Assembly (NCBI GenBank): GCA_028867075.1
Contig: JAGWGZ010000001.1
Span: 26,660 to 90,659, forward strand
DNA length: 64,000 nt
Source: Nanobdellota archaeon
Lineage (GTDB): Archaea > Nanobdellota > Nanobdellia > Pacearchaeales > GW2011-AR1
Reading direction: 5' to 3'
This document shows, piece after piece, positions 1-64,000 of this stretch. The position numbers and the translations under genes are program-made. The notes beneath the pieces are model-generated. The model was not told the origin of the DNA. It did not search any database and saw only the letters and a list, made by a program, of their open reading frames with translations. The number at the start of each line of letters is the position of its first letter. The first letter of the stretch is position 1.

Positions 1-128
1 TTTCTTCAGGTTTTTTTTCTGTTTTCTTCTCTGATTTTTTTGGCATTTAGTTAATTTGCGAAGTAGTTTTTTAAATGTTCCTGTACCTTTTATGTAAGAT
101 TTTTAAATAAGGTTTCATTGTTAAAAAT

Positions 129-926
129 ATGGGCAAGGTTATCGGCATACTGAGCCTCAAAGGGGGTGTCGGGAAAACTTCTGCAGTACTTTCTCTTGGT
201 TCTGCAGTCGCAGAGCTTGGAAGAAGAGTCCTGCTTGTCGATGGAAATCTATCTGCCCCTAATCTCGGCGTGCACTTAAACCTGATTGAGCCTGAAATCA
301 CGCTCCATCACGTCCTGAATAGCGATCAGAACATTGAGGACTCAATTGTGACTCTTGACGACTTTAATTTTGATGTCATTCCGGCTTCAATCTTTTACAG
401 AAGCAGGATAAATCCATTCAAGCTGAAGGAGAAACTAAGAATCATGAAAGGGAGATATGATTTAATACTCATAGACTCATCGCCTGCTATGAATGATGAA
501 ACTCTGGCTGTTATGCTTGCTTCTGATGAAATCTTTATTGTGACGACCCCGGATTATCCCACTCTGAGCATGACTATAAAGGCGATAAAGGATGCACGAA
601 CAAGGGGAATAAAGGTCGATGGTCTGATACTTAACAAAGTATATGGTAAGCCTTTTGAAATCCCGATTGACCAGATAGAAAAAACAGCAGACATCCCTGT
701 CCTGGCAGTGATACCTGATGATATGAGCGTGCTGAAATCCACCTCGCAATTTGTTCCGCCATTCATGCAGAATCCAAATTCCAGAGGGGGAGCAGAATAC
801 AGGAAACTTGCAGGAGTCATTATCGGAGAAAAGTACAAGCCGCGCGGTCTTTTCGGTTTCCTTAGAACTCCAAAAAGGCAGGATGTCAACAGGGAAATCT
901 TTTACGAGACAATTTTCAAGGACTGA
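129..926 (+). CDS. MinD/ParA-family P-loop ATPase
   Basis: N-terminal deviant Walker A LKGGVGKT; length and layout typical of MinD/ParA/Mrp ATPases. Confidence 0.8.
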   Translation: MGKVIGILSLKGGVGKTSAVLSLGSAVAELGRRVLLVDGNLSAPNLGVHLNLIEPEITLHHVLNSDQNIEDSIVTLDDFNFDVIPASIFYRSRINPFKLKEKLRIMKGRYDLILIDSSPAMNDETLAVMLASDEIFIVTTPDYPTLSMTIKAIKDARTRGIKVDGLILNKVYGKPFEIPIDQIEKTADIPVLAVIPDDMSVLKSTSQFVPPFMQNPNSRGGAEYRKLAGVIIGEKYKPRGLFGFLRTPKRQDVNREIFYETIFKD

Positions 927-972
927 TTCTTTTAGACAAACCTTATAAAGAATTTATTTTTGTTTCTTCCAT

Positions 973-1045
973 AGCCCTGTAGTCTAGTGGTCAAAGATAC
1001 AAGGTTTTGGACCTTGTGACCCAGGTTCGAATCCTGGCAGGGCTA
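973..1045 (+). tRNA. tRNA-Gln (anticodon UUG)
   Basis: Manual cloverleaf: acceptor AGCCCTG/CAGGGCT plus A73, anticodon stem ACAAG/CTTGT with loop TTTTGGA, T-arm CCAGG-TTCGAAT-CCTGG. Confidence 0.8.
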
Positions 1046-1248
1046 ATAATGATTGAAGATATCGCCCTAGAAATTGGGATGTTAGGATTAGGAGAATTGC
1101 TTTTTTATTATCTGGGATTTACTGTCTTTACAGATATTTCGCTTTCAATGAAGTGTCTTCTTTAGTTTTAGGGTGCTTTTTATTAGGTCTGACTATATTC
1201 GGAATAATTTATTGGATTTTTAAGAAAGAAAGTCTTTTCAGTCATTCT

Positions 1249-1878
1249 TTATGAGCCCTGCTTGTATCTCCCGCGTTTTTCAACAGCCTCAAGCCTTTCA
1301 AGAACTTTATGAGACTCTGAAGAATAATCTGCTTCATATCCACTTCTTACAGAATTGAATAAGGCCTTCCAGTTTGCAGAAAAGCCGGCTTCAAGAGCTT
1401 CTTTCAGGAGATGCAAATCAACTGCCTTATCTTCTATTTTCATGCTTATGAATCCCAACCCAAAGTCAATCAGGTAAATCTTAGTTTCACCTTTATTTCC
1501 GGCAAGAATCATGTTACTTGGTGTCAGGTCACCATGGATTATACTCTCATGGTGGAGTTTTGCTATGTTCTTTCCGACTAATTCGCAAATCTCTTTCTGT
1601 TTCTCACTTGGAAATTTGTCAAGATAATCAGAAAGTCTTTCTCCGTCGATTTTTTCCATAACAATTTCTTTTGAATTTTCATCAACTTTCAAAACCCGCG
1701 GTGCGGGAATAACTCTTCCCGCTTTCTCCAAAATCTTTGCCTCGCTACGTGTCCTTAACTTCCTGATTTTTTCATCGATCTCTTTTATTCTATAAGACTT
1801 TGAAATCCTTTTTTTTACAATTCCCTCTTTCCTTTCTTCGATTAATGCTTCTGCTCCTTGTGAAATAATCCGGCCCAT
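1249..1878 (-). CDS. bud32: Bud32/PRPK kinase (KEOPS complex, Kae1-associated)
   Basis: About 209 aa; small atypical kinase motifs IIHGDLTPSNMIL and LIDFGLG characteristic of archaeal Bud32. Confidence 0.8.
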   Translation of the reverse strand: MGRIISQGAEALIEERKEGIVKKRISKSYRIKEIDEKIRKLRTRSEAKILEKAGRVIPAPRVLKVDENSKEIVMEKIDGERLSDYLDKFPSEKQKEICELVGKNIAKLHHESIIHGDLTPSNMILAGNKGETKIYLIDFGLGFISMKIEDKAVDLHLLKEALEAGFSANWKALFNSVRSGYEADYSSESHKVLERLEAVEKRGRYKQGS

Positions 1879-1881
1879 TTT

Positions 1882-2328
1882 TTACCCTCTGCTTTTGCTT
1901 GCTTCTTCATTTATTTTTCTAATTTTTTTCTCAGGAACATTCAGGATTATAAACCCGGCGATCATTCCGAGGTCCACCACAAGACAATACTTGCAATAGG
2001 CATGAATAACAAACTGCTGAAGATAAAGGAAATACAAGACAATGAGTGTTCCGATGAAAACTCCTATGTGAATCAGAAATTTTGTATGCCTGTGTGGTCT
2101 TCTTATGTGAAGAATTGCAAGAAAAGACATCAGCGCAAAAATCGCAATGCCATAATAACTGTTGGAGATTCCGAAAGTTTTTGCATATACTGAAGTTTGC
2201 ACTGCATTGCATCCCGCGAACTGCGTGCATATCAACGGAAGAGGCACAAGAGACAGAACCAGAGAACTTGCCAAAGCCGCGAGAAATATCACGAGGAGTA
2301 TTTTGTAGCGAAGATGTGCAACTCTCAT
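1882..2328 (-). CDS. small polytopic membrane protein, possibly VKOR-like (CxxC pairs)
   Basis: Multiple predicted TM helices; CTQFAGC and CKYC motifs. Family assignment is tentative. Confidence 0.4.
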   Translation of the reverse strand: MRVAHLRYKILLVIFLAALASSLVLSLVPLPLICTQFAGCNAVQTSVYAKTFGISNSYYGIAIFALMSFLAILHIRRPHRHTKFLIHIGVFIGTLIVLYFLYLQQFVIHAYCKYCLVVDLGMIAGFIILNVPEKKIRKINEEASKSRG

Positions 2329-2369
2329 GAGAATATCTTGAAAAGATTATTTAATAAGATTATGCATCG

Positions 2370-3785
2370 CTAAAATCTCAGCCCCTTCTTTCCAAGTTTT
2401 TTCATCATCTTCTGCAGCTGCTTCTGGCTTATGCCATTCGAGAGATCTGCAGAGGATGCATCTTTTATCATTGAGCTTAACAGGTCATACTGTTTTAGCA
2501 GGGAGCGAATATTTGCGGTTGCAACTCCAGCGCCTTTTGCAATCCGTGCAATCCGCGAAGTTTGTTTTTTCAGAAGTTCGGGATTGTTTTTTTCTTCCTC
2601 AGTCATTGATTTCAGGATGTGTTCCCATTTTGAGATCTTCGCATTTTGCGATTCCATCATTCCCTCCGGCATTTTCGCGCTGATATCTGAAAATCCAGGA
2701 ATAAGGGATTTTATCTTTTCCAGGCCTCCAAGAGAATTCATGGATTTTGCCTGTTCAACAATATCACCGAGAGAAAGTTTTCCTTCTTCCAGCCTCTTTT
2801 TCATGCCTTCCTGCTTTTTTTCATCTGTCACTGAGCGAACTTTTTCAAGAAGTGCTTCAAGGTCGCCCATGCCGAGAAGGCGCGAAAGGAATGATTTTGG
2901 ATTGAATTCTTCCAGGTCATTTATCTTTTCTCCTGTTGTAATGAAATATACGGGCGCTTTTGTCTGCGCGCATGCTGTCAGTGCCCCTCCGCCCTTTGCA
3001 GTTGAGTCCATTCGGGTTATTATAACTCCTGAAATATTCAGAGCATTCCTGAAGTATTCTGCCTGTTCTTTTGCAGCTTGTCCAATGTCTGCAGGCATGA
3101 CGAGAATTGTTTCTGTAGGCTGTATTTTTTTATGCAGTTGTTCTATTTCTTTTACAAGCTCCTTGTCAAGATTGTGCCTTCCGGCAGTATCAATTAGCAC
3201 GACATCAAACTTTTTCAGTTCAGGTTCAAATCTTTTCCAGATTTTCAGCGCATCTTTTTCATCCTGTTCTGTAAAGACAGCAAGATTATTCTGCTTTCCA
3301 AGCTGCATTAACTGCTCTTTTGCAGCCGGACGATGCACGTCCAATCCGATAAGCGCCACTCTGCTGCTTCTTTTTGCAAACCAGTTTCCCAACTTTGCAA
3401 TTGTTGTTGTTTTTCCAGAAGCATACAACCCCACGAGCATTATTCTGTTCTGGCTTTTTTTAAGAATGAGCTGCTTATGCTCTCCGAGAATTGAAAGAAG
3501 CTCATCATAAAGTGCCTTCACAAGGTGCTCTTTTTTTTCTATCCCCACTATTCTTTCATCAAAAGCAATTTTCCTTATTTTATCGCTTAATTCTTTCACG
3601 AGCGCGATGTTTACGTCTGCTTCAATCAGCGCTCTTTGCAAATCACGGACTATAGAATCAACCAAATCCCGGTCCAAAAACAGCGCATTTGTTATGCGGT
3701 TTGTGGTTTTTTTCAGTATCTCGCCAAGCCTTTCCAGCATGCTTTTCTGAGACAACAGAGAGTTAATAAATTTTGGGTCAGGCAA
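2370..3785 (-). CDS. srp54: signal recognition particle protein SRP54
   Basis: GTPase motifs GLYASGKTTT, DTAGRH; Met-rich C-terminal M-domain; 471 aa. Confidence 0.9.
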   Translation of the reverse strand: MPDPKFINSLLSQKSMLERLGEILKKTTNRITNALFLDRDLVDSIVRDLQRALIEADVNIALVKELSDKIRKIAFDERIVGIEKKEHLVKALYDELLSILGEHKQLILKKSQNRIMLVGLYASGKTTTIAKLGNWFAKRSSRVALIGLDVHRPAAKEQLMQLGKQNNLAVFTEQDEKDALKIWKRFEPELKKFDVVLIDTAGRHNLDKELVKEIEQLHKKIQPTETILVMPADIGQAAKEQAEYFRNALNISGVIITRMDSTAKGGGALTACAQTKAPVYFITTGEKINDLEEFNPKSFLSRLLGMGDLEALLEKVRSVTDEKKQEGMKKRLEEGKLSLGDIVEQAKSMNSLGGLEKIKSLIPGFSDISAKMPEGMMESQNAKISKWEHILKSMTEEEKNNPELLKKQTSRIARIAKGAGVATANIRSLLKQYDLLSSMIKDASSADLSNGISQKQLQKMMKKLGKKGLRF

Positions 3786-3926
3786 ATTTAAAAATCCTAA
3801 ACTTCATCAAGCAGGTGAAAACCAAAACAGAAAAGTGTCCTATCTGTTGCATCAAGGCATCACCGGAATGTTACAAGTGCAATAAGCATTGCGATTGTGA
3901 ATACTTTGACTTAAATTTAAACAAGA

Positions 3927-5039
3927 TTATAGGCCCAATTTGTCAAGGAACTTATTTTTATCAAAAGGTTCTATATCGGAGTACTTTTGGCCTGTGCCGA
4001 GGAATAATATCGGCTTTTTTGTAACAAAACCGACTGAGAGCGCAGTGCCGCCTTTTTCATCTATGTCTGATTTTGCAAGAATCAATCCGTCTATTCCTAT
4101 ACTCTCATTGAAAATCCTCGCCTGTTCGGTCGCATCATTTCCGGTTATTGATTCTCCGACAAATATCTTCAGGTCAGGAGAGCAGACTTTGGAAATCTTT
4201 TCCATCTCTTTTATCAGGTTCTTTTCAGTATGCATTCTTCCGGCAGTGTCTATTAAAACGCAGTCCGCCCTGTTTTTCTTTGCATAGTTTATTGCATCAA
4301 AACCAACTGATGCAGGATCAGATCCATATTCGTGAGCTATAACTGGAATTCCGATATTTTCTCCGTGCTCTTTCAGCTGCTCTATTGAGGCTGCCCTGAA
4401 TGTATCTGCCGCAGCAAGCACGCATTTTATCTTCCGCGATTTCAGGAATTCCGCAATCTTTGCAATTGAAGTTGTTTTCCCGCTTCCATTTATCCCGAAA
4501 AACAGGATGACAAAGGGTTTCTTTTCACTTTCAATTACCCTTTCAAGAAGGTCGAATGGCTTGACCAATATCTCAGAGATAATATCCCCGAGAGCATTTT
4601 TTATTTCTCCCTCAATTCCATTTTTTAGCAACTCTCTTCCGACGATCCGCGATTTCAGCTCTTTTATTATTCTGTCGGAGACTTCAAAGGCGACATTATT
4701 CTCAAGAAGAAGGAGTTCAAGTTCATCCCTGTACCTGTCAAATTCATCCTCCGATATCTTTATTTTCCCTGTTTTTTCTTTTATCCTCTGGAAGAAAGAT
4801 TTCGGGAGTTCCTTTTCATTTTCCCGGTCTTCTAGCTTTGGTTCATGGCCAAATATTTCACCCCTTAGGGCCGCGTCCAAATCCGTTCCAAGCTGCTTCA
4901 ATGCAATTCCTTTCTTTGGTTTTTTAGAAATCTTTTCCTCAGGTTTGGTCTCGGATTTTTCTTCTTTCGGGGATTTTGCGACTTTTTCTGTCCACTGTTT
5001 CAGCTTTTCTTTCAGAAATTTGAACATTTTACTTATCAA
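3927..5039 (-). CDS. ftsY: SRP receptor FtsY
   Basis: SRP-GTPase motifs GINGSGKTTS, DTAGRMH; Lys/Glu-rich N-terminal region; adjacent to srp54. Confidence 0.9.
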   Translation of the reverse strand: MISKMFKFLKEKLKQWTEKVAKSPKEEKSETKPEEKISKKPKKGIALKQLGTDLDAALRGEIFGHEPKLEDRENEKELPKSFFQRIKEKTGKIKISEDEFDRYRDELELLLLENNVAFEVSDRIIKELKSRIVGRELLKNGIEGEIKNALGDIISEILVKPFDLLERVIESEKKPFVILFFGINGSGKTTSIAKIAEFLKSRKIKCVLAAADTFRAASIEQLKEHGENIGIPVIAHEYGSDPASVGFDAINYAKKNRADCVLIDTAGRMHTEKNLIKEMEKISKVCSPDLKIFVGESITGNDATEQARIFNESIGIDGLILAKSDIDEKGGTALSVGFVTKKPILFLGTGQKYSDIEPFDKNKFLDKLGL

Positions 5040-5051
5040 GAATTTGCATTA

Positions 5052-5384
5052 TTAAACTCTTCCGTATTCGTCTTCATATCTTTTTTCATCGTTTTCCCTG
5101 AAGCTTCCTGTCGCGATTTCTATCAGTTCAACTTTTTTGTTCCCCGCAATTATCCTGTGCTTTTGGTTTTTTTTGACATGCACAAAATCGCCCTCTTTTA
5201 CACGGAATTTCTTGCTGCCAACCTGTGCTGATGCACTGTCAAGAAAATACCAGCTTTCTTCCCTATGCCTGTGGCTTTGAAGGCTTAATTCTTGGTGCGG
5301 ATTTAATGTTAGAAGCTTTACAGTGCATTTTTTGTTAAGGGCAAATTGTTTGAAATTTCCCCATGGTCTTTTAACCTCTTTCAT
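5052..5384 (-). CDS. cupin-domain protein
   Basis: 110 aa; H-x-H...E metal-site pattern typical of small cupin proteins. Confidence 0.5.
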   Translation of the reverse strand: MKEVKRPWGNFKQFALNKKCTVKLLTLNPHQELSLQSHRHREESWYFLDSASAQVGSKKFRVKEGDFVHVKKNQKHRIIAGNKKVELIEIATGSFRENDEKRYEDEYGRV

Positions 5385-5437
5385 ACACTATATCAGAGTT
5401 AAAAAATCTTTATAAAGTTTAACACTCTTTTTAGCTT

Positions 5438-6730
5438 ATGAAGGGGGTGCTGGTTATTCTTGACGGTCTTGGGGATTTGCCTACTGACTCACTTGAAGGT
5501 AAAACCCCCCTTGAATCAGCTGAAACTCCCAACCTGAATTTCCTTGCTACGAGAGGAGAGACAGGATATCTCTATTCAGTGCGCCCTGGTTTTATCCCGG
5601 AATCAGATGAGGCGATTGTTTCTATCTTTGGAAACGAACAGATAGACAGTACGAGAGGTCAGTTGGAAGCGCGGGGTGCAGGCCTAGAATTAGCGCACGG
5701 AGACCTGGCATTCAGGGTTAATTTTGCGACCGTGGATTCTTTCAAATCAGGAAATATAATTGACAGGAGGGCAGGCAGAACACTCACTACTGCAGAAGCA
5801 GAGAGTCTTGCAAAAGCACTCAATAAAATAAAGATGCCGTGCAGTTTTGTTTTTAAGCCTACTGTCCAGCATCGCGCAGCCCTTGTTTTCAGAGGGGGAT
5901 TTTCTGACAACATATCAGAGAATGACCCCACTTACTTTGAAGGACAGGCGAAATCAATAGACAAGGTGATTCCAATCAGGCCGATGGATGATGATGAAAA
6001 TTCACAGTATACTGCTAATCTTGTAAATGAATTTATTGAAAAGGCATTTGAAGTGCTTGATAAACATCCAATCAATGAAGATCGGAGAAAGAGAGGGCTT
6101 CTTCCCGCAAATTATCTTCTGATTCGCGGACCCGGAATAGATGTCCCGAAGATTAAGCTTTACAGAAACTGGTTGTCTGTTGCATATATGCCTCTTGAAA
6201 AAGGATTTTCACAGCTTAGCGGCATGAAGGTTTTCGGGTTTGATTACCCCAAGCTGAAAGGAATAGACGTTTACAAGAATCTTTGGGAGGGACTTAAAAA
6301 AGCATGCTCTTTTTCAATAAAAGTACTGAGAAGGCAGAAGAATAATTTTGATTATGCTTACATCCACATAAAAGAAACTGATCTGCCGGGGCATGATAAC
6401 AAGCCTCTTGAAAAAAAGGCGATGATTGAGTATCTTGACAAGACGCTTTTCAAGTTTCTCAGGGAATTCGCGCCGCCAAACAAAATTAATGTCGTGGTAA
6501 CTGCGGACCATTCAACCCCCTGCAGGCTGAAAAAGCATTCTGCAGATCCTGTTCCCGTGCTTTTATACAATCAGTCGCTTCCAAGAATTGAGAAAAAGTA
6601 TTCTTATTCAATAGAAAAAGGCAAAGAAGAAAAGATTGCCGGCCAGAAATTCTGTGAGGGGGAAGCAAGAAAGGGAAGCCTTGGCAGGATGATTGCGAGC
6701 GAGATGTTAAAGAAAGTTGGGTTTGTCTGA
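5438..6730 (+). CDS. apgM: 2,3-bisphosphoglycerate-independent phosphoglycerate mutase, archaeal type (aPGM)
   Basis: N-terminus VLVILDGLGD and 430 aa length match archaeal ApgM; conserved C-terminal TADHSTP. Confidence 0.85.
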   Translation: MKGVLVILDGLGDLPTDSLEGKTPLESAETPNLNFLATRGETGYLYSVRPGFIPESDEAIVSIFGNEQIDSTRGQLEARGAGLELAHGDLAFRVNFATVDSFKSGNIIDRRAGRTLTTAEAESLAKALNKIKMPCSFVFKPTVQHRAALVFRGGFSDNISENDPTYFEGQAKSIDKVIPIRPMDDDENSQYTANLVNEFIEKAFEVLDKHPINEDRRKRGLLPANYLLIRGPGIDVPKIKLYRNWLSVAYMPLEKGFSQLSGMKVFGFDYPKLKGIDVYKNLWEGLKKACSFSIKVLRRQKNNFDYAYIHIKETDLPGHDNKPLEKKAMIEYLDKTLFKFLREFAPPNKINVVVTADHSTPCRLKKHSADPVPVLLYNQSLPRIEKKYSYSIEKGKEEKIAGQKFCEGEARKGSLGRMIASEMLKKVGFV

Positions 6731-6778
6731 TTTTTGTGGCATAACAATTCTTAAAAACATCTGGATTTTTTTAGAAAA

Positions 6779-7333
6779 ATGATAACGTACAATGAGATTT
6801 ATGAATCTGCCAGGAAGGAGAGATATTCCGAGCAACTGCAACCCCTGCCGAAAAATTTCATTGCAAGCGTTGCCGAGTATCTGAAAGAAAAGAAAGAGAT
6901 GTCTATGAAAGAAGACGATTCCTTTTCAGATATGATAACAAAAACAAAAAAACAGTTTGAAAATGCCGTAACTTTGTTTAATGAACTAAAAAGAATAAGA
7001 AGAAGAAAAATCCTGAATCTGGTTCTTGTTGCGTCTGAGACCGGAATTTCAAAAAGGGATTTTGAGAACATGCTTGATTTTGAAAAAGAGCTATTTGAAG
7101 AACTGATGAAATGCATTGAAGCGTCAGACAAGAAATTTAACGGGTTGCTTAACGGAGCGAAAAATGAAGTGATGAAGAATGAGATGGTTATGTTCCGGGA
7201 TGATGTTGAAGAATTTCTCGGGCCTGACGGGGAAATGATGGGCGGGTTTATGAAAGGGCAGATTGCAAATCTTCCGCACCAGATTGCACAGATTTTGATT
7301 GAAGACGGAAAGGCGGAGAAAGTTGAAGAATAA
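6779..7333 (+). CDS. GINS subunit (Gins51-like)
   Basis: N-terminal LQPLPKNF A-domain-like segment; C-terminal FLGPDGEMMGGFMKGQIANLPHQIAQILIEDGKAEKV resembles the Gins51 B-domain. Confidence 0.5.
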   Translation: MITYNEIYESARKERYSEQLQPLPKNFIASVAEYLKEKKEMSMKEDDSFSDMITKTKKQFENAVTLFNELKRIRRRKILNLVLVASETGISKRDFENMLDFEKELFEELMKCIEASDKKFNGLLNGAKNEVMKNEMVMFRDDVEEFLGPDGEMMGGFMKGQIANLPHQIAQILIEDGKAEKVEE

Positions 7334-7363
7334 GTTTAAATTCTAAGCAATTGTTATAACTAA

Positions 7364-7891
7364 ATGAAAAGCCTTTCAAGAATAATCACGGGGGTTTTAC
7401 TTGCTTTGGCCGGAATCGGGTTAGTCTTATTCTCCATTTTAACACAGGCAAATTATTATTCTGTTGTTCTCGGCTCTTTTTTTCTATTGTTTGGAATTAT
7501 AATCTTGCTAAACAAGCATGAGGACAAGATTGAAAAAAGCGGAAAAGAAGAGAGTTTGGTTAACGCAAAAAAAGGCATTATTGTGACGACTATGAATGAT
7601 ATCCCCGGAAGGAAAATTCAAAGAGTTTTGGGTATTGTGAGGGGGAATACCGTGAGAAGCAGGAACATTGGAAGAGATATAATGGCCGGTTTCAAGAGCA
7701 TTGTTGGAGGGGAAATAGGAACTTTCACAGAACTGATAAGCCAGTCGCGCGATGAAGCTTACAACAGAATGGTGAACAAGGCAATTGAAATGGGTGCGGA
7801 TGCGATAATCATGATGAGGTTTGATGCTTCTTCTGTGATGAAAAATTCGTCAGAGATTCTGGCTTACGGGACGGCTGTGAAGCTGGGATAA
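7364..7891 (+). CDS. YbjQ/UPF0145-family protein with N-terminal TM segments
   Basis: C-terminal ~100 aa matches the UPF0145 (YbjQ) domain pattern GIVRGNTVRSRNIGRDI...GADAII. Confidence 0.7.
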   Translation: MKSLSRIITGVLLALAGIGLVLFSILTQANYYSVVLGSFFLLFGIIILLNKHEDKIEKSGKEESLVNAKKGIIVTTMNDIPGRKIQRVLGIVRGNTVRSRNIGRDIMAGFKSIVGGEIGTFTELISQSRDEAYNRMVNKAIEMGADAIIMMRFDASSVMKNSSEILAYGTAVKLG

Positions 7892-7892
7892 A

Positions 7893-8468
7893 ATGAAGGG
7901 GATTCAACATTTTTCAATTTCCCTTTTTATTATTCTTGTTATAATCCTATCAGGAGTATTTTTAAAATTCCCGAAATTTTCTTATTTCTCTATTAGCATT
8001 TGGGCTGTTGGACTTTTCTTAATCCTTTTAGGCTCTCTTTTGCCTGACTCCGATAGTGGAAATAAAAAATCTTTAATCTTTGTTTTTTCTAATTCTTCAT
8101 TAAAAAATAATTTTAAATGGGAAGAAAAAGAAATTGTTAAATCGTTTATGGTCTTTTTAGGGGTTCTCTTTTTTCCTATTGCATCTATCACGAATCAATT
8201 GGAGAAACTTTTAAGATTCTACACAAAATTGCCGAGAGGCCATAAACAAACCCTGCATACGATCTTTGGTGTTTTAATAACCTCATTATTTTGGTCTTTA
8301 GTATTTTATTTAATCTTTTTTTGGATAAATCCTTCTAATAATAACTTCTTTATTTTATTGTTTTGGTTTTTATGTTTGCTTTCATCACAGATTTTGCATC
8401 TATTAGAAGATCGGATAGTTGAAAAGCAAGGTTGGAAAATTTCTTGGAAAGGAATGCAAAGCCTCTAG
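7893..8468 (+). CDS. hypothetical polytopic membrane protein
   Basis: ORF with several hydrophobic helices; no recognisable motif. Confidence 0.4.
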   Translation: MKGIQHFSISLFIILVIILSGVFLKFPKFSYFSISIWAVGLFLILLGSLLPDSDSGNKKSLIFVFSNSSLKNNFKWEEKEIVKSFMVFLGVLFFPIASITNQLEKLLRFYTKLPRGHKQTLHTIFGVLITSLFWSLVFYLIFFWINPSNNNFFILLFWFLCLLSSQILHLLEDRIVEKQGWKISWKGMQSL

Positions 8469-8532
8469 AGGGATTTGAACCCCCGACCCCCGGTTTACAA
8501 AACCGATGCTCTAACCACTGAGCTATAGAGGC
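8460..8532 (-). tRNA. tRNA-Thr (anticodon UGU)
   Basis: Reverse complement folds: acceptor GCCTCTA/TAGAGGC plus U73, anticodon loop TTTGTAA, T-arm GGGGG-TTCAAAT-CCCTC. Confidence 0.8.
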
Positions 8533-8640
8533 ATAAGCAAAATCCACGGTTTTTCTTATCAACTTTTCCCCTACGGTGTCTACGGTTTCGTTCGCTTGAC
8601 TTCCCCATAGGGGAGTTTCCCGCAGGCTTAAATTTTAGAG
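8533..8640 (-). promoter_or_regulatory. long structured 5' leader of tRNA-Thr carrying the conserved AAACCGTAG motifs and a CCCCTATGGGG palindrome
   Basis: In RNA orientation it reads GAAACCGTAGACACCGTAGGGG ... AAAAACCGTGG; the related motif recurs upstream of four other minus-strand tRNAs. Confidence 0.45.
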
Positions 8641-8662
8641 AATTGGTTATTTAAAAGATTTC

Positions 8663-9214
8663 TTATTCTACTTTTAGGGGTTTGATAATTTCAAGAACCC
8701 TTATTTCACAAGCTGATAATGGATAGATCTTTTTCAATTTCAGGCTGAGTTCTTTCTGCAGCTGATTTTTCATAAGTTCATCAAATAATGTCTCAGAACT
8801 TTTGTTCTCAAGTTCTGTTATCATCTCTTCTCTTGCCTTGCTCCTAAGGGCTGTTTTTATTGAGTTGTGGACTTTTCTCCTTGTTATCATGAATAGCTTG
8901 ACTTTCAATTCAGAATCTTTGCATTTTGCCGTAAATGAATCCTCAACATAGTCTGTTCCTCTTCGCACGAGCCTGCCGAGCGATGAATGTACTATTTCCA
9001 TTTTTTTGGGAAATGCTGTAAACTTGTCTTTCTCTCCTGAAGGCTTAACTTTAAGGTAAAGCAGAATATTCTTTCCTTTCAGGAGCCTTGTCATGTCGTA
9101 TTTTATCGTCTTCCCCTCAAGTTCTTCAGGCTCATAAGCATAAAGCTGCGTTTCTTTTCCTATAATCGGAATTTCAACATCAAAAAATCTTTTTCTTTTT
9201 TTTGCCTGTGCCAT
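8663..9214 (-). CDS. rps3ae: 30S ribosomal protein S3Ae (S1e)
   Basis: Sequence pattern of archaeal S3Ae; probable start at MAQAKKRKRFFDVEIP (9214) rather than the upstream ATG at 9241. Confidence 0.8.
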   Translation of the reverse strand: MAQAKKRKRFFDVEIPIIGKETQLYAYEPEELEGKTIKYDMTRLLKGKNILLYLKVKPSGEKDKFTAFPKKMEIVHSSLGRLVRRGTDYVEDSFTAKCKDSELKVKLFMITRRKVHNSIKTALRSKAREEMITELENKSSETLFDELMKNQLQKELSLKLKKIYPLSACEIRVLEIIKPLKVE

Positions 9215-9215
9215 T

Positions 9216-9527
9216 TTATTCCTGTGTTTGTTTTCCTGCACGGATTCCTTTCTTCTGGTACTTGGATTTTCCGCATACGCTGCAGGTATACATTATGTTT
9301 GTCTTTTTAGTTGTTTTAGTTTTTCTTTTGAATTTTGTGACAGCAGGCTTGGAACCCCATTTCCCCTTATTTCCAATTCCCCGTCCAAGGCCCCTTAATC
9401 TTGCTCTCTGTTTTGAACCTCTTGTAAGGGTTCCTCTTTTTGCTCCTGTTGAAACTAACTTAATCTTTTGTTCTGTCTGCTTCTTACAATAAGGGCAATA
9501 TCTTTTTGTCTTCTTTGGGATTTTCAT
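9216..9527 (-). CDS. rpl44e: 50S ribosomal protein L44e
   Basis: Two CxxC zinc-ribbon pairs (CPYCKK, CSVCGK) and basic composition match L44e; immediately upstream of rps3ae. Confidence 0.8.
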   Translation of the reverse strand: MKIPKKTKRYCPYCKKQTEQKIKLVSTGAKRGTLTRGSKQRARLRGLGRGIGNKGKWGSKPAVTKFKRKTKTTKKTNIMYTCSVCGKSKYQKKGIRAGKQTQE

Positions 9528-9567
9528 TTTGTTATTGTTTTGACAAGAAAAATTTGGTTTTTAAATC

Positions 9568-9885
9568 TTAGTATGTCCCCGTTAGAATCTTAAATATTAA
9601 TGCCAATGTTATAACTATTACCCCAACAATATATCCTTCTTTAAAGTCGGGGATATACTTCATATATCTTGCAGTTCCGAAATAAGTTCCGGCACTGATT
9701 AAATAATAAAAAGTCAGTTGTAACAGCAATGAATGATAACCAGATATGGGAAATAAAAAATATTTTATATTATAAATAAGTCCATCTGCTATCAGGCTTA
9801 CTCCTCCAGAACCCAAAAGGCCTAAGAAGAAAAAACCGGTAAAATTTGGAAGAGTTGTAGTTTTCTTCTTGCGATTATTTTTCAT
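9568..9885 (-). CDS. hypothetical small membrane protein
   Basis: Three hydrophobic segments; no motif. Confidence 0.35.
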   Translation of the reverse strand: MKNNRKKKTTTLPNFTGFFFLGLLGSGGVSLIADGLIYNIKYFLFPISGYHSLLLQLTFYYLISAGTYFGTARYMKYIPDFKEGYIVGVIVITLALIFKILTGTY

Positions 9886-9916
9886 ATTATCATCCGGAAT
9901 CTTTTATTTATAAAAA

Positions 9917-9988
9917 TGGTCCCACGCAGAATCGGACTGCGGTCTCGTCCACGTCAAGGACGCGTCTTAGCCACTGGACTATGGGACC
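9917..9988 (-). tRNA. tRNA-Val (anticodon GAC)
   Basis: Reverse complement: acceptor GGTCCCA/TGGGACC plus A73, anticodon stem CGTCC/GGACG with loop TTGACGT. T-loop reads TCCGATT, which is non-canonical. Confidence 0.7.
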
Positions 9989-10073
9989 GCGAGGACACCC
10001 ATCGTTTCCTTCGCTTAATCTTCCTTTAAAAGATTATAAAAATATTTAAATATGAAGCGCATTTAAATCTATC

Positions 10074-10265
10074 ATGGCAAGGTTAAAAGGGCTGATGTTT
10101 CTTCTTTATCTGATTTTTGGATTGTATTTTATAAACTATTCACTCAACTTAATTACTCTTCCAGGCTTTTTTTCAAGCATAGACCAATGGATAATCCTCG
10201 TCGGCGGACTGCTGATAATTCTCGGCGGGATCAACCAGATGGGATTGAACAAATTTGCCCCGTAA
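10074..10265 (+). CDS. small two-TM membrane protein (first gene of giant-protein locus)
   Basis: 63 aa, two hydrophobic helices; TATA-like AT-rich promoter upstream at 10030-10060. Confidence 0.35.
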   Translation: MARLKGLMFLLYLIFGLYFINYSLNLITLPGFFSSIDQWIILVGGLLIILGGINQMGLNKFAP

Positions 10266-10305
10266 TCACACTAAGATTTATATATCTCTTTCTCATCATT
10301 TTCCC

Positions 10306-12213
10306 ATGAAGCCGGAGGTGACTTATAGAAGGAATTTTGCTTCAAAAAGAGCTCATTCACACTTATTTTGCAGTTTTTTTCTGAAAAATCGCAGAGGCCA
10401 GGTTACGCTTTTTGTCATTCTTGCAATAATAATCCTTGCAGCTGTCGCAGGATTCTTGATTTATAAGAGTACCTTGCCGCCGGTTGTCCAGATTCCATCG
10501 GAGTTTCAGCCGATTTACAATACTTTCCTTTCATGCGTTCAAAGCACAACCCTTTCCGGGATAAGCATTCTTGAAAGTCAAGGGGGTTATATCTATCTTC
10601 CTGCATTTCAGCAGGGCTCCTCGTACATGCCGTTTTCATCGCAGCTTAATTTTTTGGGGAACCCGATTCCTTATTGGTATTACGTCTCAGGAAATAATAT
10701 AGCGACACAACAAGTTCCGTCCGAATCCGGAATGGAAGCGCAGCTCGCGCAGTTTATTAACCAGAATATAAGAAACTGCAATCTCGCACAGTATACTGAT
10801 GAAGGATATGTTGTTCAGATGGGTCAGCCAAGTGCAAGCGTCAGCATAAAATCAGATACTGTTGATGTGAATCTTGCAATGAACATGAACATCAGTAAGG
10901 GGAACTCAAGCATTTTTGTAAGCAACCACAATTCAAATGTGAACTCCGAACTCGGAAACTTATACTCTGATGCGCAGACAGTTTACCAATATGAACAATC
11001 AAATATGTTCCTTGAAAATTATACTCTTGATACAATCAGAAATTATGCTCCTGTCGACGGGGTTGACATAAAATGTTCCCCCGAAGTTTGGAATGCTTAT
11101 GGCATTGTCGCAAACCTAAGCCAGGCAATCCAGGACAATATAATGTCCCTTCATACAGGGAATAATGCAACGGATTATTTTTCATTGAAGATTCCTGTTC
11201 AGAATGTGAGATTTTTGACTTCTTCAGGTTGGCCAAGCGATTATGAAATTAATCCCTCTGAAGGAAGCCTGCTTGTTGCACAGCCGATAGGAAATCAGCA
11301 GGGACTGGGCTTATTGGGATTCTGTTATGTTCCTTATCATTTTGTATATGATGTAAAATACCCGGTCCTTGTGACTTTGCAAAGAGGAAGTGAAATTTTC
11401 CAATTCCCGTTTGCCGTCGTTATTCAGGGAAATGAGCCGCGGACATCTCTTGTTGGAAATGCGACATCTGTTTCAGCCCCTGTGCTCTGCCAGAATGAGA
11501 ATACAAATATGACTGTAAGCGTCCAGGATTCAAATTCAAATCCGGTAGATGCGAATATTTCCTACGAGTGTTTCGGAGAAACATGCAGCATCGGGGAGAC
11601 CAGATCAGGGAGCATTAATGCTCTTTTCCCCCAATGCGTCAATGGTTATGTCCTTGCCTCTGCCCCAGGATTTGTAACCGGGAAATATCAGCTCACAACC
11701 ACACAATCAGGAAGCATTTCTGTTGTGCTGAATAAGTTGTATAACGAATCTGTTGATTTGCAGATTGACGGAAAGGAATATACCGGAAACATGGCTCTTA
11801 TTACCTTCACATCTTCGGATGGAAGTTCGCAGACAATTAATTATCCCGCTCAAAAGAGCATAGGCCTGAGCGAGGGAGATTACACAATACAGGTTTCTGC
11901 TTATGATAACTCTTCAATAAATCTCGGCGCGACTACCGGACAGCAATGCATTAATGTAGCCGGGAATGCAGTGGAAGGAGCTTTGGGCGTGACACAGCAG
12001 CAGTGTTTTAGTGTAAATGTTCCAAGCCAGGTAATATCAAGCGCTCTTTCGGGAGGAGGACAAGCAGAGACTTATATCTTTGAATCAGACCTCCAGAATT
12101 CAAACACGATCAGGATAAATGCCCAATCTCTCCCTGCACCGACAACCATAGCACAACTCCAGAATAATTATGTTCTGCTTGAAAATAAAACAGTATCGGT
12201 AAATTTTGCATAA
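10306..12213 (+). CDS. secreted/anchored N/Q/S/T-rich surface protein (about 635 aa)
   Basis: ATG at 10306; the track's 10255 start is a TTG overlapping the upstream ORF. N-terminal TM/signal anchor VTLFVILAIIILAAVAGFLIY; composition similar to the downstream giant protein. Confidence 0.6.
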   Translation: MKPEVTYRRNFASKRAHSHLFCSFFLKNRRGQVTLFVILAIIILAAVAGFLIYKSTLPPVVQIPSEFQPIYNTFLSCVQSTTLSGISILESQGGYIYLPAFQQGSSYMPFSSQLNFLGNPIPYWYYVSGNNIATQQVPSESGMEAQLAQFINQNIRNCNLAQYTDEGYVVQMGQPSASVSIKSDTVDVNLAMNMNISKGNSSIFVSNHNSNVNSELGNLYSDAQTVYQYEQSNMFLENYTLDTIRNYAPVDGVDIKCSPEVWNAYGIVANLSQAIQDNIMSLHTGNNATDYFSLKIPVQNVRFLTSSGWPSDYEINPSEGSLLVAQPIGNQQGLGLLGFCYVPYHFVYDVKYPVLVTLQRGSEIFQFPFAVVIQGNEPRTSLVGNATSVSAPVLCQNENTNMTVSVQDSNSNPVDANISYECFGETCSIGETRSGSINALFPQCVNGYVLASAPGFVTGKYQLTTTQSGSISVVLNKLYNESVDLQIDGKEYTGNMALITFTSSDGSSQTINYPAQKSIGLSEGDYTIQVSAYDNSSINLGATTGQQCINVAGNAVEGALGVTQQQCFSVNVPSQVISSALSGGGQAETYIFESDLQNSNTIRINAQSLPAPTTIAQLQNNYVLLENKTVSVNFA

Positions 12214-15200
12214 ATGAAAAATAAAATGATGCTGAGAATTGAAATTTTATTAGTGGTAGCTGCTGCACTCTCACTCATATTGTTTGCAAATCCTGTTCTT
12301 GCATTCTCTGATTCAACTTTTCAGACCTCTGCATTTAACAATCTTATTTCTCCAACCGCAAGTTCTGGTTTTGACAATTCAATGTGCCAACAAGGGCAGG
12401 ATTTTATCCTTCAGATCTCTCCGACAGGATGCATGCCTGCAGTTGTAAGGAGCGATTTGCTTGAACAGCAGGATGTTCCCGTAATGTGCCCTATTGTAGC
12501 GACGCAGATAAATCCCCTGATAAGCGTAAATTCAATACAGGGAATGACTATTTCTGTTTCAGGAAATGCTTCCCGGTATGTCAATACTGCCGGATTTTAT
12601 CCTGCACAGGCAGCTCTTAACTTGCAGGGGCAGCAGAACACATATCCCCTCCTGAGCAATGTAGGATATGCTGTTATAGACCTGAAGCAGATGCCGAACG
12701 AATCTTCAATGCCTGACTTTGTATCAGGAAATCTGACAGCGACGATAAATTACAATGCGCAGAACATTTTTGGGGGAAATTCCAATTTTTACATTCCTGT
12801 AATGTCTGATTCTGACTGGCAGAATAATTATCCGGATTATAATTTCTGGAATAGTAAAGGCTATCTGAGAGTGACCAGCATACAAAATGACAATGCAAAC
12901 ATAAATGTTTACGGGACAAATCTGAATCAGCTTTCAAGCCTTAATCTCAAGACAGGCCAGACATCAGGCAACATTGCCATTCCTGGATTTGACTTTTGTT
13001 CTGCAACAATGCAGATTAAACTGAACAGTTTGCAGAATGCAAACACAATGGCTAATCTTGAAGTGAACGGGAATCCAGTTACTGTTGAAAAAGGCGGGCA
13101 GTTTATCGATAACAACTGTCAGGTTTCAAACATTTATCAGCAGGGGCTTTCTCAGGATGTGCAGATAGGATGCAATACTGATTCTGGAAATAAAAATTTT
13201 GACCTGAGGGTTGCACCGAAATTAGTCATGAATATTAATGGGCAGACAAGAACAGTCGGCCTTGGCGATTATCTGTACACCATTCCGGGCGATCCTAACG
13301 CAATAACAGACGCGGGAAAATCAGTTTTCCTTGCTTATATCGGAAGCAATAACACGAAAGGCGATCTGAACGGATTGTATGTTTACCTTGTTGCACTCCC
13401 AAAAAATGCGTTGCAGAGTGAGAGCTCTCTTACTAACGATGAGCTTTCTTCAATAGCAAGCTGGGTTCAACATGAAAATCTGGACTTCAAGGTAGGAATG
13501 AGTGGAATTTTGAGCGGCCTGCTTGATGTTGGGAAAGTTTTTGCCGGAACTACTGAATCGATTCTGAGGTATATTATCTCAGGGCAGGATCTTGCTCTTT
13601 TGCCTTATAATCCTTCAATGATAGCATCCAATCAGAATATTCCTCCCTTTCAGCAGGGCGCGGAACAGAGCGTGAGTATTGTGAGTTTTGCAGCAGGAAG
13701 CGATATGCTCCTTCAATCTCCTGTGAATCAATATTACCAGAATGCAACAAAAGATTATCAGGCAATACAAAATAATTACAAAACAGAAACATATTCTTCT
13801 GCAGGAACAGCAACTCTTGGAGAACAAGCCCTATATCAGCAAATGTCTCTTGCTTATAATCTTGGAGAGAAATATACGCTGAATACTCTTTGCAATCAGT
13901 TTGAGCAGCAATACCCGAAATCAACTTATGATACAAGCTTCTGCAGCGGTTTGCAGATTTCAAGCCAAACATCAGCAAGCCAGTTGATTTCCATAAATGG
14001 GCAATCATACCAGATAAATCTTAAAAGCGTTTATACTCCGACGTACAATGATTATGGGGCACAGATTCTTGTTAAGTATAAGGACGGGAGTTCAAAACAA
14101 TTTGATTTGGGTCAGAATGAGATGCAAACCATAAATGATACCTCCGGAGAATTTATGCAACTTGTTTCACTCACTCCAACCACAGCAACAGTTTCCGGGA
14201 ATATAAAAGCGTTCTCTTCCAATACTGTGACTCTGACAGAGAATGTTCCTGCAGTGTTCGGTAATTATGTGCTTACATTACAGAACGTGAATCTCAAACA
14301 ATTTGCAGACATCTCTGTTATTTCAAATCTTAACACTGCCGGCGCCAGGGCAAATGTTTCATTCAATATCAGCATTGAAAAAAGGCTGATACAGCTAAAT
14401 CCGGACAAGGTAAAACAGCAGATTTCAGATCTTAATTCAACAATTTCAACATGGGAGAGCATTGCGAACACGACCGGCACGGTTGTCCAGGCATTGGGAA
14501 CAGTTTGCCAGGATGTTGGAATAGGTCTGACTGTAAAAAATCTTCTTACAAATCTTTTCACAATGACGGGAACTGCAAGACAGATCGTGATGACTGGCGC
14601 GGGGGGATGGAACTCAAAATGCCAGACCCTCATTAATAACGGAAAATATTCCACTCTTGACCAGTGTTTTAATGACAATTCAAAGCAGATAGACTCCGAT
14701 GTAAGTCAGATGAGCCAATTCATGCAGAGCCAGAATGCAGGGATACAGAATCTGCAAAAAGATTATACGCAGCCTGCAAGCAACATTGTCGGGCAGGTTT
14801 TCCAGGGAAGCACAGTCAATACAGACAAGTTCATGAGCAGTTATCTTCCGCAGATTCAGTCATGTCTTGCTAATATGGGAACGGTTGCAAGCTCCTCAGA
14901 CTCAAGCAAGACAATAACATCTTCTCAGGCGCAGAACCTATTGATTTACCAGTATTATACAAATAATTTCTTCAGCCTTTCTGACGCGCGAAATGTTGAA
15001 TTGTACTGCAACATACTGAATTCTAATGACGCAAGCACTTCATTGAAGGCAATAGCACAACAAGGGATGTATTCAACACTTTCTGGAATCCAGCAAAATT
15101 CAAACACTTTCCAGCAACAACAGACTATTGCAGCAAAGCTAAATGTTCCAAGCAGTGTTGTTTTCACGGGCTCTCTGCAGCAGAATTCCAGGCCGATATC

Positions 15201-18200
15201 AATAACAGCCCCACAATCTTTTGGAACAAGTCCGTTTACAAACACAAATCTAAATGGTTTACCAGCCGGTTCTCATTGCGACTCCAATCCCCAATGCCAG
15301 AGCGGAGATTGCGATCCAACATTGAAGGTCTGCATTGGTAATCCTTCAATCGATCCAAGCAGTTATTACTTCATTTACAATGATCAGAGCAGTAGCAATT
15401 CATACCTGGTTGATTATAACGCAGATGGAATTGTTCAGGGAACTTATCTTATTAACACTGCAAGCAATACCCTTTCTCAGATAACAGATGCAAAAGGAAA
15501 TATTCAGAAGAATTATTTTAATTTTGCCATCAAGATTTATTCTGCGGGGAGCTACCAGAATGAATACAAGAACCCGACTGTCCAATATTTTGAAACCTCG
15601 CCATATCAGGGAATGCCTGCAATTGTTCCGTTTGATTTGAAGAACGGGTGGTATGCTGCTGTCCGGCAGGTTCTTCCGACAGGAGGGAATAGCGCGACAC
15701 AGTCATATACAGCGGCAGGACAAGTGCAAAGTTTCTATTTATGCAATGTCGGCCCAAACGGGTTGGAAGATGGAATAAACAACGGAGATGATATTTGCGA
15801 GGGAATAAATCTCGGAACAAACCAGCCATACAATCAGTTCCCCGGAATTACCGATCCGAACCAGGCTTCACAGTTGGTTAACAGTGCAGAGTCTGCCATA
15901 AAACAGGCTGCACAGGCAAGGGCAAACAATCCAAGCGGTTTGACTTATGTCACTATAAATAATCAGAGAATAAAAGTAGGTGCACCCGCAACTTCCACAC
16001 CGCAGATACAGTGCACTGATTTCATGTCTCCGACTGATTGCAACATCCTCTTCAATGCCTGCGACCCTGTTGTCTGTCCCGCAAGCAGATGCGACTTCGG
16101 TGGAGCTTATCATGTTCAGGATGTTGTGCAAAGCGGAATAATAGGAAGCATTGCTTTGTGCCTTCCGAATTATAAAGAAGGAATCGCAGTGCCCGTCTGC
16201 CTTACAGGAATCCAGGCAGGTGTGGAGAATATAATTTCGTACCAAAAAGCATACAGAGATTGCCTTCAGAATAATCTTAACACGGGACAAACGACAGGAA
16301 TCTGCAATGAGATATTAAGTATTTATCTTTGCCAGGATTTGTGGCAGCAGGCGCAACCTCTTGCAAATCTCGCAGTCTCAAAAGTTACGCAGACTGTTTT
16401 AGGGCAGAATAATGCCGGCGGGGGAGAATATATGTCTGTACAAAATGCTTACAATACTGCGCAGCAATCGTTCAACTATATCACTAATTACTATGCTTCC
16501 AGTTCTTCAAAGTCTTTCAGCAGTCTGTCAACACAGAATCTAGGGGCGACTGTCTGCCAGAATTTCCCATCAATCGTATTTCCGAACAGCGCAAACATGC
16601 TCACGCAGCTTTCAGCTATTGATTCTCCACCTCAGTTTTCAGGAAATTTCCAGGAGATTCCTTTCTCAAGCGCGACTGTCCCACCGACTTCGCAATACCA
16701 AGTTTATTATCACATCTATGCGGGGCAGAACTCAGGTGCTTATTACAGTGTTTATTTGCAAAGATCTTCTGGAAGCGGAAGCTCTTACTATCAGGATACT
16801 TCTGCTATACGGCAGACTGATTCCGGTTATATTGACACCGGCAGTTACCAAGACCAGACAAAAGATTTCACGGCGCCTTCCGGATATGACCAGTTGTGCA
16901 TAAATGTCAACGGGCAGGTTGACTGCGGATTCAAGCAGGTGTCAACATCTCTAGTGCCAAATTACATTCAGGCGCAATACCTTGCGGACCAGGCAAATAA
17001 TACACAGATAACAACTGAATCGCAGTGCGTTTCAGGAACAATTGACACTTCAAGTTTGTTACAGGCTTTGAATCCGAATGTCCAGAATGCAGTGCAGAAT
17101 GCTGCAAGCCCGCAACTTTACAATCAGGGAATAACAAGAATCTGCGCTACAGGAAATCCAGGACAGGGAAGCGATCCTTATGCAGGAACGCAGAATTCAC
17201 GATGGATTAAAGTAGGTTCATGCGGAAGCCAGAATCTTTCATGCTGGCTTGATACACAAAGCGTTAAGAATGCCATTAATGCTCCGGACTTAGCGTCTTA
17301 TCTTGCAAACGGAACAACGCAAAATCTGGGAAATGCAACGTTGCAAAGCCTGCAGTCCAGTTATCTTTCTGTTCTATTGAGCCAAAGCGGATATTTGAGC
17401 AATGACCAGTTTACAAGCAGTATACAGGATATTCAGTCGCAGACAGATTTAACGCAGAAAATAAACACAATAAATAATGTAATAAATAAAGTGTTCTATA
17501 ATAATCAGAAAGCATATCTGCTTTTCCTTAGGGGACTGGCTTATGGACAGCTGGCTCTGAAATCTTATTCAGCAAGTATTCCGGCCAGTGGTGCAGGCCA
17601 ATTTACAAGTTATCAGGATTGCATGTCTAAGATTGCAAGCAACTCTGTCTGCAGTGCAATGTTCCCTGTTTCTTCTGGACAGGGGAATTCACAGGGGGCT
17701 CCAACAGGAACGCTCCTGCCTGTTGGTTCTGCTTGCACAAAGGATTCTGATTGCCAGAGCGGGAGTTGTGTTGACACCGGAGATGCAACACTTGGAAAGA
17801 GATGCGCCGCTTCAACAAACATTCCCAACGGGGTTACTCTCTCAAGCCTTTCAAATGCAATGTCTTCACCGGAACTTAACTGTCAGTGCGGAAATAACTG
17901 CGAGCAGTATGCGCAATCCTTAATCAATGCCGCAAACACATATCATGTTAATCTTGTTCTCTTGCTTTCAATCATGGTCCAAGAATCTCATTGCAATGTT
18001 AATGCACAAACTTCTCCTGATTCTTCAGGATATTCTTCAATTGGATTAATGCAAATTTATAACAGCCCAAGTAACCTTCAGCAATATTGCGTTGGAAAAA
18101 TAAGCGGGATAAGCAGTGCAAGTGATATAACCGGTGCTGTAAATTATGATAAGAACATCCAGTGTGGCGCTTCTGTCTTGAAGAGCAAATATGCAGAGAG

Positions 18201-20250
18201 GCCTGCTCCGCAAACCTATACCTGTGATGGTGTCACAAAAACTTATTCAACTCCTTCTGATGCGGCCGTAAGAGGGTACATTGGATACGGGTGCACAAAT
18301 AATCCAAGCATAGACGTCCCGAGTTATGTTGATGATGTTAATCAGAGGTATAATCTCATAATGAGCATAATAAATCCGCAGCAGAGTACAGCAACGGCAT
18401 TGTATCAGACAGCTGCATATTCCCCTGATTTTGTTTCCCCCGTATTTAATTATAATAGTCTTTATTATGAATTTTCAGGAGGAACCTGGCAGTGGTCAAA
18501 TGATGGAAAAAAGTGGAATAATCTTGTGAACTCAGGAAGTTTAAGCGGAAGCAATTCAGTCATTGTCCAAAATTTAAATGGTAGATCATATGAGCAAGGA
18601 TTAAAAATATTAATTGATAGCGAACTTTCAAGTACTGGTGTTAAGGTCCCACTTATAAATTTGGCTCTCCCTATAGGTTATCCAATGCTTTCAACCCAAT
18701 ATGTTTCAATGGATCATAATGGACAGTTTAATTTCCTTTATTCCAAAGATAGAAGTTTCCCATTTTATTTCAAATTCTTAAATGGTAAGTGGATGTGGGA
18801 GACTAGTTCTAATTTAAATGGATGGATGGACACCAGTATCTCAAGCACAACTGTTGAGAGCGCGGGTGCCCCCCCAATGCTGACAAGTTTCTTAAGTAAT
18901 CTTGACCTTTACCAAGGTGCAGAAGCTTTGTTCAACAGCGGAGGAGATGATACTATCCCTGTTTCAGTTCCAACCTCCGCTTTTGATTATACCCCTTCCC
19001 TTCCTTCAACACCCATAACACCAAGTTCACAAACCCAAACCTCTTCAACAGCCCAGACACCTTCGACGTCTTCTATATCCCAATCACAGATATCCTCAGA
19101 TGATATAGGTTCTTATAACAATTTTGCATCTTTATTTAGTCAGTATTCACAGTCTAATCTTCCAAATGTGGTGATTGCACCTGCTCCAGGGAAATCTTTT
19201 TCTTCTGAAAGCGTTACAGGTCCAAGTACAAACGATATTTATTGGACGCAAAATGATTTTGAGGCTTTATTGATTTCAATTGCGCAGCAAAATGAATGGG
19301 GGCAGTTTGACACAAGTGGCAGCTGGTTGATGGGATATAGAGCTGGAAATCCTCACTATCAAACTGCAGATATCCAGATACGGGCCACCTCACTTATTTT
19401 AGAATCAGCAATACAAGGGGAAGGTAATTCTCTTGCGGACCAAGCAGGAAAGATTGTATCTTATGACTCTTGCAAACAATATTATAGAGTTGATACCACC
19501 AAGCAAATTTCATGCATATTGAGTATTTATCACACTGGAAGTTATTATACAGGGTTTTGGTTTACCGGAATAGGTGCAAATAAAGACGGAAACAATTATG
19601 CATCAAATGTCCTTGGAAACTGGACGTTATGGAAAAATTACCTAAGTTTGCAGCAAGGATCATCATCACAAACTCCCTCTTCTTCTAGTTCATCTGCAAA
19701 TTTAAATCCCACTTCTGCTCTTCCAGTCTCTCAATATAGTCCTTTCTCTGGCGTTTTTGCAAATTATGCGCAGGTTAATCTCCCTAATTCTGTTCTTGTG
19801 CCTGGTTCAATAATTGGTCCAAGTTCTAATGATGTCTATTGGAGTCAGAATGATTTCAAAGCTCTACTGGTAGCAATTGCGCAAATGAATAATTTTGGAA
19901 TTAATAGTAATGGTGATGGTATGATGGGTTATAGTCTGAGTTCTAGTTCAAGCCTTGATAAATATAATCAAATTAACATCGTCTCTTCAGCTTTAAAATC
20001 CGCAATTGAAGGAACAGGAAGTTCGCAGCCAGACCAAGCAGGGAATCTTGTTTCATATAATACCTGTAATCAATATTATAGAATAAATATGAATAATCAA
20101 CTGACATGTATCTTAAATATCTATAAGACGGGAATGAGTTCTGACAGCAGCGGGGTAGCTTATGCAAATAACGTCTTGAGTCTCGCAAAGATATGGGATG
20201 ATTACTTTAGCAGTAGTGGATCTAGTAATCTCGACCAACTTGCACTATAA
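12214..20250 (+). CDS. giant (2678 aa) secreted N/Q/S/T-rich surface protein with Cys-rich modules and an SLT/lytic-transglycosylase-like domain
   Basis: Signal peptide MKNKMMLRIEILLVVAAALSLILFANPVLA. Repeated C..(S/D)..CQSG.C motifs. Segment VQESHC...GYSSIGLMQIYN matches the E-S...GLMQ catalytic signature of the SLT lysozyme-like fold. C-terminal ~170-aa tandem duplication. Confidence 0.8.
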   Translation: MKNKMMLRIEILLVVAAALSLILFANPVLAFSDSTFQTSAFNNLISPTASSGFDNSMCQQGQDFILQISPTGCMPAVVRSDLLEQQDVPVMCPIVATQINPLISVNSIQGMTISVSGNASRYVNTAGFYPAQAALNLQGQQNTYPLLSNVGYAVIDLKQMPNESSMPDFVSGNLTATINYNAQNIFGGNSNFYIPVMSDSDWQNNYPDYNFWNSKGYLRVTSIQNDNANINVYGTNLNQLSSLNLKTGQTSGNIAIPGFDFCSATMQIKLNSLQNANTMANLEVNGNPVTVEKGGQFIDNNCQVSNIYQQGLSQDVQIGCNTDSGNKNFDLRVAPKLVMNINGQTRTVGLGDYLYTIPGDPNAITDAGKSVFLAYIGSNNTKGDLNGLYVYLVALPKNALQSESSLTNDELSSIASWVQHENLDFKVGMSGILSGLLDVGKVFAGTTESILRYIISGQDLALLPYNPSMIASNQNIPPFQQGAEQSVSIVSFAAGSDMLLQSPVNQYYQNATKDYQAIQNNYKTETYSSAGTATLGEQALYQQMSLAYNLGEKYTLNTLCNQFEQQYPKSTYDTSFCSGLQISSQTSASQLISINGQSYQINLKSVYTPTYNDYGAQILVKYKDGSSKQFDLGQNEMQTINDTSGEFMQLVSLTPTTATVSGNIKAFSSNTVTLTENVPAVFGNYVLTLQNVNLKQFADISVISNLNTAGARANVSFNISIEKRLIQLNPDKVKQQISDLNSTISTWESIANTTGTVVQALGTVCQDVGIGLTVKNLLTNLFTMTGTARQIVMTGAGGWNSKCQTLINNGKYSTLDQCFNDNSKQIDSDVSQMSQFMQSQNAGIQNLQKDYTQPASNIVGQVFQGSTVNTDKFMSSYLPQIQSCLANMGTVASSSDSSKTITSSQAQNLLIYQYYTNNFFSLSDARNVELYCNILNSNDASTSLKAIAQQGMYSTLSGIQQNSNTFQQQQTIAAKLNVPSSVVFTGSLQQNSRPISITAPQSFGTSPFTNTNLNGLPAGSHCDSNPQCQSGDCDPTLKVCIGNPSIDPSSYYFIYNDQSSSNSYLVDYNADGIVQGTYLINTASNTLSQITDAKGNIQKNYFNFAIKIYSAGSYQNEYKNPTVQYFETSPYQGMPAIVPFDLKNGWYAAVRQVLPTGGNSATQSYTAAGQVQSFYLCNVGPNGLEDGINNGDDICEGINLGTNQPYNQFPGITDPNQASQLVNSAESAIKQAAQARANNPSGLTYVTINNQRIKVGAPATSTPQIQCTDFMSPTDCNILFNACDPVVCPASRCDFGGAYHVQDVVQSGIIGSIALCLPNYKEGIAVPVCLTGIQAGVENIISYQKAYRDCLQNNLNTGQTTGICNEILSIYLCQDLWQQAQPLANLAVSKVTQTVLGQNNAGGGEYMSVQNAYNTAQQSFNYITNYYASSSSKSFSSLSTQNLGATVCQNFPSIVFPNSANMLTQLSAIDSPPQFSGNFQEIPFSSATVPPTSQYQVYYHIYAGQNSGAYYSVYLQRSSGSGSSYYQDTSAIRQTDSGYIDTGSYQDQTKDFTAPSGYDQLCINVNGQVDCGFKQVSTSLVPNYIQAQYLADQANNTQITTESQCVSGTIDTSSLLQALNPNVQNAVQNAASPQLYNQGITRICATGNPGQGSDPYAGTQNSRWIKVGSCGSQNLSCWLDTQSVKNAINAPDLASYLANGTTQNLGNATLQSLQSSYLSVLLSQSGYLSNDQFTSSIQDIQSQTDLTQKINTINNVINKVFYNNQKAYLLFLRGLAYGQLALKSYSASIPASGAGQFTSYQDCMSKIASNSVCSAMFPVSSGQGNSQGAPTGTLLPVGSACTKDSDCQSGSCVDTGDATLGKRCAASTNIPNGVTLSSLSNAMSSPELNCQCGNNCEQYAQSLINAANTYHVNLVLLLSIMVQESHCNVNAQTSPDSSGYSSIGLMQIYNSPSNLQQYCVGKISGISSASDITGAVNYDKNIQCGASVLKSKYAERPAPQTYTCDGVTKTYSTPSDAAVRGYIGYGCTNNPSIDVPSYVDDVNQRYNLIMSIINPQQSTATALYQTAAYSPDFVSPVFNYNSLYYEFSGGTWQWSNDGKKWNNLVNSGSLSGSNSVIVQNLNGRSYEQGLKILIDSELSSTGVKVPLINLALPIGYPMLSTQYVSMDHNGQFNFLYSKDRSFPFYFKFLNGKWMWETSSNLNGWMDTSISSTTVESAGAPPMLTSFLSNLDLYQGAEALFNSGGDDTIPVSVPTSAFDYTPSLPSTPITPSSQTQTSSTAQTPSTSSISQSQISSDDIGSYNNFASLFSQYSQSNLPNVVIAPAPGKSFSSESVTGPSTNDIYWTQNDFEALLISIAQQNEWGQFDTSGSWLMGYRAGNPHYQTADIQIRATSLILESAIQGEGNSLADQAGKIVSYDSCKQYYRVDTTKQISCILSIYHTGSYYTGFWFTGIGANKDGNNYASNVLGNWTLWKNYLSLQQGSSSQTPSSSSSSANLNPTSALPVSQYSPFSGVFANYAQVNLPNSVLVPGSIIGPSSNDVYWSQNDFKALLVAIAQMNNFGINSNGDGMMGYSLSSSSSLDKYNQINIVSSALKSAIEGTGSSQPDQAGNLVSYNTCNQYYRINMNNQLTCILNIYKTGMSSDSSGVAYANNVLSLAKIWDDYFSSSGSSNLDQLAL

Positions 20251-20256
20251 TTCTAA

Positions 20257-20427
20257 TGCCCCCGACAGGATTTGAACCTGCGACCCTTAGCTTTCTCCTT
20301 TTGCACGCGGAGGTGCGGAACCGTTTGGGTTCTGTTGCAACTTCCTGTTGGGATGCAGGAGGTGCGGAAACCCGCAGGTGGTTCTGGTTAGAAGGCTAAT
20401 GCTCTATCCAGGCTGAGCTACAGGGGC
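20257..20427 (-). tRNA. tRNA-Arg (anticodon UCU) with a ~96-nt intron after position 37
   Basis: Exons 20389-20427 and 20257-20292 fold into acceptor GCCCCTG/CGGGGGC plus A73, D-arm GCTC/GAGC, anticodon stem TTAGC/GCTAA with loop CTTCTA|A, T-arm GCAGG-TTCAAAT-CCTGT. The intron (20293-20388) interrupts at canonical 37/38. Confidence 0.65.
20293..20388 (-). other. tRNA-Arg(UCU) intron
   Basis: Intervening sequence ACCAGAACCACCTGCGGGTTTCCGCACCTCC...GGTTCCGCACCTCCGCGTGCAAAAGGAGAA with an internal direct repeat TTCCGCACCTCC. Confidence 0.55.
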
Positions 20428-20548
20428 TCATTTTATTCGCCCTTAGTTTTCCTTCTTCCATTTTTACTAAGGGGCTCACTCGCTTCGCTCGTTCACCCTA
20501 CGCTCCTTCGTCGCATAGGGCTACTATAAGTTATGTAAAAGAATGAAT

Positions 20549-20743
20549 TTAAAACTTTTCTATTGAATCTTCCAGCCCGTTTATCCTTTCAACATCCTTC
20601 ATGAAACTCTCCAGGTCATCAACCTTGATTACCCGCCCTTCCTGGTTTTTTATCCTGTAATTTCCGTTTATCTTCTCAACACGATAAATCTGACCGTATT
20701 TATCCCGATATGTCCCGCCTTTCCATTTTTTCAAATTGGCCAT
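20549..20743 (-). CDS. hypothetical small protein
   Basis: 64-aa ORF immediately downstream of rnz; no motif. Confidence 0.3.
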   Translation of the reverse strand: MANLKKWKGGTYRDKYGQIYRVEKINGNYRIKNQEGRVIKVDDLESFMKDVERINGLEDSIEKF

Positions 20744-21663
20744 TATATTTCAAAGCTTTTCAAATCTTGGGCAAGAAATGAATTCTTGAAAGTCTTTTTT
20801 GCCTCGTTCAGGACAACTTCAGGATTTTTGTCATATCTGTTTGTGAGATGGGTCAGAAATAATCTTTTTGCATCAGACTTTTTTGCAATTTCTGCGCATT
20901 GTTTCGCGGTCCTGTGTTTGTGCTCTTTGGCGAGTTCTGCAAACTCATCAGTGTATGCTGACTCCATGATGAGGGCATCAGATTCTTTGGCATACCTGAC
21001 AATTCCGGGTTCGTATATGCCGTCCATTACAATGCAGATTTTCCTGCCTTTTTCCGCGAACGCCAAATCCTTTTGAGAGTATCTTTTTCCATTATAGGAG
21101 ATTGTTTTTCCTTTTTTTATTTCGGCAAGATGTTTTCCTGGCTTTATTCCGAGTTTTTTTAATTTATTCTTGTCTATTCTCATCTTGTCTTTGATGACAA
21201 AGCAATAGCCATTGCTTGCTATTCCATGTTCCACGGGAAAAGCTTCAATGAAAAAGTCCTCTTCATCAATGAACTTTCTGCTTGCTTCTTTTACATCAAG
21301 TCTTAGCTTATTTCTCATTTCATTTACAACCACTGACGGAAAAGCCTTCAGAACATTGTCCATCTCTTTTTCTATCCCTCTTGGCCCGTATATCCTCAGG
21401 ATTTTATTGTAATCCTGAAAAGACAGTGTCTGCAATAATCCCGGAATTCCGAGGACATGGTCTCCATGCCAGTGAGTTATCAACAGCTTTGTGAGTTTTG
21501 CAGCAGAAATCTTTGCCTTTCTGAATTGTGTCTGCGTCCCTTCGCCGCAATCCACGAGAACATTTTCTTTTCCGAAGCTAATCAGAATTGCAGGGTGATT
21601 TCTTTCAGGAGTCGGCACAGCGCCGGAAGTTCCCAGAAATGTTATCTTTACTTTTTCTGGCAT
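20743..21663 (-). CDS. rnz: ribonuclease Z (tRNA 3' processing endonuclease), metallo-beta-lactamase fold
   Basis: HWHGDH motif and short-form RNase Z length (306 aa); N-terminus ITFLGTSGAVP. Confidence 0.8.
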   Translation of the reverse strand: MPEKVKITFLGTSGAVPTPERNHPAILISFGKENVLVDCGEGTQTQFRKAKISAAKLTKLLITHWHGDHVLGIPGLLQTLSFQDYNKILRIYGPRGIEKEMDNVLKAFPSVVVNEMRNKLRLDVKEASRKFIDEEDFFIEAFPVEHGIASNGYCFVIKDKMRIDKNKLKKLGIKPGKHLAEIKKGKTISYNGKRYSQKDLAFAEKGRKICIVMDGIYEPGIVRYAKESDALIMESAYTDEFAELAKEHKHRTAKQCAEIAKKSDAKRLFLTHLTNRYDKNPEVVLNEAKKTFKNSFLAQDLKSFEI

Positions 21664-21729
21664 TAATAAACAAAGAAAGAGCAGTTTTTATTTGTTATCC
21701 TATACTATAATAAATTATAAAAGTTACGC

Positions 21730-22122
21730 GTGGTTTTACATGGAATGTCTTGGGATGAATTTGATTTTGGGATATCCTTTTTTTGCTGGTATAGGATTCT
21801 TGGCAACAGTGATACGGTTCCGACGAGCGACAATGAATTAGACCGCGCGATGAAAAAAGCCGTGGATTCGGGAAGATATGATTCTATCGCTGAATTTTTG
21901 CATTTTTCAAATACAAGAACCTGTTTGCGCTGTGTTGAGCTTCCTTCTCTTGAAAGAACGGCAATTAATTCGCAAATAATCTGTTATGCTCCGGAAAATT
22001 ATAAGTCCGACCGCATTTTAATCTCTCAAAGGGTTGCAGAAAGAATTTTACAAAGGTATGATAATGTTCCCGACATGAAAGAATTTGTTTCAGAAGTATT
22101 AACCAGCCTCAGCCAAAACTAA
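21730..22122 (+). CDS. hypothetical protein
   Basis: ORF only; a possible internal start at MKKAVDSGRYDSIAEFL resembles ribbon-helix-helix proteins. Confidence 0.3.
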   Translation: MVLHGMSWDEFDFGISFFCWYRILGNSDTVPTSDNELDRAMKKAVDSGRYDSIAEFLHFSNTRTCLRCVELPSLERTAINSQIICYAPENYKSDRILISQRVAERILQRYDNVPDMKEFVSEVLTSLSQN

Positions 22123-22131
22123 GTTTTGTTA

Positions 22132-22383
22132 TTAATCCTTCTTCAAAGATGTTGATGACGGGGAAATGAAGATTATAGTATCTCCTCTCAGGAACCCCAA
22201 GCCGAGATTTCTTTTTACTTCTCCGCCTTCTATCTCCTTGATGTTGTCAAGAACAAGATTTATATGAATGTCGAATGCCAAAAGTGTACCGACAATCTGC
22301 TTGTCTCCTTTCAATTGCACTAAAACCTCTTTTCCTTTTGAGTTGTTAAGGAGGTCAAGAGGCCTTTCAATTCCATTAACCAT
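22132..22383 (-). CDS. Sm-like archaeal protein (SmAP/LSm)
   Basis: 83 aa; Sm1/Sm2 pattern LDLLNNSKGKEVLVQLKGDKQIVGTLLAFDIHINLVL...GGEVKRNLGLGFLRGDTIIFI. Confidence 0.8.
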   Translation of the reverse strand: MVNGIERPLDLLNNSKGKEVLVQLKGDKQIVGTLLAFDIHINLVLDNIKEIEGGEVKRNLGLGFLRGDTIIFISPSSTSLKKD

Positions 22384-22506
22384 AAGTCTAATCTATAAGA
22401 ATTGTTTATAAATATTTCTATGATGATTCTGGTTGAATTTCTTTGGATTTTTACTGCTATATCTTGTTTCAGAAAGTTATTTAAATGAAAATTAAACATT
22501 CATTAT

Positions 22507-22866
22507 ATGCACACAGGGAGAAAAAAGACAGGCGGAAAATATCAGATTAACCGCAAGAAAAAACTTTATGAAAAACGGGGGCAGGCAAGAAAGACAAAGC
22601 TTGGCGAGGAAAAAAGGAAGTCCAAGAAAGTTATGGGCGGGGGAAGAAAAGTTTTCCTTCTAAAGGTGAAATCAATGAACCTTCGCGATGGAAAGAAGAT
22701 CATAAAATCTGAGATAAAAAATGTTCTTGAGACCCCTTCAAACCGATTCTTTGCAAGGCAGAATATTCTTACGAAGGGAACAATTGTTGAAACAAGCCAC
22801 GGAAAAGCGAAAATAACTAACAGGCCGACACAGGAAGGGGTTGTTAACGGGATTCTTTTGAAATAA
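22507..22866 (+). CDS. rps8e: 30S ribosomal protein S8e
   Basis: C-terminal NRFFARQNILTKGTIVETSHGKAKITNRPTQEGVVNGILL matches the S8e signature; basic N-terminus. Confidence 0.8.
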   Translation: MHTGRKKTGGKYQINRKKKLYEKRGQARKTKLGEEKRKSKKVMGGGRKVFLLKVKSMNLRDGKKIIKSEIKNVLETPSNRFFARQNILTKGTIVETSHGKAKITNRPTQEGVVNGILLK

Positions 22867-22955
22867 CTTGTTATTTTTACCGACTATAAGCTCAGAAAAA
22901 TTTATAAAGGCAAAAACTTTATAAACCGTACGCGAAAAACTTTTCTATCCAAAAA

Positions 22956-23882
22956 ATGGCCTTTGTAAAGAAATGTCCCGAATGCGGAAGCGTGAATATT
23001 ACACACGATCCACAGTTAGGGGAAGTGATATGCAATGACTGCGGGCTGGTAATTGAAGAGGAAATGGTTGATTCTGGCGCTGACCTTTCCGGAAAGTTTG
23101 ACAAATCAGAGAAAAAAGGGCGTGGCGGAGCTCCAATCAGCATGCAGAAATTTGACAAGGGGCTTATCACGAATGTAGGGGAAATTTCTGATATCTATCG
23201 CCTAGAGCCGGGTCAGACGAGAAAATTCCTGAGACTGAAAAAATGGCAGGAAAGAGTTTCCACTTCAATTGAAAGAAACCTGAGATTGGCAATGGCCGAG
23301 TTAAGAGTTATTGCTTCTTATCTGAATCTGCCTAATGTTGTCCGTGATGAGGCCGCAAGAATATATAACTATGTCCTGCAAAGAGGGCTTGTTCGCGGAA
23401 GAAGCATGGAGTCTGTGATTGCAGCTTGCTTGTATACAGCATGCCGCTCTTACAATATTCCAAGAACGCTTGATGAGATGGCAATTGCCTCCGACGTCGA
23501 GAGAAAAGAAATCGGGAGAACTTACAGGTTCATAATCAGGAAATTGGGAATAAAGATAAAACAGAGTTCACCGAAAGATTATATCTCCAGATTTGCATCT
23601 GTTCTGAAACTTTCCCCTAAGACGCAGAATGATGCTCTTAAAATTCTTAAGAGGGCTGAAGAAGTCGAGCTCACTTCGGGGAGGGGTCCCGCGGGAATCT
23701 CGGCAGCCGCGTTATATGTCGCAGCCCTGATGAACGATGAGAAGAAAACGCAGAGGGAAGTTGCAGATATTGCGGGAATAACTGAAGTCACAATAAGGAA
23801 CAGATACAAGGAACTGATAGAAAAGCTTGAGCTTGAAGATAAGATAAAGCAGAAAGAAGCTGAGACTAAATCTGAGAAATAA
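22956..23882 (+). CDS. tfb: transcription initiation factor TFB (TFIIB)
   Basis: N-terminal zinc ribbon CPECGS...CNDCG, followed by two cyclin-like repeats; 308 aa. Confidence 0.9.
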   Translation: MAFVKKCPECGSVNITHDPQLGEVICNDCGLVIEEEMVDSGADLSGKFDKSEKKGRGGAPISMQKFDKGLITNVGEISDIYRLEPGQTRKFLRLKKWQERVSTSIERNLRLAMAELRVIASYLNLPNVVRDEAARIYNYVLQRGLVRGRSMESVIAACLYTACRSYNIPRTLDEMAIASDVERKEIGRTYRFIIRKLGIKIKQSSPKDYISRFASVLKLSPKTQNDALKILKRAEEVELTSGRGPAGISAAALYVAALMNDEKKTQREVADIAGITEVTIRNRYKELIEKLELEDKIKQKEAETKSEK

Positions 23883-23890
23883 TTATAAAT

Positions 23891-24448
23891 TTATTTCTCT
23901 GAAATAACTCGATAATCTTTTCTTAATGCATCCAATGCTTTTTGAGGTATCCATCCACTTCCAGTTCTTGTTATTAAAGTATTTTTGCTTCCTATACAAG
24001 CAGAACCTCGTACATCCCTACTATCATAAACCTGAAGAACTATTCCAGATTCTACTGAAGGGTTTGGTCTGTATCCTTCATGATATAGTCTATCCAAAAA
24101 TTCAATTGTTGTTTTAATACTACTGCATCCATGCGGGGTCCCAAAAACCATATATAATGGATTGAGAGTAATCTGAGGTAAAATTTTTTCTATTATGAGA
24201 GGTTCTCCTCTTTGTGTTGTAGCTTTTATTTTGGTGATATAATCTTTTGCAGAAGTCCCATCTCCTTCGGACTGCTCATCTTTTTCTAATATAACTTCTG
24301 TTCGATATCCAGACTCCGAAAAGAAAGGATTAACTAAATTAGCATTAATCTCAAAAAAGTCCCAAATTTTTGAGTATGTTTCTCCAAAGTCTAAGTCTCT
24401 TATTAGATTAGGCCATTTTACAGGGGTTTCAAATATAATCTCGCTCAT
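23891..24448 (-). CDS. hypothetical protein (conserved PHGCSS segment)
   Basis: 185-aa ORF; no confident family. Confidence 0.35.
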   Translation of the reverse strand: MSEIIFETPVKWPNLIRDLDFGETYSKIWDFFEINANLVNPFFSESGYRTEVILEKDEQSEGDGTSAKDYITKIKATTQRGEPLIIEKILPQITLNPLYMVFGTPHGCSSIKTTIEFLDRLYHEGYRPNPSVESGIVLQVYDSRDVRGSACIGSKNTLITRTGSGWIPQKALDALRKDYRVISEK

Positions 24449-24510
24449 GCAATCAATGAAAATGATAACTATAAAAAGATTTATACTTGCTGAAATATAT
24501 TTTATTTAAT

Positions 24511-24594
24511 GCAGGAGTAGCGAAGTGGTCTAACGCGCAAGCTTCAGAGGCTTGTCCCTTAGTGGGTTCCCAGGTTCGAATCCTGGCCCCTGCA
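24511..24594 (+). tRNA. tRNA-Leu (anticodon CAG), class II with long variable arm
   Basis: Anticodon stem CAAGC/GCTTG with loop TTCAGAG; T-arm CCAGG-TTCGAAT-CCTGG. The acceptor has one A6-C67 mismatch (GCAGGAG/CCCCTGC). Confidence 0.7.
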
Positions 24595-24647
24595 CTTTAA
24601 CAAGTTATAAAAATAGTTCTGGTTTTTTTGTTTGTTAGTGAATTGTC

Positions 24648-24731
24648 GCGGGGGTGCCGGAGTGGTCAAACGGGCTGGATTTAGGCTCCAGTGGCTTAGT
24701 GCCTGCACAGGTTCAAATCCTGTCCCCCGCA
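24648..24731 (+). tRNA. tRNA-Leu (anticodon UAG), class II
   Basis: Acceptor GCGGGGG/CCCCCGC plus A73; anticodon stem CTGGA/TCCAG with loop TTTAGGC; long variable arm; T-arm ACAGG-TTCAAAT-CCTGT. Confidence 0.8.
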
Positions 24732-24776
24732 TTTACTTCAAGAAACAATTAAAAATCCAAGCGACTTTATTCATGA

Positions 24777-25991
24777 ATGCAAATCTGGCGAAGGCATCAT
24801 TTCAAGGTAATCACTAAGCTCGGAATATTCTACCTCTTTCTTTCCATAGGAATCTCGCTTGCAGCGACGATATGGTCTCTTTATCTTAACTCTTTCCTTA
24901 ACAGTTCTGCGCTTGTCGGATTCCTTACCAGTTTTTTCATGGTCGCGGAAATCCTTGCGTATATACTACTTATCCCTTTGATAGAAAAGGGGAATAAGGC
25001 AAAGATGTTGATTGCTTCGCTTGTATTCTTTGCAATTTCCTATCTCCTCTTCTCGGTTTATTCAAGCATTTATCTTGTCATATTTTTAGGAACCTTGATA
25101 TCCATAATTACCAGCCTCAGAATCACTGTATTCGGGCTTATCCTCCGCGACAAGACAAAGGACGACAGCGTTTCAAAGAATGAAGGACTGATGTATGCCC
25201 TGCTGAACTCTGCCTGGCTTATCGGCCCTCTTGTTGCAGGATATTTCGCAAAGAACTATGGTTTTGGCAGTGTCTTCTTCCTTTCCTCTGTGTTCATCTT
25301 TATCTCTTTATTCTTCTTCAAAACGTTTAGAATCAAAGATGGAAGAAGGACAAGAGAAATAGACCACCATAGATTAAGAATTGTCACTGATTTTTTCAGG
25401 CACAAGGGCAGAGTTTTCACATATTTACTTAATACTGCCGTAAATTTTTGGTGGGCATTCATTTACATTTACATGCCGATTTACATAGTTGATAACGGGC
25501 ACAGTGAAGTTGTGGTTGGAATCTTTCTTGCAGCAGTTACATTGCCTCTTGTTTTCCTTGATTACCTCTTTGGCAGGGTGGCCGGGAAAAGCGGCTTCAA
25601 GAAGCTATTTTTTATCGGGTTCATAAGCCTCGGAGTCCTTGCAGTCATCTGCTTTTTCATTTCTGACCTATATGTCATACTTGGATTGCTTGTTCTTGCA
25701 AGTTTCAGCTTATCAATGATAGAACCTACGGCAGATGCATATTTCTTCGACATAGTTGAAAAAGAAGAAAGGGACAAGTATTACGGGATATATACTACTT
25801 CAATAAACACGGGAAATCTCCTGGGTTCACTTCCGGCTGCAGCATTGCTGCTTTTCCTTCCATTCAATTCCCTATTCATATTTTACGGCCTGCCGATGAT
25901 AGTTCTGGCATTTCTGGCTCTGGGAATAGAAGATTCTTATGAGTTCACTAAGGCCAAAGAATATAAAAAAGACCCTGAGATAAAGAAATAG
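24777..25991 (+). CDS. MFS-type transporter (12 TM)
   Basis: About 12 hydrophobic helices in a two-fold arrangement; 404 aa. Confidence 0.65.
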   Translation: MQIWRRHHFKVITKLGIFYLFLSIGISLAATIWSLYLNSFLNSSALVGFLTSFFMVAEILAYILLIPLIEKGNKAKMLIASLVFFAISYLLFSVYSSIYLVIFLGTLISIITSLRITVFGLILRDKTKDDSVSKNEGLMYALLNSAWLIGPLVAGYFAKNYGFGSVFFLSSVFIFISLFFFKTFRIKDGRRTREIDHHRLRIVTDFFRHKGRVFTYLLNTAVNFWWAFIYIYMPIYIVDNGHSEVVVGIFLAAVTLPLVFLDYLFGRVAGKSGFKKLFFIGFISLGVLAVICFFISDLYVILGLLVLASFSLSMIEPTADAYFFDIVEKEERDKYYGIYTTSINTGNLLGSLPAAALLLFLPFNSLFIFYGLPMIVLAFLALGIEDSYEFTKAKEYKKDPEIKK

Positions 25992-26031
25992 TTTTAAACC
26001 TGCGATTTATACTTTAATTATGCGGAGATGG

Positions 26032-26104
26032 CACAACGGTCACTGCATTCGGCTGCAGCCCGAATTTTTCCGGGTTCAACTCCCGGTCTCCGCTTTCTAA
26101 AAAA
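26032..26104 (+). tRNA. tRNA-Cys (anticodon GCA)
   Basis: Acceptor GCGGAGA/TCTCCGC with U73 discriminator (Cys identity element); anticodon stem TTCGG/CCGAA with loop CTGCAGC; T-arm CCGGG-TTCAACT-CCCGG. Confidence 0.75.
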
Positions 26105-26175
26105 TTTATAAATTGTAGTTCCTAAGAAGATATGCCCTTGACTGCGGGAATTCATAAAAACCCGCCGGAGGTTTT

Positions 26176-27858
26176 ATGGCATTTATAGTAAAAAAGAAAA
26201 TTCATGGGAGAGAATATTATTACCTTAATGAGAATAAAAGGGTTGATGGCAAAGTAAAAACAAAAACTCTCGCGTATCTGGGAAAAGACAGGCAAGAAGC
26301 TGAGATAAAAAAAAGAGAATTTATGGACAGCAGAATAACAGAAGCAGTAAATGGTAACGGGGGGGATGAGCCGCCCGGAATGAAAATCTCAATTGAAGAA
26401 CTCGGAACATTCTGCAAAAGAAAAGGGTTCATTTTTCCCTCAAGCGAGATTTACGGCGGAATTGCAGGGTTTTGGGATTTTGGGCCGCTGGGGGTTGAGT
26501 TGTTGAATAACATAAAAAAAGAATGGTGGGATTATTTTGTCCGCGGAAGAGATAACGTCGTAGGGATAGAAGCAAGCATAATAAGCTCGCCAAAAATATG
26601 GAAAGCCTCAGGACATGTCGCAAATTTCAATGATGTTTCTGTAAGATGCATGAAATGCAAAAAATTTAACAAGGTTGACAAAGTTGAGCTTGAAAGTGAG
26701 AAGGTTGCCTGTTCTTTTTGCGGCGGAAAACTTGATAAGTCAACAGCGAAAGATCTGAACCTGATGTTCGGGACGAATGTCGGGCCGATTGAAGAAGATT
26801 CGCTACTTTCTTATCTTCGTCCCGAGACAGCTCAGGGGATGTTTTCCGATTTCAAAATCGTGCAGCAGACTTCACGACTGCAACTGCCATTCGGGATCGC
26901 GCAAATCGGAAGATGTTTCAGAAATGAAATCGCTCCGAGAGATTTTCTCTTCAGAAGCAGGGAATTCCATATAGGGGAGTTTGAGTTTTTCATAAATCCC
27001 GAGGAAAAGAAATGCGAGCTGTTGGATGAGGAACATCTTAATGTCAAGTTCAGATTTCTAAGCGCTGAAGTGCAGGCTCAAGGAAGCGGAGAGTTAACTG
27101 AGAAAACAATCCAGGACATCCTGAAAGAAAAGAGGCTTGAAGAGTGGCATGCCTACTGGTTAGCGGAGCAGATTCTGTGGTTCAGGTCCATTGGACTGAA
27201 TGAGATAAAGATAAGGGAGCACATGAAAGATGAATTAAGTCATTATTCTTCTGCAACTTTTGATGTTGATTATGAATATCCTTTCGGAAGCAAGGAAATT
27301 GCCGGCATTGCAAATCGGGGCCAGTTTGACCTGACAAACCATGAAAAAGAGAGCGGGCAAAACATGTCTGTGTTTGACGAGAGATATAAGAATAAAGTCA
27401 TCCCAAAAGTCATAGAGCCGACATTCGGAATTGAGAGAGTTTTCCTGGCTGTGCTTGCAAAGGCATATCATTACAATAAAGAAAAGAATTACACGACACT
27501 TAAGATTCCCGCAAAATTAGCACCGATAAAGGCAGCTATTTTCCCGCTGGTCAAGCAGCCGGAATACGAGAAAATGTCAAAGAGCATTTATCATGAACTG
27601 AGAAAAGAGTTCAATGTTTTCTATGACAGTTCAGGAAGCATCGGCAGGAGATATGCAAGAAACGATGAGATAGGGACACCATTTTGCATCACAATTGATG
27701 AAGACAGCCTGAGAAACCATGATGTCACGGTAAGATTCAGGGACACGGGAGAGCAGAGGAGGATAAAAGAAAAATCAATTATTAACTTCATGAAAGCGGC
27801 TGTCAGGGGCGAGAATGTCCTAAGATTGGGGAAGAAAGTTAATACAAGAAAAAAATAG
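26176..27858 (+). CDS. glyS: glycyl-tRNA synthetase (archaeal/eukaryotic alpha2 type)
   Basis: Class II motifs FRNEIAPR, GIERV; core begins near 26380 (MKISIEELG...FIFPSSEIYGG). The annotated ATG adds a ~68-aa N-terminal extension. Confidence 0.85.
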   Translation: MAFIVKKKIHGREYYYLNENKRVDGKVKTKTLAYLGKDRQEAEIKKREFMDSRITEAVNGNGGDEPPGMKISIEELGTFCKRKGFIFPSSEIYGGIAGFWDFGPLGVELLNNIKKEWWDYFVRGRDNVVGIEASIISSPKIWKASGHVANFNDVSVRCMKCKKFNKVDKVELESEKVACSFCGGKLDKSTAKDLNLMFGTNVGPIEEDSLLSYLRPETAQGMFSDFKIVQQTSRLQLPFGIAQIGRCFRNEIAPRDFLFRSREFHIGEFEFFINPEEKKCELLDEEHLNVKFRFLSAEVQAQGSGELTEKTIQDILKEKRLEEWHAYWLAEQILWFRSIGLNEIKIREHMKDELSHYSSATFDVDYEYPFGSKEIAGIANRGQFDLTNHEKESGQNMSVFDERYKNKVIPKVIEPTFGIERVFLAVLAKAYHYNKEKNYTTLKIPAKLAPIKAAIFPLVKQPEYEKMSKSIYHELRKEFNVFYDSSGSIGRRYARNDEIGTPFCITIDEDSLRNHDVTVRFRDTGEQRRIKEKSIINFMKAAVRGENVLRLGKKVNTRKK

Positions 27859-27868
27859 AATGAGTGAA

Positions 27869-27941
27869 TGGCTGCACCAAGAATTGAACTTGGGACCCCT
27901 GCCTCATGAGAGCAGTGCTCTGCCAACTGAGCTATGCAGCC
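27869..27941 (-). tRNA. tRNA-Met/Ile2 (anticodon CAU), elongator-like
   Basis: Reverse complement: acceptor GGCTGCA/TGCAGCC plus A73; anticodon stem CTGCT/GGCAG with loop CTCATGA; T-arm CCAAG-TTCAATT-CTTGG. Confidence 0.75.
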
Positions 27942-28047
27942 GTGTGAAACCTCCTGCGGGTTTCTACAATTTCCAGCGACCCTGCAATTGCAGTGTATAT
28001 TAAAATTAAAAATAAATCCTTTAAAAATCTTTAAAATTTACAGAAAT

Positions 28048-28257
28048 CTAATCCCCGGAAGTTTCCTGCTCTTTGTGTTCTATGTTCCTCTTCTTTGTCC
28101 TTGCAATAAGCCCTGCAATCTGATTCCTGATTTTCTTGCTTGGCATAGTTTCACCAAGGACTTTTTTGTTCAAATCAAAGTTTTCACTGAAAGGGAGGTC
28201 TTTTTCTATTAATGTCTGGGCCGTTCTCTTAACAAGCTTTGTCTTTATTTTTCCCAT
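28048..28257 (-). CDS. rps17e: 30S ribosomal protein S17e
   Basis: MGKIKTKLVKRTAQ...SKKIRNQIAGLI matches S17e N-terminal consensus; 69 aa. Confidence 0.75.
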   Translation of the reverse strand: MGKIKTKLVKRTAQTLIEKDLPFSENFDLNKKVLGETMPSKKIRNQIAGLIARTKKRNIEHKEQETSGD

Positions 28258-28291
28258 ATTAACAAATTTTATCCTATATTTTTAAGGGTTT

Positions 28292-29200
28292 CTATTCTAT
28301 CTTTTCCAGACCCCTCATGCTTTTTAATGCAGCCATCAGATTGTCAAATTTCTTTACCGGCTCGCCCAGGGCCCATATCTTGTATTGAAGTTTGAGCTCA
28401 TGGGATTTTTTGTAAGAGCTGATTATGTCCTGCTCTGATATCTTTCTTTTATTATAGGCTATAATGAGATATTCTTCATGGTCTTTAACCCGGAATATTA
28501 TCCTGTTTATGCTTATTTCTTCTATGTCTATGATCTCAATTTTCTTTTTTGAGAGAAGTTCCTTGACTTTATTGAAGAATTTATTATCCTGACTTTTCTT
28601 TTTTGTCGGCTTCTGCGGCCTTTTTATCGGTTTTCTAGGTTTCCTTTCTTGTTCTTCACTTTCAACTGATTCTATCTCTTCGACAGGAGATTTAATTTCA
28701 GTCATTATTTCGGTTATTGCCTCTCTTGCAGGCTCCTGCGCAGTTTCCTCGACATTTAGCTGAATTTCAACTTTTTTAAATTGCGGAATAAAATCCGATT
28801 CCTGCGAGGTGAAGAATCTCCACAGTACCTCTCCGTCTTTTTCAAAAGGGACCGCAAAATCTTTTATGTCCCTCATTGCCACGCGTATTGCAGGTTCAAG
28901 TTCTTTGTCAGTCAGGAATCTCTTTTCTTTCAGGAGCATGAATGCATCTTTTTCCTTGTTTTTCAGGTATTGCGAAAAATTTTCTAACAGAGGTTCCTGA
29001 CCCGGGATAAAATAGAGCGGCGAGCTTCCGACTCTTAGGTTGGAAATCCTGAGTTCCTTATTTGAAAGAAGCTCTGAGAGAAATGCAGAAGCAAAAAGTA
29101 TGCTGAGCCCTGTTTCTTTTGCAATGAAGACAGGCAGACTTGGGCCGTGCATCTTTATCAGATACAATATTTTTTCCCTCATCAATGACGCGTCCACCAT
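28292..29200 (-). CDS. hypothetical protein with basic/acidic low-complexity C-terminal region
   Basis: 302-aa ORF; an N-terminal segment could be a winged helix. No confident family. Confidence 0.35.
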   Translation of the reverse strand: MVDASLMREKILYLIKMHGPSLPVFIAKETGLSILFASAFLSELLSNKELRISNLRVGSSPLYFIPGQEPLLENFSQYLKNKEKDAFMLLKEKRFLTDKELEPAIRVAMRDIKDFAVPFEKDGEVLWRFFTSQESDFIPQFKKVEIQLNVEETAQEPAREAITEIMTEIKSPVEEIESVESEEQERKPRKPIKRPQKPTKKKSQDNKFFNKVKELLSKKKIEIIDIEEISINRIIFRVKDHEEYLIIAYNKRKISEQDIISSYKKSHELKLQYKIWALGEPVKKFDNLMAALKSMRGLEKIE

Positions 29201-29245
29201 TACGCTGGAAAATATTTAAAAGTTATAAAGATTGTTATGTCGCGA

Positions 29246-29264
29246 GACAACCTACGGTTTTCTT
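29246..29264 (-). promoter_or_regulatory. 19-nt element GACAACCTACGGTTTTCTT, identical to the tRNA-Ala 5' leader motif at 38791-38809
   Basis: Exact 19/19 identity between the two loci; lies in the endA to downstream-ORF intergenic region within an inverted repeat GCGAGACAA...TTGTCTCGC. Confidence 0.5.
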
Positions 29265-29345
29265 TAACTCGCAACCTTGCTCGTTGCGGATTTTGCAATT
29301 TTGTCTCGCAAAATTGCTCGGCTTAATTTTCCCTCAATGTAGCCT

Positions 29346-29885
29346 TTACGGCTTAACCCAATTTACTTCATAATAGGTAATGTCTCCTTCTTCATCCACA
29401 ATTGCTATCAGAAGTTTCTTCTTCGTTGAATGAGCAACACGGTTCTTTGCCGAGAATTCCTGCCAAGTGAATGTTTTTGATTCATAATCTGTGAAAGCGA
29501 CCCACTTTGAATGTTTGTCTCCCATCTTTGCCCCTTTTTCATAAATTCGGAATTCTGCGCCGAATTTAAGCGCTGTTTTTACAACGTATCCTTTTTCGCG
29601 AAGGTCCCTGAATACCGGATATTTCAATTGGATTTTTTTGTCAGATTTCTTGAATCGCTTCATCAGCCCGTCAAAAGAAATTTTCTTTCCCGAGGATAAT
29701 ACTTCTATTTTTCCTTTCTCAACAAGGAAGAGCGCTTCCGAGGGGGAATAGATAACCTTGCCCTCTTTTTTCTCGCCGAAGCTGCTTTTTTCATGAAGAG
29801 AGAATGCTTCAGATGAATTGCTGGAAACCTGCTCTCCGACAAGATAGGCCTGTATTCTTTCCATTTTTGAATAAGACAACAGCAA
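29346..29885 (-). CDS. endA: tRNA-splicing endonuclease catalytic subunit EndA
   Basis: 179 aa; conserved segments SPSEALFLVEKGKIEV, YPVFRDLREKGYVVKTALKFGAEFRIYEKG and the catalytic His region HSKWVA match archaeal EndA. Confidence 0.8.
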   Translation of the reverse strand: MLLSYSKMERIQAYLVGEQVSSNSSEAFSLHEKSSFGEKKEGKVIYSPSEALFLVEKGKIEVLSSGKKISFDGLMKRFKKSDKKIQLKYPVFRDLREKGYVVKTALKFGAEFRIYEKGAKMGDKHSKWVAFTDYESKTFTWQEFSAKNRVAHSTKKKLLIAIVDEEGDITYYEVNWVKP

Positions 29886-29901
29886 TATTTAAAAGTTTGT
29901 C

Positions 29902-32391
29902 GTGGTATTTTACATCATGGATTATAATTTCACTGCACTTGAAAAAAAATGGCAGAAAAGATGGGGTGAGAAAAAAATATTTGAGGTCAAAGAAGAGAAA
30001 AAAGGCAAAGAGAATTTTTACTGTCTTGAGATGTTTCCCTATCCTTCTTCCAGCGGGCTCCACATCGGGCATGCATTCAATTATACAATAGGGGATGTTT
30101 ATGCGAGATTTAAGAAAATGCAGGGGTTCAATGTTCTTCATCCTATGGGATATGATTCCTTCGGGCTTCCGGCAGAGAATGCAGCAATAAAATCGCATGC
30201 AGATCCGAAAGAATATACAGAAACAGCCATAAAGAATTTCATAAAACAGCAAAGGCTTCTCGGGCTCAGCTATGACTGGACGAGAGTTCTCATGACTCAC
30301 AAGCCTGATTATTACAAATGGGACCAATTTTTCTTTCTGAAACTTTTTGAGAAAGGTCTTGCTTATAGAAAAAAATCTCCGGTGAACTGGTGTCCAAAGT
30401 GCAACACTGTGCTTGCAAATGAGCAGGTTGTCAACGGGAAATGCTGGAGGCATCAGGATACAGACGTTGAAATAAGAAATCTTGAACAGTGGTTTGTCAA
30501 GACGACCGATTATGCAGAGGAACTCTTGGAGATGATAGAAAAACTGAACTGGCCCGAGCCCATTAAAATGATGCAGAGAAACTGGATTGGCAGAAGCGAG
30601 GGTGCAGAAGTTGTTTTTGATATTGACGGGGACAAGTGGCCTGTTTTCACGACGAGACCAGATACCATCTTTGGAGTCAGCTTCGTTGTTATCTCACTCC
30701 AGCATCCAAGGCTGATGCAATTAGTCTCACCCGACAGAAAAAAGGAAGTTGAAAAATTCCTGAAGAAAATGAAATCGGTAAAGCAGGAAGACCTGGACAA
30801 GATGGAAAAAGAAGGAGTCTTTATCGGAAGATATGCGAAAAATCCTATGACTAATGAAAAGGTTCCTGTTTATGCCGGAAATTTTGTTGTTGCAGATTAC
30901 GGAAGCGGAATGGTAATGGGCGTGCCTGCCCATGACCAGAGAGATTTTGATTTTGCAGTGAAGTATGGGCTGCCTATGAAGGCTGTAATCGAGCCCAGGG
31001 ATTTTGAAATTTATGAAAGAAACGGACAGCTTCCAAGCGCTTATGAAGGCGATGGGGAGCTGATAAATTCCGGCGAATTCACGGGAATGAACAACAGAAA
31101 GGTTATTGCAGAGATAACAAAATATTTGGATAAAAAGAAACTTGGAAAAGTGCAGGTTCAGTTCAAGATGAGGGACTGGCTTGTCAGCAGGCAGAGATAT
31201 TGGGGCGCCCCGATTCCAATAGTCTATTGCAATGATTGCGGAATTGTTCCTGTTCCTGAAAAAGACCTCCCCGTTCTTCTTCCTGCGAAGGTAGAATTCG
31301 GCATCGGAAATCCTCTTGAGACAAATGAAAAATTTGTGAATGTAAAATGCCCGAAATGCGGCATGAAAGCCAGAAGAGAAACAGACACTATGGATACTTT
31401 TTTTGATTCCAGCTGGTATTTTCTCAGATTCTGCGATCCGCAAAATTCCAAAAAGCCTTTTGATTTTAATAGGGCAATGTACTGGAACCCGGTTGACTTT
31501 TACACCGGGGGGGCCGAGCATGCAGTCATGCATTTGATGTATGCGAGATTTTTTACAAAAGCCCTCCGCGATCTTGGATTCATTGAAATGGATGAGCCAT
31601 TTACACGGCTCTTCAACCAGGGAATGATTCACGGTGAGGACGGATTTGTGATGTCAAAGTCCAGAGGGAATGTCGTAAATCCCATTGACATGATTGAAAA
31701 ATATGGTGCTGATGCATTGAGGCTTGCACTGGTTTCCTTTGCCTCTCCAGACAAAGACACTAATTGGGATGAAAATGTGCTCAACGGGAATTTTAAATTC
31801 CTCCGGAAATTGTTCTCTTATTTCAACGCTGTAAAAAAATTCTCAAAATCAGACGAGCGAATGGACAGCAAGATTAACAGGGCTGTAAAAAATGTCACCG
31901 ACTTCATAGAAAGCATGAAGTATAATTATGCAATCATCGAGATAAGGAATCTGTTCAATTCTTTTCCAGACCAGACAAGCAGGGAAAACCTTGAAAAATT
32001 CCTGAAATTAATCTCTCCTTTCTGCCCGCATATTGCGGAAGAGTTCTGGGAGAAGATGGGAAACAAGAATTTCATTTCTGTTTCTTCCTGGCCTAAGGCT
32101 GATGAGAGCAGAATTAATGAGGGTTTTGAGATGGAAGAGAAAATAGTGGAAAGGCTGGCAGAAGATATCAAGTCCGTGAAGAACCTTATTTCAAAAAGAG
32201 AGAAGCCCGGTGCAGCTTATGTATATGTTATACCGAATGAGAAGAAAGTATTTGAAGACAATCTTGATAACTTGGAGAAAAAAACTCAGATCCATGTAAA
32301 GATTTATTCTGTAAGTGATAAAGACAAACACGATCCCCTGGGAAAATCAAAGAAAGCAAAGCCCGGAAAACCCGCGATTTATCTGGAATAG
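29902..32391 (+). CDS. leuS: leucyl-tRNA synthetase, bacterial-type
   Basis: HIGH variant HIGHAFNY, KMSKS variant VMSKSRGN, bacterial-type segment HPMGYDSFGLPAENAA; 829 aa. Confidence 0.9.
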   Translation: MVFYIMDYNFTALEKKWQKRWGEKKIFEVKEEKKGKENFYCLEMFPYPSSSGLHIGHAFNYTIGDVYARFKKMQGFNVLHPMGYDSFGLPAENAAIKSHADPKEYTETAIKNFIKQQRLLGLSYDWTRVLMTHKPDYYKWDQFFFLKLFEKGLAYRKKSPVNWCPKCNTVLANEQVVNGKCWRHQDTDVEIRNLEQWFVKTTDYAEELLEMIEKLNWPEPIKMMQRNWIGRSEGAEVVFDIDGDKWPVFTTRPDTIFGVSFVVISLQHPRLMQLVSPDRKKEVEKFLKKMKSVKQEDLDKMEKEGVFIGRYAKNPMTNEKVPVYAGNFVVADYGSGMVMGVPAHDQRDFDFAVKYGLPMKAVIEPRDFEIYERNGQLPSAYEGDGELINSGEFTGMNNRKVIAEITKYLDKKKLGKVQVQFKMRDWLVSRQRYWGAPIPIVYCNDCGIVPVPEKDLPVLLPAKVEFGIGNPLETNEKFVNVKCPKCGMKARRETDTMDTFFDSSWYFLRFCDPQNSKKPFDFNRAMYWNPVDFYTGGAEHAVMHLMYARFFTKALRDLGFIEMDEPFTRLFNQGMIHGEDGFVMSKSRGNVVNPIDMIEKYGADALRLALVSFASPDKDTNWDENVLNGNFKFLRKLFSYFNAVKKFSKSDERMDSKINRAVKNVTDFIESMKYNYAIIEIRNLFNSFPDQTSRENLEKFLKLISPFCPHIAEEFWEKMGNKNFISVSSWPKADESRINEGFEMEEKIVERLAEDIKSVKNLISKREKPGAAYVYVIPNEKKVFEDNLDNLEKKTQIHVKIYSVSDKDKHDPLGKSKKAKPGKPAIYLE

Positions 32392-32426
32392 GATAGGTTT
32401 TTATAATTATTTTAACTGGATTTCAT

Positions 32427-33491
32427 ATGCTCGGCAATAAAAGAGGGGAACTTGGGATAAAACAATTTCTCATAATCCTTGCGAGCGCAATCATACTCTG
32501 GATTGCTGTCGTCCTGATATTCATCCTGCCCGGTCAAAACCGTTCATTTTATACTTCAGGAGTGCCGACGTGCGGTGATGGGAGTTTCTACAATACCTGT
32601 TCCCTTGACAAGCCCTATTACTGCAGCAGAGGAATTTTAGTCGCAAACCCTCTTGCATGCGGATGCCCTGATTCTCTGACCAAATCTGGAAATTCCTGCA
32701 CATCAAAATACCAAACTAATCAGAGTAGCATGGTCTTTCATTATGTTCTCAATGGAAGGAACATGAGCGTAAACTATACACTGTATGGCGGGTTTGCAGA
32801 TTATCTCTCGACTCTTCCAGATTCAATCACATATACCGACGGGCAACAGCCGCAAAAGTCTGATTTCGTCCTCATGAAACTGAATAATCCAATTCAGCAG
32901 GCATTTATTGAGCCTCTTGTGAAGCAAATAGAAAATCTGGCCCCGACAGACAAGGTTACCCAAGCCAGAATAGCGATTAGCTTAGTGCAGAATATCCCGT
33001 GGGGCTCTTCAGGAAAAACAGTTAACTTTGGTGCAGGAGCTGTTAACTATTCAAGGTATCCCTATGAAGTCCTGTATGATAATCAGGGTTTGTGCGGAGA
33101 GAAATCAGAACTTTTGGTTTTTCTATTGAGAGATTTGGGATACGGAACCGCGCTTTTTTATTATCCCCAGGAAAATCATGAAACAGCCGGCATAAAATGT
33201 CCTGTTCAGGAGAGCGTGGGCGGAACAGGATACTGTTTTATTGAGGCAAGCGGCCCGGCAATATTGTCAGATGACTCTTTAGTCTATGTTGGGGGAGTGA
33301 CCCTCAGCGAATCTCCGGAGGTTGTTTTGATTTCAGACGGAATTTCTCTGCCAGATAATCTGCCCGAGTACAATGATGCGCGCACTCTTGAAAGCCTTAG
33401 TGGCAGAAGCTGGCTTGATCCGATATCTTCTGCAAAATTGAGCCAACTTGAGCAGAAATATGGCCTGGGCCAGGCTTATAAAATTGATTAA
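32427..33491 (+). CDS. membrane-anchored transglutaminase-like (Cys protease fold) protein with Cys-rich extracellular region
   Basis: N-terminal TM; GLCGEKSELLVFLLRDLGYGTALFY matches the transglutaminase-like core Cys motif with a downstream His (HETAGI). Confidence 0.55.
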   Translation: MLGNKRGELGIKQFLIILASAIILWIAVVLIFILPGQNRSFYTSGVPTCGDGSFYNTCSLDKPYYCSRGILVANPLACGCPDSLTKSGNSCTSKYQTNQSSMVFHYVLNGRNMSVNYTLYGGFADYLSTLPDSITYTDGQQPQKSDFVLMKLNNPIQQAFIEPLVKQIENLAPTDKVTQARIAISLVQNIPWGSSGKTVNFGAGAVNYSRYPYEVLYDNQGLCGEKSELLVFLLRDLGYGTALFYYPQENHETAGIKCPVQESVGGTGYCFIEASGPAILSDDSLVYVGGVTLSESPEVVLISDGISLPDNLPEYNDARTLESLSGRSWLDPISSAKLSQLEQKYGLGQAYKID

Positions 33492-33620
33492 TTCCCTCTT
33501 TGAAAATACAAAAGATTTTTAAAAAAGACAGATTTTATAGAAAAAAGAGGATGAGAAATAAATTCTTCAAGATACAAAATGCGATTATTCATCGCGAAGG
33601 AAAAAAAGGGATTTAGCACA

Positions 33621-34604
33621 ATGAAAGTTGCAATTAACGGATTGGGGAGGATTGGAAGGCTTGTTCTGAAAAGTGGTCTGGACGAAGGGGTGAATTTTGT
33701 CGCTATAAATGACCTTACCGATCCAAAAACATTGGCTTACCTGATCAAGTATGATTCTGTTTACGGAAGATATGATAAAGAGGTTGAAGCTGGAAAAGAT
33801 TTCATAAAGATAGGGAACAAAAAGATCATGATCCTGTCTGAGAAAGAACCGGCAAGTCTTCCATGGAAGAAACTTGGAGTTGACCTTGTTGTTGAGTCCA
33901 CTGGATTTTTCACAGATCGGGAAGGAGCAAGCAAGCATCTTCAGGCAGGAGCTAAAAGAGTTGTCATCTCTGCGCCGGCAAAAGAACCGGACATTACTAT
34001 CGTTCCGGGAGTTAATGATGAATTATTGAAGAGCAGCCATAAAATAATTTCAATGGCGAGCTGCACAACAAACGGGCTCGCACCTGTTGCGAAAGTCCTT
34101 GAAGACGAATTTGGGATAGTAAAAGCTTTCATGACCACAGCACATGCTTATACCGCAGACCAGCATCTTGTTGATTCGCCGCATAAAAAAATGAGACGCG
34201 GGCGCGCCGCTGCCGCAAATATTGTTCCGACGACATCAGGAGCCACAGGGGCAGTTGCAGAGGTGATTCCAACTCTTAAAGGAAAGATGACCGGGCTTGC
34301 GCTCAGAGTTCCCGTTCCAAGCGGGAGCATTGTTGACTTTGTGGCGGAACTTGAAAGAGAAGTCACAAAAGATGAGGTCAATAAGGTCCTGAAGAAGGCC
34401 GCATCTTCGGGAAGATTAAAAGGGATAATGAAATACACAGAAGACGAAATCGTTTCTTCAGATATTGTCGGGGAAACTCATTCATCAATTGTAGACGGGC
34501 TTTCCACGCAAACTATCGGGAACATGGTCAAAGTCTTAGCATGGTATGACAATGAATTCGGTTATGCTCACAGACTTGCAGGATTTTTGAAAAAATTAGG
34601 ATAA
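33621..34604 (+). CDS. gap: glyceraldehyde-3-phosphate dehydrogenase, type I (bacterial/eukaryotic-like)
   Basis: INGLGRIGR NAD-binding motif, active site ASCTTNGLAP; likely start at MKVAING (33621). Confidence 0.9.
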   Translation: MKVAINGLGRIGRLVLKSGLDEGVNFVAINDLTDPKTLAYLIKYDSVYGRYDKEVEAGKDFIKIGNKKIMILSEKEPASLPWKKLGVDLVVESTGFFTDREGASKHLQAGAKRVVISAPAKEPDITIVPGVNDELLKSSHKIISMASCTTNGLAPVAKVLEDEFGIVKAFMTTAHAYTADQHLVDSPHKKMRRGRAAAANIVPTTSGATGAVAEVIPTLKGKMTGLALRVPVPSGSIVDFVAELEREVTKDEVNKVLKKAASSGRLKGIMKYTEDEIVSSDIVGETHSSIVDGLSTQTIGNMVKVLAWYDNEFGYAHRLAGFLKKLG

Positions 34605-34617
34605 TTCTCATATTCAG

Positions 34618-35772
34618 ATGGAATCAATATCGAAAGCAGATGTGAAAAACAAGATTATTTTGCTTCGCGAGGATTTAAACTCAGATGTTGAAAAGGGTAA
34701 AGTAGTTATGTCTGAAAGGATAAAACAGAGCGCAGAGACGATAAAAGCGCTCCAGAAAAGAGGCGCGAAGATTGTAGTTATTGCACACCAGGGCAGGCCA
34801 GGTAAGGGGGACTTCACCTCTCTTGAACAGCATGCGAAGCTGCTTAACAGGTATGTGAAAATAAAATTTATCCAGGACATAATCGGGAAAAAGGCGGAGA
34901 ATGCAATAAAAGGATTGGGAAATGGTGATGCAATACTTCTTGATAACATAAGAAAACTAAGGGATGAAACGGATTTTACAAAAAAAGATTTTGTTTCCAG
35001 ATTATCGGGATGGTGCGACATCTATGTCAATGACGCATTTTCAGTCTGCCACAGAAAACAGGCTTCTATTGTAAGTTTTCCCCGGCACATGAAAAGTTTT
35101 GCAGGCCCTCTGCTGATGAAAGAAACCAATGCACTGAAAAGGATAAATCTGAAGAACTGCCTTTATATCTTAGCAGGAGCGAAGCCCGAGGACAACATAA
35201 TGCTTATGAGGAAGAATAAGGTTCTTGCATGCGGTTTGTTTGGACAGATGTGCCTTGTTGCTCTTGGAAAGAATTTAGGAGCGCAGAATGCATACCTCAA
35301 AAAAAATATTTCCGATTATGGGAAATCAATAAAGAGCTTGAAGAACAGACTGGGTAAAATGAAGAACCTTGTGAAATTGCCTGTTGATTTTGCAGTAATG
35401 GATGAGAGGAGGAACAGGAAAGAGATTCCGCTGGAGAATTTTCCGAGCAAGTATGAAATTTATGACATCGGGAAAAGAACGCAGAATATTTTTGCAGGTG
35501 AGATCAAGAAAGCAAAATCAATTTATATGAAAGGCCCTGTCGGATACTATTCTGATTCTAAGTTCTTCAAAGGAACATATGCAATTTTAAAAGCAATCTC
35601 AGAGAGCAGAGCGTTTTCTGTTCTTGGCGGCGGGCAATTGAGTGATGCAATTACAAAATCAGGTATTTCCCCGAAAAAATTCGGGCATATCAGCCTTTCC
35701 GGAGGGGCTCTTTTGCAGTATCTTGCAGGAAAAAGACTTCCCGGACTTCAAGCATTGGGATTCTATAAATGA
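34618..35772 (+). CDS. pgk: phosphoglycerate kinase (archaeal type)
   Basis: LREDLNS...AHQGRPGKGD N-terminal motif and 384 aa length; glycolytic neighbourhood. Confidence 0.85.
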   Translation: MESISKADVKNKIILLREDLNSDVEKGKVVMSERIKQSAETIKALQKRGAKIVVIAHQGRPGKGDFTSLEQHAKLLNRYVKIKFIQDIIGKKAENAIKGLGNGDAILLDNIRKLRDETDFTKKDFVSRLSGWCDIYVNDAFSVCHRKQASIVSFPRHMKSFAGPLLMKETNALKRINLKNCLYILAGAKPEDNIMLMRKNKVLACGLFGQMCLVALGKNLGAQNAYLKKNISDYGKSIKSLKNRLGKMKNLVKLPVDFAVMDERRNRKEIPLENFPSKYEIYDIGKRTQNIFAGEIKKAKSIYMKGPVGYYSDSKFFKGTYAILKAISESRAFSVLGGGQLSDAITKSGISPKKFGHISLSGGALLQYLAGKRLPGLQALGFYK

Positions 35773-35820
35773 AAAGGTTTTTAATTTTGCATGGGCTATT
35801 CATGATGTACAAGAGGTAAA

Positions 35821-36726
35821 ATGAAGAAATTTGATGTCGTGACGTTTGGTTCTGCTGTTATTGATATATTTGTAGATACAGATGTGAGAGAGAAAGGAAA
35901 GTTCATGGCTTATCCTGTGGGCAGCAAGATTCTTGTCAGGAACATGAAGTTTAATATCGGCGGAGGCGGAACAAATGCGGCTGTTGCTTTTTCAAGACTT
36001 GGATTGAGAACAGGATATATCGGAAAGCTGGATGCGGATTTCGGCGGAAGAAAGATAACTGAAATGCTGAAGAGGGAGAACATTGAATTTTTGGGGAAAA
36101 TGGAAAAGAACCCTGATATTGTTGGCGGGTATTCCATAATCCTTGACAGCAGGGAAAATGATCGGACAATCCTCACTTACAAAGGGGTCAATGATGATGT
36201 TGGTTTTTCAGACGCAGAGCATGATTTTAAAACAAAATGGTTTTATGTGTCCTCATCAATCGGCGAAAGTTTCAGGACGGTGAAAAGACTGGCAGAATCA
36301 ATGCATAAACACGGCGTGAAAATTGCATTTAATCCAAGCGAGTACATGATAAAGAATGAAAATCTGAAGGACTTCCTGAAAATATGCGACATTATAAGCC
36401 TAAACAAAGAGGAGGCTGAACTTTTAACGAAGAAAAGAGATTTGCTCTTCGGCCTGCATGAACTTGGTCCCAGAATCGTTGTTATCACAAACAAGGACAA
36501 AGAGATTACTGCATATGATGGAATAAGAAAATACGAGCTGGTTCCCCACAAGATAAAAATTGCAGAGCGAACAGGGGCAGGGGATGCCTTTGCATCAGGA
36601 TTTGTTGCCGGGCAGATAACCGGAAAATCTGTTGAAGACAGCCTGAGATTTGGGCTGGAAGAGTCTGAGTCAGTCATAAAACACAGGGGAGCAAAAATCG
36701 GATTGATAAGGAGGAAGTTGAAATGA
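35821..36726 (+). CDS. PfkB/ribokinase-family carbohydrate kinase
   Basis: GGGGTNAAVAFSRLG and C-terminal GAGDAFASGF motifs of the PfkB family. Confidence 0.7.
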   Translation: MKKFDVVTFGSAVIDIFVDTDVREKGKFMAYPVGSKILVRNMKFNIGGGGTNAAVAFSRLGLRTGYIGKLDADFGGRKITEMLKRENIEFLGKMEKNPDIVGGYSIILDSRENDRTILTYKGVNDDVGFSDAEHDFKTKWFYVSSSIGESFRTVKRLAESMHKHGVKIAFNPSEYMIKNENLKDFLKICDIISLNKEEAELLTKKRDLLFGLHELGPRIVVITNKDKEITAYDGIRKYELVPHKIKIAERTGAGDAFASGFVAGQITGKSVEDSLRFGLEESESVIKHRGAKIGLIRRKLK

Positions 36727-36959
36727 GATTTAATAATGAGATAAAACTTCTTGAAGAATTAGCAAAATTAGAACATCAACAATGGGCTCATTGGACTACA
36801 TATCTACTAAATAATCTTACAAAAGAAAATATTAAGAAATGGACAAAGCAGATTAAGACACCCTACCCAAAACTTTCTGAAAAGGAAAAAGAATCGGACA
36901 GGGAGTGGGGTAAGAAAGTGCTGGAAATAATTAAACAAAAGAATAATCTTGGGCTATAA
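36723..36959 (+). CDS. hypothetical small protein
   Basis: 78-aa ORF overlapping the kinase stop by 4 nt; no motif. Confidence 0.3.
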   Translation: MRFNNEIKLLEELAKLEHQQWAHWTTYLLNNLTKENIKKWTKQIKTPYPKLSEKEKESDREWGKKVLEIIKQKNNLGL

Positions 36960-36962
36960 CTT

Positions 36963-37970
36963 ATGAAAATTGCGTTCTTTGAGATGAAGGAGAAATGGGA
37001 AATAGAATACATGAAAAAACATCTGAAGAATCACAGGCTATTCTTCTTTAGCGGAGAACTCAACAAGAATAATGCAAAAAATTTCAGGGATTTTGACATA
37101 ATCTCCATTTTCATTTACTCAAATATAACTCCGGACGTTATTTCTGAATTAAAAAAGACCAAGGCAATTATAACGCGTTCCACAGGCTTCGACCATGTTG
37201 ACATTAAATCATGCGACCGGAATAAAATAAAAGTTTACAATGTTCCAAGATACGGCAGCAACACCGTTGCGGAATACGCCTTTGCCTTGGTGCTTGCACT
37301 GGCAAGGAAGATAATAAGGAGCAATGAACGAGTCAGAAACCTGGATTTTAGTCTTGATGGATTAAGGGGGATGGACATCAAAGGGAAAACTCTTGGTATT
37401 GTGGGACTTGGCGAAATAGGGGCATGCGTTGCAGAAATTGCGAGAGGATTCGGGATGAATATTCTTGTTTCAACTAAGATAAAAGATCCCAAAACCGCGA
37501 AGTCTCTTGGATTCAGGTATGTCAATTTCAACTATCTTCTGAAGAATTCCGATATAATAACATTCCATGTTCCGCTCCTGCCCTCAACAAAACACATGCT
37601 TAATTCCGGAAACATCAATCTTGTGAAAAAAGGGGCTTTGCTGATAAACACCTCGCGAGGGGAAGTTATTGAAACGGAAACGGTAATAAAAGCATTGAAT
37701 AGAGGAATAATCTCGGGAGCTGCTATGGACGTTCTTGAGGGCGAGGAACTGATAAAAGACGAGAGAGAATTATTATTTAAGCAACACTCGCATGAGGAAC
37801 TTAAAGCTGCATTGGAGGAAAGTGTTCTGGCAGAACATGAGAATGTGATAATCACCCCACACAATGCCTTTAACACACAAGAGGCACTGCAGAGGATTCT
37901 TGATGTGACAATTCAGGATGTAAGATTTGCAATTCAAAACAAAAAGGAGAATACTGTGAAATGCGAGTGA
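36963..37970 (+). CDS. D-isomer-specific 2-hydroxyacid dehydrogenase (NAD-binding)
   Basis: GKTLGIVGLGEIG Rossmann motif, catalytic R...E...H layout (SRG, HNAFNT); 335 aa. Confidence 0.75.
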   Translation: MKIAFFEMKEKWEIEYMKKHLKNHRLFFFSGELNKNNAKNFRDFDIISIFIYSNITPDVISELKKTKAIITRSTGFDHVDIKSCDRNKIKVYNVPRYGSNTVAEYAFALVLALARKIIRSNERVRNLDFSLDGLRGMDIKGKTLGIVGLGEIGACVAEIARGFGMNILVSTKIKDPKTAKSLGFRYVNFNYLLKNSDIITFHVPLLPSTKHMLNSGNINLVKKGALLINTSRGEVIETETVIKALNRGIISGAAMDVLEGEELIKDERELLFKQHSHEELKAALEESVLAEHENVIITPHNAFNTQEALQRILDVTIQDVRFAIQNKKENTVKCE

Positions 37971-38713
37971 ATCTCGGGAAAATAATGAAAAACGGAAAAG
38001 CAATGTTTCTTGCTTACGACCACGGATTGGAACACGGGCCGATAGAATTCAATGACAAAGACGCAAACCCGGAGTATATAATTGATATTGCGAAGAAAGG
38101 AAAATACAATGCATTGATTTTTCAGAAGGGAATCGCGGAGAAATACAATGAGAAAATAAAAAAGTCGAAAATTCCTTTGATAATAAAACTCAATGGAAAA
38201 ACAAATTTGTTTCAGGGCGAGCCTGTTTCGAGGCAGATTTGCAGCGTCAAAGAAGCTCTGGACTTGGGAGCGAAAGCTGTGGGTTATACGATTTATATCG
38301 GAAGCAGATATGAATCTGTTATGCTGAAAGAATTTGATTCAATCGAGGAAGAGGCACATGCAAAGGGTATTCCGGTAATTGCATGGATTTATCCGCGTGG
38401 AAAAAGCGTTGAGAAAAAGCCAGGAGGAGAATTGATGGCTTATGCTGCGCGAACGGGTCTGGAAATTGGAGCAGATATAATAAAAATAAAATACAACGGA
38501 AATGTAAAAGACTTGAAATGGGCAGTTAAAGTCGCCGGAAAGACACAAGTCATGATTGCTGGCGGCGTCCATGAAGACGAGAAGATTTTTCTGAAGCAGG
38601 TTAAGGAGATAATCAACGCTGGCGCAGCAGGCCTCGCAGTGGGAAGAAATATTTGGCAGTCTGGAAATCCGGTAGAACTCTCAGGTAAAATAAAAAGAAT
38701 GATTTGGGATTAA
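37961..38713 (+). CDS. class I fructose-bisphosphate aldolase, archaeal DhnA type
   Basis: 250 aa; N-terminal LAYDHGLEHGP pattern and length of archaeal FbaB/DhnA aldolases; sits in the glycolysis cluster. Confidence 0.65.
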   Translation: MRVNLGKIMKNGKAMFLAYDHGLEHGPIEFNDKDANPEYIIDIAKKGKYNALIFQKGIAEKYNEKIKKSKIPLIIKLNGKTNLFQGEPVSRQICSVKEALDLGAKAVGYTIYIGSRYESVMLKEFDSIEEEAHAKGIPVIAWIYPRGKSVEKKPGGELMAYAARTGLEIGADIIKIKYNGNVKDLKWAVKVAGKTQVMIAGGVHEDEKIFLKQVKEIINAGAAGLAVGRNIWQSGNPVELSGKIKRMIWD

Positions 38714-38784
38714 TGGACTTGCCGAGAATCGGACTCGGATCTTCCGGCTGCGAACCGAATATAATGCCATTATACTACAAGCCC
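38714..38784 (-). tRNA. tRNA-Ala (anticodon CGC) with G3-U70
   Basis: Reverse complement: acceptor GGGCTTG/CAAGTCC (G3-U70 Ala identity pair) plus A73; anticodon stem TTCGG/CCGGA with loop TTCGCAG; T-arm CCGAG-TCCGATT-CTCGG (non-canonical loop); weak D-stem. Confidence 0.65.
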
Positions 38785-38815
38785 ATGTACGACAACCTAC
38801 GGTTTTCTTACACTA
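38785..38815 (-). promoter_or_regulatory. tRNA-Ala 5' leader hairpin motif GAAAACCGTAGGTTGTCG, 6 nt upstream of the mature 5' end
   Basis: Motif shared with leaders of tRNA-Val, tRNA-Met, tRNA-Thr, tRNA-Arg(UCU) and the 29246 element; AT-rich TATA-like box about 60-80 nt further upstream. Confidence 0.5.
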
Positions 38816-38883
38816 ACTTTCCCTTAAGTGTCTATTGAAAAAGTTTATATCCCTGCATTTATAATAATTTACTATAAAAGAAG

Positions 38884-39504
38884 ATGATAACAATAATCAA
38901 TTTCAAAACTTATAAGCAAGGAGAAGAGGTTATTAAGCTCACGAAGGAAATTGAGAGAACAGACAAAAATATTATCATTGGAGTTCAGGCTGTTGATATA
39001 AGGGAGATTTCTAAAAAAACAAAGCTCCGGGTTTTTGTGCAACATGCGGATTATTTTGAAAAAGGAAGAAACACGGGATTTGTCATTCCCGAGGCTGTAA
39101 AGGCTGCAGGCGCATCCGGCGTTTTTATAAATCATTCGGAGCACAAATTGAATTTTGATATAATCAAAAGGACAATGAAGAGATGCAAGGAAGTTGGACT
39201 GAAAACAGCTGTTTTTGCGGCGGATTTGGGGGAAATGAAGAAAATTGAACGATTAAAACCCACTTATTTAATCTTTGAGCCTCCTGAGCTTGTAGCAGGT
39301 AAAGTCTCAGTATCTTCTGCTAAGCCTGATATGATAAAAAAGATTTCAAAAGCTGTTAAAATGAAATTTCTTGTTGGTGCAGGGATCCATTCCAGAAAAG
39401 ATGTTGAGGTTGCTTTGAGATTAGGAGCCTCTGGAATTGCGATTTCTTCAGCTATAACGCAAGTGAAAGATCCATCTGCAGAACTGAGAAGACTTATCCT
39501 ATGA
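38884..39504 (+). CDS. tpiA: triosephosphate isomerase (archaeal short type)
   Basis: 206 aa; INHSEH catalytic motif and the archaeal TIM layout. Confidence 0.85.
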   Translation: MITIINFKTYKQGEEVIKLTKEIERTDKNIIIGVQAVDIREISKKTKLRVFVQHADYFEKGRNTGFVIPEAVKAAGASGVFINHSEHKLNFDIIKRTMKRCKEVGLKTAVFAADLGEMKKIERLKPTYLIFEPPELVAGKVSVSSAKPDMIKKISKAVKMKFLVGAGIHSRKDVEVALRLGASGIAISSAITQVKDPSAELRRLIL

Positions 39505-40058
39505 GGAAGTTAATTTTTATTACTGGGATGAATGGCAGCGAAAAAGATATGTTCCTTGTCAGAAAAATGTTGAAAAATTTTGAAGTAATCTATTTTCCAT
39601 ATGATACCACATTAAGAAAGAGTATAACTGAATATGCCTTACAATTAAAATCTTTTATTAATAATTTAAATTTGACAAGAAAAGAGAAGGTCTCTATTTT
39701 TTCTTTAAGTGCAGGAGGGATAATCGCCTCCTATTATACAAAATTTTTAGATAAGAAGAGAGTCAATAAACTAGTTACCGTCTGTTCTCCTTTTGGAGGG
39801 AGCTGGATTCGGATATTTTTTCGAAAAAGAAGAGGGGCGCAAGAACTTGGACCTAATAGCATTTTGTTGAAAAGACTTGCAAATAAAAAGAATAAATTCA
39901 TAAAAGAATTTAATCTCTGGTGCTTTCTGGACCCTTTAGTTCCGGGAACTTCAGGAAAAGGAGATAATTCCAAGCATACTTTATTCTTTTTACATTGGGT
40001 TATACAATTTTGGCCTCCAATAATTCTGAGGGCTAAGGATTTTTTAGAAGAGGATTAG
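39501..40058 (+). CDS. alpha/beta-hydrolase fold protein
   Basis: GxSxG nucleophile elbow SLSAGG; 185 aa. Confidence 0.45.
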   Translation: MRKLIFITGMNGSEKDMFLVRKMLKNFEVIYFPYDTTLRKSITEYALQLKSFINNLNLTRKEKVSIFSLSAGGIIASYYTKFLDKKRVNKLVTVCSPFGGSWIRIFFRKRRGAQELGPNSILLKRLANKKNKFIKEFNLWCFLDPLVPGTSGKGDNSKHTLFFLHWVIQFWPPIILRAKDFLEED

Positions 40059-40810
40059 CCTGCAGCAAAAATCCAGCCGCCGTCAACAACTAGCTCTTCA
40101 CCTGTTATGTACGAAGATGCATCTGAAGCAAGGAAAACAACCGGTCCCCCAATATCTGCCGGTTCCCCTATTCTGTTTAATGGTATCTTTGCAATCTGCT
40201 CTTTTAGCATCTTTTTATTTTTTAACAAATCGCGGGTCATAGGCGTGTTAATAACTCCGGGGTGAATTGAGTTTACTCTTATTCCCTTTTTTCCAAATTC
40301 AACAGCCAAAGATTTTGTCAGCGCACGAACACCTCCCTTTGCAGCGCAATATGCCGCTGAGTTGGAAAATCCGGAGATTCCCGCAATTGAAGAGATGTTG
40401 ATGATGCTGCCTCCCCTTTTCATGTACTTTAATGCTTCACGAGAGCAAAGAAAGACTCCTCGGAGATCAACATGAATCATTTTCTCCCATTCTTCCCCGC
40501 TTACATTTGCCGTCGGAGAAGCCTTGTATATCCCGGCGTTATTCACAAGGATGTCTATTTTTCCGAATTTTTCCATCGTTTTATTGATTAGATTTATAAC
40601 TTCTTTTTCATCAGACACATCAGATCTAATATAAACTGCGTCCCGTTTTAGAGATTTTATTTTCTTTACGGTGTTTTCACCCGGAATTATATCGGAGACA
40701 ACAACATCTGCTCCGGCTTTTGCAAGCTCTATCGCAATACCCTCACCCATGCCCCGTGAAGAACCAGTCACAACAGCCACCCTTCCCTTTAGGCTGAACA
40801 TATCACCCAT
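40055..40810 (-). CDS. short-chain dehydrogenase/reductase (SDR)
   Basis: TGSSRGMG cofactor motif, NNAG, catalytic YCAAK. Confidence 0.8.
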   Translation of the reverse strand: MGDMFSLKGRVAVVTGSSRGMGEGIAIELAKAGADVVVSDIIPGENTVKKIKSLKRDAVYIRSDVSDEKEVINLINKTMEKFGKIDILVNNAGIYKASPTANVSGEEWEKMIHVDLRGVFLCSREALKYMKRGGSIINISSIAGISGFSNSAAYCAAKGGVRALTKSLAVEFGKKGIRVNSIHPGVINTPMTRDLLKNKKMLKEQIAKIPLNRIGEPADIGGPVVFLASDASSYITGEELVVDGGWIFAAG

Positions 40811-40885
40811 TTCATTTTATTGACGGATTTATTTTATTTAAACCTTTTGAGAAACATTTAAAATTATGAATCTATTCTTTTTGAA

Positions 40886-41695
40886 ATGGGCAAAAAAATC
40901 GGGGTGGATCTTGGAGGGACTTTTCTCCGTGTGGGAATTGTCGAGAATAATAGGGTTGTAAAGTACATAAAGAAACAGACTCCGAAAACCGAAAAAGAGC
41001 TTGTAAATGAAATGGCAAAATCAATTTCAGAGTGCATGACCTCTGATGTTACGGGGATAGGGGTCGCCAGTCCCGGGCCATTGAAGGACGGGATAATTTA
41101 TGACACCCCAAACCTGCCATTCACGCATTTCAACATGAAGCAATTTCTGCAAAGGAAATTCAAGAAAAGAGTTGAAATAAAGAATGATGCTCATTGCGTT
41201 GCACTTGCGGAAGCAAAATTAGGATGCAAGAAAAAGAATTTTCTTGTAGTCACTCTTGGAACAGGAATCGGCGGAGGAATCATCATTGACGGAAAATTGT
41301 ATGAGGGGCAGGGTTATGCGGGCGAACTCGGGCATTTGGTTTTGGATGACGGAAAGTATTGGGAGATATTATGGCAGGAAAATAAAAAGAAAACCCAGGC
41401 ATGTTGCAGTGGGAAGTTCATGATAAAAGACATGTTCCATAAAAAAAACAAAGAAGCCGCTGAAATATTAAGGAGCACCACAAGATATTTGGGGCAGGGA
41501 ATCGGTTCTTTGATAAATGCGTTTGACCCTGAGGTTGTAATTCTCATGGGCGGAGTCCGGGAAGCGGGAAGTAAATTCCTTAAAATGATAAGCAGAGAGG
41601 CAAAGAATTATACAATACTTCCCAGAATCCCGCCAATAAGGTGGAGTAGACTTGATCATCCTGGGATTTTGGGTGCGAGCTTGCTGATTAGTTAG
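40886..41695 (+). CDS. ROK-family sugar kinase (glucokinase-like)
   Basis: IGVDLGGT N-terminus, GTGIGGGIIIDGKLYEGQGYAGELGH ROK signature. Confidence 0.75.
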   Translation: MGKKIGVDLGGTFLRVGIVENNRVVKYIKKQTPKTEKELVNEMAKSISECMTSDVTGIGVASPGPLKDGIIYDTPNLPFTHFNMKQFLQRKFKKRVEIKNDAHCVALAEAKLGCKKKNFLVVTLGTGIGGGIIIDGKLYEGQGYAGELGHLVLDDGKYWEILWQENKKKTQACCSGKFMIKDMFHKKNKEAAEILRSTTRYLGQGIGSLINAFDPEVVILMGGVREAGSKFLKMISREAKNYTILPRIPPIRWSRLDHPGILGASLLIS

Positions 41696-43561
41696 TTATT
41701 CAACAACAGCCTTAATTCTCCTGACCCCTGCGCTCGAAGATTCTTCCTTTATGATTTTAAACTTCCCGACCTCACCAGTATTTTTTACATGCGGTCCTGT
41801 GCAGATTTCCCTGCTGAAGAATCCACGCTTTTCTTTCGGATCAAGGACGGTATAAACAGAAACTCTTTCGGGGTATTTTGCACCGAATTCAGCTTCTGCT
41901 CCGGAACTCATTGCGTCTGTGAGCGACATCTCCTGTCTTTCAACCTTTAGATTTTCTTTTATCTTTTTATTGATTAGGTTTTCTGTTTCTTTTAATTCTT
42001 CATCAGAGAGTTTTCTTGGAAAATTAAAGTCAAATCTCAACCTCTCGGCAGTTATGTTTGAACCTTTTTGGTGTATGTTCTTATCTCTCAAAATTTCTTT
42101 CAGTGCAGCATTCAGCATGTGCGTTGCCGTATGTAACCTCGTTGTAGTTGATGAACTGTCTGCAAGGCCTGACTTGAACTTGCCTTCTGCGGCTGCTTTT
42201 GAAAGCGTTTTATGCTTTTCATATTCTTCCCCAAACTCTTTTTCATCGACTTTTATTCCTTTTTCTTTTAATATCTCTTCAGTCATCTCTATCGGGAAGC
42301 CATAGGATTGGTAAAGAAGAAATGCATCTCGTCCGGAAATTATCTTCTTACCCCTTGAAATCTTATGAAGGGTTATAAGACCCCTATCTAATGTTTTATT
42401 AAACGTATTCTCTTCTTCCAGCAAAATATTTAATATTCTTTTTTTATCCTTCAATATTTCATAGTCATCATATATTTCGAAGACAATTTCTGCAATTTTA
42501 TCTGTGAAGAAGCCGGATTTTTGTTCCAATTTTAGATTTACCCGCCCATATTTAACAGCCCGCCTTATCAGTCTCCTTAAGACATATCCCCTTTCGGTAT
42601 TTGATGGGGAAACACCGTCGGCAATTATGAACACTGCCGCCTTGATGTGGTCTGCTATTATCCGCATGGCTTTTATCACCTCTTTTTCATATTTGTCATA
42701 ATCTTCTTTTAATGCGACTATTGTTCTTTCCTTATCATTTTTTGGATAGATCTTTCCTGAGATCTTTTCTATCTCTTTTATTATCGGTAAAAAGCAATCG
42801 CTGAGATAATTATCATCCAGTCCATTCAGCGCAGCGACTGTTCTTTCAACGCCCCCGCCGAAATCTATGTTTTTTTGCTTTGCAATATTGAAATTTCCTT
42901 TTTCATCTTTTACATACTGCATTAAGACATCATTTCCGATTTCGATCCATTTTTTATCCCCCGGGTTGAATTTTGCAGGCGCTTTTTCTTTCCCGCACCA
43001 GAAGAATTGTTCTGTGTCCGGACCGCAGGGCCCTGTTTTTCCCGCGGGCCCCCACCAGTTATTATCAGATTCATAAACTCCTCCTTTTAGATAGGCAATT
43101 CTTTCTTTTGGAATTCCGATTGATTTCCAGATATTTGCAGATTCATCATCCTTTTGGAGCTGCGGAACCCTTGAATCTCCCCCGAAAACACTGACTGCGT
43201 ATTTATTCAGCGGAATTTTAAGGACCTTGTTCTGGAATTCAAAGGTCATCTTTATCGCCTGTTCCTTGAAATAATCTCCGAGGCTCCAGTTCCCAAGCAT
43301 TTCAAAAAAAGTGTGGTGGTACGTGTCTCCGACCTCGTCTATGTCCTGCGTTCTTATGCATCTCTGAACGTTGCACAATCTCTTCCCAAGAGGATGCGGC
43401 TGGCTCAGGAGATAAGGAACAAGGGGGTGCATGCCTGCTGTCGTGAACAGAACTGTCGGGTCATTTACAGGAACAAGGCTCGCATTCGGGATTATCCTAT
43501 GACCTTTTGAACCGAAGAATTTTAGATACCTGTCAATAAGTTCCTTCCTGCTTATTTTCAT
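41696..43561 (-). CDS. alaS: alanyl-tRNA synthetase, bacterial-type, lacking the C-Ala domain
   Basis: N-terminal FTTAGMHPLVPYLL catalytic core; editing-domain HTATHML and CTGPHV motifs; 621 aa, ending directly after the editing domain. Confidence 0.85.
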   Translation of the reverse strand: MKISRKELIDRYLKFFGSKGHRIIPNASLVPVNDPTVLFTTAGMHPLVPYLLSQPHPLGKRLCNVQRCIRTQDIDEVGDTYHHTFFEMLGNWSLGDYFKEQAIKMTFEFQNKVLKIPLNKYAVSVFGGDSRVPQLQKDDESANIWKSIGIPKERIAYLKGGVYESDNNWWGPAGKTGPCGPDTEQFFWCGKEKAPAKFNPGDKKWIEIGNDVLMQYVKDEKGNFNIAKQKNIDFGGGVERTVAALNGLDDNYLSDCFLPIIKEIEKISGKIYPKNDKERTIVALKEDYDKYEKEVIKAMRIIADHIKAAVFIIADGVSPSNTERGYVLRRLIRRAVKYGRVNLKLEQKSGFFTDKIAEIVFEIYDDYEILKDKKRILNILLEEENTFNKTLDRGLITLHKISRGKKIISGRDAFLLYQSYGFPIEMTEEILKEKGIKVDEKEFGEEYEKHKTLSKAAAEGKFKSGLADSSSTTTRLHTATHMLNAALKEILRDKNIHQKGSNITAERLRFDFNFPRKLSDEELKETENLINKKIKENLKVERQEMSLTDAMSSGAEAEFGAKYPERVSVYTVLDPKEKRGFFSREICTGPHVKNTGEVGKFKIIKEESSSAGVRRIKAVVE

Positions 43562-43597
43562 ATATTAATTCCAGAATTATTCTTTATAATTATTTTG

Positions 43598-43993
43598 CTA
43601 ATATGAAAGCGCTTTTAGTCTTTTTTGGATTTCCATGAGCTGTGATTCCAGGTCGCTTTCGTTCTTTGTCTTTAATCCCGGAAGAGAACTCACTGATTTT
43701 TCCTCATGATGCTTCAATATGCGCGGAATTTTTATCTGGGGCATGTTTGCTTCAAGGAGCTTTATGTACATGGTTGTTTTTTTGAGTTCCCGATAAAATC
43801 TGGATTTCAGCTTTGTTTCCATCTCGCGAAGGAGAATATATCTCTGCATGGACTTTATCAGATTAAGGAGGTCCATCTCGGATGAAAGAAGATCTTTTTT
43901 TGACTGAACCGCTTCCGCAAATTCAAATCTTACGTGTATGAAGTTCTCGCCCTTTTCCATTTTATTCAATTTTTGAGAAAATGTCTCTATCAA
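43598..43993 (-). CDS. hypothetical coiled-coil protein
   Basis: 131-aa ORF; overlaps the upstream ORF by 32 nt in a different frame. Confidence 0.3.
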   Translation of the reverse strand: MIETFSQKLNKMEKGENFIHVRFEFAEAVQSKKDLLSSEMDLLNLIKSMQRYILLREMETKLKSRFYRELKKTTMYIKLLEANMPQIKIPRILKHHEEKSVSSLPGLKTKNESDLESQLMEIQKRLKALSY

Positions 43994-44603
43994 TCCGCTC
44001 TATCTGGTTTTTCATTGTCTGGAGTCTCTCCTGCCACGAGTTCAGCTCCTTGCTCTCCTCTTCCTTTGTCCTCTTGATCTCCTCAAGGAGTTTTTCAACG
44101 CCCGCAATTTGCTTCTTTATCTTATCGAATACTTCTATGTTTTCTTCAAACTTGTCCAGCCGCACGAATACCGGCTCTTCTTTCTGAATTCTTCCGGCAT
44201 ATATTTTTTTCGTTGATGGCTCAGAAGAGCTTATGCTTCTCGTCATTGGAGCCATAGAAGGTTCTTCTTCAGGCATTTCTTCTTCCTCATCAGAATTTAT
44301 TTCCCGCGTCATTGGTCCTGATGAAAACATCGGCATCGTCTGAACTTCTTCTTCAGAGTCATTTGTCTCATCACTCTCTTTTCCTCCAGATACGGCATCT
44401 TTTATTGTGTTTTGAGAAAATTTGTCTCCGAGAGAACTCGGCGGGATACGTGGAAGCGCATTAAGTTTTTGTTTCTGAACATTTGATGCAGGCATGTCCG
44501 GAAGCTTTGGCAAAGGCGGCAATTCAGGAAGTTCAGGCAACTCGGGAACAGATGATATATTCGCAGAAGAAGCCCCTTTTTTGTTCTTATTAAACAATCC
44601 CAT
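43962..44603 (-). CDS. hypothetical protein with PELPELPELPPLP repeats, acidic linker and C-terminal coiled coil
   Basis: 213-aa ORF; low-complexity N-terminal half. Confidence 0.4.
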   Translation of the reverse strand: MGLFNKNKKGASSANISSVPELPELPELPPLPKLPDMPASNVQKQKLNALPRIPPSSLGDKFSQNTIKDAVSGGKESDETNDSEEEVQTMPMFSSGPMTREINSDEEEEMPEEEPSMAPMTRSISSSEPSTKKIYAGRIQKEEPVFVRLDKFEENIEVFDKIKKQIAGVEKLLEEIKRTKEEESKELNSWQERLQTMKNQIERIDRDIFSKIE

Positions 44604-44705
44604 TTTATATTGTTGAATATATTAAACAGAATATATAGGTTTAAAAACTTTTCATTGTTTTATTGAAAACGCAAAATATTTATTTGCATTTAATGTCGGA
44701 AAACC

Positions 44706-45407
44706 ATGGATAAGAAACTGATAAAGGACGCATTTACAGAAGCAGCAGGGAAGCAGGCAGAGCTTCTTGTAGACATTCTCGATGACAAAAAGTATATGAA
44801 TGAATTCCTCATTGCAAAAAAACTTGATGTTCCGGTGAATCAGGCAAGGAATATTCTGTATAAGATCTCGGAGCATGGACTTGTGTCTTCTACAAGGAAA
44901 AAAGACAAGAAAAAAGGATGGTTCACTTACTCATGGAAGATTGAGGAAATGAGGTCCCTGGAATTTCTGAAAGAGGCAATTTCCCGGCGAATGGATCAGA
45001 TAAGAAACCAAATCCGAAGCAGAGAGACAAGAGAATTTTATGTGTGCGAAAGATGCCATGTTGAATTCAATGAAGAGAATGCATTGCTCCATGACTTTGT
45101 CTGCCCCGAGTGCGGGAATGTGCTCACGTTGAAGGATAACAGCAAACTTTTGAAAGAATTCAAAAAGAATCTTGAGGGCTTCGAAATTATGCTGAACACA
45201 ATTGACGGAGAGATAGGGAGGGAGCAAGCGATTGAATCAAAGAAAATAAAGATAAAAGAAGCTGTAATGAAGAGGGCTAAACTGAAAGAGAAAGCTGCTG
45301 CACGGGAAAAGGCCAGGAAGGCAGCAAAAAAACCGGCTTCTAAGAAACCCAAGAAACAGACAAAGGCACATAAAAAATCAAATAGTTCTAAAAAGAGAAA
45401 GAAGTAA
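44706..45407 (+). CDS. tfe: transcription factor E alpha (TFE/TFIIE-alpha homolog)
   Basis: N-terminal winged helix, central zinc ribbon CERCH...CPECG, Lys-rich C-terminal tail. Confidence 0.8.
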   Translation: MDKKLIKDAFTEAAGKQAELLVDILDDKKYMNEFLIAKKLDVPVNQARNILYKISEHGLVSSTRKKDKKKGWFTYSWKIEEMRSLEFLKEAISRRMDQIRNQIRSRETREFYVCERCHVEFNEENALLHDFVCPECGNVLTLKDNSKLLKEFKKNLEGFEIMLNTIDGEIGREQAIESKKIKIKEAVMKRAKLKEKAAAREKARKAAKKPASKKPKKQTKAHKKSNSSKKRKK

Positions 45408-45408
45408 T

Positions 45409-46245
45409 ATGGATGGATACAGACTTGTAACCCGCAGAAGATTTCATCTGAGTGTAAACACAATTCTTATCCTGATAAATTTTGTACTCTTCATAATTCT
45501 TTCAGTACTTGTCTCAATAAACCCGAATTTTCTCAGTTATTTCTCACTCAACCCTTCGAATGTGCTGCAGGGGAAATACCTATGGACCTTCCTGACAAGT
45601 ATGTTCTCGCATGTTTACTTCTGGCACATCGCATTTAACATGATTTCGCTTTTCTTTGTTGGGGTTCTTGCGGAGAGGATTATCGGGCCGAAGAGATATC
45701 TTCTGTTTTATCTTGCCGCCGGGCTGTTTGCAGGTCTTGTTTTTGTATTGCTTGCGGGATTCCTTGGAACAAATCCTCTTGGAGCGAAACTCTTTGGAAG
45801 CCCCGACACTGCAGGAATAGGAGCTTCAGGGGCCATATTTGGAATTGTCGGATTGCTTGCAGTCCTGACTCCCAAAAACAGAATTTACTTGGTTGCAGGC
45901 CCGTTGATTGCGATAATTGCTGAATCTGTCCTGTCTAACTTTGCCTCAGCACCGATAATGAGCGCTGTCGATTTGGTTGTCACGGTTTATGTTTTCTTTT
46001 CCCTTTTTGCAATGTTCTCTTTCAACAGCTTTATGAGAAAGATAATTGTCCCGATTAATCTTCCATTCTGGATGCTGCCGATAATAGCCATTGTCCCGCT
46101 GGTTGTAATTGGATTATTTGTACCGCTGCCCATAGGAAATTCAGCGCACCTTGGCGGGCTTTTGATCGGACTCGCATACGGATTTTACTTAAAGCATAAA
46201 TTTCCGAGGAAGACAGAAATGATTTCGCGGGCTTTTTCAAGATAA
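45409..46245 (+). CDS. rhomboid-family intramembrane serine protease
   Basis: GASGAIFG catalytic Ser motif and AHLGGLLIGL catalytic His helix; 6-7 TM. Confidence 0.8.
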   Translation: MDGYRLVTRRRFHLSVNTILILINFVLFIILSVLVSINPNFLSYFSLNPSNVLQGKYLWTFLTSMFSHVYFWHIAFNMISLFFVGVLAERIIGPKRYLLFYLAAGLFAGLVFVLLAGFLGTNPLGAKLFGSPDTAGIGASGAIFGIVGLLAVLTPKNRIYLVAGPLIAIIAESVLSNFASAPIMSAVDLVVTVYVFFSLFAMFSFNSFMRKIIVPINLPFWMLPIIAIVPLVVIGLFVPLPIGNSAHLGGLLIGLAYGFYLKHKFPRKTEMISRAFSR

Positions 46246-46835
46246 TGGCAAGGAAGAAAGAATTTTCAGTAAAGGAACAATACCTGAAGAGCTGGAAATA
46301 TATCAAAGAATCAAGGGGTTTTATCTTTGCGGCAATCGCGTTGTTTTTTGTGTTTGCACTTGCCGGGTTTTTTCTTCCATCGCCGAATTATATCTCACAG
46401 GAAATTGAAGGATACATCTCGCAACTTATCTCACAGACGTCAGGAATGTCCGGGCCGCAATTAGTCTCATTCATCCTCCTTAATAACATAAAAAGCAGCT
46501 TTTTTGGATTGGCGCTGGGAATTTTTTTGGGTATATTTCCGGCAATTCTGGCAATCTTCAACGGATATCTTCTGGGATTTGTTGCGGTTGACAGCGTGAA
46601 GTCAAACGGCGCACTTATCTTACTCCGGCTTTTGCCGCACGGAATTTTTGAATTGCCTGCCGTCTTTGTTTCTCTTGGCATGGGGATGAAACTCGGGGTG
46701 ATGATGTTCTCAAGAAAGAAGGAGCATGCAGGAAAAAACGTGATTAATGCATTAAGAGTTTTTGTTTTTGTAGTAATCCCACTTCTTATAATCGCTGCCA
46801 TCATAGAAGGCAGCCTGATAGTTCTTATAAAATGA
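46245..46835 (+). CDS. SpoIIM/DUF95-like integral membrane protein
   Basis: Topology and spacing resemble the stage II sporulation M / DUF95 family; the assignment is weak. Confidence 0.45.
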   Translation: MARKKEFSVKEQYLKSWKYIKESRGFIFAAIALFFVFALAGFFLPSPNYISQEIEGYISQLISQTSGMSGPQLVSFILLNNIKSSFFGLALGIFLGIFPAILAIFNGYLLGFVAVDSVKSNGALILLRLLPHGIFELPAVFVSLGMGMKLGVMMFSRKKEHAGKNVINALRVFVFVVIPLLIIAAIIEGSLIVLIK

Positions 46836-47186
46836 TTAGTCTCTTATCATGACTTTGGAGATTGATTTCTCCGCTCCGAAGAAACTCTTTGAAAACTCTT
46901 CCGCTTTCTTTTCATCAAAGTCTTTGCATGAGAAAATATCTATGAATGCCCGGTTCTTTATCTTGTCGTCGAAATGCATTGTTATTGATGAAGTTTCAAT
47001 AAACTGAAATGCGGACACTCCTTCAAGAGAGCCTGAACCAAGTTTCTTTATTATCGGCTTTCCGAATCTTTTCATATCTATAACCTTGCAGACCTCAAGG
47101 ATGTATTTTTTTATGTATCTTTTATCCTGTATCAGATTATGATCACAATTATACAGATTTATAGAAGCTAATTTTCCCCAAAACAT
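46836..47186 (-). CDS. speH: S-adenosylmethionine decarboxylase proenzyme-like (SpeH family, pyruvoyl-dependent)
   Basis: 116 aa; LYNCD..., EGVSAF, ETSSITMHF...FIDIFSC pattern parallels archaeal/bacterial SpeH. Confidence 0.6.
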   Translation of the reverse strand: MFWGKLASINLYNCDHNLIQDKRYIKKYILEVCKVIDMKRFGKPIIKKLGSGSLEGVSAFQFIETSSITMHFDDKIKNRAFIDIFSCKDFDEKKAEEFSKSFFGAEKSISKVMIRD

Positions 47187-47192
47187 TATGAA

Positions 47193-48167
47193 ATGTTGAG
47201 TAAATATCTTTTTAAATCTATTCCATCATTTAGGGATATGAAGAAAGTGGAACCGGTGAGAATTTGGGAAGACATGAAGGTTTCTGAACTAGTCGATAGC
47301 ATGGGAGATGCCGGTTTTGGCGCAGGGAAGATAAACCGGGCCGCACAGATAATGGGAAAAATGTTTTCAGATGAAAAATGCAAGGTTTTTGTGGGATTGG
47401 CGGGAGCAATGGTCCCTGCAGGAATGAAACAAATCATTCTGGACCTGCTTGATGATACAGATGTCCTTGTAACAACAGGGGCTACACTCACGCATGACCT
47501 TATAGAAGCGCTCGGAGACGAGCACTATCTGCTTGAAGACTCCGATGGAGATTTTGACGATGGTTCATTGAACCGAAAGGGCTTTGACAGGATGTACAAT
47601 GTTGTGATGAGGAACAGAGTTTACGAGAATCTTGAAAGATTTTTTGTTGTAAACTGGGAGAAGTTCAAAGAATGTAAGACTATAAAAGACATTGTCTGGA
47701 AAATCGGCGAGCTATGCCCAGGAACTTCTGAAGACTGCATACTGAAAAAATGCTATAAGAAAAAAATCCCGCTTTTCTGCCCTGCACTTGCTGATTCCGG
47801 AATTGGGTTGATGATATGGGGAAGGAAAGCATCCGGAAAAGAAATCTTTATCGATGCATTTGAAGACATGAAAGAAATAATTGACATATCCTGGACCGCA
47901 AGGAAAACCGGAGTGATCTATGTCGGAGGCGGAGTTCCAAAGAATTTTATTCAGCAATCATTGCAGTTTTCAAAAGGCGCTGATTATGGAATCCAAATCA
48001 CTGCTGATTCACCAGAGCCGGGCGGGAGCAGCGGAGCGCCGCTGAAAGAAGGAATTTCATGGGGAAAACTCAAGAAGAATGCAGACTTCGCCGACGTGAG
48101 ATGCGACGCAACGATTGCACTTCCTCTCATTTTAGGGGCTGTCAGAGGGAAAAGCAAAAAGCCTTAA
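47193..48167 (+). CDS. dys: deoxyhypusine synthase
   Basis: 324 aa; conserved GLAGAMVPAGMK, VTTGATLTHDL and C-terminal GISWGK (catalytic Lys) segments. Confidence 0.85.
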   Translation: MLSKYLFKSIPSFRDMKKVEPVRIWEDMKVSELVDSMGDAGFGAGKINRAAQIMGKMFSDEKCKVFVGLAGAMVPAGMKQIILDLLDDTDVLVTTGATLTHDLIEALGDEHYLLEDSDGDFDDGSLNRKGFDRMYNVVMRNRVYENLERFFVVNWEKFKECKTIKDIVWKIGELCPGTSEDCILKKCYKKKIPLFCPALADSGIGLMIWGRKASGKEIFIDAFEDMKEIIDISWTARKTGVIYVGGGVPKNFIQQSLQFSKGADYGIQITADSPEPGGSSGAPLKEGISWGKLKKNADFADVRCDATIALPLILGAVRGKSKKP

Positions 48168-48188
48168 ATCAAGTCTCCCTGTAATACC

Positions 48189-49229
48189 ATGCTCACAAAG
48201 AAACAGGTCAATGAAATAAAAGAGATACTCCAAAATTCAAGCAACCCTCTTTTTCTTTTTGATAACGATCCTGATGGACTATGCAGCTTTCTGCTTCTCC
48301 AGAGATATGCCGGACGCGGAAAGGGAGTCCCGATAAAATCTTTTCCCGCCCTTGATGAAGTCTACTTCAGAAAAATAGAAGAGCTGGAACCCGATTGTCT
48401 CTTTATCCTGGACAAGCCCGTTGTTTCAAAAGATTTCTTTGACAGGGTGAGGCAGGTGAATCTTCCTATTGTCTGGATAGACCATCATGAAATAAATAAA
48501 AAAGATATTCCAAGATTTGTAAAGTATTACAATCCCCTGTTCAACAGGAAAAAGTCAGAAGAACCAGTCACCGCCCTTTGCTATCAGGTAAATAACAGCA
48601 GAGACCTAATGTGGCTCGCAGTCGCAGGATGCGTGTCAGACAGTTTCCTTCCAGACTTTTACCATGATTTCAGAAAGAATTATCCCGACCTTTCAGTTGA
48701 AGCAAACGAAGCATTTGATGTCTTTTACAGATCTCAGATTGGAAAGATAGCGAGGATGTTCAGTTTCGGGCTTAAAGATACAATGACGAATGTGGTGAAT
48801 ATGATCCGTTTTCTGGTTAAAGCGAGCACTCCTTATGAGGTTCTGGAAGATTCCTCAAAAAACCACACGATGCATCGCAAATTTGAGCAGATAGAGGGCA
48901 AGTATCAAAAACTTCTGAAAAAGGCGGAGAGACTGGGGGGAAAATCAGGCAAGATCATGTTCTTTGAATACGGCGGAGAGCTGAGCATTAGCTCTGATTT
49001 GGCAAATGAACTTTGTTACAGGTTTCCGAATAAAACAGTGGTGGTGATTTATCTTTCTGGAGTAAAGGCAAATATCTCTGTAAGAGGCGATAATATAAGG
49101 GAGAAATTAGTTGGGGCATTAAATGGTTTGCAGGATTCTTCCGGGGGCGGTCACAAGAATGCTGCAGGTGGACGCGTGAACATAGAAGATCTGAAAGTTT
49201 TCAAGGAAAGATTTCAAAAATTATTTTAG
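48189..49229 (+). CDS. DHH/DHHA1-family phosphoesterase (RecJ-like/nanoRNase-like)
   Basis: N-terminal DNDPDG DHH motif, C-terminal GGGHKNAAGG DHHA1 motif. Confidence 0.65.
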   Translation: MLTKKQVNEIKEILQNSSNPLFLFDNDPDGLCSFLLLQRYAGRGKGVPIKSFPALDEVYFRKIEELEPDCLFILDKPVVSKDFFDRVRQVNLPIVWIDHHEINKKDIPRFVKYYNPLFNRKKSEEPVTALCYQVNNSRDLMWLAVAGCVSDSFLPDFYHDFRKNYPDLSVEANEAFDVFYRSQIGKIARMFSFGLKDTMTNVVNMIRFLVKASTPYEVLEDSSKNHTMHRKFEQIEGKYQKLLKKAERLGGKSGKIMFFEYGGELSISSDLANELCYRFPNKTVVVIYLSGVKANISVRGDNIREKLVGALNGLQDSSGGGHKNAAGGRVNIEDLKVFKERFQKLF

Positions 49230-49559
49230 GTTATGCAGAAGATGAATTAATCCGGATGCCGCGATCCCTGCTCCTGTAATTATGGCAGCATTGTATAAAG
49301 TTAGCAGGACATCTGTCGCAAATCCCCTTATCCTATATTCAGTTATTTTTTCATCTGTTCTTTTTGCAATATACATCGCTTCTGCAATCTTACATTTGTC
49401 CAAGAAATCTCCGATTTCGTATTCATCTAAAAGGGTATGAATCTCATCTCCGGAACTTGCCAGCATCTGATTTAATGCTTTGAGATTTCTATGATGATGC
49501 TGTATCACTCCTCCTATCGGGCTTAAGTCTGAAAATGCTATCTCATATCCGTCTGCCAT
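49221..49559 (-). CDS. hypothetical protein
   Basis: 112-aa ORF only. Confidence 0.3.
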   Translation of the reverse strand: MADGYEIAFSDLSPIGGVIQHHHRNLKALNQMLASSGDEIHTLLDEYEIGDFLDKCKIAEAMYIAKRTDEKITEYRIRGFATDVLLTLYNAAIITGAGIAASGLIHLLHNLK

Positions 49560-49957
49560 TTTTCTGGTGGCAATTTATTGTTTTTAAATTTAGTGGTATT
49601 GCATTTACCAAAGAAATCTTTAAAAATCCAGTCTTCTTGTTTAAGATATGAATAAACCGGATTGGATGTGCGCGAAATTTAATTGCGTGCTTTCTATTCT
49701 AGTTTATACTACAATTAAAAACTCAATTTAATCTGGCTCTCTGGGTTTGGGTTGGATTGAGATGATTCTTATTTAATTCAAGCTCAGGTTCCACGGATTG
49801 GAGTTAAGGTGGAAAAAAACGAAATGGAAAAAGAAGCAGTTGAAAGGGAATTGAGTGTGTTGCTTGAGATGACCTTCAAGCTGGAAGATGAAGTTAATTC
49901 TTTTTCAAACGCGGAAGATTAACCAGAATCAAGCATAGCAAGCTGTTCTTCTAGATA

Positions 49958-51418
49958 TTAGTAGCTCTTTCCAACGTAAACAATTTTATTCGCTTTTCTT
50001 TTGCAGATTATGCATTTTTCATTTGCCCCTGGCTTTTCATTTTTATCTGCCAAAGTTCCCCTGACAGAGGCCCCTATATCTTTTTCTATAATCTCAGCAC
50101 ATTTAATGCCATCATTTTCAGTTGAGCAGAAGCTGATTCTTCCTATCTTCTTTTCTCTTATAGCTTTTTTCAGTTCATCTTTTGTCCTGCAATTTTCTAT
50201 CTTTCCTTTCATAAATGCATCTGCCTTACTTATTAGACGCGCATCATATTCCTCACCTTTCTTTTTCAGTTCGTTCAATTTTGAGAAAGAAACATATTCT
50301 TTTTTTCTGTTATCCCGTGTAAAAATGGATGCTTTTTTTTCTTTCAGTTCTTTTTCCCCTATCTCTATCCTGAACGGCACGCCTTTCAGTTCCCATTCAT
50401 AAAACTTTTCGCCCGGGCGCTTCTCTTCCCGTGAATCAAGCTCAATTCTTAGTCCCTGCTCTTCCAGCATTTCTTTTATTTTTTGCGCTTCTTTGATAAT
50501 CTGACTTTTGTTTTCATTTGTGAATATCGGAATTATCACCGCCTGTATTGGAGAAATGCAGAATGGCATTACCAGTCCTGAATCATCACCGTGTATTGAA
50601 ATTACAGATGCGAGGATCCTTGAAATTGCCGGCCCGTAGCAGGTTTGCCAGACATATTGCTCCTTCCCGTTTTCGTCCCTGAATTTTATGTCAAATGACT
50701 TTGAGAAATTCTGTCCAAGGAGATGGGTTGAGGGCTGCTGGAGAATCTTTCCGTCAGGCATCAGGGTATCAGAGGCGACAGTATACTCTGCTCCTGCAAA
50801 TTTGTCCCATGACGGCCTTTTCATGGGGAGGAAAGGAATCCCGAACCTTTGATGCATTATTTCTTCTGTTGTTTTTATGTCATCCAGAACCTGCCTTTCC
50901 GCTTCTGCTTTTGTCTCGAAGCAATCGTGCGTTTCAATCCAGTAGAACTCGCGCGTTCTTATCAGCGGGCGCGTTGCCTTTGTCTCATAACGAAAAACAT
51001 TTGCCCTTTGATATAATTTTAGAGGCAAGTCTCTCCACGAGCGAATCCAGATTGAATACATCTGGTACATCGCTGTTTCTGAAGTCGGGCGCAGAGCAAG
51101 CTTTTCCTCTCCCTGGACCTTTTCAAGCCAGAAAACTTCAGGAGTGAAGCCTTTGATATGTTCTGCCTCTTTTTTGAAATTTCCCTCGGGAATCACGATA
51201 GGGAAAAACGTGGGCTTGTGCCCTTTTTTTTGGAGAGCTTTTTCATATAAGTCATACATGTTTTCCATTGACATTGCTCCCCACGGTCTTATAACCATGA
51301 AGCCCTTGACCCGGTATCTTATGTCTGTTATTTCTGCTTTTTCAAGAACCTCTGTATACCACTCTGAGAAATCTTCTTTTTTCACGCTCAAACCTTCATG
51401 GGATTTTTGGCCCTTCAT
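49958..51418 (-). CDS. proS: prolyl-tRNA synthetase, archaeal/eukaryotic type with C-terminal zinc-binding domain
   Basis: Class II core; C-terminal CIICKRK...YVGKSY typical of archaeal-type ProRS; 486 aa. Confidence 0.85.
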   Translation of the reverse strand: MKGQKSHEGLSVKKEDFSEWYTEVLEKAEITDIRYRVKGFMVIRPWGAMSMENMYDLYEKALQKKGHKPTFFPIVIPEGNFKKEAEHIKGFTPEVFWLEKVQGEEKLALRPTSETAMYQMYSIWIRSWRDLPLKLYQRANVFRYETKATRPLIRTREFYWIETHDCFETKAEAERQVLDDIKTTEEIMHQRFGIPFLPMKRPSWDKFAGAEYTVASDTLMPDGKILQQPSTHLLGQNFSKSFDIKFRDENGKEQYVWQTCYGPAISRILASVISIHGDDSGLVMPFCISPIQAVIIPIFTNENKSQIIKEAQKIKEMLEEQGLRIELDSREEKRPGEKFYEWELKGVPFRIEIGEKELKEKKASIFTRDNRKKEYVSFSKLNELKKKGEEYDARLISKADAFMKGKIENCRTKDELKKAIREKKIGRISFCSTENDGIKCAEIIEKDIGASVRGTLADKNEKPGANEKCIICKRKANKIVYVGKSY

Positions 51419-51419
51419 T

Positions 51420-52292
51420 TTAATAATTAATTAAGGTCTCATTTAAATATTGCTGTGAAATGTTGTTTATCGCCTGCTTGATATAATTTGATTCAAGGGC
51501 GAAGCCGAGATTTTCTCCTCCTGAGATTTTGAAATTGTTTATTCCTATGACCTGGCCCTGCTGGTTTATCAGAGGCCCGCCGGAGTTTCCGGGATTCAGG
51601 GAAGCGTCTGTCTGGAAATAATAATTTAACCCGTTTATTCCCTGCCTGTTGATTGCAGAAATTATCCCTTCTGAAACAGAGAACTGCAGTCCAAGAGGAT
51701 TTCCTATTGCAATGACTTTGTCTCCAACCTGCACGCTGCCTGAGTTTCCCAAATTAAGGGGAGTGTATGTGCCCGGAATTTTCAACAAGGCTATGTCAAG
51801 ATTTCCGTTGTATCCTATGAATTGTGCATTTATTGTGTTCTGGTTTTCCGTTATTACCTGAATATTTGATGCCAGATAACCGCTTGAGTCTGCAAGGACA
51901 TGCGCATTTGTCACAATGTAACCCCGCGAGTCAATTATGAATCCTGTTCCCTGTGCTGCAGATGTCCTCACGGTCACGACGGACTGGAGAGATGATTGTA
52001 TTATTCCTGAGAAGTCCCCGCTTGAACTTGCTTTTAACAGATTGATTTGGCTCTGAAAGTTTTGCTGGCTGCTTTTAGTCAGGTTTTGCAGCTGCAGGAG
52101 GCTTGATGAAAGAGAATTAATCTGCGATTGCGTTGTTGTCTGCAATTCAGACAGTTTGTCATTTATGATATTGTAATGCTGGATTTCCTGAACGTATAAA
52201 GAGTACATTATAACCCCCAGGATAATAATCAAAGAGATAACAAAAAGGCTGAAGCTCCCGATAAGAATCTTATGATGCCTCTTTAATGCCAT
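51420..52292 (-). CDS. membrane-anchored trypsin-like (S1) serine protease
   Basis: N-terminal TM; catalytic motifs TNAHV (His), GNSGGPL (Ser). Confidence 0.75.
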   Translation of the reverse strand: MALKRHHKILIGSFSLFVISLIIILGVIMYSLYVQEIQHYNIINDKLSELQTTTQSQINSLSSSLLQLQNLTKSSQQNFQSQINLLKASSSGDFSGIIQSSLQSVVTVRTSAAQGTGFIIDSRGYIVTNAHVLADSSGYLASNIQVITENQNTINAQFIGYNGNLDIALLKIPGTYTPLNLGNSGSVQVGDKVIAIGNPLGLQFSVSEGIISAINRQGINGLNYYFQTDASLNPGNSGGPLINQQGQVIGINNFKISGGENLGFALESNYIKQAINNISQQYLNETLINY

Positions 52293-52344
52293 ATCTAGAA
52301 AAGATTTTTATTGTTATTAAATATTCCCACTTTACCGGTGTATA

Positions 52345-52416
52345 TAGGCCCGGAGGGATTCGAACCCCCATTACCCGGTCCGAAGCCGGGGAGTCTATCC
52401 ATTGACCTACAGGCCC
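52345..52416 (-). tRNA. tRNA-Arg (anticodon UCG)
   Basis: Reverse complement: acceptor GGGCCTG/CGGGCCT (G1-U72 wobble) plus A73; anticodon stem CCCGG/CCGGG with loop CTTCGGA; T-arm GGGGG-TTCGAAT-CCCTC; TATA-like box about 30 nt upstream. Confidence 0.6.
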
Positions 52417-52451
52417 AAAAAATCAAATAGAACTCACTTTTTATATTTAGC

Positions 52452-53819
52452 CTATCTCAGCCTCTTCTCCAAAATTTCCTTTGCAATCCTTGAATCAGCG
52501 CGCCCGCGCGATTCTTTCATGACCTGTCCGATTAAGAAATTTAATGCTGTTTGATTTCCTGCTTTGAAATCCTCAACAGCTTTTTTATTGGCTTTTATTA
52601 TTCTTTCTGCAAGAGATTCAATCTCTTTTTTGTCTGTTATCTTTTCTTTCCCCCGGAACTCCTTTGCGGGAGGGAATGAGCGGGGAATAAATTTGTTCAG
52701 GGTCTTCTTTGCCTGTTCTTCTGTTATTTTCCCTTTTTGCAGCAGCTCAAGAAGCTCAATGAAATGCTCTGGTTTTATATCAATCTCCGGCGAATCAAGT
52801 GAAGTTTTGTTATAATTCAAAACTCTAAGAAGTTCAATTGTAACCCACGGTACAGCCAGCTTCGGGTTTATTTTTGTTATGACCCTTTCAAAGAACTCCG
52901 CAACTTCAATCTTTTGCGAGAGAACCTCTGCGTATTTCTTTTCTATGCTGTATTTTTTTATTAATTTCTGCAACTTTTCTTGGGGCGTTTCAGGCAAGGA
53001 TTTTCTTATTTTTTCTATTCTTTGAGCCTCAAGGATAATAGCAGGCAGGTCCGGGTCTGAGATGAATCTGTAGTCCTGTTCTGTTTCTTTCTCACGCATC
53101 TTTTTTGTTATTCCTTTTGCCTCATCAAACATTCTCGTTTCTTTGCTCTTCGGAACTCCCTCTTTCTTTTGCCTTGCTTCTTCATATCCTATCGCTGCCT
53201 TTATGTTTTTCAAGCTATTGACATTTTTTATTTCAACTCTCTCGCCTTTCATTTCCGGAAGAGAAACATTGACGTCTGCTTTCAATCCGAGGTTCCTGTC
53301 CAGGGATTTTATGTAACCTAGGGTTATTATTAATTGTTTCAGCCAGTTGTAAACTTGTTCAGAAGAAACGAAATCCGGCTCTGTGACAATTTCTATTAAA
53401 GGAGAACCGGATTTGTTGTAATCTATTTCTCCTGTCTTTGGATTCCAGGCAGCGGGGTCTTCTTCAAGGTGAACTTCTTTTATCCTTATTCCTAAAAATT
53501 TTCCGTTTATTCCAACCGGAAAAGCATGCGTCCCTGAAATTGTATTCTGATATCCTTTTGGCAGGTCAGGCCAGTCATAATGTTTCCTCTGCCATATCAG
53601 TTCCTTATTTATTTTGCATTGCAGAATCAGAGCAGTCTGCACTGTTTTGTCCACAGCTGCCTTATTTGGAAGCATTGGTTTTGCCCCGGGCTGGCCCGCG
53701 CAAATCGGGCAGATGTTTGTGTTCGGTCTTGTAAGTTTAGCCCCATGGATTGATTTGCATGTGCAGAATAATTTTTCCCTGGTGTCAAGATAGCCATGGA
53801 TTTCAAGCCCTATTTTCAT
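52452..53819 (-). CDS. gatB: Asp/Glu-tRNA amidotransferase subunit B
   Basis: MKIGLEIH...LFCTC, CPICAGQPGAKP, HLEEDPA, DVNVS, EIKNVNS, YRFISDPDLP and C-terminal GatB/YqeY domain. Confidence 0.85.
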   Translation of the reverse strand: MKIGLEIHGYLDTREKLFCTCKSIHGAKLTRPNTNICPICAGQPGAKPMLPNKAAVDKTVQTALILQCKINKELIWQRKHYDWPDLPKGYQNTISGTHAFPVGINGKFLGIRIKEVHLEEDPAAWNPKTGEIDYNKSGSPLIEIVTEPDFVSSEQVYNWLKQLIITLGYIKSLDRNLGLKADVNVSLPEMKGERVEIKNVNSLKNIKAAIGYEEARQKKEGVPKSKETRMFDEAKGITKKMREKETEQDYRFISDPDLPAIILEAQRIEKIRKSLPETPQEKLQKLIKKYSIEKKYAEVLSQKIEVAEFFERVITKINPKLAVPWVTIELLRVLNYNKTSLDSPEIDIKPEHFIELLELLQKGKITEEQAKKTLNKFIPRSFPPAKEFRGKEKITDKKEIESLAERIIKANKKAVEDFKAGNQTALNFLIGQVMKESRGRADSRIAKEILEKRLR

Positions 53820-53892
53820 AAATAAAATATCCAGAAGGAATTTATTAAGTTAATGCTGATAGATTTAAAAGATCCTTCGTACTAATATTGTC

Positions 53893-54096
53893 ATGGAAAG
53901 AAAGGTTAACTGGGTTGTTTGCCTTATCATGTCTATAATTTTTGGAGGATTAGGTGTTGACAGGTTCATCATGGGAAAAGTAGGAACAGGAATTCTTAAG
54001 TTGATTACTCTCGGTGGATTGGGGATCTGGTGGTTAGTCGACCTGATATTGATTGCAACAAAGCATGAGTTCAAAGACGTTCAATGGATAGACTGA
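53893..54096 (+). CDS. TM2-domain small membrane protein
   Basis: GGLGVDRFIMGK...GGLGIWWLVDLIL matches the TM2 domain pattern. Confidence 0.55.
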   Translation: MERKVNWVVCLIMSIIFGGLGVDRFIMGKVGTGILKLITLGGLGIWWLVDLILIATKHEFKDVQWID

Positions 54097-54140
54097 TTTA
54101 AATCGCAAATCTTTTTATATAACTTAATTTTCTTTTAATT

Positions 54141-55448
54141 ATGGAATCAAAATCCCATGATGCAAAGCCGGGCGATTATGTTGAAATCTCCTTGATGAAA
54201 AGTTCATATGAGGGAACCTTGCTTGAAGCGCCTGAAAATGAAAAAGGAATTGTTCTGCTGAAGCTTAAGTCAGGATATAACTTCGGAATAAACAGAAGAG
54301 ACATAACTGAAATAAAAGTTTTGAGAAAGTTTTCTGAAGGAAAAGAGGAGAATTTTGAGGTAAAAAAAGACAGGGAAAAGCCGAATATAGCAATGATAAT
54401 CACCGGGGGGACAATTGCCGCGCGATTAAACCCTAAGAAAGGGGGCGTTGACTGGCTGACTTCACCCGAAGATTTATTCAAGTTTTATCCTGAGATTTTC
54501 AAGATAGTAAATGTTGTAAGGGTTGAGATTCCCTTTATGAAAGCTTCTGAAGACATGAACTATAAGGACTGGCAAAAGATTGCAAAGACAGCTGAGAAAC
54601 TCCTGAATGACGGGAATATCAGCGGGATAATAATAACTCATGGAACTGATTTTTTGCATTATACTTCTTCGGCGCTTTCATTCTTTCTCAGAAATCTGAA
54701 CAAGCCCGTTGCTCTCACATACTCTCAAAGAAGCACTGACCGTGCAAGCAGTGACGCGAATCTGAATCTTCAATGTGCAGCTCTTGCAGCCACTTCTGAT
54801 ATTGCAGAAGTCATGTTGGTGGGTCATGCAACTTCAAATGATGACTTCTGCTATTCAATGCCCGGAACAAAAGTGAGAAAATTGCATACCTCTCGAAGAG
54901 ATGCCTTTAAAATTGTCAATTCAGAGCCGTTTGCAAAAATATTTCCTTCCGGAGATATTCACAAGATCTCCGAGTATAATCTAAGAAATAAGAATAAAGC
55001 CAAAGTCGATGCAAAATTTGAGGAAAAGATTGCGCTTGTTAAAGTTTATCCCGGACAAGATCCGGCCATTTTGGATTATTATTTGAAAAATAAATACAAA
55101 GGAATTGTTCTGGAACTCTCCGGGCTTGGGCATGCTCCAACAATGAGGTCAAGAAAAGGCTGGACAAGAAAACTCAAGGAGGTTATTTCTCGAGGAATGA
55201 TTGTTTGCGCTGCTCCTCAGACAATTTATGGAAGACTTGACCCTTATGTTTACTCCAACGGAAGGGAGATTCTGGACACAGGTGTAATTTATCTTGAAGA
55301 TATGCTTTCTGAAACCGCTTTTGTAAAGCTCGGCTGGGTTTTGGGGCATGGAGAGTGGGTTAAAAGTAAAGAGAAGATTAAAGAGAAAATGCTTGAAAAT
55401 TTTGCCCACGAGATTAACCGAAGGATAAGCGAAAATGAGTTTGCCTGA
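54141..55448 (+). CDS. gatD: Glu-tRNA(Gln) amidotransferase subunit D (asparaginase-like)
   Basis: IAMIITGGTIAAR asparaginase-type threonine motif; 435 aa; N-terminal GatD-specific domain. Confidence 0.85.
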   Translation: MESKSHDAKPGDYVEISLMKSSYEGTLLEAPENEKGIVLLKLKSGYNFGINRRDITEIKVLRKFSEGKEENFEVKKDREKPNIAMIITGGTIAARLNPKKGGVDWLTSPEDLFKFYPEIFKIVNVVRVEIPFMKASEDMNYKDWQKIAKTAEKLLNDGNISGIIITHGTDFLHYTSSALSFFLRNLNKPVALTYSQRSTDRASSDANLNLQCAALAATSDIAEVMLVGHATSNDDFCYSMPGTKVRKLHTSRRDAFKIVNSEPFAKIFPSGDIHKISEYNLRNKNKAKVDAKFEEKIALVKVYPGQDPAILDYYLKNKYKGIVLELSGLGHAPTMRSRKGWTRKLKEVISRGMIVCAAPQTIYGRLDPYVYSNGREILDTGVIYLEDMLSETAFVKLGWVLGHGEWVKSKEKIKEKMLENFAHEINRRISENEFA

Positions 55449-55892
55449 TTATTTTATCTTCTTTTCAATTCGATTAAGCTGTTTTCTTATTTCCTGAATT
55501 TCCTTTTCTGCTTTTCTGTTGACAGCATAATCATATTGTGAGCGAAGCCTGTCCCTTTGAGATTCCCGATTTTGCGACATAAGTATTATCGGTGCCTGGA
55601 TTGCAGCAAGGCAGCTTAAGACAAGATTCAGGAGAATGAACGGGTAGGGGTCCCAGTGATTCATCCAGGCAACAGCATTCAGAATCATCCAAATGACAAG
55701 AATAATTAGAAGAGAGATTATGAAGACCCAGCTGCCTGCGATGGAAGTAAGAATATCTGCTGCTTTCTGCCCGAAGGTTTCCCTGACCTTTGACGGATGA
55801 ACTATTAGGACGGGAGTTTCGTCTTTGAGGTCATCAACAAGGTCCGCATTCTTGATATCTTTCACCTTTTTTTCCATTTCTGTTAAAAACAA
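55449..55892 (-). CDS. DUF1003-family membrane protein
   Basis: Two TM helices followed by QAPIILMSQNRESQRD; typical DUF1003 size (147 aa). Confidence 0.5.
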   Translation of the reverse strand: MFLTEMEKKVKDIKNADLVDDLKDETPVLIVHPSKVRETFGQKAADILTSIAGSWVFIISLLIILVIWMILNAVAWMNHWDPYPFILLNLVLSCLAAIQAPIILMSQNRESQRDRLRSQYDYAVNRKAEKEIQEIRKQLNRIEKKIK

Positions 55893-55985
55893 GAGAGTTT
55901 TATAAAAGTTCTTGACATAAGCGTTATGACTACTCAGGGGTTACAGATAGGAAGATTTAAATATCTTTGAAAATTAGAATGGTTC

Positions 55986-56786
55986 ATGAATTACATTGAA
56001 AGAGAATTGGCTACTGAAATTGAAATGAGGATGGAATTTATTAGAAGTCACTATAATTCTGAAGTGAAATCCAGGTCCAGAAAACTCATGACCAGTGAAA
56101 TTGAGAAGACCTCGCAGGTTCATTCATATAGAATGGAAAATCCCCAGATAATCGTTCCTTTTTCTGTCCCACGAAATAAGCATAAGAAAGAGATTAGACA
56201 AGGAATTAAGAATATAGAAAGAGCATTTGAATGGGGAATAGAGAATTTTGACCCCGGAAATTTTGACGATATCTTTGTAAGGGAGATTGCGGGGAGAGTT
56301 ACTCCTGAGCTTTATGATACACAAATTGCACAGTATCGGGATCGGAATGTGGTTATCTCTGGAGCGAGTGTCACCCCGCCTTATCCGACAAAATTAATTA
56401 AGAAAGAGATGCCGGAGTTTATTCAGTCTCTTAGAAGGCAACTTAAATGCCCAAATGATTTAAACAAAATTGAAGCAGCTATTTATGCTCACCTTCATCT
56501 TGCAAGGATACATCCTTTTTTGGACGGTAATGGGAGAACAGCAAGGGTTGTCCAGAATGTTATACTCTACCATAATGATATCCCCCCTCCAGTGATAGAA
56601 ACCGGTGAGAGAATGACATACTATAAAATGCTTGATCAAGCAGTATTGGATATTGATGAATCAAAGGCCATCGGACATGAAGGAGCTAAAACCGAGGGAG
56701 AGAGCTTATTTTATAATTACATGGCAGGAAAAATAAATGCCTCTTTGGATAAGATAATTTATTACTGCAATAATCATTTTCATTAA
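55986..56786 (+). CDS. Fic-family protein (putative AMPylator)
   Basis: Canonical Fic motif HPFLDGNGRTARV; 266 aa. Confidence 0.8.
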   Translation: MNYIERELATEIEMRMEFIRSHYNSEVKSRSRKLMTSEIEKTSQVHSYRMENPQIIVPFSVPRNKHKKEIRQGIKNIERAFEWGIENFDPGNFDDIFVREIAGRVTPELYDTQIAQYRDRNVVISGASVTPPYPTKLIKKEMPEFIQSLRRQLKCPNDLNKIEAAIYAHLHLARIHPFLDGNGRTARVVQNVILYHNDIPPPVIETGERMTYYKMLDQAVLDIDESKAIGHEGAKTEGESLFYNYMAGKINASLDKIIYYCNNHFH

Positions 56787-56816
56787 TTTAATAAACTCTT
56801 CCCATTTTTTATTTGA

Positions 56817-58262
56817 ATGGGTAAGTTCGATTATAAAGGGCTGGGGTTGAGATGCGGACTTGAAATTCATCAGCAGCTGAATACAAAGAAACTATTTTGT
56901 GAGTGCCTGAGCGTTCTAAGAAGTGATGAGCCTGATTTTACGGTAAAAAGAAAACTTCATGCTGTTGCGGGCGAGAGCGGAGAGATAGACATTGCTGCAC
57001 GTTATCAGGCATCTTTGGAAAAGAATTTTATCTATCAGGGTTATGATGACACGACCTGCCTTGTTGAATTGGATGAAGCTCCACCAAGGGAGATCAACAG
57101 AGATGCTCTTAAAATTGCTGTCCAGGTGGCTTTGCTGCTTAACTGCAAAATAATCCCGATAACGCAGATAATGAGAAAGACCGTGATTGACGGAAGCAAC
57201 ACCTCAGGATTCCAGAGAACGGTTCTAATTGCAAGAGATGGTTATGTTGAAACAGCTTACGGGAAAATAGGAATTGAGAGCGTTTGTTTAGAAGAAGATT
57301 CCGCCAGAATAATCTCAGGAAAAAATAATGAGGTAACATACAGGCTTGACAGGCTTGGGATACCTTTGATAGAGATTGCAACTTCGCCGAACATATTCAA
57401 TCCTGATGCTGCAAAAGAAGTTGCACTGCATATTGGGAATGTCCTGAGAAGTTGTGATGTCCGAAGAGGAATAGGAACCATAAGGCAGGACGTTAATATG
57501 TCTTTAATGAAATTCGGTGGGACGAGGATCGAAATAAAAGGAGTGCAGGAACCGGCCCTGATTATCAAGACGATAAATTCGGAAATTGGACGCGAGTCAA
57601 AGGAGAAAAAGAAGATTGAACCGCAGGTCAGGAAGGCCCTGGAGAGCGGTGAAACCGAATTCCTAAGACCGATGCCCGGAGCTTCAAGGATGTATCCTGA
57701 AACAGACCTGCCTCTTTTAAGAATAAAAAAAGAATTCATTGATGAAGTAAAGAGAAGCCTTCCCAAGTTAAGATCAGAAATTGCAGAGGAGCTTAAACAT
57801 TACGGACTCCATGAAGAACTGATTAAGCTGATACTAAAAGAAGACAAAATTGATGAATTCAAAGAGCTTGCAGGCATAGTGAAGAATCCAGAGATTGTTG
57901 CAAAAGCCCTGGTTCTATATCCGCGCGAACTTGCATCAAAGAATAATCTTTCAGAAGAGAAAATTAATGAACTTCTGAACAAGGATATTTTGGCTTCACT
58001 TCTTGAGGCTGTCGCGGAAAAGAAGATTTCAGAAGGGCAGGTAAAGGAAGCCATGGAAAAAATAGCAGGCGGAAAAGAACTAGAAGAAGCGCTGAAGTTT
58101 GAAGAGCATGATTTTGACAAGATTGAAGAAAAGATAATCAATCTGATAAGGGAAAAGCCCGGGCTTTCACCAAATGCTTATATGGGCCTGCTTATGAAAG
58201 AGCTCAAGGGAAAAATCGACGCCAAGAGCCTGATGGAAGTTATAAACAGGCATTTAAAATAA
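56817..58262 (+). CDS. gatE: Glu-tRNA(Gln) amidotransferase subunit E (short form)
   Basis: LRCGLEIHQQLNTKKLFCEC N-terminus typical of GatE; C-terminal YqeY-like tail. 481 aa is about 140 aa shorter than typical GatE. Confidence 0.75.
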   Translation: MGKFDYKGLGLRCGLEIHQQLNTKKLFCECLSVLRSDEPDFTVKRKLHAVAGESGEIDIAARYQASLEKNFIYQGYDDTTCLVELDEAPPREINRDALKIAVQVALLLNCKIIPITQIMRKTVIDGSNTSGFQRTVLIARDGYVETAYGKIGIESVCLEEDSARIISGKNNEVTYRLDRLGIPLIEIATSPNIFNPDAAKEVALHIGNVLRSCDVRRGIGTIRQDVNMSLMKFGGTRIEIKGVQEPALIIKTINSEIGRESKEKKKIEPQVRKALESGETEFLRPMPGASRMYPETDLPLLRIKKEFIDEVKRSLPKLRSEIAEELKHYGLHEELIKLILKEDKIDEFKELAGIVKNPEIVAKALVLYPRELASKNNLSEEKINELLNKDILASLLEAVAEKKISEGQVKEAMEKIAGGKELEEALKFEEHDFDKIEEKIINLIREKPGLSPNAYMGLLMKELKGKIDAKSLMEVINRHLK

Positions 58263-58808
58263 TTATTTTCCGAACTTTCCGTTATACATCTCATTTGCCC
58301 TTTCAATGTCTTTGAAGGCATTCTCTTTCCCCAGAATTTCCAAGACTTTGCACTGTTTTCCCTGTAACTGCTTGTAAGTCTCAAAGAAATGCTTCAATTC
58401 CGCGAGAGTGTGGGCTGCAACATCACTCACATCCCGAATTTCCTTGTATCTGGGGTCATCATCATAAACTGCAATTATCTTGTCGTCTTTTTCCTCGCTG
58501 TCAATCATCCTCAGAACTCCAATAACCCTTACTTTCACGAGAGTCATGGGATAAATCGGGTGCCCTGTGAGAATCATAATGTCCAGCGGGTCATTGTCGT
58601 CCCAAAGCGTCTGCGGAATAAACCCGTAATCCCCCGGATAGTGAACTGCAGAATAGAGAAAACGATCCATTTTCAGCAATCCGGTTTTCTTGTCAAGTTC
58701 ATATTTTATCTTTGAATCCTTCGGAATTTCAATTACGGCATTGATTATCCCCGGGATTTTTCCGATTTCTCCGAGTTCCACATCATGCCACGGGTTTATA
58801 GAGACCAT
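58263..58808 (-). CDS. ppa: inorganic pyrophosphatase (family I)
   Basis: IEIPKDSKIKYELDKKTG and DGDPLDIMIL-type motifs; 181 aa. Confidence 0.85.
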   Translation of the reverse strand: MVSINPWHDVELGEIGKIPGIINAVIEIPKDSKIKYELDKKTGLLKMDRFLYSAVHYPGDYGFIPQTLWDDNDPLDIMILTGHPIYPMTLVKVRVIGVLRMIDSEEKDDKIIAVYDDDPRYKEIRDVSDVAAHTLAELKHFFETYKQLQGKQCKVLEILGKENAFKDIERANEMYNGKFGK

Positions 58809-58893
58809 TACTGTTTTGCACTTTCAACATTTAAAAATCTGCCGTATTCTTTCATTCAATTAATTTTAAATAGAACTTTTATTTCACATTTAA

Positions 58894-60192
58894 ATGAATT
58901 TGGAAAAACTGAATAAGGAGACCGTTTGTATTGGAGATGTCTTCAAAAATAGCTACAAGGAAGCCGCTGTTGTCGGCTGGGTTGACAATACGCGTGAGCT
59001 CGGAAAAATAAAATTCCTTATTCTGAAGGACAGAACAGGAAAACTTCAGGTTACATCCGTGAAAGGGAAGGCCAGTGACAAGATTTTTGATATTGCTGAC
59101 AAGATTCCAAGAGAGTCTGTAATTTACGTGAAAGGATCTGTTAAAGAATCCAGGCAGGCGCCCGGAGGGAAAGAAATCATTCCTGAAAGAATTGATGTTC
59201 TTAATCCTTCTGAGGCTCTTCCGATTGATGTATCTGAATTTTCAAAGACAGAACTCCCGAAGAGGCTTGACAACAGGTTCCTTGATTTGCATAGAGAGAA
59301 CATTCGGGCAATTTTTAGAATCCAGAGCGAGATCGCTTTTAGATTCAGGGAATTCTTTTACAAGAAAGGATTTTATGAGGTTCAGCTTCCTTCTGTGATT
59401 TCAGCATCAAGTGAGGGAGGGACAGAACTCTTCAAGGTCGAGTATTTTGAGAAGAAAGCTTATCTTGCGCAATCTCCCCAGCTGTACAAGCAGATGCTCG
59501 CCTGTTCCCCTGTCGCAAAAGTCTTCACTATAACTCCTGTTTGGCGCGCTGAGAAACACAATACAATCAGGCATCTGAATGAATCTAGGCAGATGGACAT
59601 AGAAGTTGCATTTGCAGGGCAAATGGAGGTCATGAAAATCGAAGAAGAAGTCCTGAGATACATAATAGAGAATATAATAAAAAATTGTATAGATGAAATA
59701 AAAGTCCTGGGTTTGAAATTAAAAGTTCCAAAGGCAAAATATCTGAGCTATGATGAAGCTGTGAAATTGCTTGGCATGAAATATGGCGAGGATCTTTCTC
59801 CTGAGAATGAAAAAGAACTTGACAGGCATTTTCCTGACACAATAGTCTTTGTCCATTCATGGCCAGCCTCCTTGAAACCATTTTATATTATGCCCAAGGA
59901 TGAGAAATCAGATGCAAAATTGAGTGAAGGCTTTGATGCGATTTACAGAGGCTTGGAAATAACCTCGGGCGGGCAGAGAATCCATCTTCCAGAGCTTCTT
60001 ATCAAGAGACTAAAAGCAAAAGGGCTGAATCCCAAGGATTTCAAGGAATATGTGGATAGTTTCAGATACGGGGCTCCGCCGCACGCAGGCTGGTCTATCG
60101 GGCTTGAAAGATTGACAATGCTGATAACCGAACAGAAGAATATCCGCGAAGCTGTGCTTTTTCCGCGCGACAGGGACAGACTGACGCCTTAA
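58894..60192 (+). CDS. aspS: aspartyl-tRNA synthetase, archaeal type (probably non-discriminating)
   Basis: Class IIb core with C-terminal FRYGAPPHAGWSIGLERL...FPRD; 432 aa. Neighbouring gatCAB suggests a non-discriminating enzyme, but AsnRS cannot be fully excluded. Confidence 0.7.
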   Translation: MNLEKLNKETVCIGDVFKNSYKEAAVVGWVDNTRELGKIKFLILKDRTGKLQVTSVKGKASDKIFDIADKIPRESVIYVKGSVKESRQAPGGKEIIPERIDVLNPSEALPIDVSEFSKTELPKRLDNRFLDLHRENIRAIFRIQSEIAFRFREFFYKKGFYEVQLPSVISASSEGGTELFKVEYFEKKAYLAQSPQLYKQMLACSPVAKVFTITPVWRAEKHNTIRHLNESRQMDIEVAFAGQMEVMKIEEEVLRYIIENIIKNCIDEIKVLGLKLKVPKAKYLSYDEAVKLLGMKYGEDLSPENEKELDRHFPDTIVFVHSWPASLKPFYIMPKDEKSDAKLSEGFDAIYRGLEITSGGQRIHLPELLIKRLKAKGLNPKDFKEYVDSFRYGAPPHAGWSIGLERLTMLITEQKNIREAVLFPRDRDRLTP

Positions 60193-60255
60193 TTTTTCAA
60201 AGAAAAATTTAAAAATGCTTGGAAATAGTAGCATTATCCTTAAAGGAGGATAAAA

Positions 60256-60387
60256 ATGAAAAAAAACGAAGAAAACGAAGATGAAGACGAGAACGAGGAT
60301 GACTACGAAAACGAAGATGAAGACGAGAACGAGGATGAAGATGAAGACGAATCCAGTGATGGAGATTCAGACAGCTCCTGGGATTGA
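60256..60387 (+). CDS. putative 43-aa poly-acidic peptide (MKKNEENEDEDENEDDYENEDEDENEDEDEDESSDGDSDSSWD)
   Basis: Perfect Shine-Dalgarno AGGAGG 6 nt upstream of the ATG; below the 60-aa ORF-track threshold; contains a 32-nt direct DNA repeat. Confidence 0.35.
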   Translation: MKKNEENEDEDENEDDYENEDEDENEDEDEDESSDGDSDSSWD

Positions 60388-60471
60388 TTAGTCATCTTAT
60401 TTTTTATTTTCAGTGGGGTCTTTATTTTTTGTATTGATTAATCTTATAAACTTCTTAATTTTAGAATACGC

Positions 60472-60735
60472 ATGAGCGATTTTTTGTTTCACAGGCTTTC
60501 GGAAAAGGACAAAGAGCAAGTCAGGGAAAAAGCAAAAATGCTTTTGGCCTCTTTTTCCGAGAAAATTTCCAAAGTCAAAATTTCAGATGAAGAGCCTCTT
60601 ATTCTGAGAAAGAATTTTGAAAGGGAAGAAAAAGAGGGGGATAACTGTGATTTACTTTTCAAGGATATAATGTTTGAAAATGCACCTGATAAAAATAAAG
60701 ATTTCATAATCGCGGAGAAAAGATCATGGAACTGA
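60472..60735 (+). CDS. gatC: Asp/Glu-tRNA amidotransferase subunit C
   Basis: 87 aa, immediately upstream of and overlapping gatA; size, position and charge pattern fit GatC. Confidence 0.55.
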   Translation: MSDFLFHRLSEKDKEQVREKAKMLLASFSEKISKVKISDEEPLILRKNFEREEKEGDNCDLLFKDIMFENAPDKNKDFIIAEKRSWN

Positions 60736-62087
60736 TGGGGAAGGATGATGTGATGGTCTCTTCAACTGTTTCAAAACTGAAAGAATATCTTTCTGAGATA
60801 AAGAAGAACGACCAAAACGGAAAGAGAATAAATGCTTTTCTGCATTTGCGCGATGAAAAGAACCTTCTCCACGAGGCAGAGGAAATTGACAGAAAAATAA
60901 AATCAGGAAAAGCCGGAAGACTTGCAGGAAAGGTAATCGCCGTGAAGTCAAATATCAATGTTCAGGGGGAGATTGCTTCATGCGCTTCGCATGTTCTTGA
61001 AAATTATAAAGCACCTTATGATGCCCATGTTATTGAAAGAATAAAATCCGAAGACGGGTTGATAATCGGAATGACAAACATGGATGAATTTGCATGCGGA
61101 GCCAGCGGCGAGACAAGTGCATTTGGGCCGACGAAGAACCCCATTAACCTTGATCTCATTCCCGGCGGTTCTTCAAGCGGAAGTGCAGCCGCAGTTGCAG
61201 CAGGTTTCTGTGACATGGCTCTTGGAAGCGACACGGGAGGGAGCATAAGAAACCCCTCATCGCATTGCGGTGTCGTCGGAATAAAGCCCACTTATTCTTC
61301 AGTTTCAAGATATGGGTTGATAGACCTGTCAATGAGCCTGGACCAGATAGGGACCTTGGCAGGGAATGTGCCTGACGCAGGCCTGCTCCTTGATGTAATA
61401 ATGGGAAGAGACGAAAAAGATTCCATTTCACAGGATTCTCCAAAAATTAATCTCAATGAAACTGAAAGAATTCCAAAAGACATCACTATAGGGATCCTGG
61501 ATTTTGAGATACAGAATAATGAGATAAAAAACCTTATCATGAAAAGGATTAAAGAGGCTGTCAAGAAGTATGGCTGGAAATATAAAAATGTTAAGATAGA
61601 AAATATAGGGCTTGCAATTGAGACTTATTACCCTCTGGTTTATGTTGAATTCTTTTCTGGAACCAGGAAATTTGACGGGCGAAGATACGGAAGGAAAATT
61701 GAAGATGCAGCAGGGGAGGAAGTCTTGCGGAGAGTCTTGGGGGGAAGCGAGATTTCAAAAGAGGAATATGGGGGAAGGTATTATTACCGCGCGCTGAAGA
61801 TAAAGGAATTTATCGAAAAAGAATTTTCCGGTGTCTTTAGGAATGTTGACTGCATCGTCTCAGCCACTGTGCCAAAGCTACCGCATAAAATCGGAACGAA
61901 CATTTCTGTGAGAGAAATGTACGAGTATGACGCACTTACAACCCCGTCAAACCTGGCAGGCAATTGTTCTGTTTCTGTTCCGGCTGGAGAAATTAACGGG
62001 ATTCCGGTGGGGATGCAGATAATATGCGATAAATTTAAAGAACAAAAAATGCTGCAGATTGCAAGAGCTTTTGAAAAATTAAAATGA
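60726..62087 (+). CDS. gatA: Asp/Glu-tRNA amidotransferase subunit A (amidase)
   Basis: Amidase signature GGSSSGSAAAVAAGFCDMALGSDTGGSIRNP; 453 aa. Confidence 0.85.
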   Translation: MELMGKDDVMVSSTVSKLKEYLSEIKKNDQNGKRINAFLHLRDEKNLLHEAEEIDRKIKSGKAGRLAGKVIAVKSNINVQGEIASCASHVLENYKAPYDAHVIERIKSEDGLIIGMTNMDEFACGASGETSAFGPTKNPINLDLIPGGSSSGSAAAVAAGFCDMALGSDTGGSIRNPSSHCGVVGIKPTYSSVSRYGLIDLSMSLDQIGTLAGNVPDAGLLLDVIMGRDEKDSISQDSPKINLNETERIPKDITIGILDFEIQNNEIKNLIMKRIKEAVKKYGWKYKNVKIENIGLAIETYYPLVYVEFFSGTRKFDGRRYGRKIEDAAGEEVLRRVLGGSEISKEEYGGRYYYRALKIKEFIEKEFSGVFRNVDCIVSATVPKLPHKIGTNISVREMYEYDALTTPSNLAGNCSVSVPAGEINGIPVGMQIICDKFKEQKMLQIARAFEKLK

Positions 62088-63133
62088 AATTTATTTTCGG
62101 AAAGGAAGAGGACTTTTTCAGCTTCCTTGAATCTGTAGGAAAAAAAGACAAGGCTGCAATTGTTTCGCATACTGACCTTGATGGGGTGACTTCTGCATTG
62201 CTGATGCATGAAATCCTGAAGTCAAGAGGAATTGATATACAGTCTATAAATTTTGTGAATTATGGCATGGGGGTATTTGATGAACTGTCTTGCAAGTTAA
62301 AAAAAGAAAATATCTCCAAGGTTTTCCTTTCCGATATAAATGAAGATTCAGATTTAGAGGGTTTTGAAAGATTCAGAAATCAGTTTGATATTTTTCTTAT
62401 AGACCATCACCCGTCTGAATCAGGCTACAAGAACCACCTCCTGAAATCGCCTTCGCATGACTGTTCTTCTTTTGTTATTTATAACCTTGGCGTTAAAGTT
62501 ACCAGTCTGGATAAATGGAAAAAGCTTGTTTGTGCAGCAATGATTGCGGATTTTTCATATACTGATGATGAGAATTTCCGGTTTATAAAAAACAACTTTC
62601 CGGATGCAAGTAAAGAGGACATCTATAACTCAGATCCCGGGCAGCTGGATAAAACTATTTCTTATGCGCTCATATATTTCAGGGGTGAACAGAGAAGAAT
62701 ATTTGATATCCTACTGGAACACAAAACAGATACTCTGGAGAAATATAGAGGAATTGTGGAAAAGGATACTCTTGCAACACTAGGTAAGTTCAGGCAGAAC
62801 GCAGAGTTTTATCCAGATGCAAATCTTTATTTTTATTATTATAATCCAAGATACAGCGTTACCTCTATTGTCCTTAATATTTTATCAAAGGAAAAACCGG
62901 ACAACACTTTTATTTTCGCTTCAGATGTCATGGATGATGCAAGATTCTCAAAGGCCAGCTCCAGAAACCAGAGTGGAAACATCGACATGAACTTGCTTAT
63001 GAGAAAAGGAATTCATGGACTGGAAAATGCATCAGGCGGCGGCCATGTGAAGGCTTCTGCCGCCAAATTTATGAAGAAAGATTTTGAAAAGTTCAAAGAG
63101 AATATCCTTAAAGCCCTGACTTACGCTAAATGA
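62084..63133 (+). CDS. DHH/DHHA1-family phosphoesterase (NrnA/RecJ-like), second copy
   Basis: HTDLDGV DHH motif, DHH...IDHH, C-terminal GGGHVKASAA DHHA1 motif. Confidence 0.65.
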   Translation: MKFIFGKEEDFFSFLESVGKKDKAAIVSHTDLDGVTSALLMHEILKSRGIDIQSINFVNYGMGVFDELSCKLKKENISKVFLSDINEDSDLEGFERFRNQFDIFLIDHHPSESGYKNHLLKSPSHDCSSFVIYNLGVKVTSLDKWKKLVCAAMIADFSYTDDENFRFIKNNFPDASKEDIYNSDPGQLDKTISYALIYFRGEQRRIFDILLEHKTDTLEKYRGIVEKDTLATLGKFRQNAEFYPDANLYFYYYNPRYSVTSIVLNILSKEKPDNTFIFASDVMDDARFSKASSRNQSGNIDMNLLMRKGIHGLENASGGGHVKASAAKFMKKDFEKFKENILKALTYAK

Positions 63134-63170
63134 TAATAATCTTTAAAAATGATTTTTGTTTTTCTGAAAA

Positions 63171-63848
63171 ATGAAAGTTGGCAATGCATTGTTGCAGTGG
63201 CTTGGACATGCCAGTTTTATGATAAAAAATTCCGAGGGAAAAGTCATATACATAGATCCTTATTCTCTGAGAGACAGGGATTTTGAAAAAGCAGACATGA
63301 TTCTTATAACGCACAGCCATCCGGATCATTGCAGCATTGCAGACATAAACAGGATAATCAAGCCAAATTGCAGGGTGGTTGTAACTGCAGACTGCCAGAG
63401 CAAAATAATGCGGACAGATGTTCCGATAAGAATCGAAATAATAGAGCCATGGCATGAGTTTGACTTTGGAAAAATAAGAGTATCCGCCATTCCCGCATAT
63501 AATATTGACAAGAGCTTTCATCCAAAAGATGAATCCTGGGTTGGCTATATAATAAAAGTTGATGATGCTGTTATTTATCATGCGGGCGATACAGATGTCA
63601 TCCCTGAGATGCAGAAAATTACAGGATACAAAAAACAGGGCTGTGAATTTGTCGCTCTTCTTCCAATAGGTGGTAAATACACGATGACTGCAGAAGAAGC
63701 CCTGGAAGCCGCCAAGATAATAAAGCCGAACCTCGCAATACCGATGCATTACGGAAGTGTTATAGGCTCAAATGATGATGCTGATGAATTTATCCGGCTC
63801 TGCAAGGAAGAGGGGATTAATGCGATGGCTTTGGAGAAATGGGAATAA
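63171..63848 (+). CDS. metallo-beta-lactamase-fold hydrolase (UPF0173-like)
   Basis: LITHSHPDHC zinc-binding motif; 225 aa. Confidence 0.7.
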   Translation: MKVGNALLQWLGHASFMIKNSEGKVIYIDPYSLRDRDFEKADMILITHSHPDHCSIADINRIIKPNCRVVVTADCQSKIMRTDVPIRIEIIEPWHEFDFGKIRVSAIPAYNIDKSFHPKDESWVGYIIKVDDAVIYHAGDTDVIPEMQKITGYKKQGCEFVALLPIGGKYTMTAEEALEAAKIIKPNLAIPMHYGSVIGSNDDADEFIRLCKEEGINAMALEKWE

Positions 63849-64000
63849 CCCTAGTAAGACAATTCTTGTTTGAGCTTATTTATAATTTTAACAGTATTAA
63901 CGCGGCCCGCCGCGATATTAAGGATTTTTAGTTTTCCAGGGATATCGCAGATTTATTTTAGATTTTTTAAAGCTCGGAAATTCGCAATATGTAATTATTC

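Follow-up and report, generated by a model that had tools for sequence, protein, structure and literature searches.

A probable copy of a hairpin element dispersed at gene starts in DPANN archaea lies beside endA in a Nanobdellota archaeon

The 145-nt spacer between endA and the next open reading frame (ORF) of a Nanobdellota archaeon very probably holds one copy of a dispersed element of 45 to 110 nt, which usually ends 0 to 2 bases before the start of a tRNA or protein gene. We found six copies in the window (the whole 64-kb stretch of DNA that we analyzed): five precede tRNA genes, and the sixth, in the endA spacer, is of a rarer subtype with an extra hairpin. As far as we could check, the element has not been described before: no family in Rfam 15 matches it, and we found no paper on it in the searchable literature, where the 19-mer strings were searched as text only. 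Our best guess, held with a little less than even confidence, is that it is cotranscribed as a leader or punctuation element and then cut off at the foot of its hairpin.

The element came to light through a 19-nt sequence, GACAACCTACGGTTTTCTT, which the original prediction had found to match at 19 of 19 positions between the endA spacer and a tRNA-Ala leader. The match is exact: the window contains exactly two such copies, at 29246-29264 and 38791-38809 on the plus strand. Two exact copies were never obtained in dinucleotide shuffles (0 of 100), no further copy with ≤3 mismatches is present in the window, and the match between the two stops at 19 nt. The minus-strand form, AAGAAAACCGTAGGTTGTC, is a hairpin in its own right. 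The exact 19-mer occurs at at least 80 loci in species-representative genomes, where ∼4 are expected by chance; ∼72 of these loci belong to DPANN archaea and five to bacteria, mostly CPR. Its 19 nt are identical in Woese-, Pace-, Nano-, and Aenigmatarchaeota and in those few bacteria.

Read in the sense of the gene that follows, the element consists of a purine box (box 1; AAGGGAAAGTT, or (U)AAGGGAAAGUU in the gene-sense reading), a linker of 2 to 11 nt, the 19-mer hairpin, and a 3′ flank of 4 to 7 nt complementary to the linker; pairing of linker and flank extends the hairpin to about 9 to 13 bp. Core pairs are G3-C19, A4-U18, A6-U16, A7-U15, C8-G14, and C9-G13, with an A5·G17 mismatch and a GUA loop. 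Box 1, linker, hairpin, and flank occur together in 63 distinct sequences. Box 1 also sorts the bacterial loci, five of which have it, while the three that lack it look like chance matches.

The helix of the element is real. Locus by locus, its 5′ flank complements its 3′ flank (mean minimum free energy [MFE] of −7.77 versus −5.93 ± 0.18, with none of 1,000 flank permutations as low), and its covariation score (0.115 versus 0.064) was reached in none of 500 shuffles. Complementary flank pairs come in at least a dozen different forms, including a G-C to U-A double change between loci L086 and L032, and the flanks form discrete subfamilies (TCGC, TTTAY, TTAC, and GTAC) common to several phyla. 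Variant cores, for example, AAGGAAACC..GGUGUCC, retain the helix, and their upper stem is maintained via an A-U to G-C change. Since close relatives lack the insert in the endA spacer, covariation had to be drawn from paralogous and xenologous copies. G·U pairs show no preference for the sense strand (22 versus 19), the sense MFE being lower in 37 of 64 informative cases, so the helices could act in single-stranded DNA instead of RNA; G·U asymmetry thus gave no signal as an indicator of strand or of RNA versus DNA. Two further structural ideas were set aside: a general second hairpin with box 1 in its loop, which was weakly supported (z = −2.3) and clear only in some loci, and pairing of box 1 with the hairpin or in a triplex, for which inspection gave no convincing register.

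The spacer copy lies on the minus strand at 29242-29335. In 5′ to 3′ order it comprises box 1 (GAGGGAAAA, 29327-29335; family consensus, UAAGGGAAAGUU), an inserted hairpin (29271-29317), the core 19-mer hairpin (AAGAAAACCGUAGGUUGUC, 29246-29264, the form exact at the genome loci counted above), and the 3′ flank TCGC. Model R1 defines the family by box 1, a linker, the AAGRAAAMC... hairpin, and a 3′ flank that pairs with the linker, together on the strand of the downstream gene. The spacer copy belongs to it, having the exact 19-mer, the GAGGGAAAA box, and a CUCG(C) flank pairing with CGAG, and it gives a partial covariance-model match at 29244-29264 (26.8 bits; E = 0.002). In the rarer subtype to which it belongs (type B), a second hairpin stands between box 1 and the core hairpin; here, it has 10 bp, formed by GCAAUUUUGC (29308-29317) and GCAAGGUUGC (29271-29280). 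The spacer copy aligns column by column and over its full length with type-B copies at loci L060, L073, and L085, where compensatory changes back the same fold; RNAalifold of the four type-B copies gave 10 pairs, three with compensatory double changes. A metagenome scan with a type-B-specific pattern returned only the L060 species again (L087).

The two imperfect direct repeats that had been noticed in the spacer exist (16 nt, 29268-29283 and 29305-29320, with two differences; such a pair arose in 1 of 500 spacer shuffles), but they are really the strands of one 10-bp helix, which is kept by compensatory changes in other genomes. The inner TTGC-GGATTTT-GCAA hairpin is also present (29284-29298), and the expectation that the spacer element carries conserved helices was borne out. 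A 9-bp inverted repeat exists as well, at 29242-29250 and 29301-29309, although its second arm had been placed 2 nt off, and it is weak as evidence, perfect repeats of ≥9 bp being found in 126 of 2,000 spacer shuffles. Its left arm, GCGAGACAA (29301-29309, minus strand), pairs with 29242-29250 in an alternative fold that is the MFE structure (−25.7 kcal/mol versus −19.4 kcal/mol for the family fold). The repeat is not conserved in L060, L073, or L085; it is specific to the window and competes with the conserved fold. Compared with shuffled sequence, region 29238-29338 of the spacer has a modest folding advantage (z = −2.3).

Upstream of the spacer copy lies endA (29346-29864, minus strand), which has a leaderless promoter and whose identity as the tRNA splicing endonuclease gene Pfam confirms (tRNA_int_endo, 1.5e-26); box 1 begins 10 nt downstream of its stop codon. 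Downstream is a 302-amino-acid (302-aa) conserved DPANN protein (28292-29200, minus strand; 713 homologues) with a weak winged-helix N terminus, its FaeA-like domain scoring E = 1e-3, under the Pfam cutoff. The TATA-like box reported ahead of this ORF, TTTATAAC (29222-29229, minus strand), is 21 nt before the ATG at 29200, implying a leaderless mRNA, and other genes in the window have the same TATA-to-ATG spacing. In L001, L003, and L005, the endA stop codon is directly followed by this box in the form TTTATAACTTT; because of this conservation in three relatives, it is very likely the promoter of the 302-aa ORF and lies outside the element. The spacer copy abuts no gene: it ends 12 nt before the TATA box, as do the type-B copies of L060 and L073.

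Relatives that share the endA-ORF-S17e-tRNA-Met cluster have an endA-ORF spacer of only 32 to 34 nt with the same TATA box; in L001, L003, and L005, this orthologous spacer contains no element. By this comparison, some 100 nt were inserted in this lineage alone, with the endA stop codon on one side and the preexisting TATA box of the leaderless downstream gene on the other; the endA neighborhood of the element is therefore coincidental. The closest structural homologues of the spacer copy adjoin PCNA or other genes, and in L035 the element occupies a different spacer of the same cluster. A second orthologous site, before tRNA-Met, has a TATA box at −30 in the three relatives and the element in its place in the window. 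The proposed tie to endA thus did not hold up, and the spacer as a locus lacks the orthologous conservation on which the original prediction had been staked; the latter does not bear on the element, whose conservation is that of a dispersed family rather than of an orthologous spacer. Nor does the spacer look like a substrate of EndA, having no bulge-helix-bulge, C/D-box, or tRNA-like signature. Taken as a whole, the earlier interpretation of the motif is partly supported.

That the motif is common to tRNA leaders proved correct beyond tRNA-Ala. The canonical copy precedes tRNA-Ala(CGC) at 38782-38826 on the minus strand (56.5 bits; E = 4e-9): the 19-mer at 38791-38809 is followed by the flank GUACAU and then by tRNA +1, and with the gene at 38713-38785 (minus strand; ARAGORN), the motif occupies about −6 to −24 from the tRNA start. 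Covariance-model matches also precede tRNA-Thr(UGU) (a diverged copy at 8529-8573, 38.0 bits, with the tRNA starting 4 nt past its hairpin), tRNA-Val(GAC) (the variant AAGGAAAC..GUGUCC at 9984-10028, 36.8 bits, also found in L045, L035, and L079), and tRNA-Met (a diverged copy at 27939-27971, 18.6 bits), all on the minus strand. A weak copy on the same strand at 20426-20470, before an intron-containing tRNA-Arg(UCU)-like gene (20.7 bits; E = 0.03), is tentative because it was a seed member; indeed, the sequences of all four of these copies (Thr, Val, Met, and Arg) sat in the seed alignment of the model that scored them. On the plus strand, a possible diverged copy at 26146-26175, GGGAAUUCAUAAAAACCCGCCGGAGGUUUU followed directly by AUG, ends at the GlyRS start codon and resembles the tRNA-Met copy; it was picked out by eye, with no model match, and is likewise tentative. 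A model match at 50314-50361 is a false positive within a coding region (prolyl-tRNA synthetase-like by eye).

Across genomes, the element has the orientation of the gene in 31 of 31 cases, the helix ends 0 to 2 nt before the gene start in 27 of 31, and 13 of the 31 copies have no unpaired nucleotide at all before that start. At least 14 tRNA genes are preceded by the element, and the GTC end of the exact 19-mer lies 4 to 5 nt before mature tRNA +1 in all nine cases. In 22 copies, the ATG of an open frame follows 4 to 12 nt past GTC; the genes there include those for EF1A, S17e, S8e, RpoP, TFB, RNase Z, and DNA ligase, as read by eye from the N termini. The distance from TATA box to box 1, in contrast, varies (about 12, 22 to 33, or 42 to 55 nt), while inserted hairpins (L085, L015, and L025) alter the distance from box 1 to gene start. 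A variable left junction and a fixed right one fit RNA punctuation better than a promoter. Genes in the window are mostly leaderless, and in that setting a 45-nt leader that has no Shine-Dalgarno (SD) sequence and puts a stable hairpin at the AUG would need to be removed. tRNA genes without the element have their TATA box about 25 to 30 nt before +1. At some ten loci, a tRNA-type TATA box stands just 4 to 5 nt before box 1, so that transcription would start inside the hairpin, which argues against a leader.

Copy number differs widely among genomes, with at least 10 copies in DATEAB01 and five in JAFCEY01; loci L047 and L051 contain tandem arrays, the former with a period of 55 nt and identical filler sequence. 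No consistent ORF runs through the DATEAB01 copies, sense or antisense. Two bacterial copies have unusual settings. In L033, a Doudnabacteria 16S rRNA gene is interrupted at position 788/789 by a group I-like intron whose last hairpin is the element, with the terminal G (3′ splice site) 6 nt further on; the L058 copy lies in the ftsA 5′ untranslated region (5′ UTR), upstream of an SD sequence. At at least nine loci, a tRNA gene is followed by a gap of 0.08 to 1 kb, the element, and an exact duplicate of the terminal 13 to 25 nt of that tRNA; L020 is a nested case, and in L071 the arrangement is at a tRNA 5′ end on the other strand. Such tRNA-end cassettes consist of a tRNA-type promoter, the element, and an exact copy of the final 17 to 25 nt of the adjoining tRNA, with an antisense copy of its T arm just upstream. 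We infer that copies have spread by duplication and horizontal transfer. A viral origin was rejected, since the exact 19-mer had no matches in IMG/VR.

The element does not fall into most of the known classes with which we compared it. As the original prediction held, the spacer (29201-29345) contains no tRNA, including intron-containing, split, or permuted forms, by ARAGORN, at the Rfam gathering threshold, or among Rfam matches at E ≤ 10. A bulge-helix-bulge (two 3-nt bulges around a 4-bp helix) is absent from both the family fold and the window MFE fold; the conserved fold runs as a single continuous helix, apart from one A·G mismatch and sometimes a 1-nt bulge. Direct reading of either spacer strand revealed neither C/D (RUGAUGA, CUGA) nor H/ACA boxes, and the only small RNA-type Rfam matches in the spacer were snoR86 at 17.6 bits (cutoff, 40) and sn2417 at 14.7 bits (cutoff, 80); a K-turn at the GA/GA junction of the inserted hairpin is no more than a possibility. 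Rfam (E ≤ 10) gave no match to the hammerhead, twister, twister-sister, pistol, hatchet, HDV-like, hairpin, or glmS self-cleaving ribozymes in the spacer, the tRNA-Ala leader, L007, or L058, which excludes these known classes but not catalysis. A hidden, split, or permuted tRNA, a C/D small RNA, and a known ribozyme were therefore dropped as candidates for the spacer. The ZMP/ZTP riboswitch (RF01750) scored 24.6 bits (gathering threshold, 39) in L058 only, over lineage-specific inserted hairpins, and window copies gave no match to it; no copy matched a group I intron at the Rfam threshold. Where the TATA box of a BRE/TATA core promoter would lie, there is a variable linker that is not AT rich. 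As for MITEs and insertion sequences, terminal inverted repeats are lacking, target duplication (13 to 25 nt) is confined to the tRNA-end class, and informal reading of the nearest ORFs (≤8 kb per locus) made no transposase evident near copies. The 9- to 13-bp helix fits the ∼12 bp of a tRNase Z minihelix, although 13 of 31 copies have no unpaired discriminator position. The 19-mer may resemble 16S rRNA helix 45 and the 16S 3′ end, and box 1 may resemble GGAAAGU, the CR-I sequence of RNase P, but both likenesses were judged too weak to build on.

The element probably acts as RNA transcribed from the minus strand; its removal by cleavage at the hairpin foot is a more tentative proposal. Under this leader model, the element would be transcribed as a 5′ leader together with the gene that it precedes, and an endonucleolytic cut at, or 0 to 2 nt past, the 3′ foot of the hairpin would release it, so that a tRNA would gain its mature 5′ end, or a leaderless archaeal mRNA the 5′-terminal AUG that it needs. 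The cutter could be the RNA itself or a host nuclease that recognizes a 12-bp minihelix, possibly tRNase Z, in parallel to the Haloferax 5S rRNA case discussed below. tRNase Z cuts after an unpaired discriminator base, so the frequent lack of any unpaired nucleotide before the gene start makes it a poor fit. In the endA spacer, the element would instead be part of the endA transcript, as a 3′ UTR or intercistronic segment. Leader removal cannot apply simply to a copy that abuts no gene, and the spacer copy may be an orphan whose sole effect is a hairpin and processing site after endA. Other points also weigh against the model: the alternative fold of this copy is the more stable one, and cleavage in the L033 16S rRNA intron or the L058 ftsA 5′ UTR would be harmful or pointless. 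RNase P ribonucleoprotein components are present in all archaeal genomes examined (review, PMC6380272), so that tRNA leaders may need no special signal. A bolder version, rather unlikely in our estimate, is that the element represents a new kind of RNA punctuation, a small self-cleaving ribozyme or host-nuclease hairpin that is cut at its own 3′ foot and thereby turns leadered primary transcripts into tRNA 5′ ends and leaderless mRNAs in DPANN archaea. An element that removes itself could spread between a promoter and almost any gene, and if this version were true, the tRNA-end cassettes would be a system for making or exchanging tRNA 3′ fragments.

The main rival to the leader model, though an unlikely one, is that the element is mobile DNA: a nonautonomous mini-element or its end, or a small integrating cassette. 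The hairpin and the pairing of the linker (as "guide") with the 3′ flank would then act in DNA that is single stranded, on the pattern of IS200/IS605 ends, whose cleavage site at the transposon tip pairs with bases 5′ of the hairpin; the location at gene starts would reflect targeting of DNA melted at transcription starts, or of tRNA gene ends, and the spacer copy would be one more insertion. A patchy, lineage-specific distribution is what one would expect of such DNA, with the three closest relatives lacking the element at two orthologous sites and L035 having it in another spacer of the cluster. Consistent with mobility, too, are the high copy numbers and tandem arrays, the occurrence in bacteria and inside an intron, the exact 13- to 25-nt tRNA duplicates at nine or more tRNA-end loci, the absence of strand bias among G·U pairs, and the flank subfamilies that several phyla have in common. 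However, there are no terminal inverted repeats, target duplication is limited to the tRNA-end class, and an informal look through the nearest ORFs showed no evident transposase, integrase, or reverse transcriptase (the Pfam check of neighbors covered five cargo ORFs upstream of copies and the ftsA ORF downstream of L058); the lack of IMG/VR matches to the exact 19-mer also counts against it. Random or tetranucleotide-targeted insertion fails to explain a right junction fixed within 0 to 2 nt alongside a variable left one, and insertions before EF1A, ribosomal protein, and tRNA genes must permit expression, so that removal at the RNA level is needed again. A related idea has next to no chance of being right: that a 9.5-kb element integrated by tRNA-Ala is bounded by the two exact 19-mers as direct repeats of the attL/attR type. 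The repeats are direct, 9,545 bp apart, and one adjoins a tRNA gene, but the interval holds endA, LeuRS, GAPDH, PGK, PfkB, 2-hydroxyacid dehydrogenase, and DeoC and no integrase, the endA-LeuRS order is syntenic in relatives, and the repeat belongs to a multicopy family; this housekeeping gene content and synteny refute an island.

Three other explanations are all improbable. The element might be retained on the RNA as a 5′ leader with a cis-regulatory role, for example, as an SD-hiding thermometer, a protein or ligand switch, or a 5′ stabilizer, with the 3′ strand of the hairpin hiding an SD-like AGGU or GGAGGU. That strand, GUAGGUUGUC, agrees at 7 of 10 positions with the SD sequence GGAGGUGAUC, a general archaeal consensus not derived from the 16S rRNA of this organism, and lies 8 to 13 nt before the ATG; the tRNA-Met and GlyRS variants contain a perfect GGAGGU, the bacterial ftsA copy is in a 5′ UTR, the inserted hairpins of L058 weakly resemble the ZTP riboswitch, and the window copy has two competing folds. 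The same element, though, precedes at least 14 untranslated tRNA genes, its downstream genes share no common function as those of riboswitch regulons do, the ZTP resemblance is below threshold and limited to lineage-specific inserts, and the spacer copy is followed, not preceded, by the promoter of the downstream gene. Marginally less probable is the suggestion with which this work started, that of an independent, structured small RNA, or else of a shared site of regulation or processing connected with EndA or RNase P, for which the adjoining endA gene, the sharing of the motif with tRNA leaders, and the modest folding z score were grounds. Against it, the endA adjacency is not conserved, the conserved fold has no bulge-helix-bulge, C/D and H/ACA boxes and significant Rfam matches are missing, the 145-nt spacer contains no promoter or terminator that would delimit a separate gene, and RNase P recognizes the tRNA body rather than the leader. 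We give least weight among these three to a function in double-stranded DNA only, as an alternative core promoter or an operator for a factor such as the 302-aa winged-helix protein, a reading that is very improbable. Box 1 does lie about 30 to 40 nt before the gene start in insert-free copies, where BRE/TATA would sit, the spacer has GCAAnnTTGC palindromes, and the downstream ORF has its weak winged-helix match. But the TATA position falls on a variable linker of 2 to 11 nt that is not AT rich, inserted hairpins of 25 to 60 nt shift box 1 and not the gene start, and canonical TATA boxes lie further upstream; the flanks vary yet stay complementary, something that binding by a protein would not require; the GCAA/TTGC repeats form a helix together and show compensatory changes in other genomes; and there are copies in bacteria, which do not use archaeal promoters.

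Conserved noncoding sequence is unlikely to be neutral in the tiny genomes of DPANN archaea, and this element lies exactly at the 5′ edge of tRNAs and core genes, among them those for EF1A, ribosomal proteins, RNA polymerase, and TFB. If it is removed at its foot, this would explain how organisms with leaderless mRNAs tolerate or exploit insertions between promoter and gene, and it would constitute a new route of 5′-end maturation in addition to RNase P. Should it be mobile DNA, it would represent a transposable element of unusual precision in its targeting of transcription starts and tRNA ends. Annotation pipelines currently miss the element, which the R1 covariance model now describes.

Among known systems, punctuation by tRNase Z offers one parallel. 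A tRNA-like structure upstream of the Haloferax volcanii 5S rRNA is reportedly processed by this enzyme, and mitochondrial tRNA punctuation and MALAT1-mascRNA are other cases of tRNA-like punctuation. As there, the element is a structured module directly 5′ of a functional RNA whose 5′ end is set by the 3′ boundary of the module, and its helix of about 9 to 13 bp is near the 12-bp stack of acceptor stem and T arm. The element differs in having no cloverleaf, T loop, or tRNA score, in often leaving no unpaired nucleotide at the discriminator position, in its conserved purine box, which has no tRNA counterpart, and in also preceding protein ATGs. Dispersed processed repeats such as Neisseria Correia/NEMIS, which are cut by RNase III, and enterobacterial REP/BIME and ERIC are likewise short, multicopy, patchily distributed hairpins between promoters and genes. 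Unlike them, the element is archaeal, lacks terminal inverted repeats and mostly also target duplications, keeps one fixed orientation with its 3′ end 0 to 2 nt from the gene start, and has a 19-nt core that is identical across phyla.

IS200/IS605 ends and PATEs resemble the element in their strand-specific subterminal hairpin and in being tolerated in many contexts; in IS200/IS605 as in the element, sequence 5′ of the hairpin foot is complementary to nucleotides at the tip, beyond which comes flanking DNA. On the other hand, we saw neither tnpA nor tnpB near the element on informal inspection, nor a second similar hairpin at its other end; IS200/IS605 makes no target duplication, whereas the tRNA-end class does, and its guide and cleavage site are separated, whereas the complementarity of the element is contiguous with the stem. 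In Nanoarchaeum equitans, a related organism, tRNA transcription is said to be leaderless from a fixed-distance promoter, and split tRNA genes reportedly have complementary leaders. Element-free tRNA genes here have a TATA box about 25 to 30 nt before +1, and some loci have stand-alone tRNA 3′ fragments after a conserved leader; these fragments, however, duplicate the end of an intact neighboring tRNA instead of complementing a 5′ half, the leader is one universal sequence and not pair specific, and no bulge-helix-bulge can be drawn. CRISPR repeat hairpins of the Cas6 type are conserved in a similar way, with a 3′ foot that would set the 5′ end of the next RNA, but the element has no spacer array and no 8-nt handle, and the filler of the L047 tandem array is identical; the only CRISPR-family Rfam match was weak, at chance level, and elsewhere in L058. 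Finally, the L033 copy, as the last hairpin of its intron, recalls the P9 region of group I introns, whereas archaeal copies have no P3-P8 catalytic core and measure just 45 to 110 nt.

The spacer at 29201–29345 is flanked by two minus-strand genes, endA (29346 to 29864/29885; Pfam tRNA_int_endo, 1.5e-26) and a 302-aa ORF (ORF302; 28292–29200). As originally predicted, it carries a 19-mer, GACAACCTACGGTTTTCTT (29246–29264), that recurs exactly at 38791–38809, 5 to 6 nt upstream of the minus-strand tRNA-Ala(CGC) gene. None of 100 shuffles contained two copies, and the window holds no third copy at ≤3 mismatches. The local repeats reported in the spacer are likewise all present: the 16-nt direct repeat pair is unusual (an equivalent arose in 1 of 500 shuffles) and the 9-bp inverted repeat is unremarkable (126 of 2,000 shuffles). 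Compared with shuffled controls, the complete spacer has only a modest excess of folding stability (z = −1.3 and −2.0, by strand), and searches of it for tRNAs and Rfam families were negative even at E ≤ 10.

The 19-mer forms the core hairpin of a conserved, oriented, and dispersed element that has a real helix, a 3′ end fixed at gene starts, and a lineage-specific presence. An exact 19-mer scan of one genome per species (GTDB) yielded at least 80 loci versus roughly 4 expected by chance. Among the matches listed, about 72 belong to Woese-, Pace-, Nano-, or Aenigmatarchaeota or to unclassified archaea, five are bacterial copies with the full architecture (two Saccharibacteria, one Doudnabacteria, one Omnitrophota, and one Oscillospiraceae), and three are bacterial matches without the remainder of the element, which look like chance background. 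IMG/VR contains no exact 19-mer, the element has no match in Rfam 15, and a text search of the literature found no paper containing the strings we tried from it.

On the strand of the downstream gene, the element reads (U)AAGGGAAAGUU (box 1), a linker of 2 to 11 nt, AAGAAAACCGUAGGUUGUC, and a flank of 4 to 7 nt. Within the 19-mer, G3-C19, A4-U18, A6-U16, A7-U15, C8-G14, and C9-G13 pair around a GUA loop, interrupted by an A5·G17 mismatch. The linker and 3′ flank vary among loci but are complementary inside each locus; the mean MFE is −7.77 kcal/mol, compared with −5.93 ± 0.18 after random reassignment of flanks between loci (0 of 1,000 permutations as low). Covariation counts on the copy alignment A1 exceed those of all 500 shuffles, and diverged copies keep the upper stem by compensatory changes (AAGGAAACC...GGUGUCC) under loops of GUA, GUGA, UUA, CUUG, or GAUGG.

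The right side of the element is fixed relative to genes. All nine tRNA genes directly downstream of a copy start 4 to 5 nt after GTC; 22 further copies are followed, 4 to 12 nt after GTC, by the ATG of an open frame, including EF1A, S17e, S8e, RpoP, TFB, RNase Z, GatE, and DNA ligase (N termini recognized by eye). With the conserved hairpin enforced, the helix is 9 to 13 bp long and leaves only 0 to 2 unpaired nt before the gene start in 27 of 31 copies; copy and gene share orientation in all 31. The left side is variable, with TATA-like boxes about 12, 22 to 33, or 42 to 55 nt upstream of box 1; in the 22- to 33-nt group, transcription would start at about U/AAGGG, making the element the entire 5′ leader. 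Additional hairpins stand between box 1 and the core hairpin in the window's spacer copy, L060, L073, L085, L015, L025, L052, and the bacterial copies L024, L058, and L042; these displace box 1 and leave the gene start unmoved. A fixed right side, a variable left side, and inserts that move only box 1 argue against a BRE/TATA-type promoter function. We favor an element that is read in single strand and whose 3′ end is functionally fixed.

A covariance model of the element (R1, built from 69 sequences) identifies six copies across the window, and every one lies on the minus strand. Five precede tRNA genes, and their scores are not independent because these copies are in the seed alignment: tRNA-Ala (56.5 bits), tRNA-Thr (38.0), tRNA-Val (36.8), the intron-containing tRNA-Arg(UCU) (20.7), and tRNA-Met (18.6). 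The sixth, in the endA spacer, is the sole copy that R1 detected independently (26.8 bits); its match is partial because of an inserted hairpin. A further R1 match was discarded as a false positive inside a coding region. The GlyRS leader (26146–26175, plus strand) may be a seventh, diverged copy. Its hairpin (AAAAACC-CGCCGGA-GGUUUU) is similar to that of the tRNA-Met leader (27939–27971, minus strand; AGAAACC-CGCAGGA-GGUUUC), and both contain a perfect Shine-Dalgarno sequence, GGAGGU, though the latter precedes a tRNA. The tRNA-Arg(UCU)-like gene (20257–20427, minus strand), found by Rfam and missed by ARAGORN, has an intron of ~97 nt with two repeats, AGAACC...CCGCACCTCC.

The endA spacer copy aligns over its full length with three copies from other genomes that share an additional hairpin between box 1 and the core hairpin (type B). 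On the minus strand it reads GAGGGAAAAUUAAGCC-GA-(GCAAUUUUGC...GCAAGGUUGC)-GAG-UUA-19-mer-UCGC. Seen in this alignment, the predicted direct repeats are really the two strands of one helix, which look like direct repeats because each strand is nearly palindromic. The helix is kept with other sequences in L060 (GCAACUUUGC/GCAAGGUUGC) and L073 (GCAAUUUCG/CGAAAUUGC), and is longer in L085. The 9-bp inverted repeat occurs in the window copy only; it brings the loop of the insert into pairing with the core hairpin's 3′ strand, and the resulting alternative fold (−25.7 kcal/mol) is predicted to be more stable than the family fold (−19.4 kcal/mol). The spacer copy may be a switch or a partly decayed element. 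Whereas canonical copies abut a gene, three of the type-B copies (window, L060, and L073) stop 1 to 14 nt short of the TATA box that serves the next gene; the fourth, in L085, ends 7 nt before an ATG.

The gene order LeuRS/endA-ORF-S17e-tRNA-Met/GlyRS is retained in three relatives without a spacer copy (56 to 59% protein identity), in which the endA-ORF spacer is just 32 to 34 nt: a stop codon, TTTATAACTTT, and ~20 nt up to the ATG. The TATA box and its distance to the ATG are the same in the window, and so an insertion of ~100 nt has separated the endA stop codon from a preexisting promoter, which belongs to a leaderless gene. The pattern at tRNA-Met is parallel: the TATA box lies at about −30 in relatives, and the window has ~45 additional nt between an AT-rich box and the tRNA. 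The 302-aa protein has 713 homologs and is conserved in DPANN (the source contig is a Nanoarchaeota MAG). Its ORF is invariably found between endA and S17e. In Pfam the protein gives a single signal, a subthreshold winged-helix (FaeA-like) match; its central region is charged. The L060 and L073 copies adjoin a PCNA-like gene (by eye) rather than endA, and L035 has a canonical copy elsewhere in this conserved cluster, in the spacer that separates the ORF302 ortholog from S17e; these placements make the endA neighborhood incidental. The original prediction identified something real and more interesting than supposed, but its importance lies in the family, and the proposed tie to endA is a coincidence.

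Between 26000 and 39600 of the window, the first genes of transcription units (S17e, ORF302, endA, LeuRS, a hypothetical 354-aa ORF, and TIM) are leaderless, with a TATA box 20 to 25 nt before the ATG, and the internal operon genes PfkB and DeoC carry Shine-Dalgarno sequences. One MAG, DATEAB01, has at least 10 copies (including L021, L026, L028, L038, L039, L040, L044, L065, and L066), each with a conserved tail of ~40 nt downstream, UUUAUCAUUCCnACGAGUGUCGGCGCUGCUCCUGUCGU, through which no consistent ORF runs; these may be a small-RNA family with the element as leader. Tandem arrays occur in L051 (about 2100–2217) and L047 (40–249); the latter has four copies, the 3′ strand being intact only in the last, which abuts tRNA-Thr. 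Introns of tRNA-Phe in L055 and of tRNAs in L007 and L016, together with sequence downstream of L074, share a hairpin similar to GAGGAGAACCAAGGUUCUCC, another conserved DPANN motif. An 18-nt-period tandem repeat in the window (60266–60355, plus strand; ACGAAGAAAACGAAGATGAAG...) presumably encodes an acidic Asp/Glu/Asn-rich protein repeat.

Two readings of what the element does stand out, of which removal by cleavage is the likelier. A 45-nt leader lacking a Shine-Dalgarno sequence, with a stable hairpin at the AUG, would be expected to block expression unless removed, given that window genes are mostly leaderless, and the tRNA copies would likewise require a precise cut. Such a cut would fall at the hairpin foot, and either the RNA or a minihelix-recognizing nuclease would make it; in the endA spacer, this hairpin would mark the end of the endA transcript or punctuate it. 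Foot cleavage is the simplest single explanation of the fixed right and variable left junctions, and we advance it as a tentative possibility. The main rival is that the element is mobile. G·U pairs show no strand bias (22 versus 19), so single-stranded DNA is an equally plausible setting for the helices. The following features resemble mobility: the patchy distribution, the presence of at least 10 copies in one genome, the arrays (55-nt period in L047), a copy in a bacterial ftsA 5′ UTR, and another within a bacterial 16S gene, where it stands 6 nt short of the 3′ splice site of a group I-like intron. The linker/3′-flank pairing is also reminiscent of how guide and cleavage site work together at IS200/IS605 ends. 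A purely DNA-level model, however, leaves unexplained the coincidence of the right end with tRNA +1 or ATG, and it still needs an inserted leader compatible with essential-gene expression; no integrase or transposase is evident in the nearest ORFs (by informal reading, and by Pfam for five upstream cargo ORFs and the ftsA ORF downstream of L058).

A tRNA-end cassette, whose arrangement resembles target duplication or att sites, is especially hard to explain: no model we tried jointly accounts for its sense copy, antisense copy, and promoter. It consists of an intact tRNA, 0.08 to 1 kb (at times including a small ORF), an 11-nt antisense copy of that tRNA's T-arm, a tRNA-type BRE/TATA 4 to 5 nt before box 1, the hairpin, and an exact copy of the last 13 to 25 nt of the same tRNA, to its terminal base. 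We found it at L029, L086, L080, L041, L023, L055, L067, L010, and L081, with L011 also grouped here; it is nested at L020, and at L071 the duplicated segment is the 5′ end of a divergent tRNA on the other strand.

The two bacterial contexts are as follows. In a Doudnabacteria MAG (L033, about 1113–1575 in element orientation), the 16S rRNA gene has a group I-like intron of ~480 nt at position ~788/789. R/S core motifs are present, the last nucleotide is U in the 5′ exon and G in the intron, and the element supplies the final intron hairpin; the intron falls below threshold against the Rfam group I model. The Saccharimonadales copy (L058, 2190–2305), with two inserted hairpins, is part of the ftsA (Pfam, 8e-32) 5′ UTR and scores subthreshold as a ZTP riboswitch (24.6 bits versus a cutoff of 39).

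In membership tests the element does not qualify as a tRNA, bulge-helix-bulge substrate, guide sRNA, known ribozyme class, ZTP riboswitch, BRE/TATA promoter, or att site. In our view it constitutes a new family, a variant among the dispersed, structured leaders or repeats; that it is a new mechanism for generating 5′ ends seems rather unlikely. The tRNA genes of the window that lack it (tRNA-Gln, both tRNA-Leu, tRNA-Cys, and tRNA-Arg[UCG]) carry an ordinary TATA box at about −30, a position suggesting that their transcripts have little or no leader, like those of Nanoarchaeum. In its working, the element is most akin to tRNA-like punctuation or to processed dispersed repeats.
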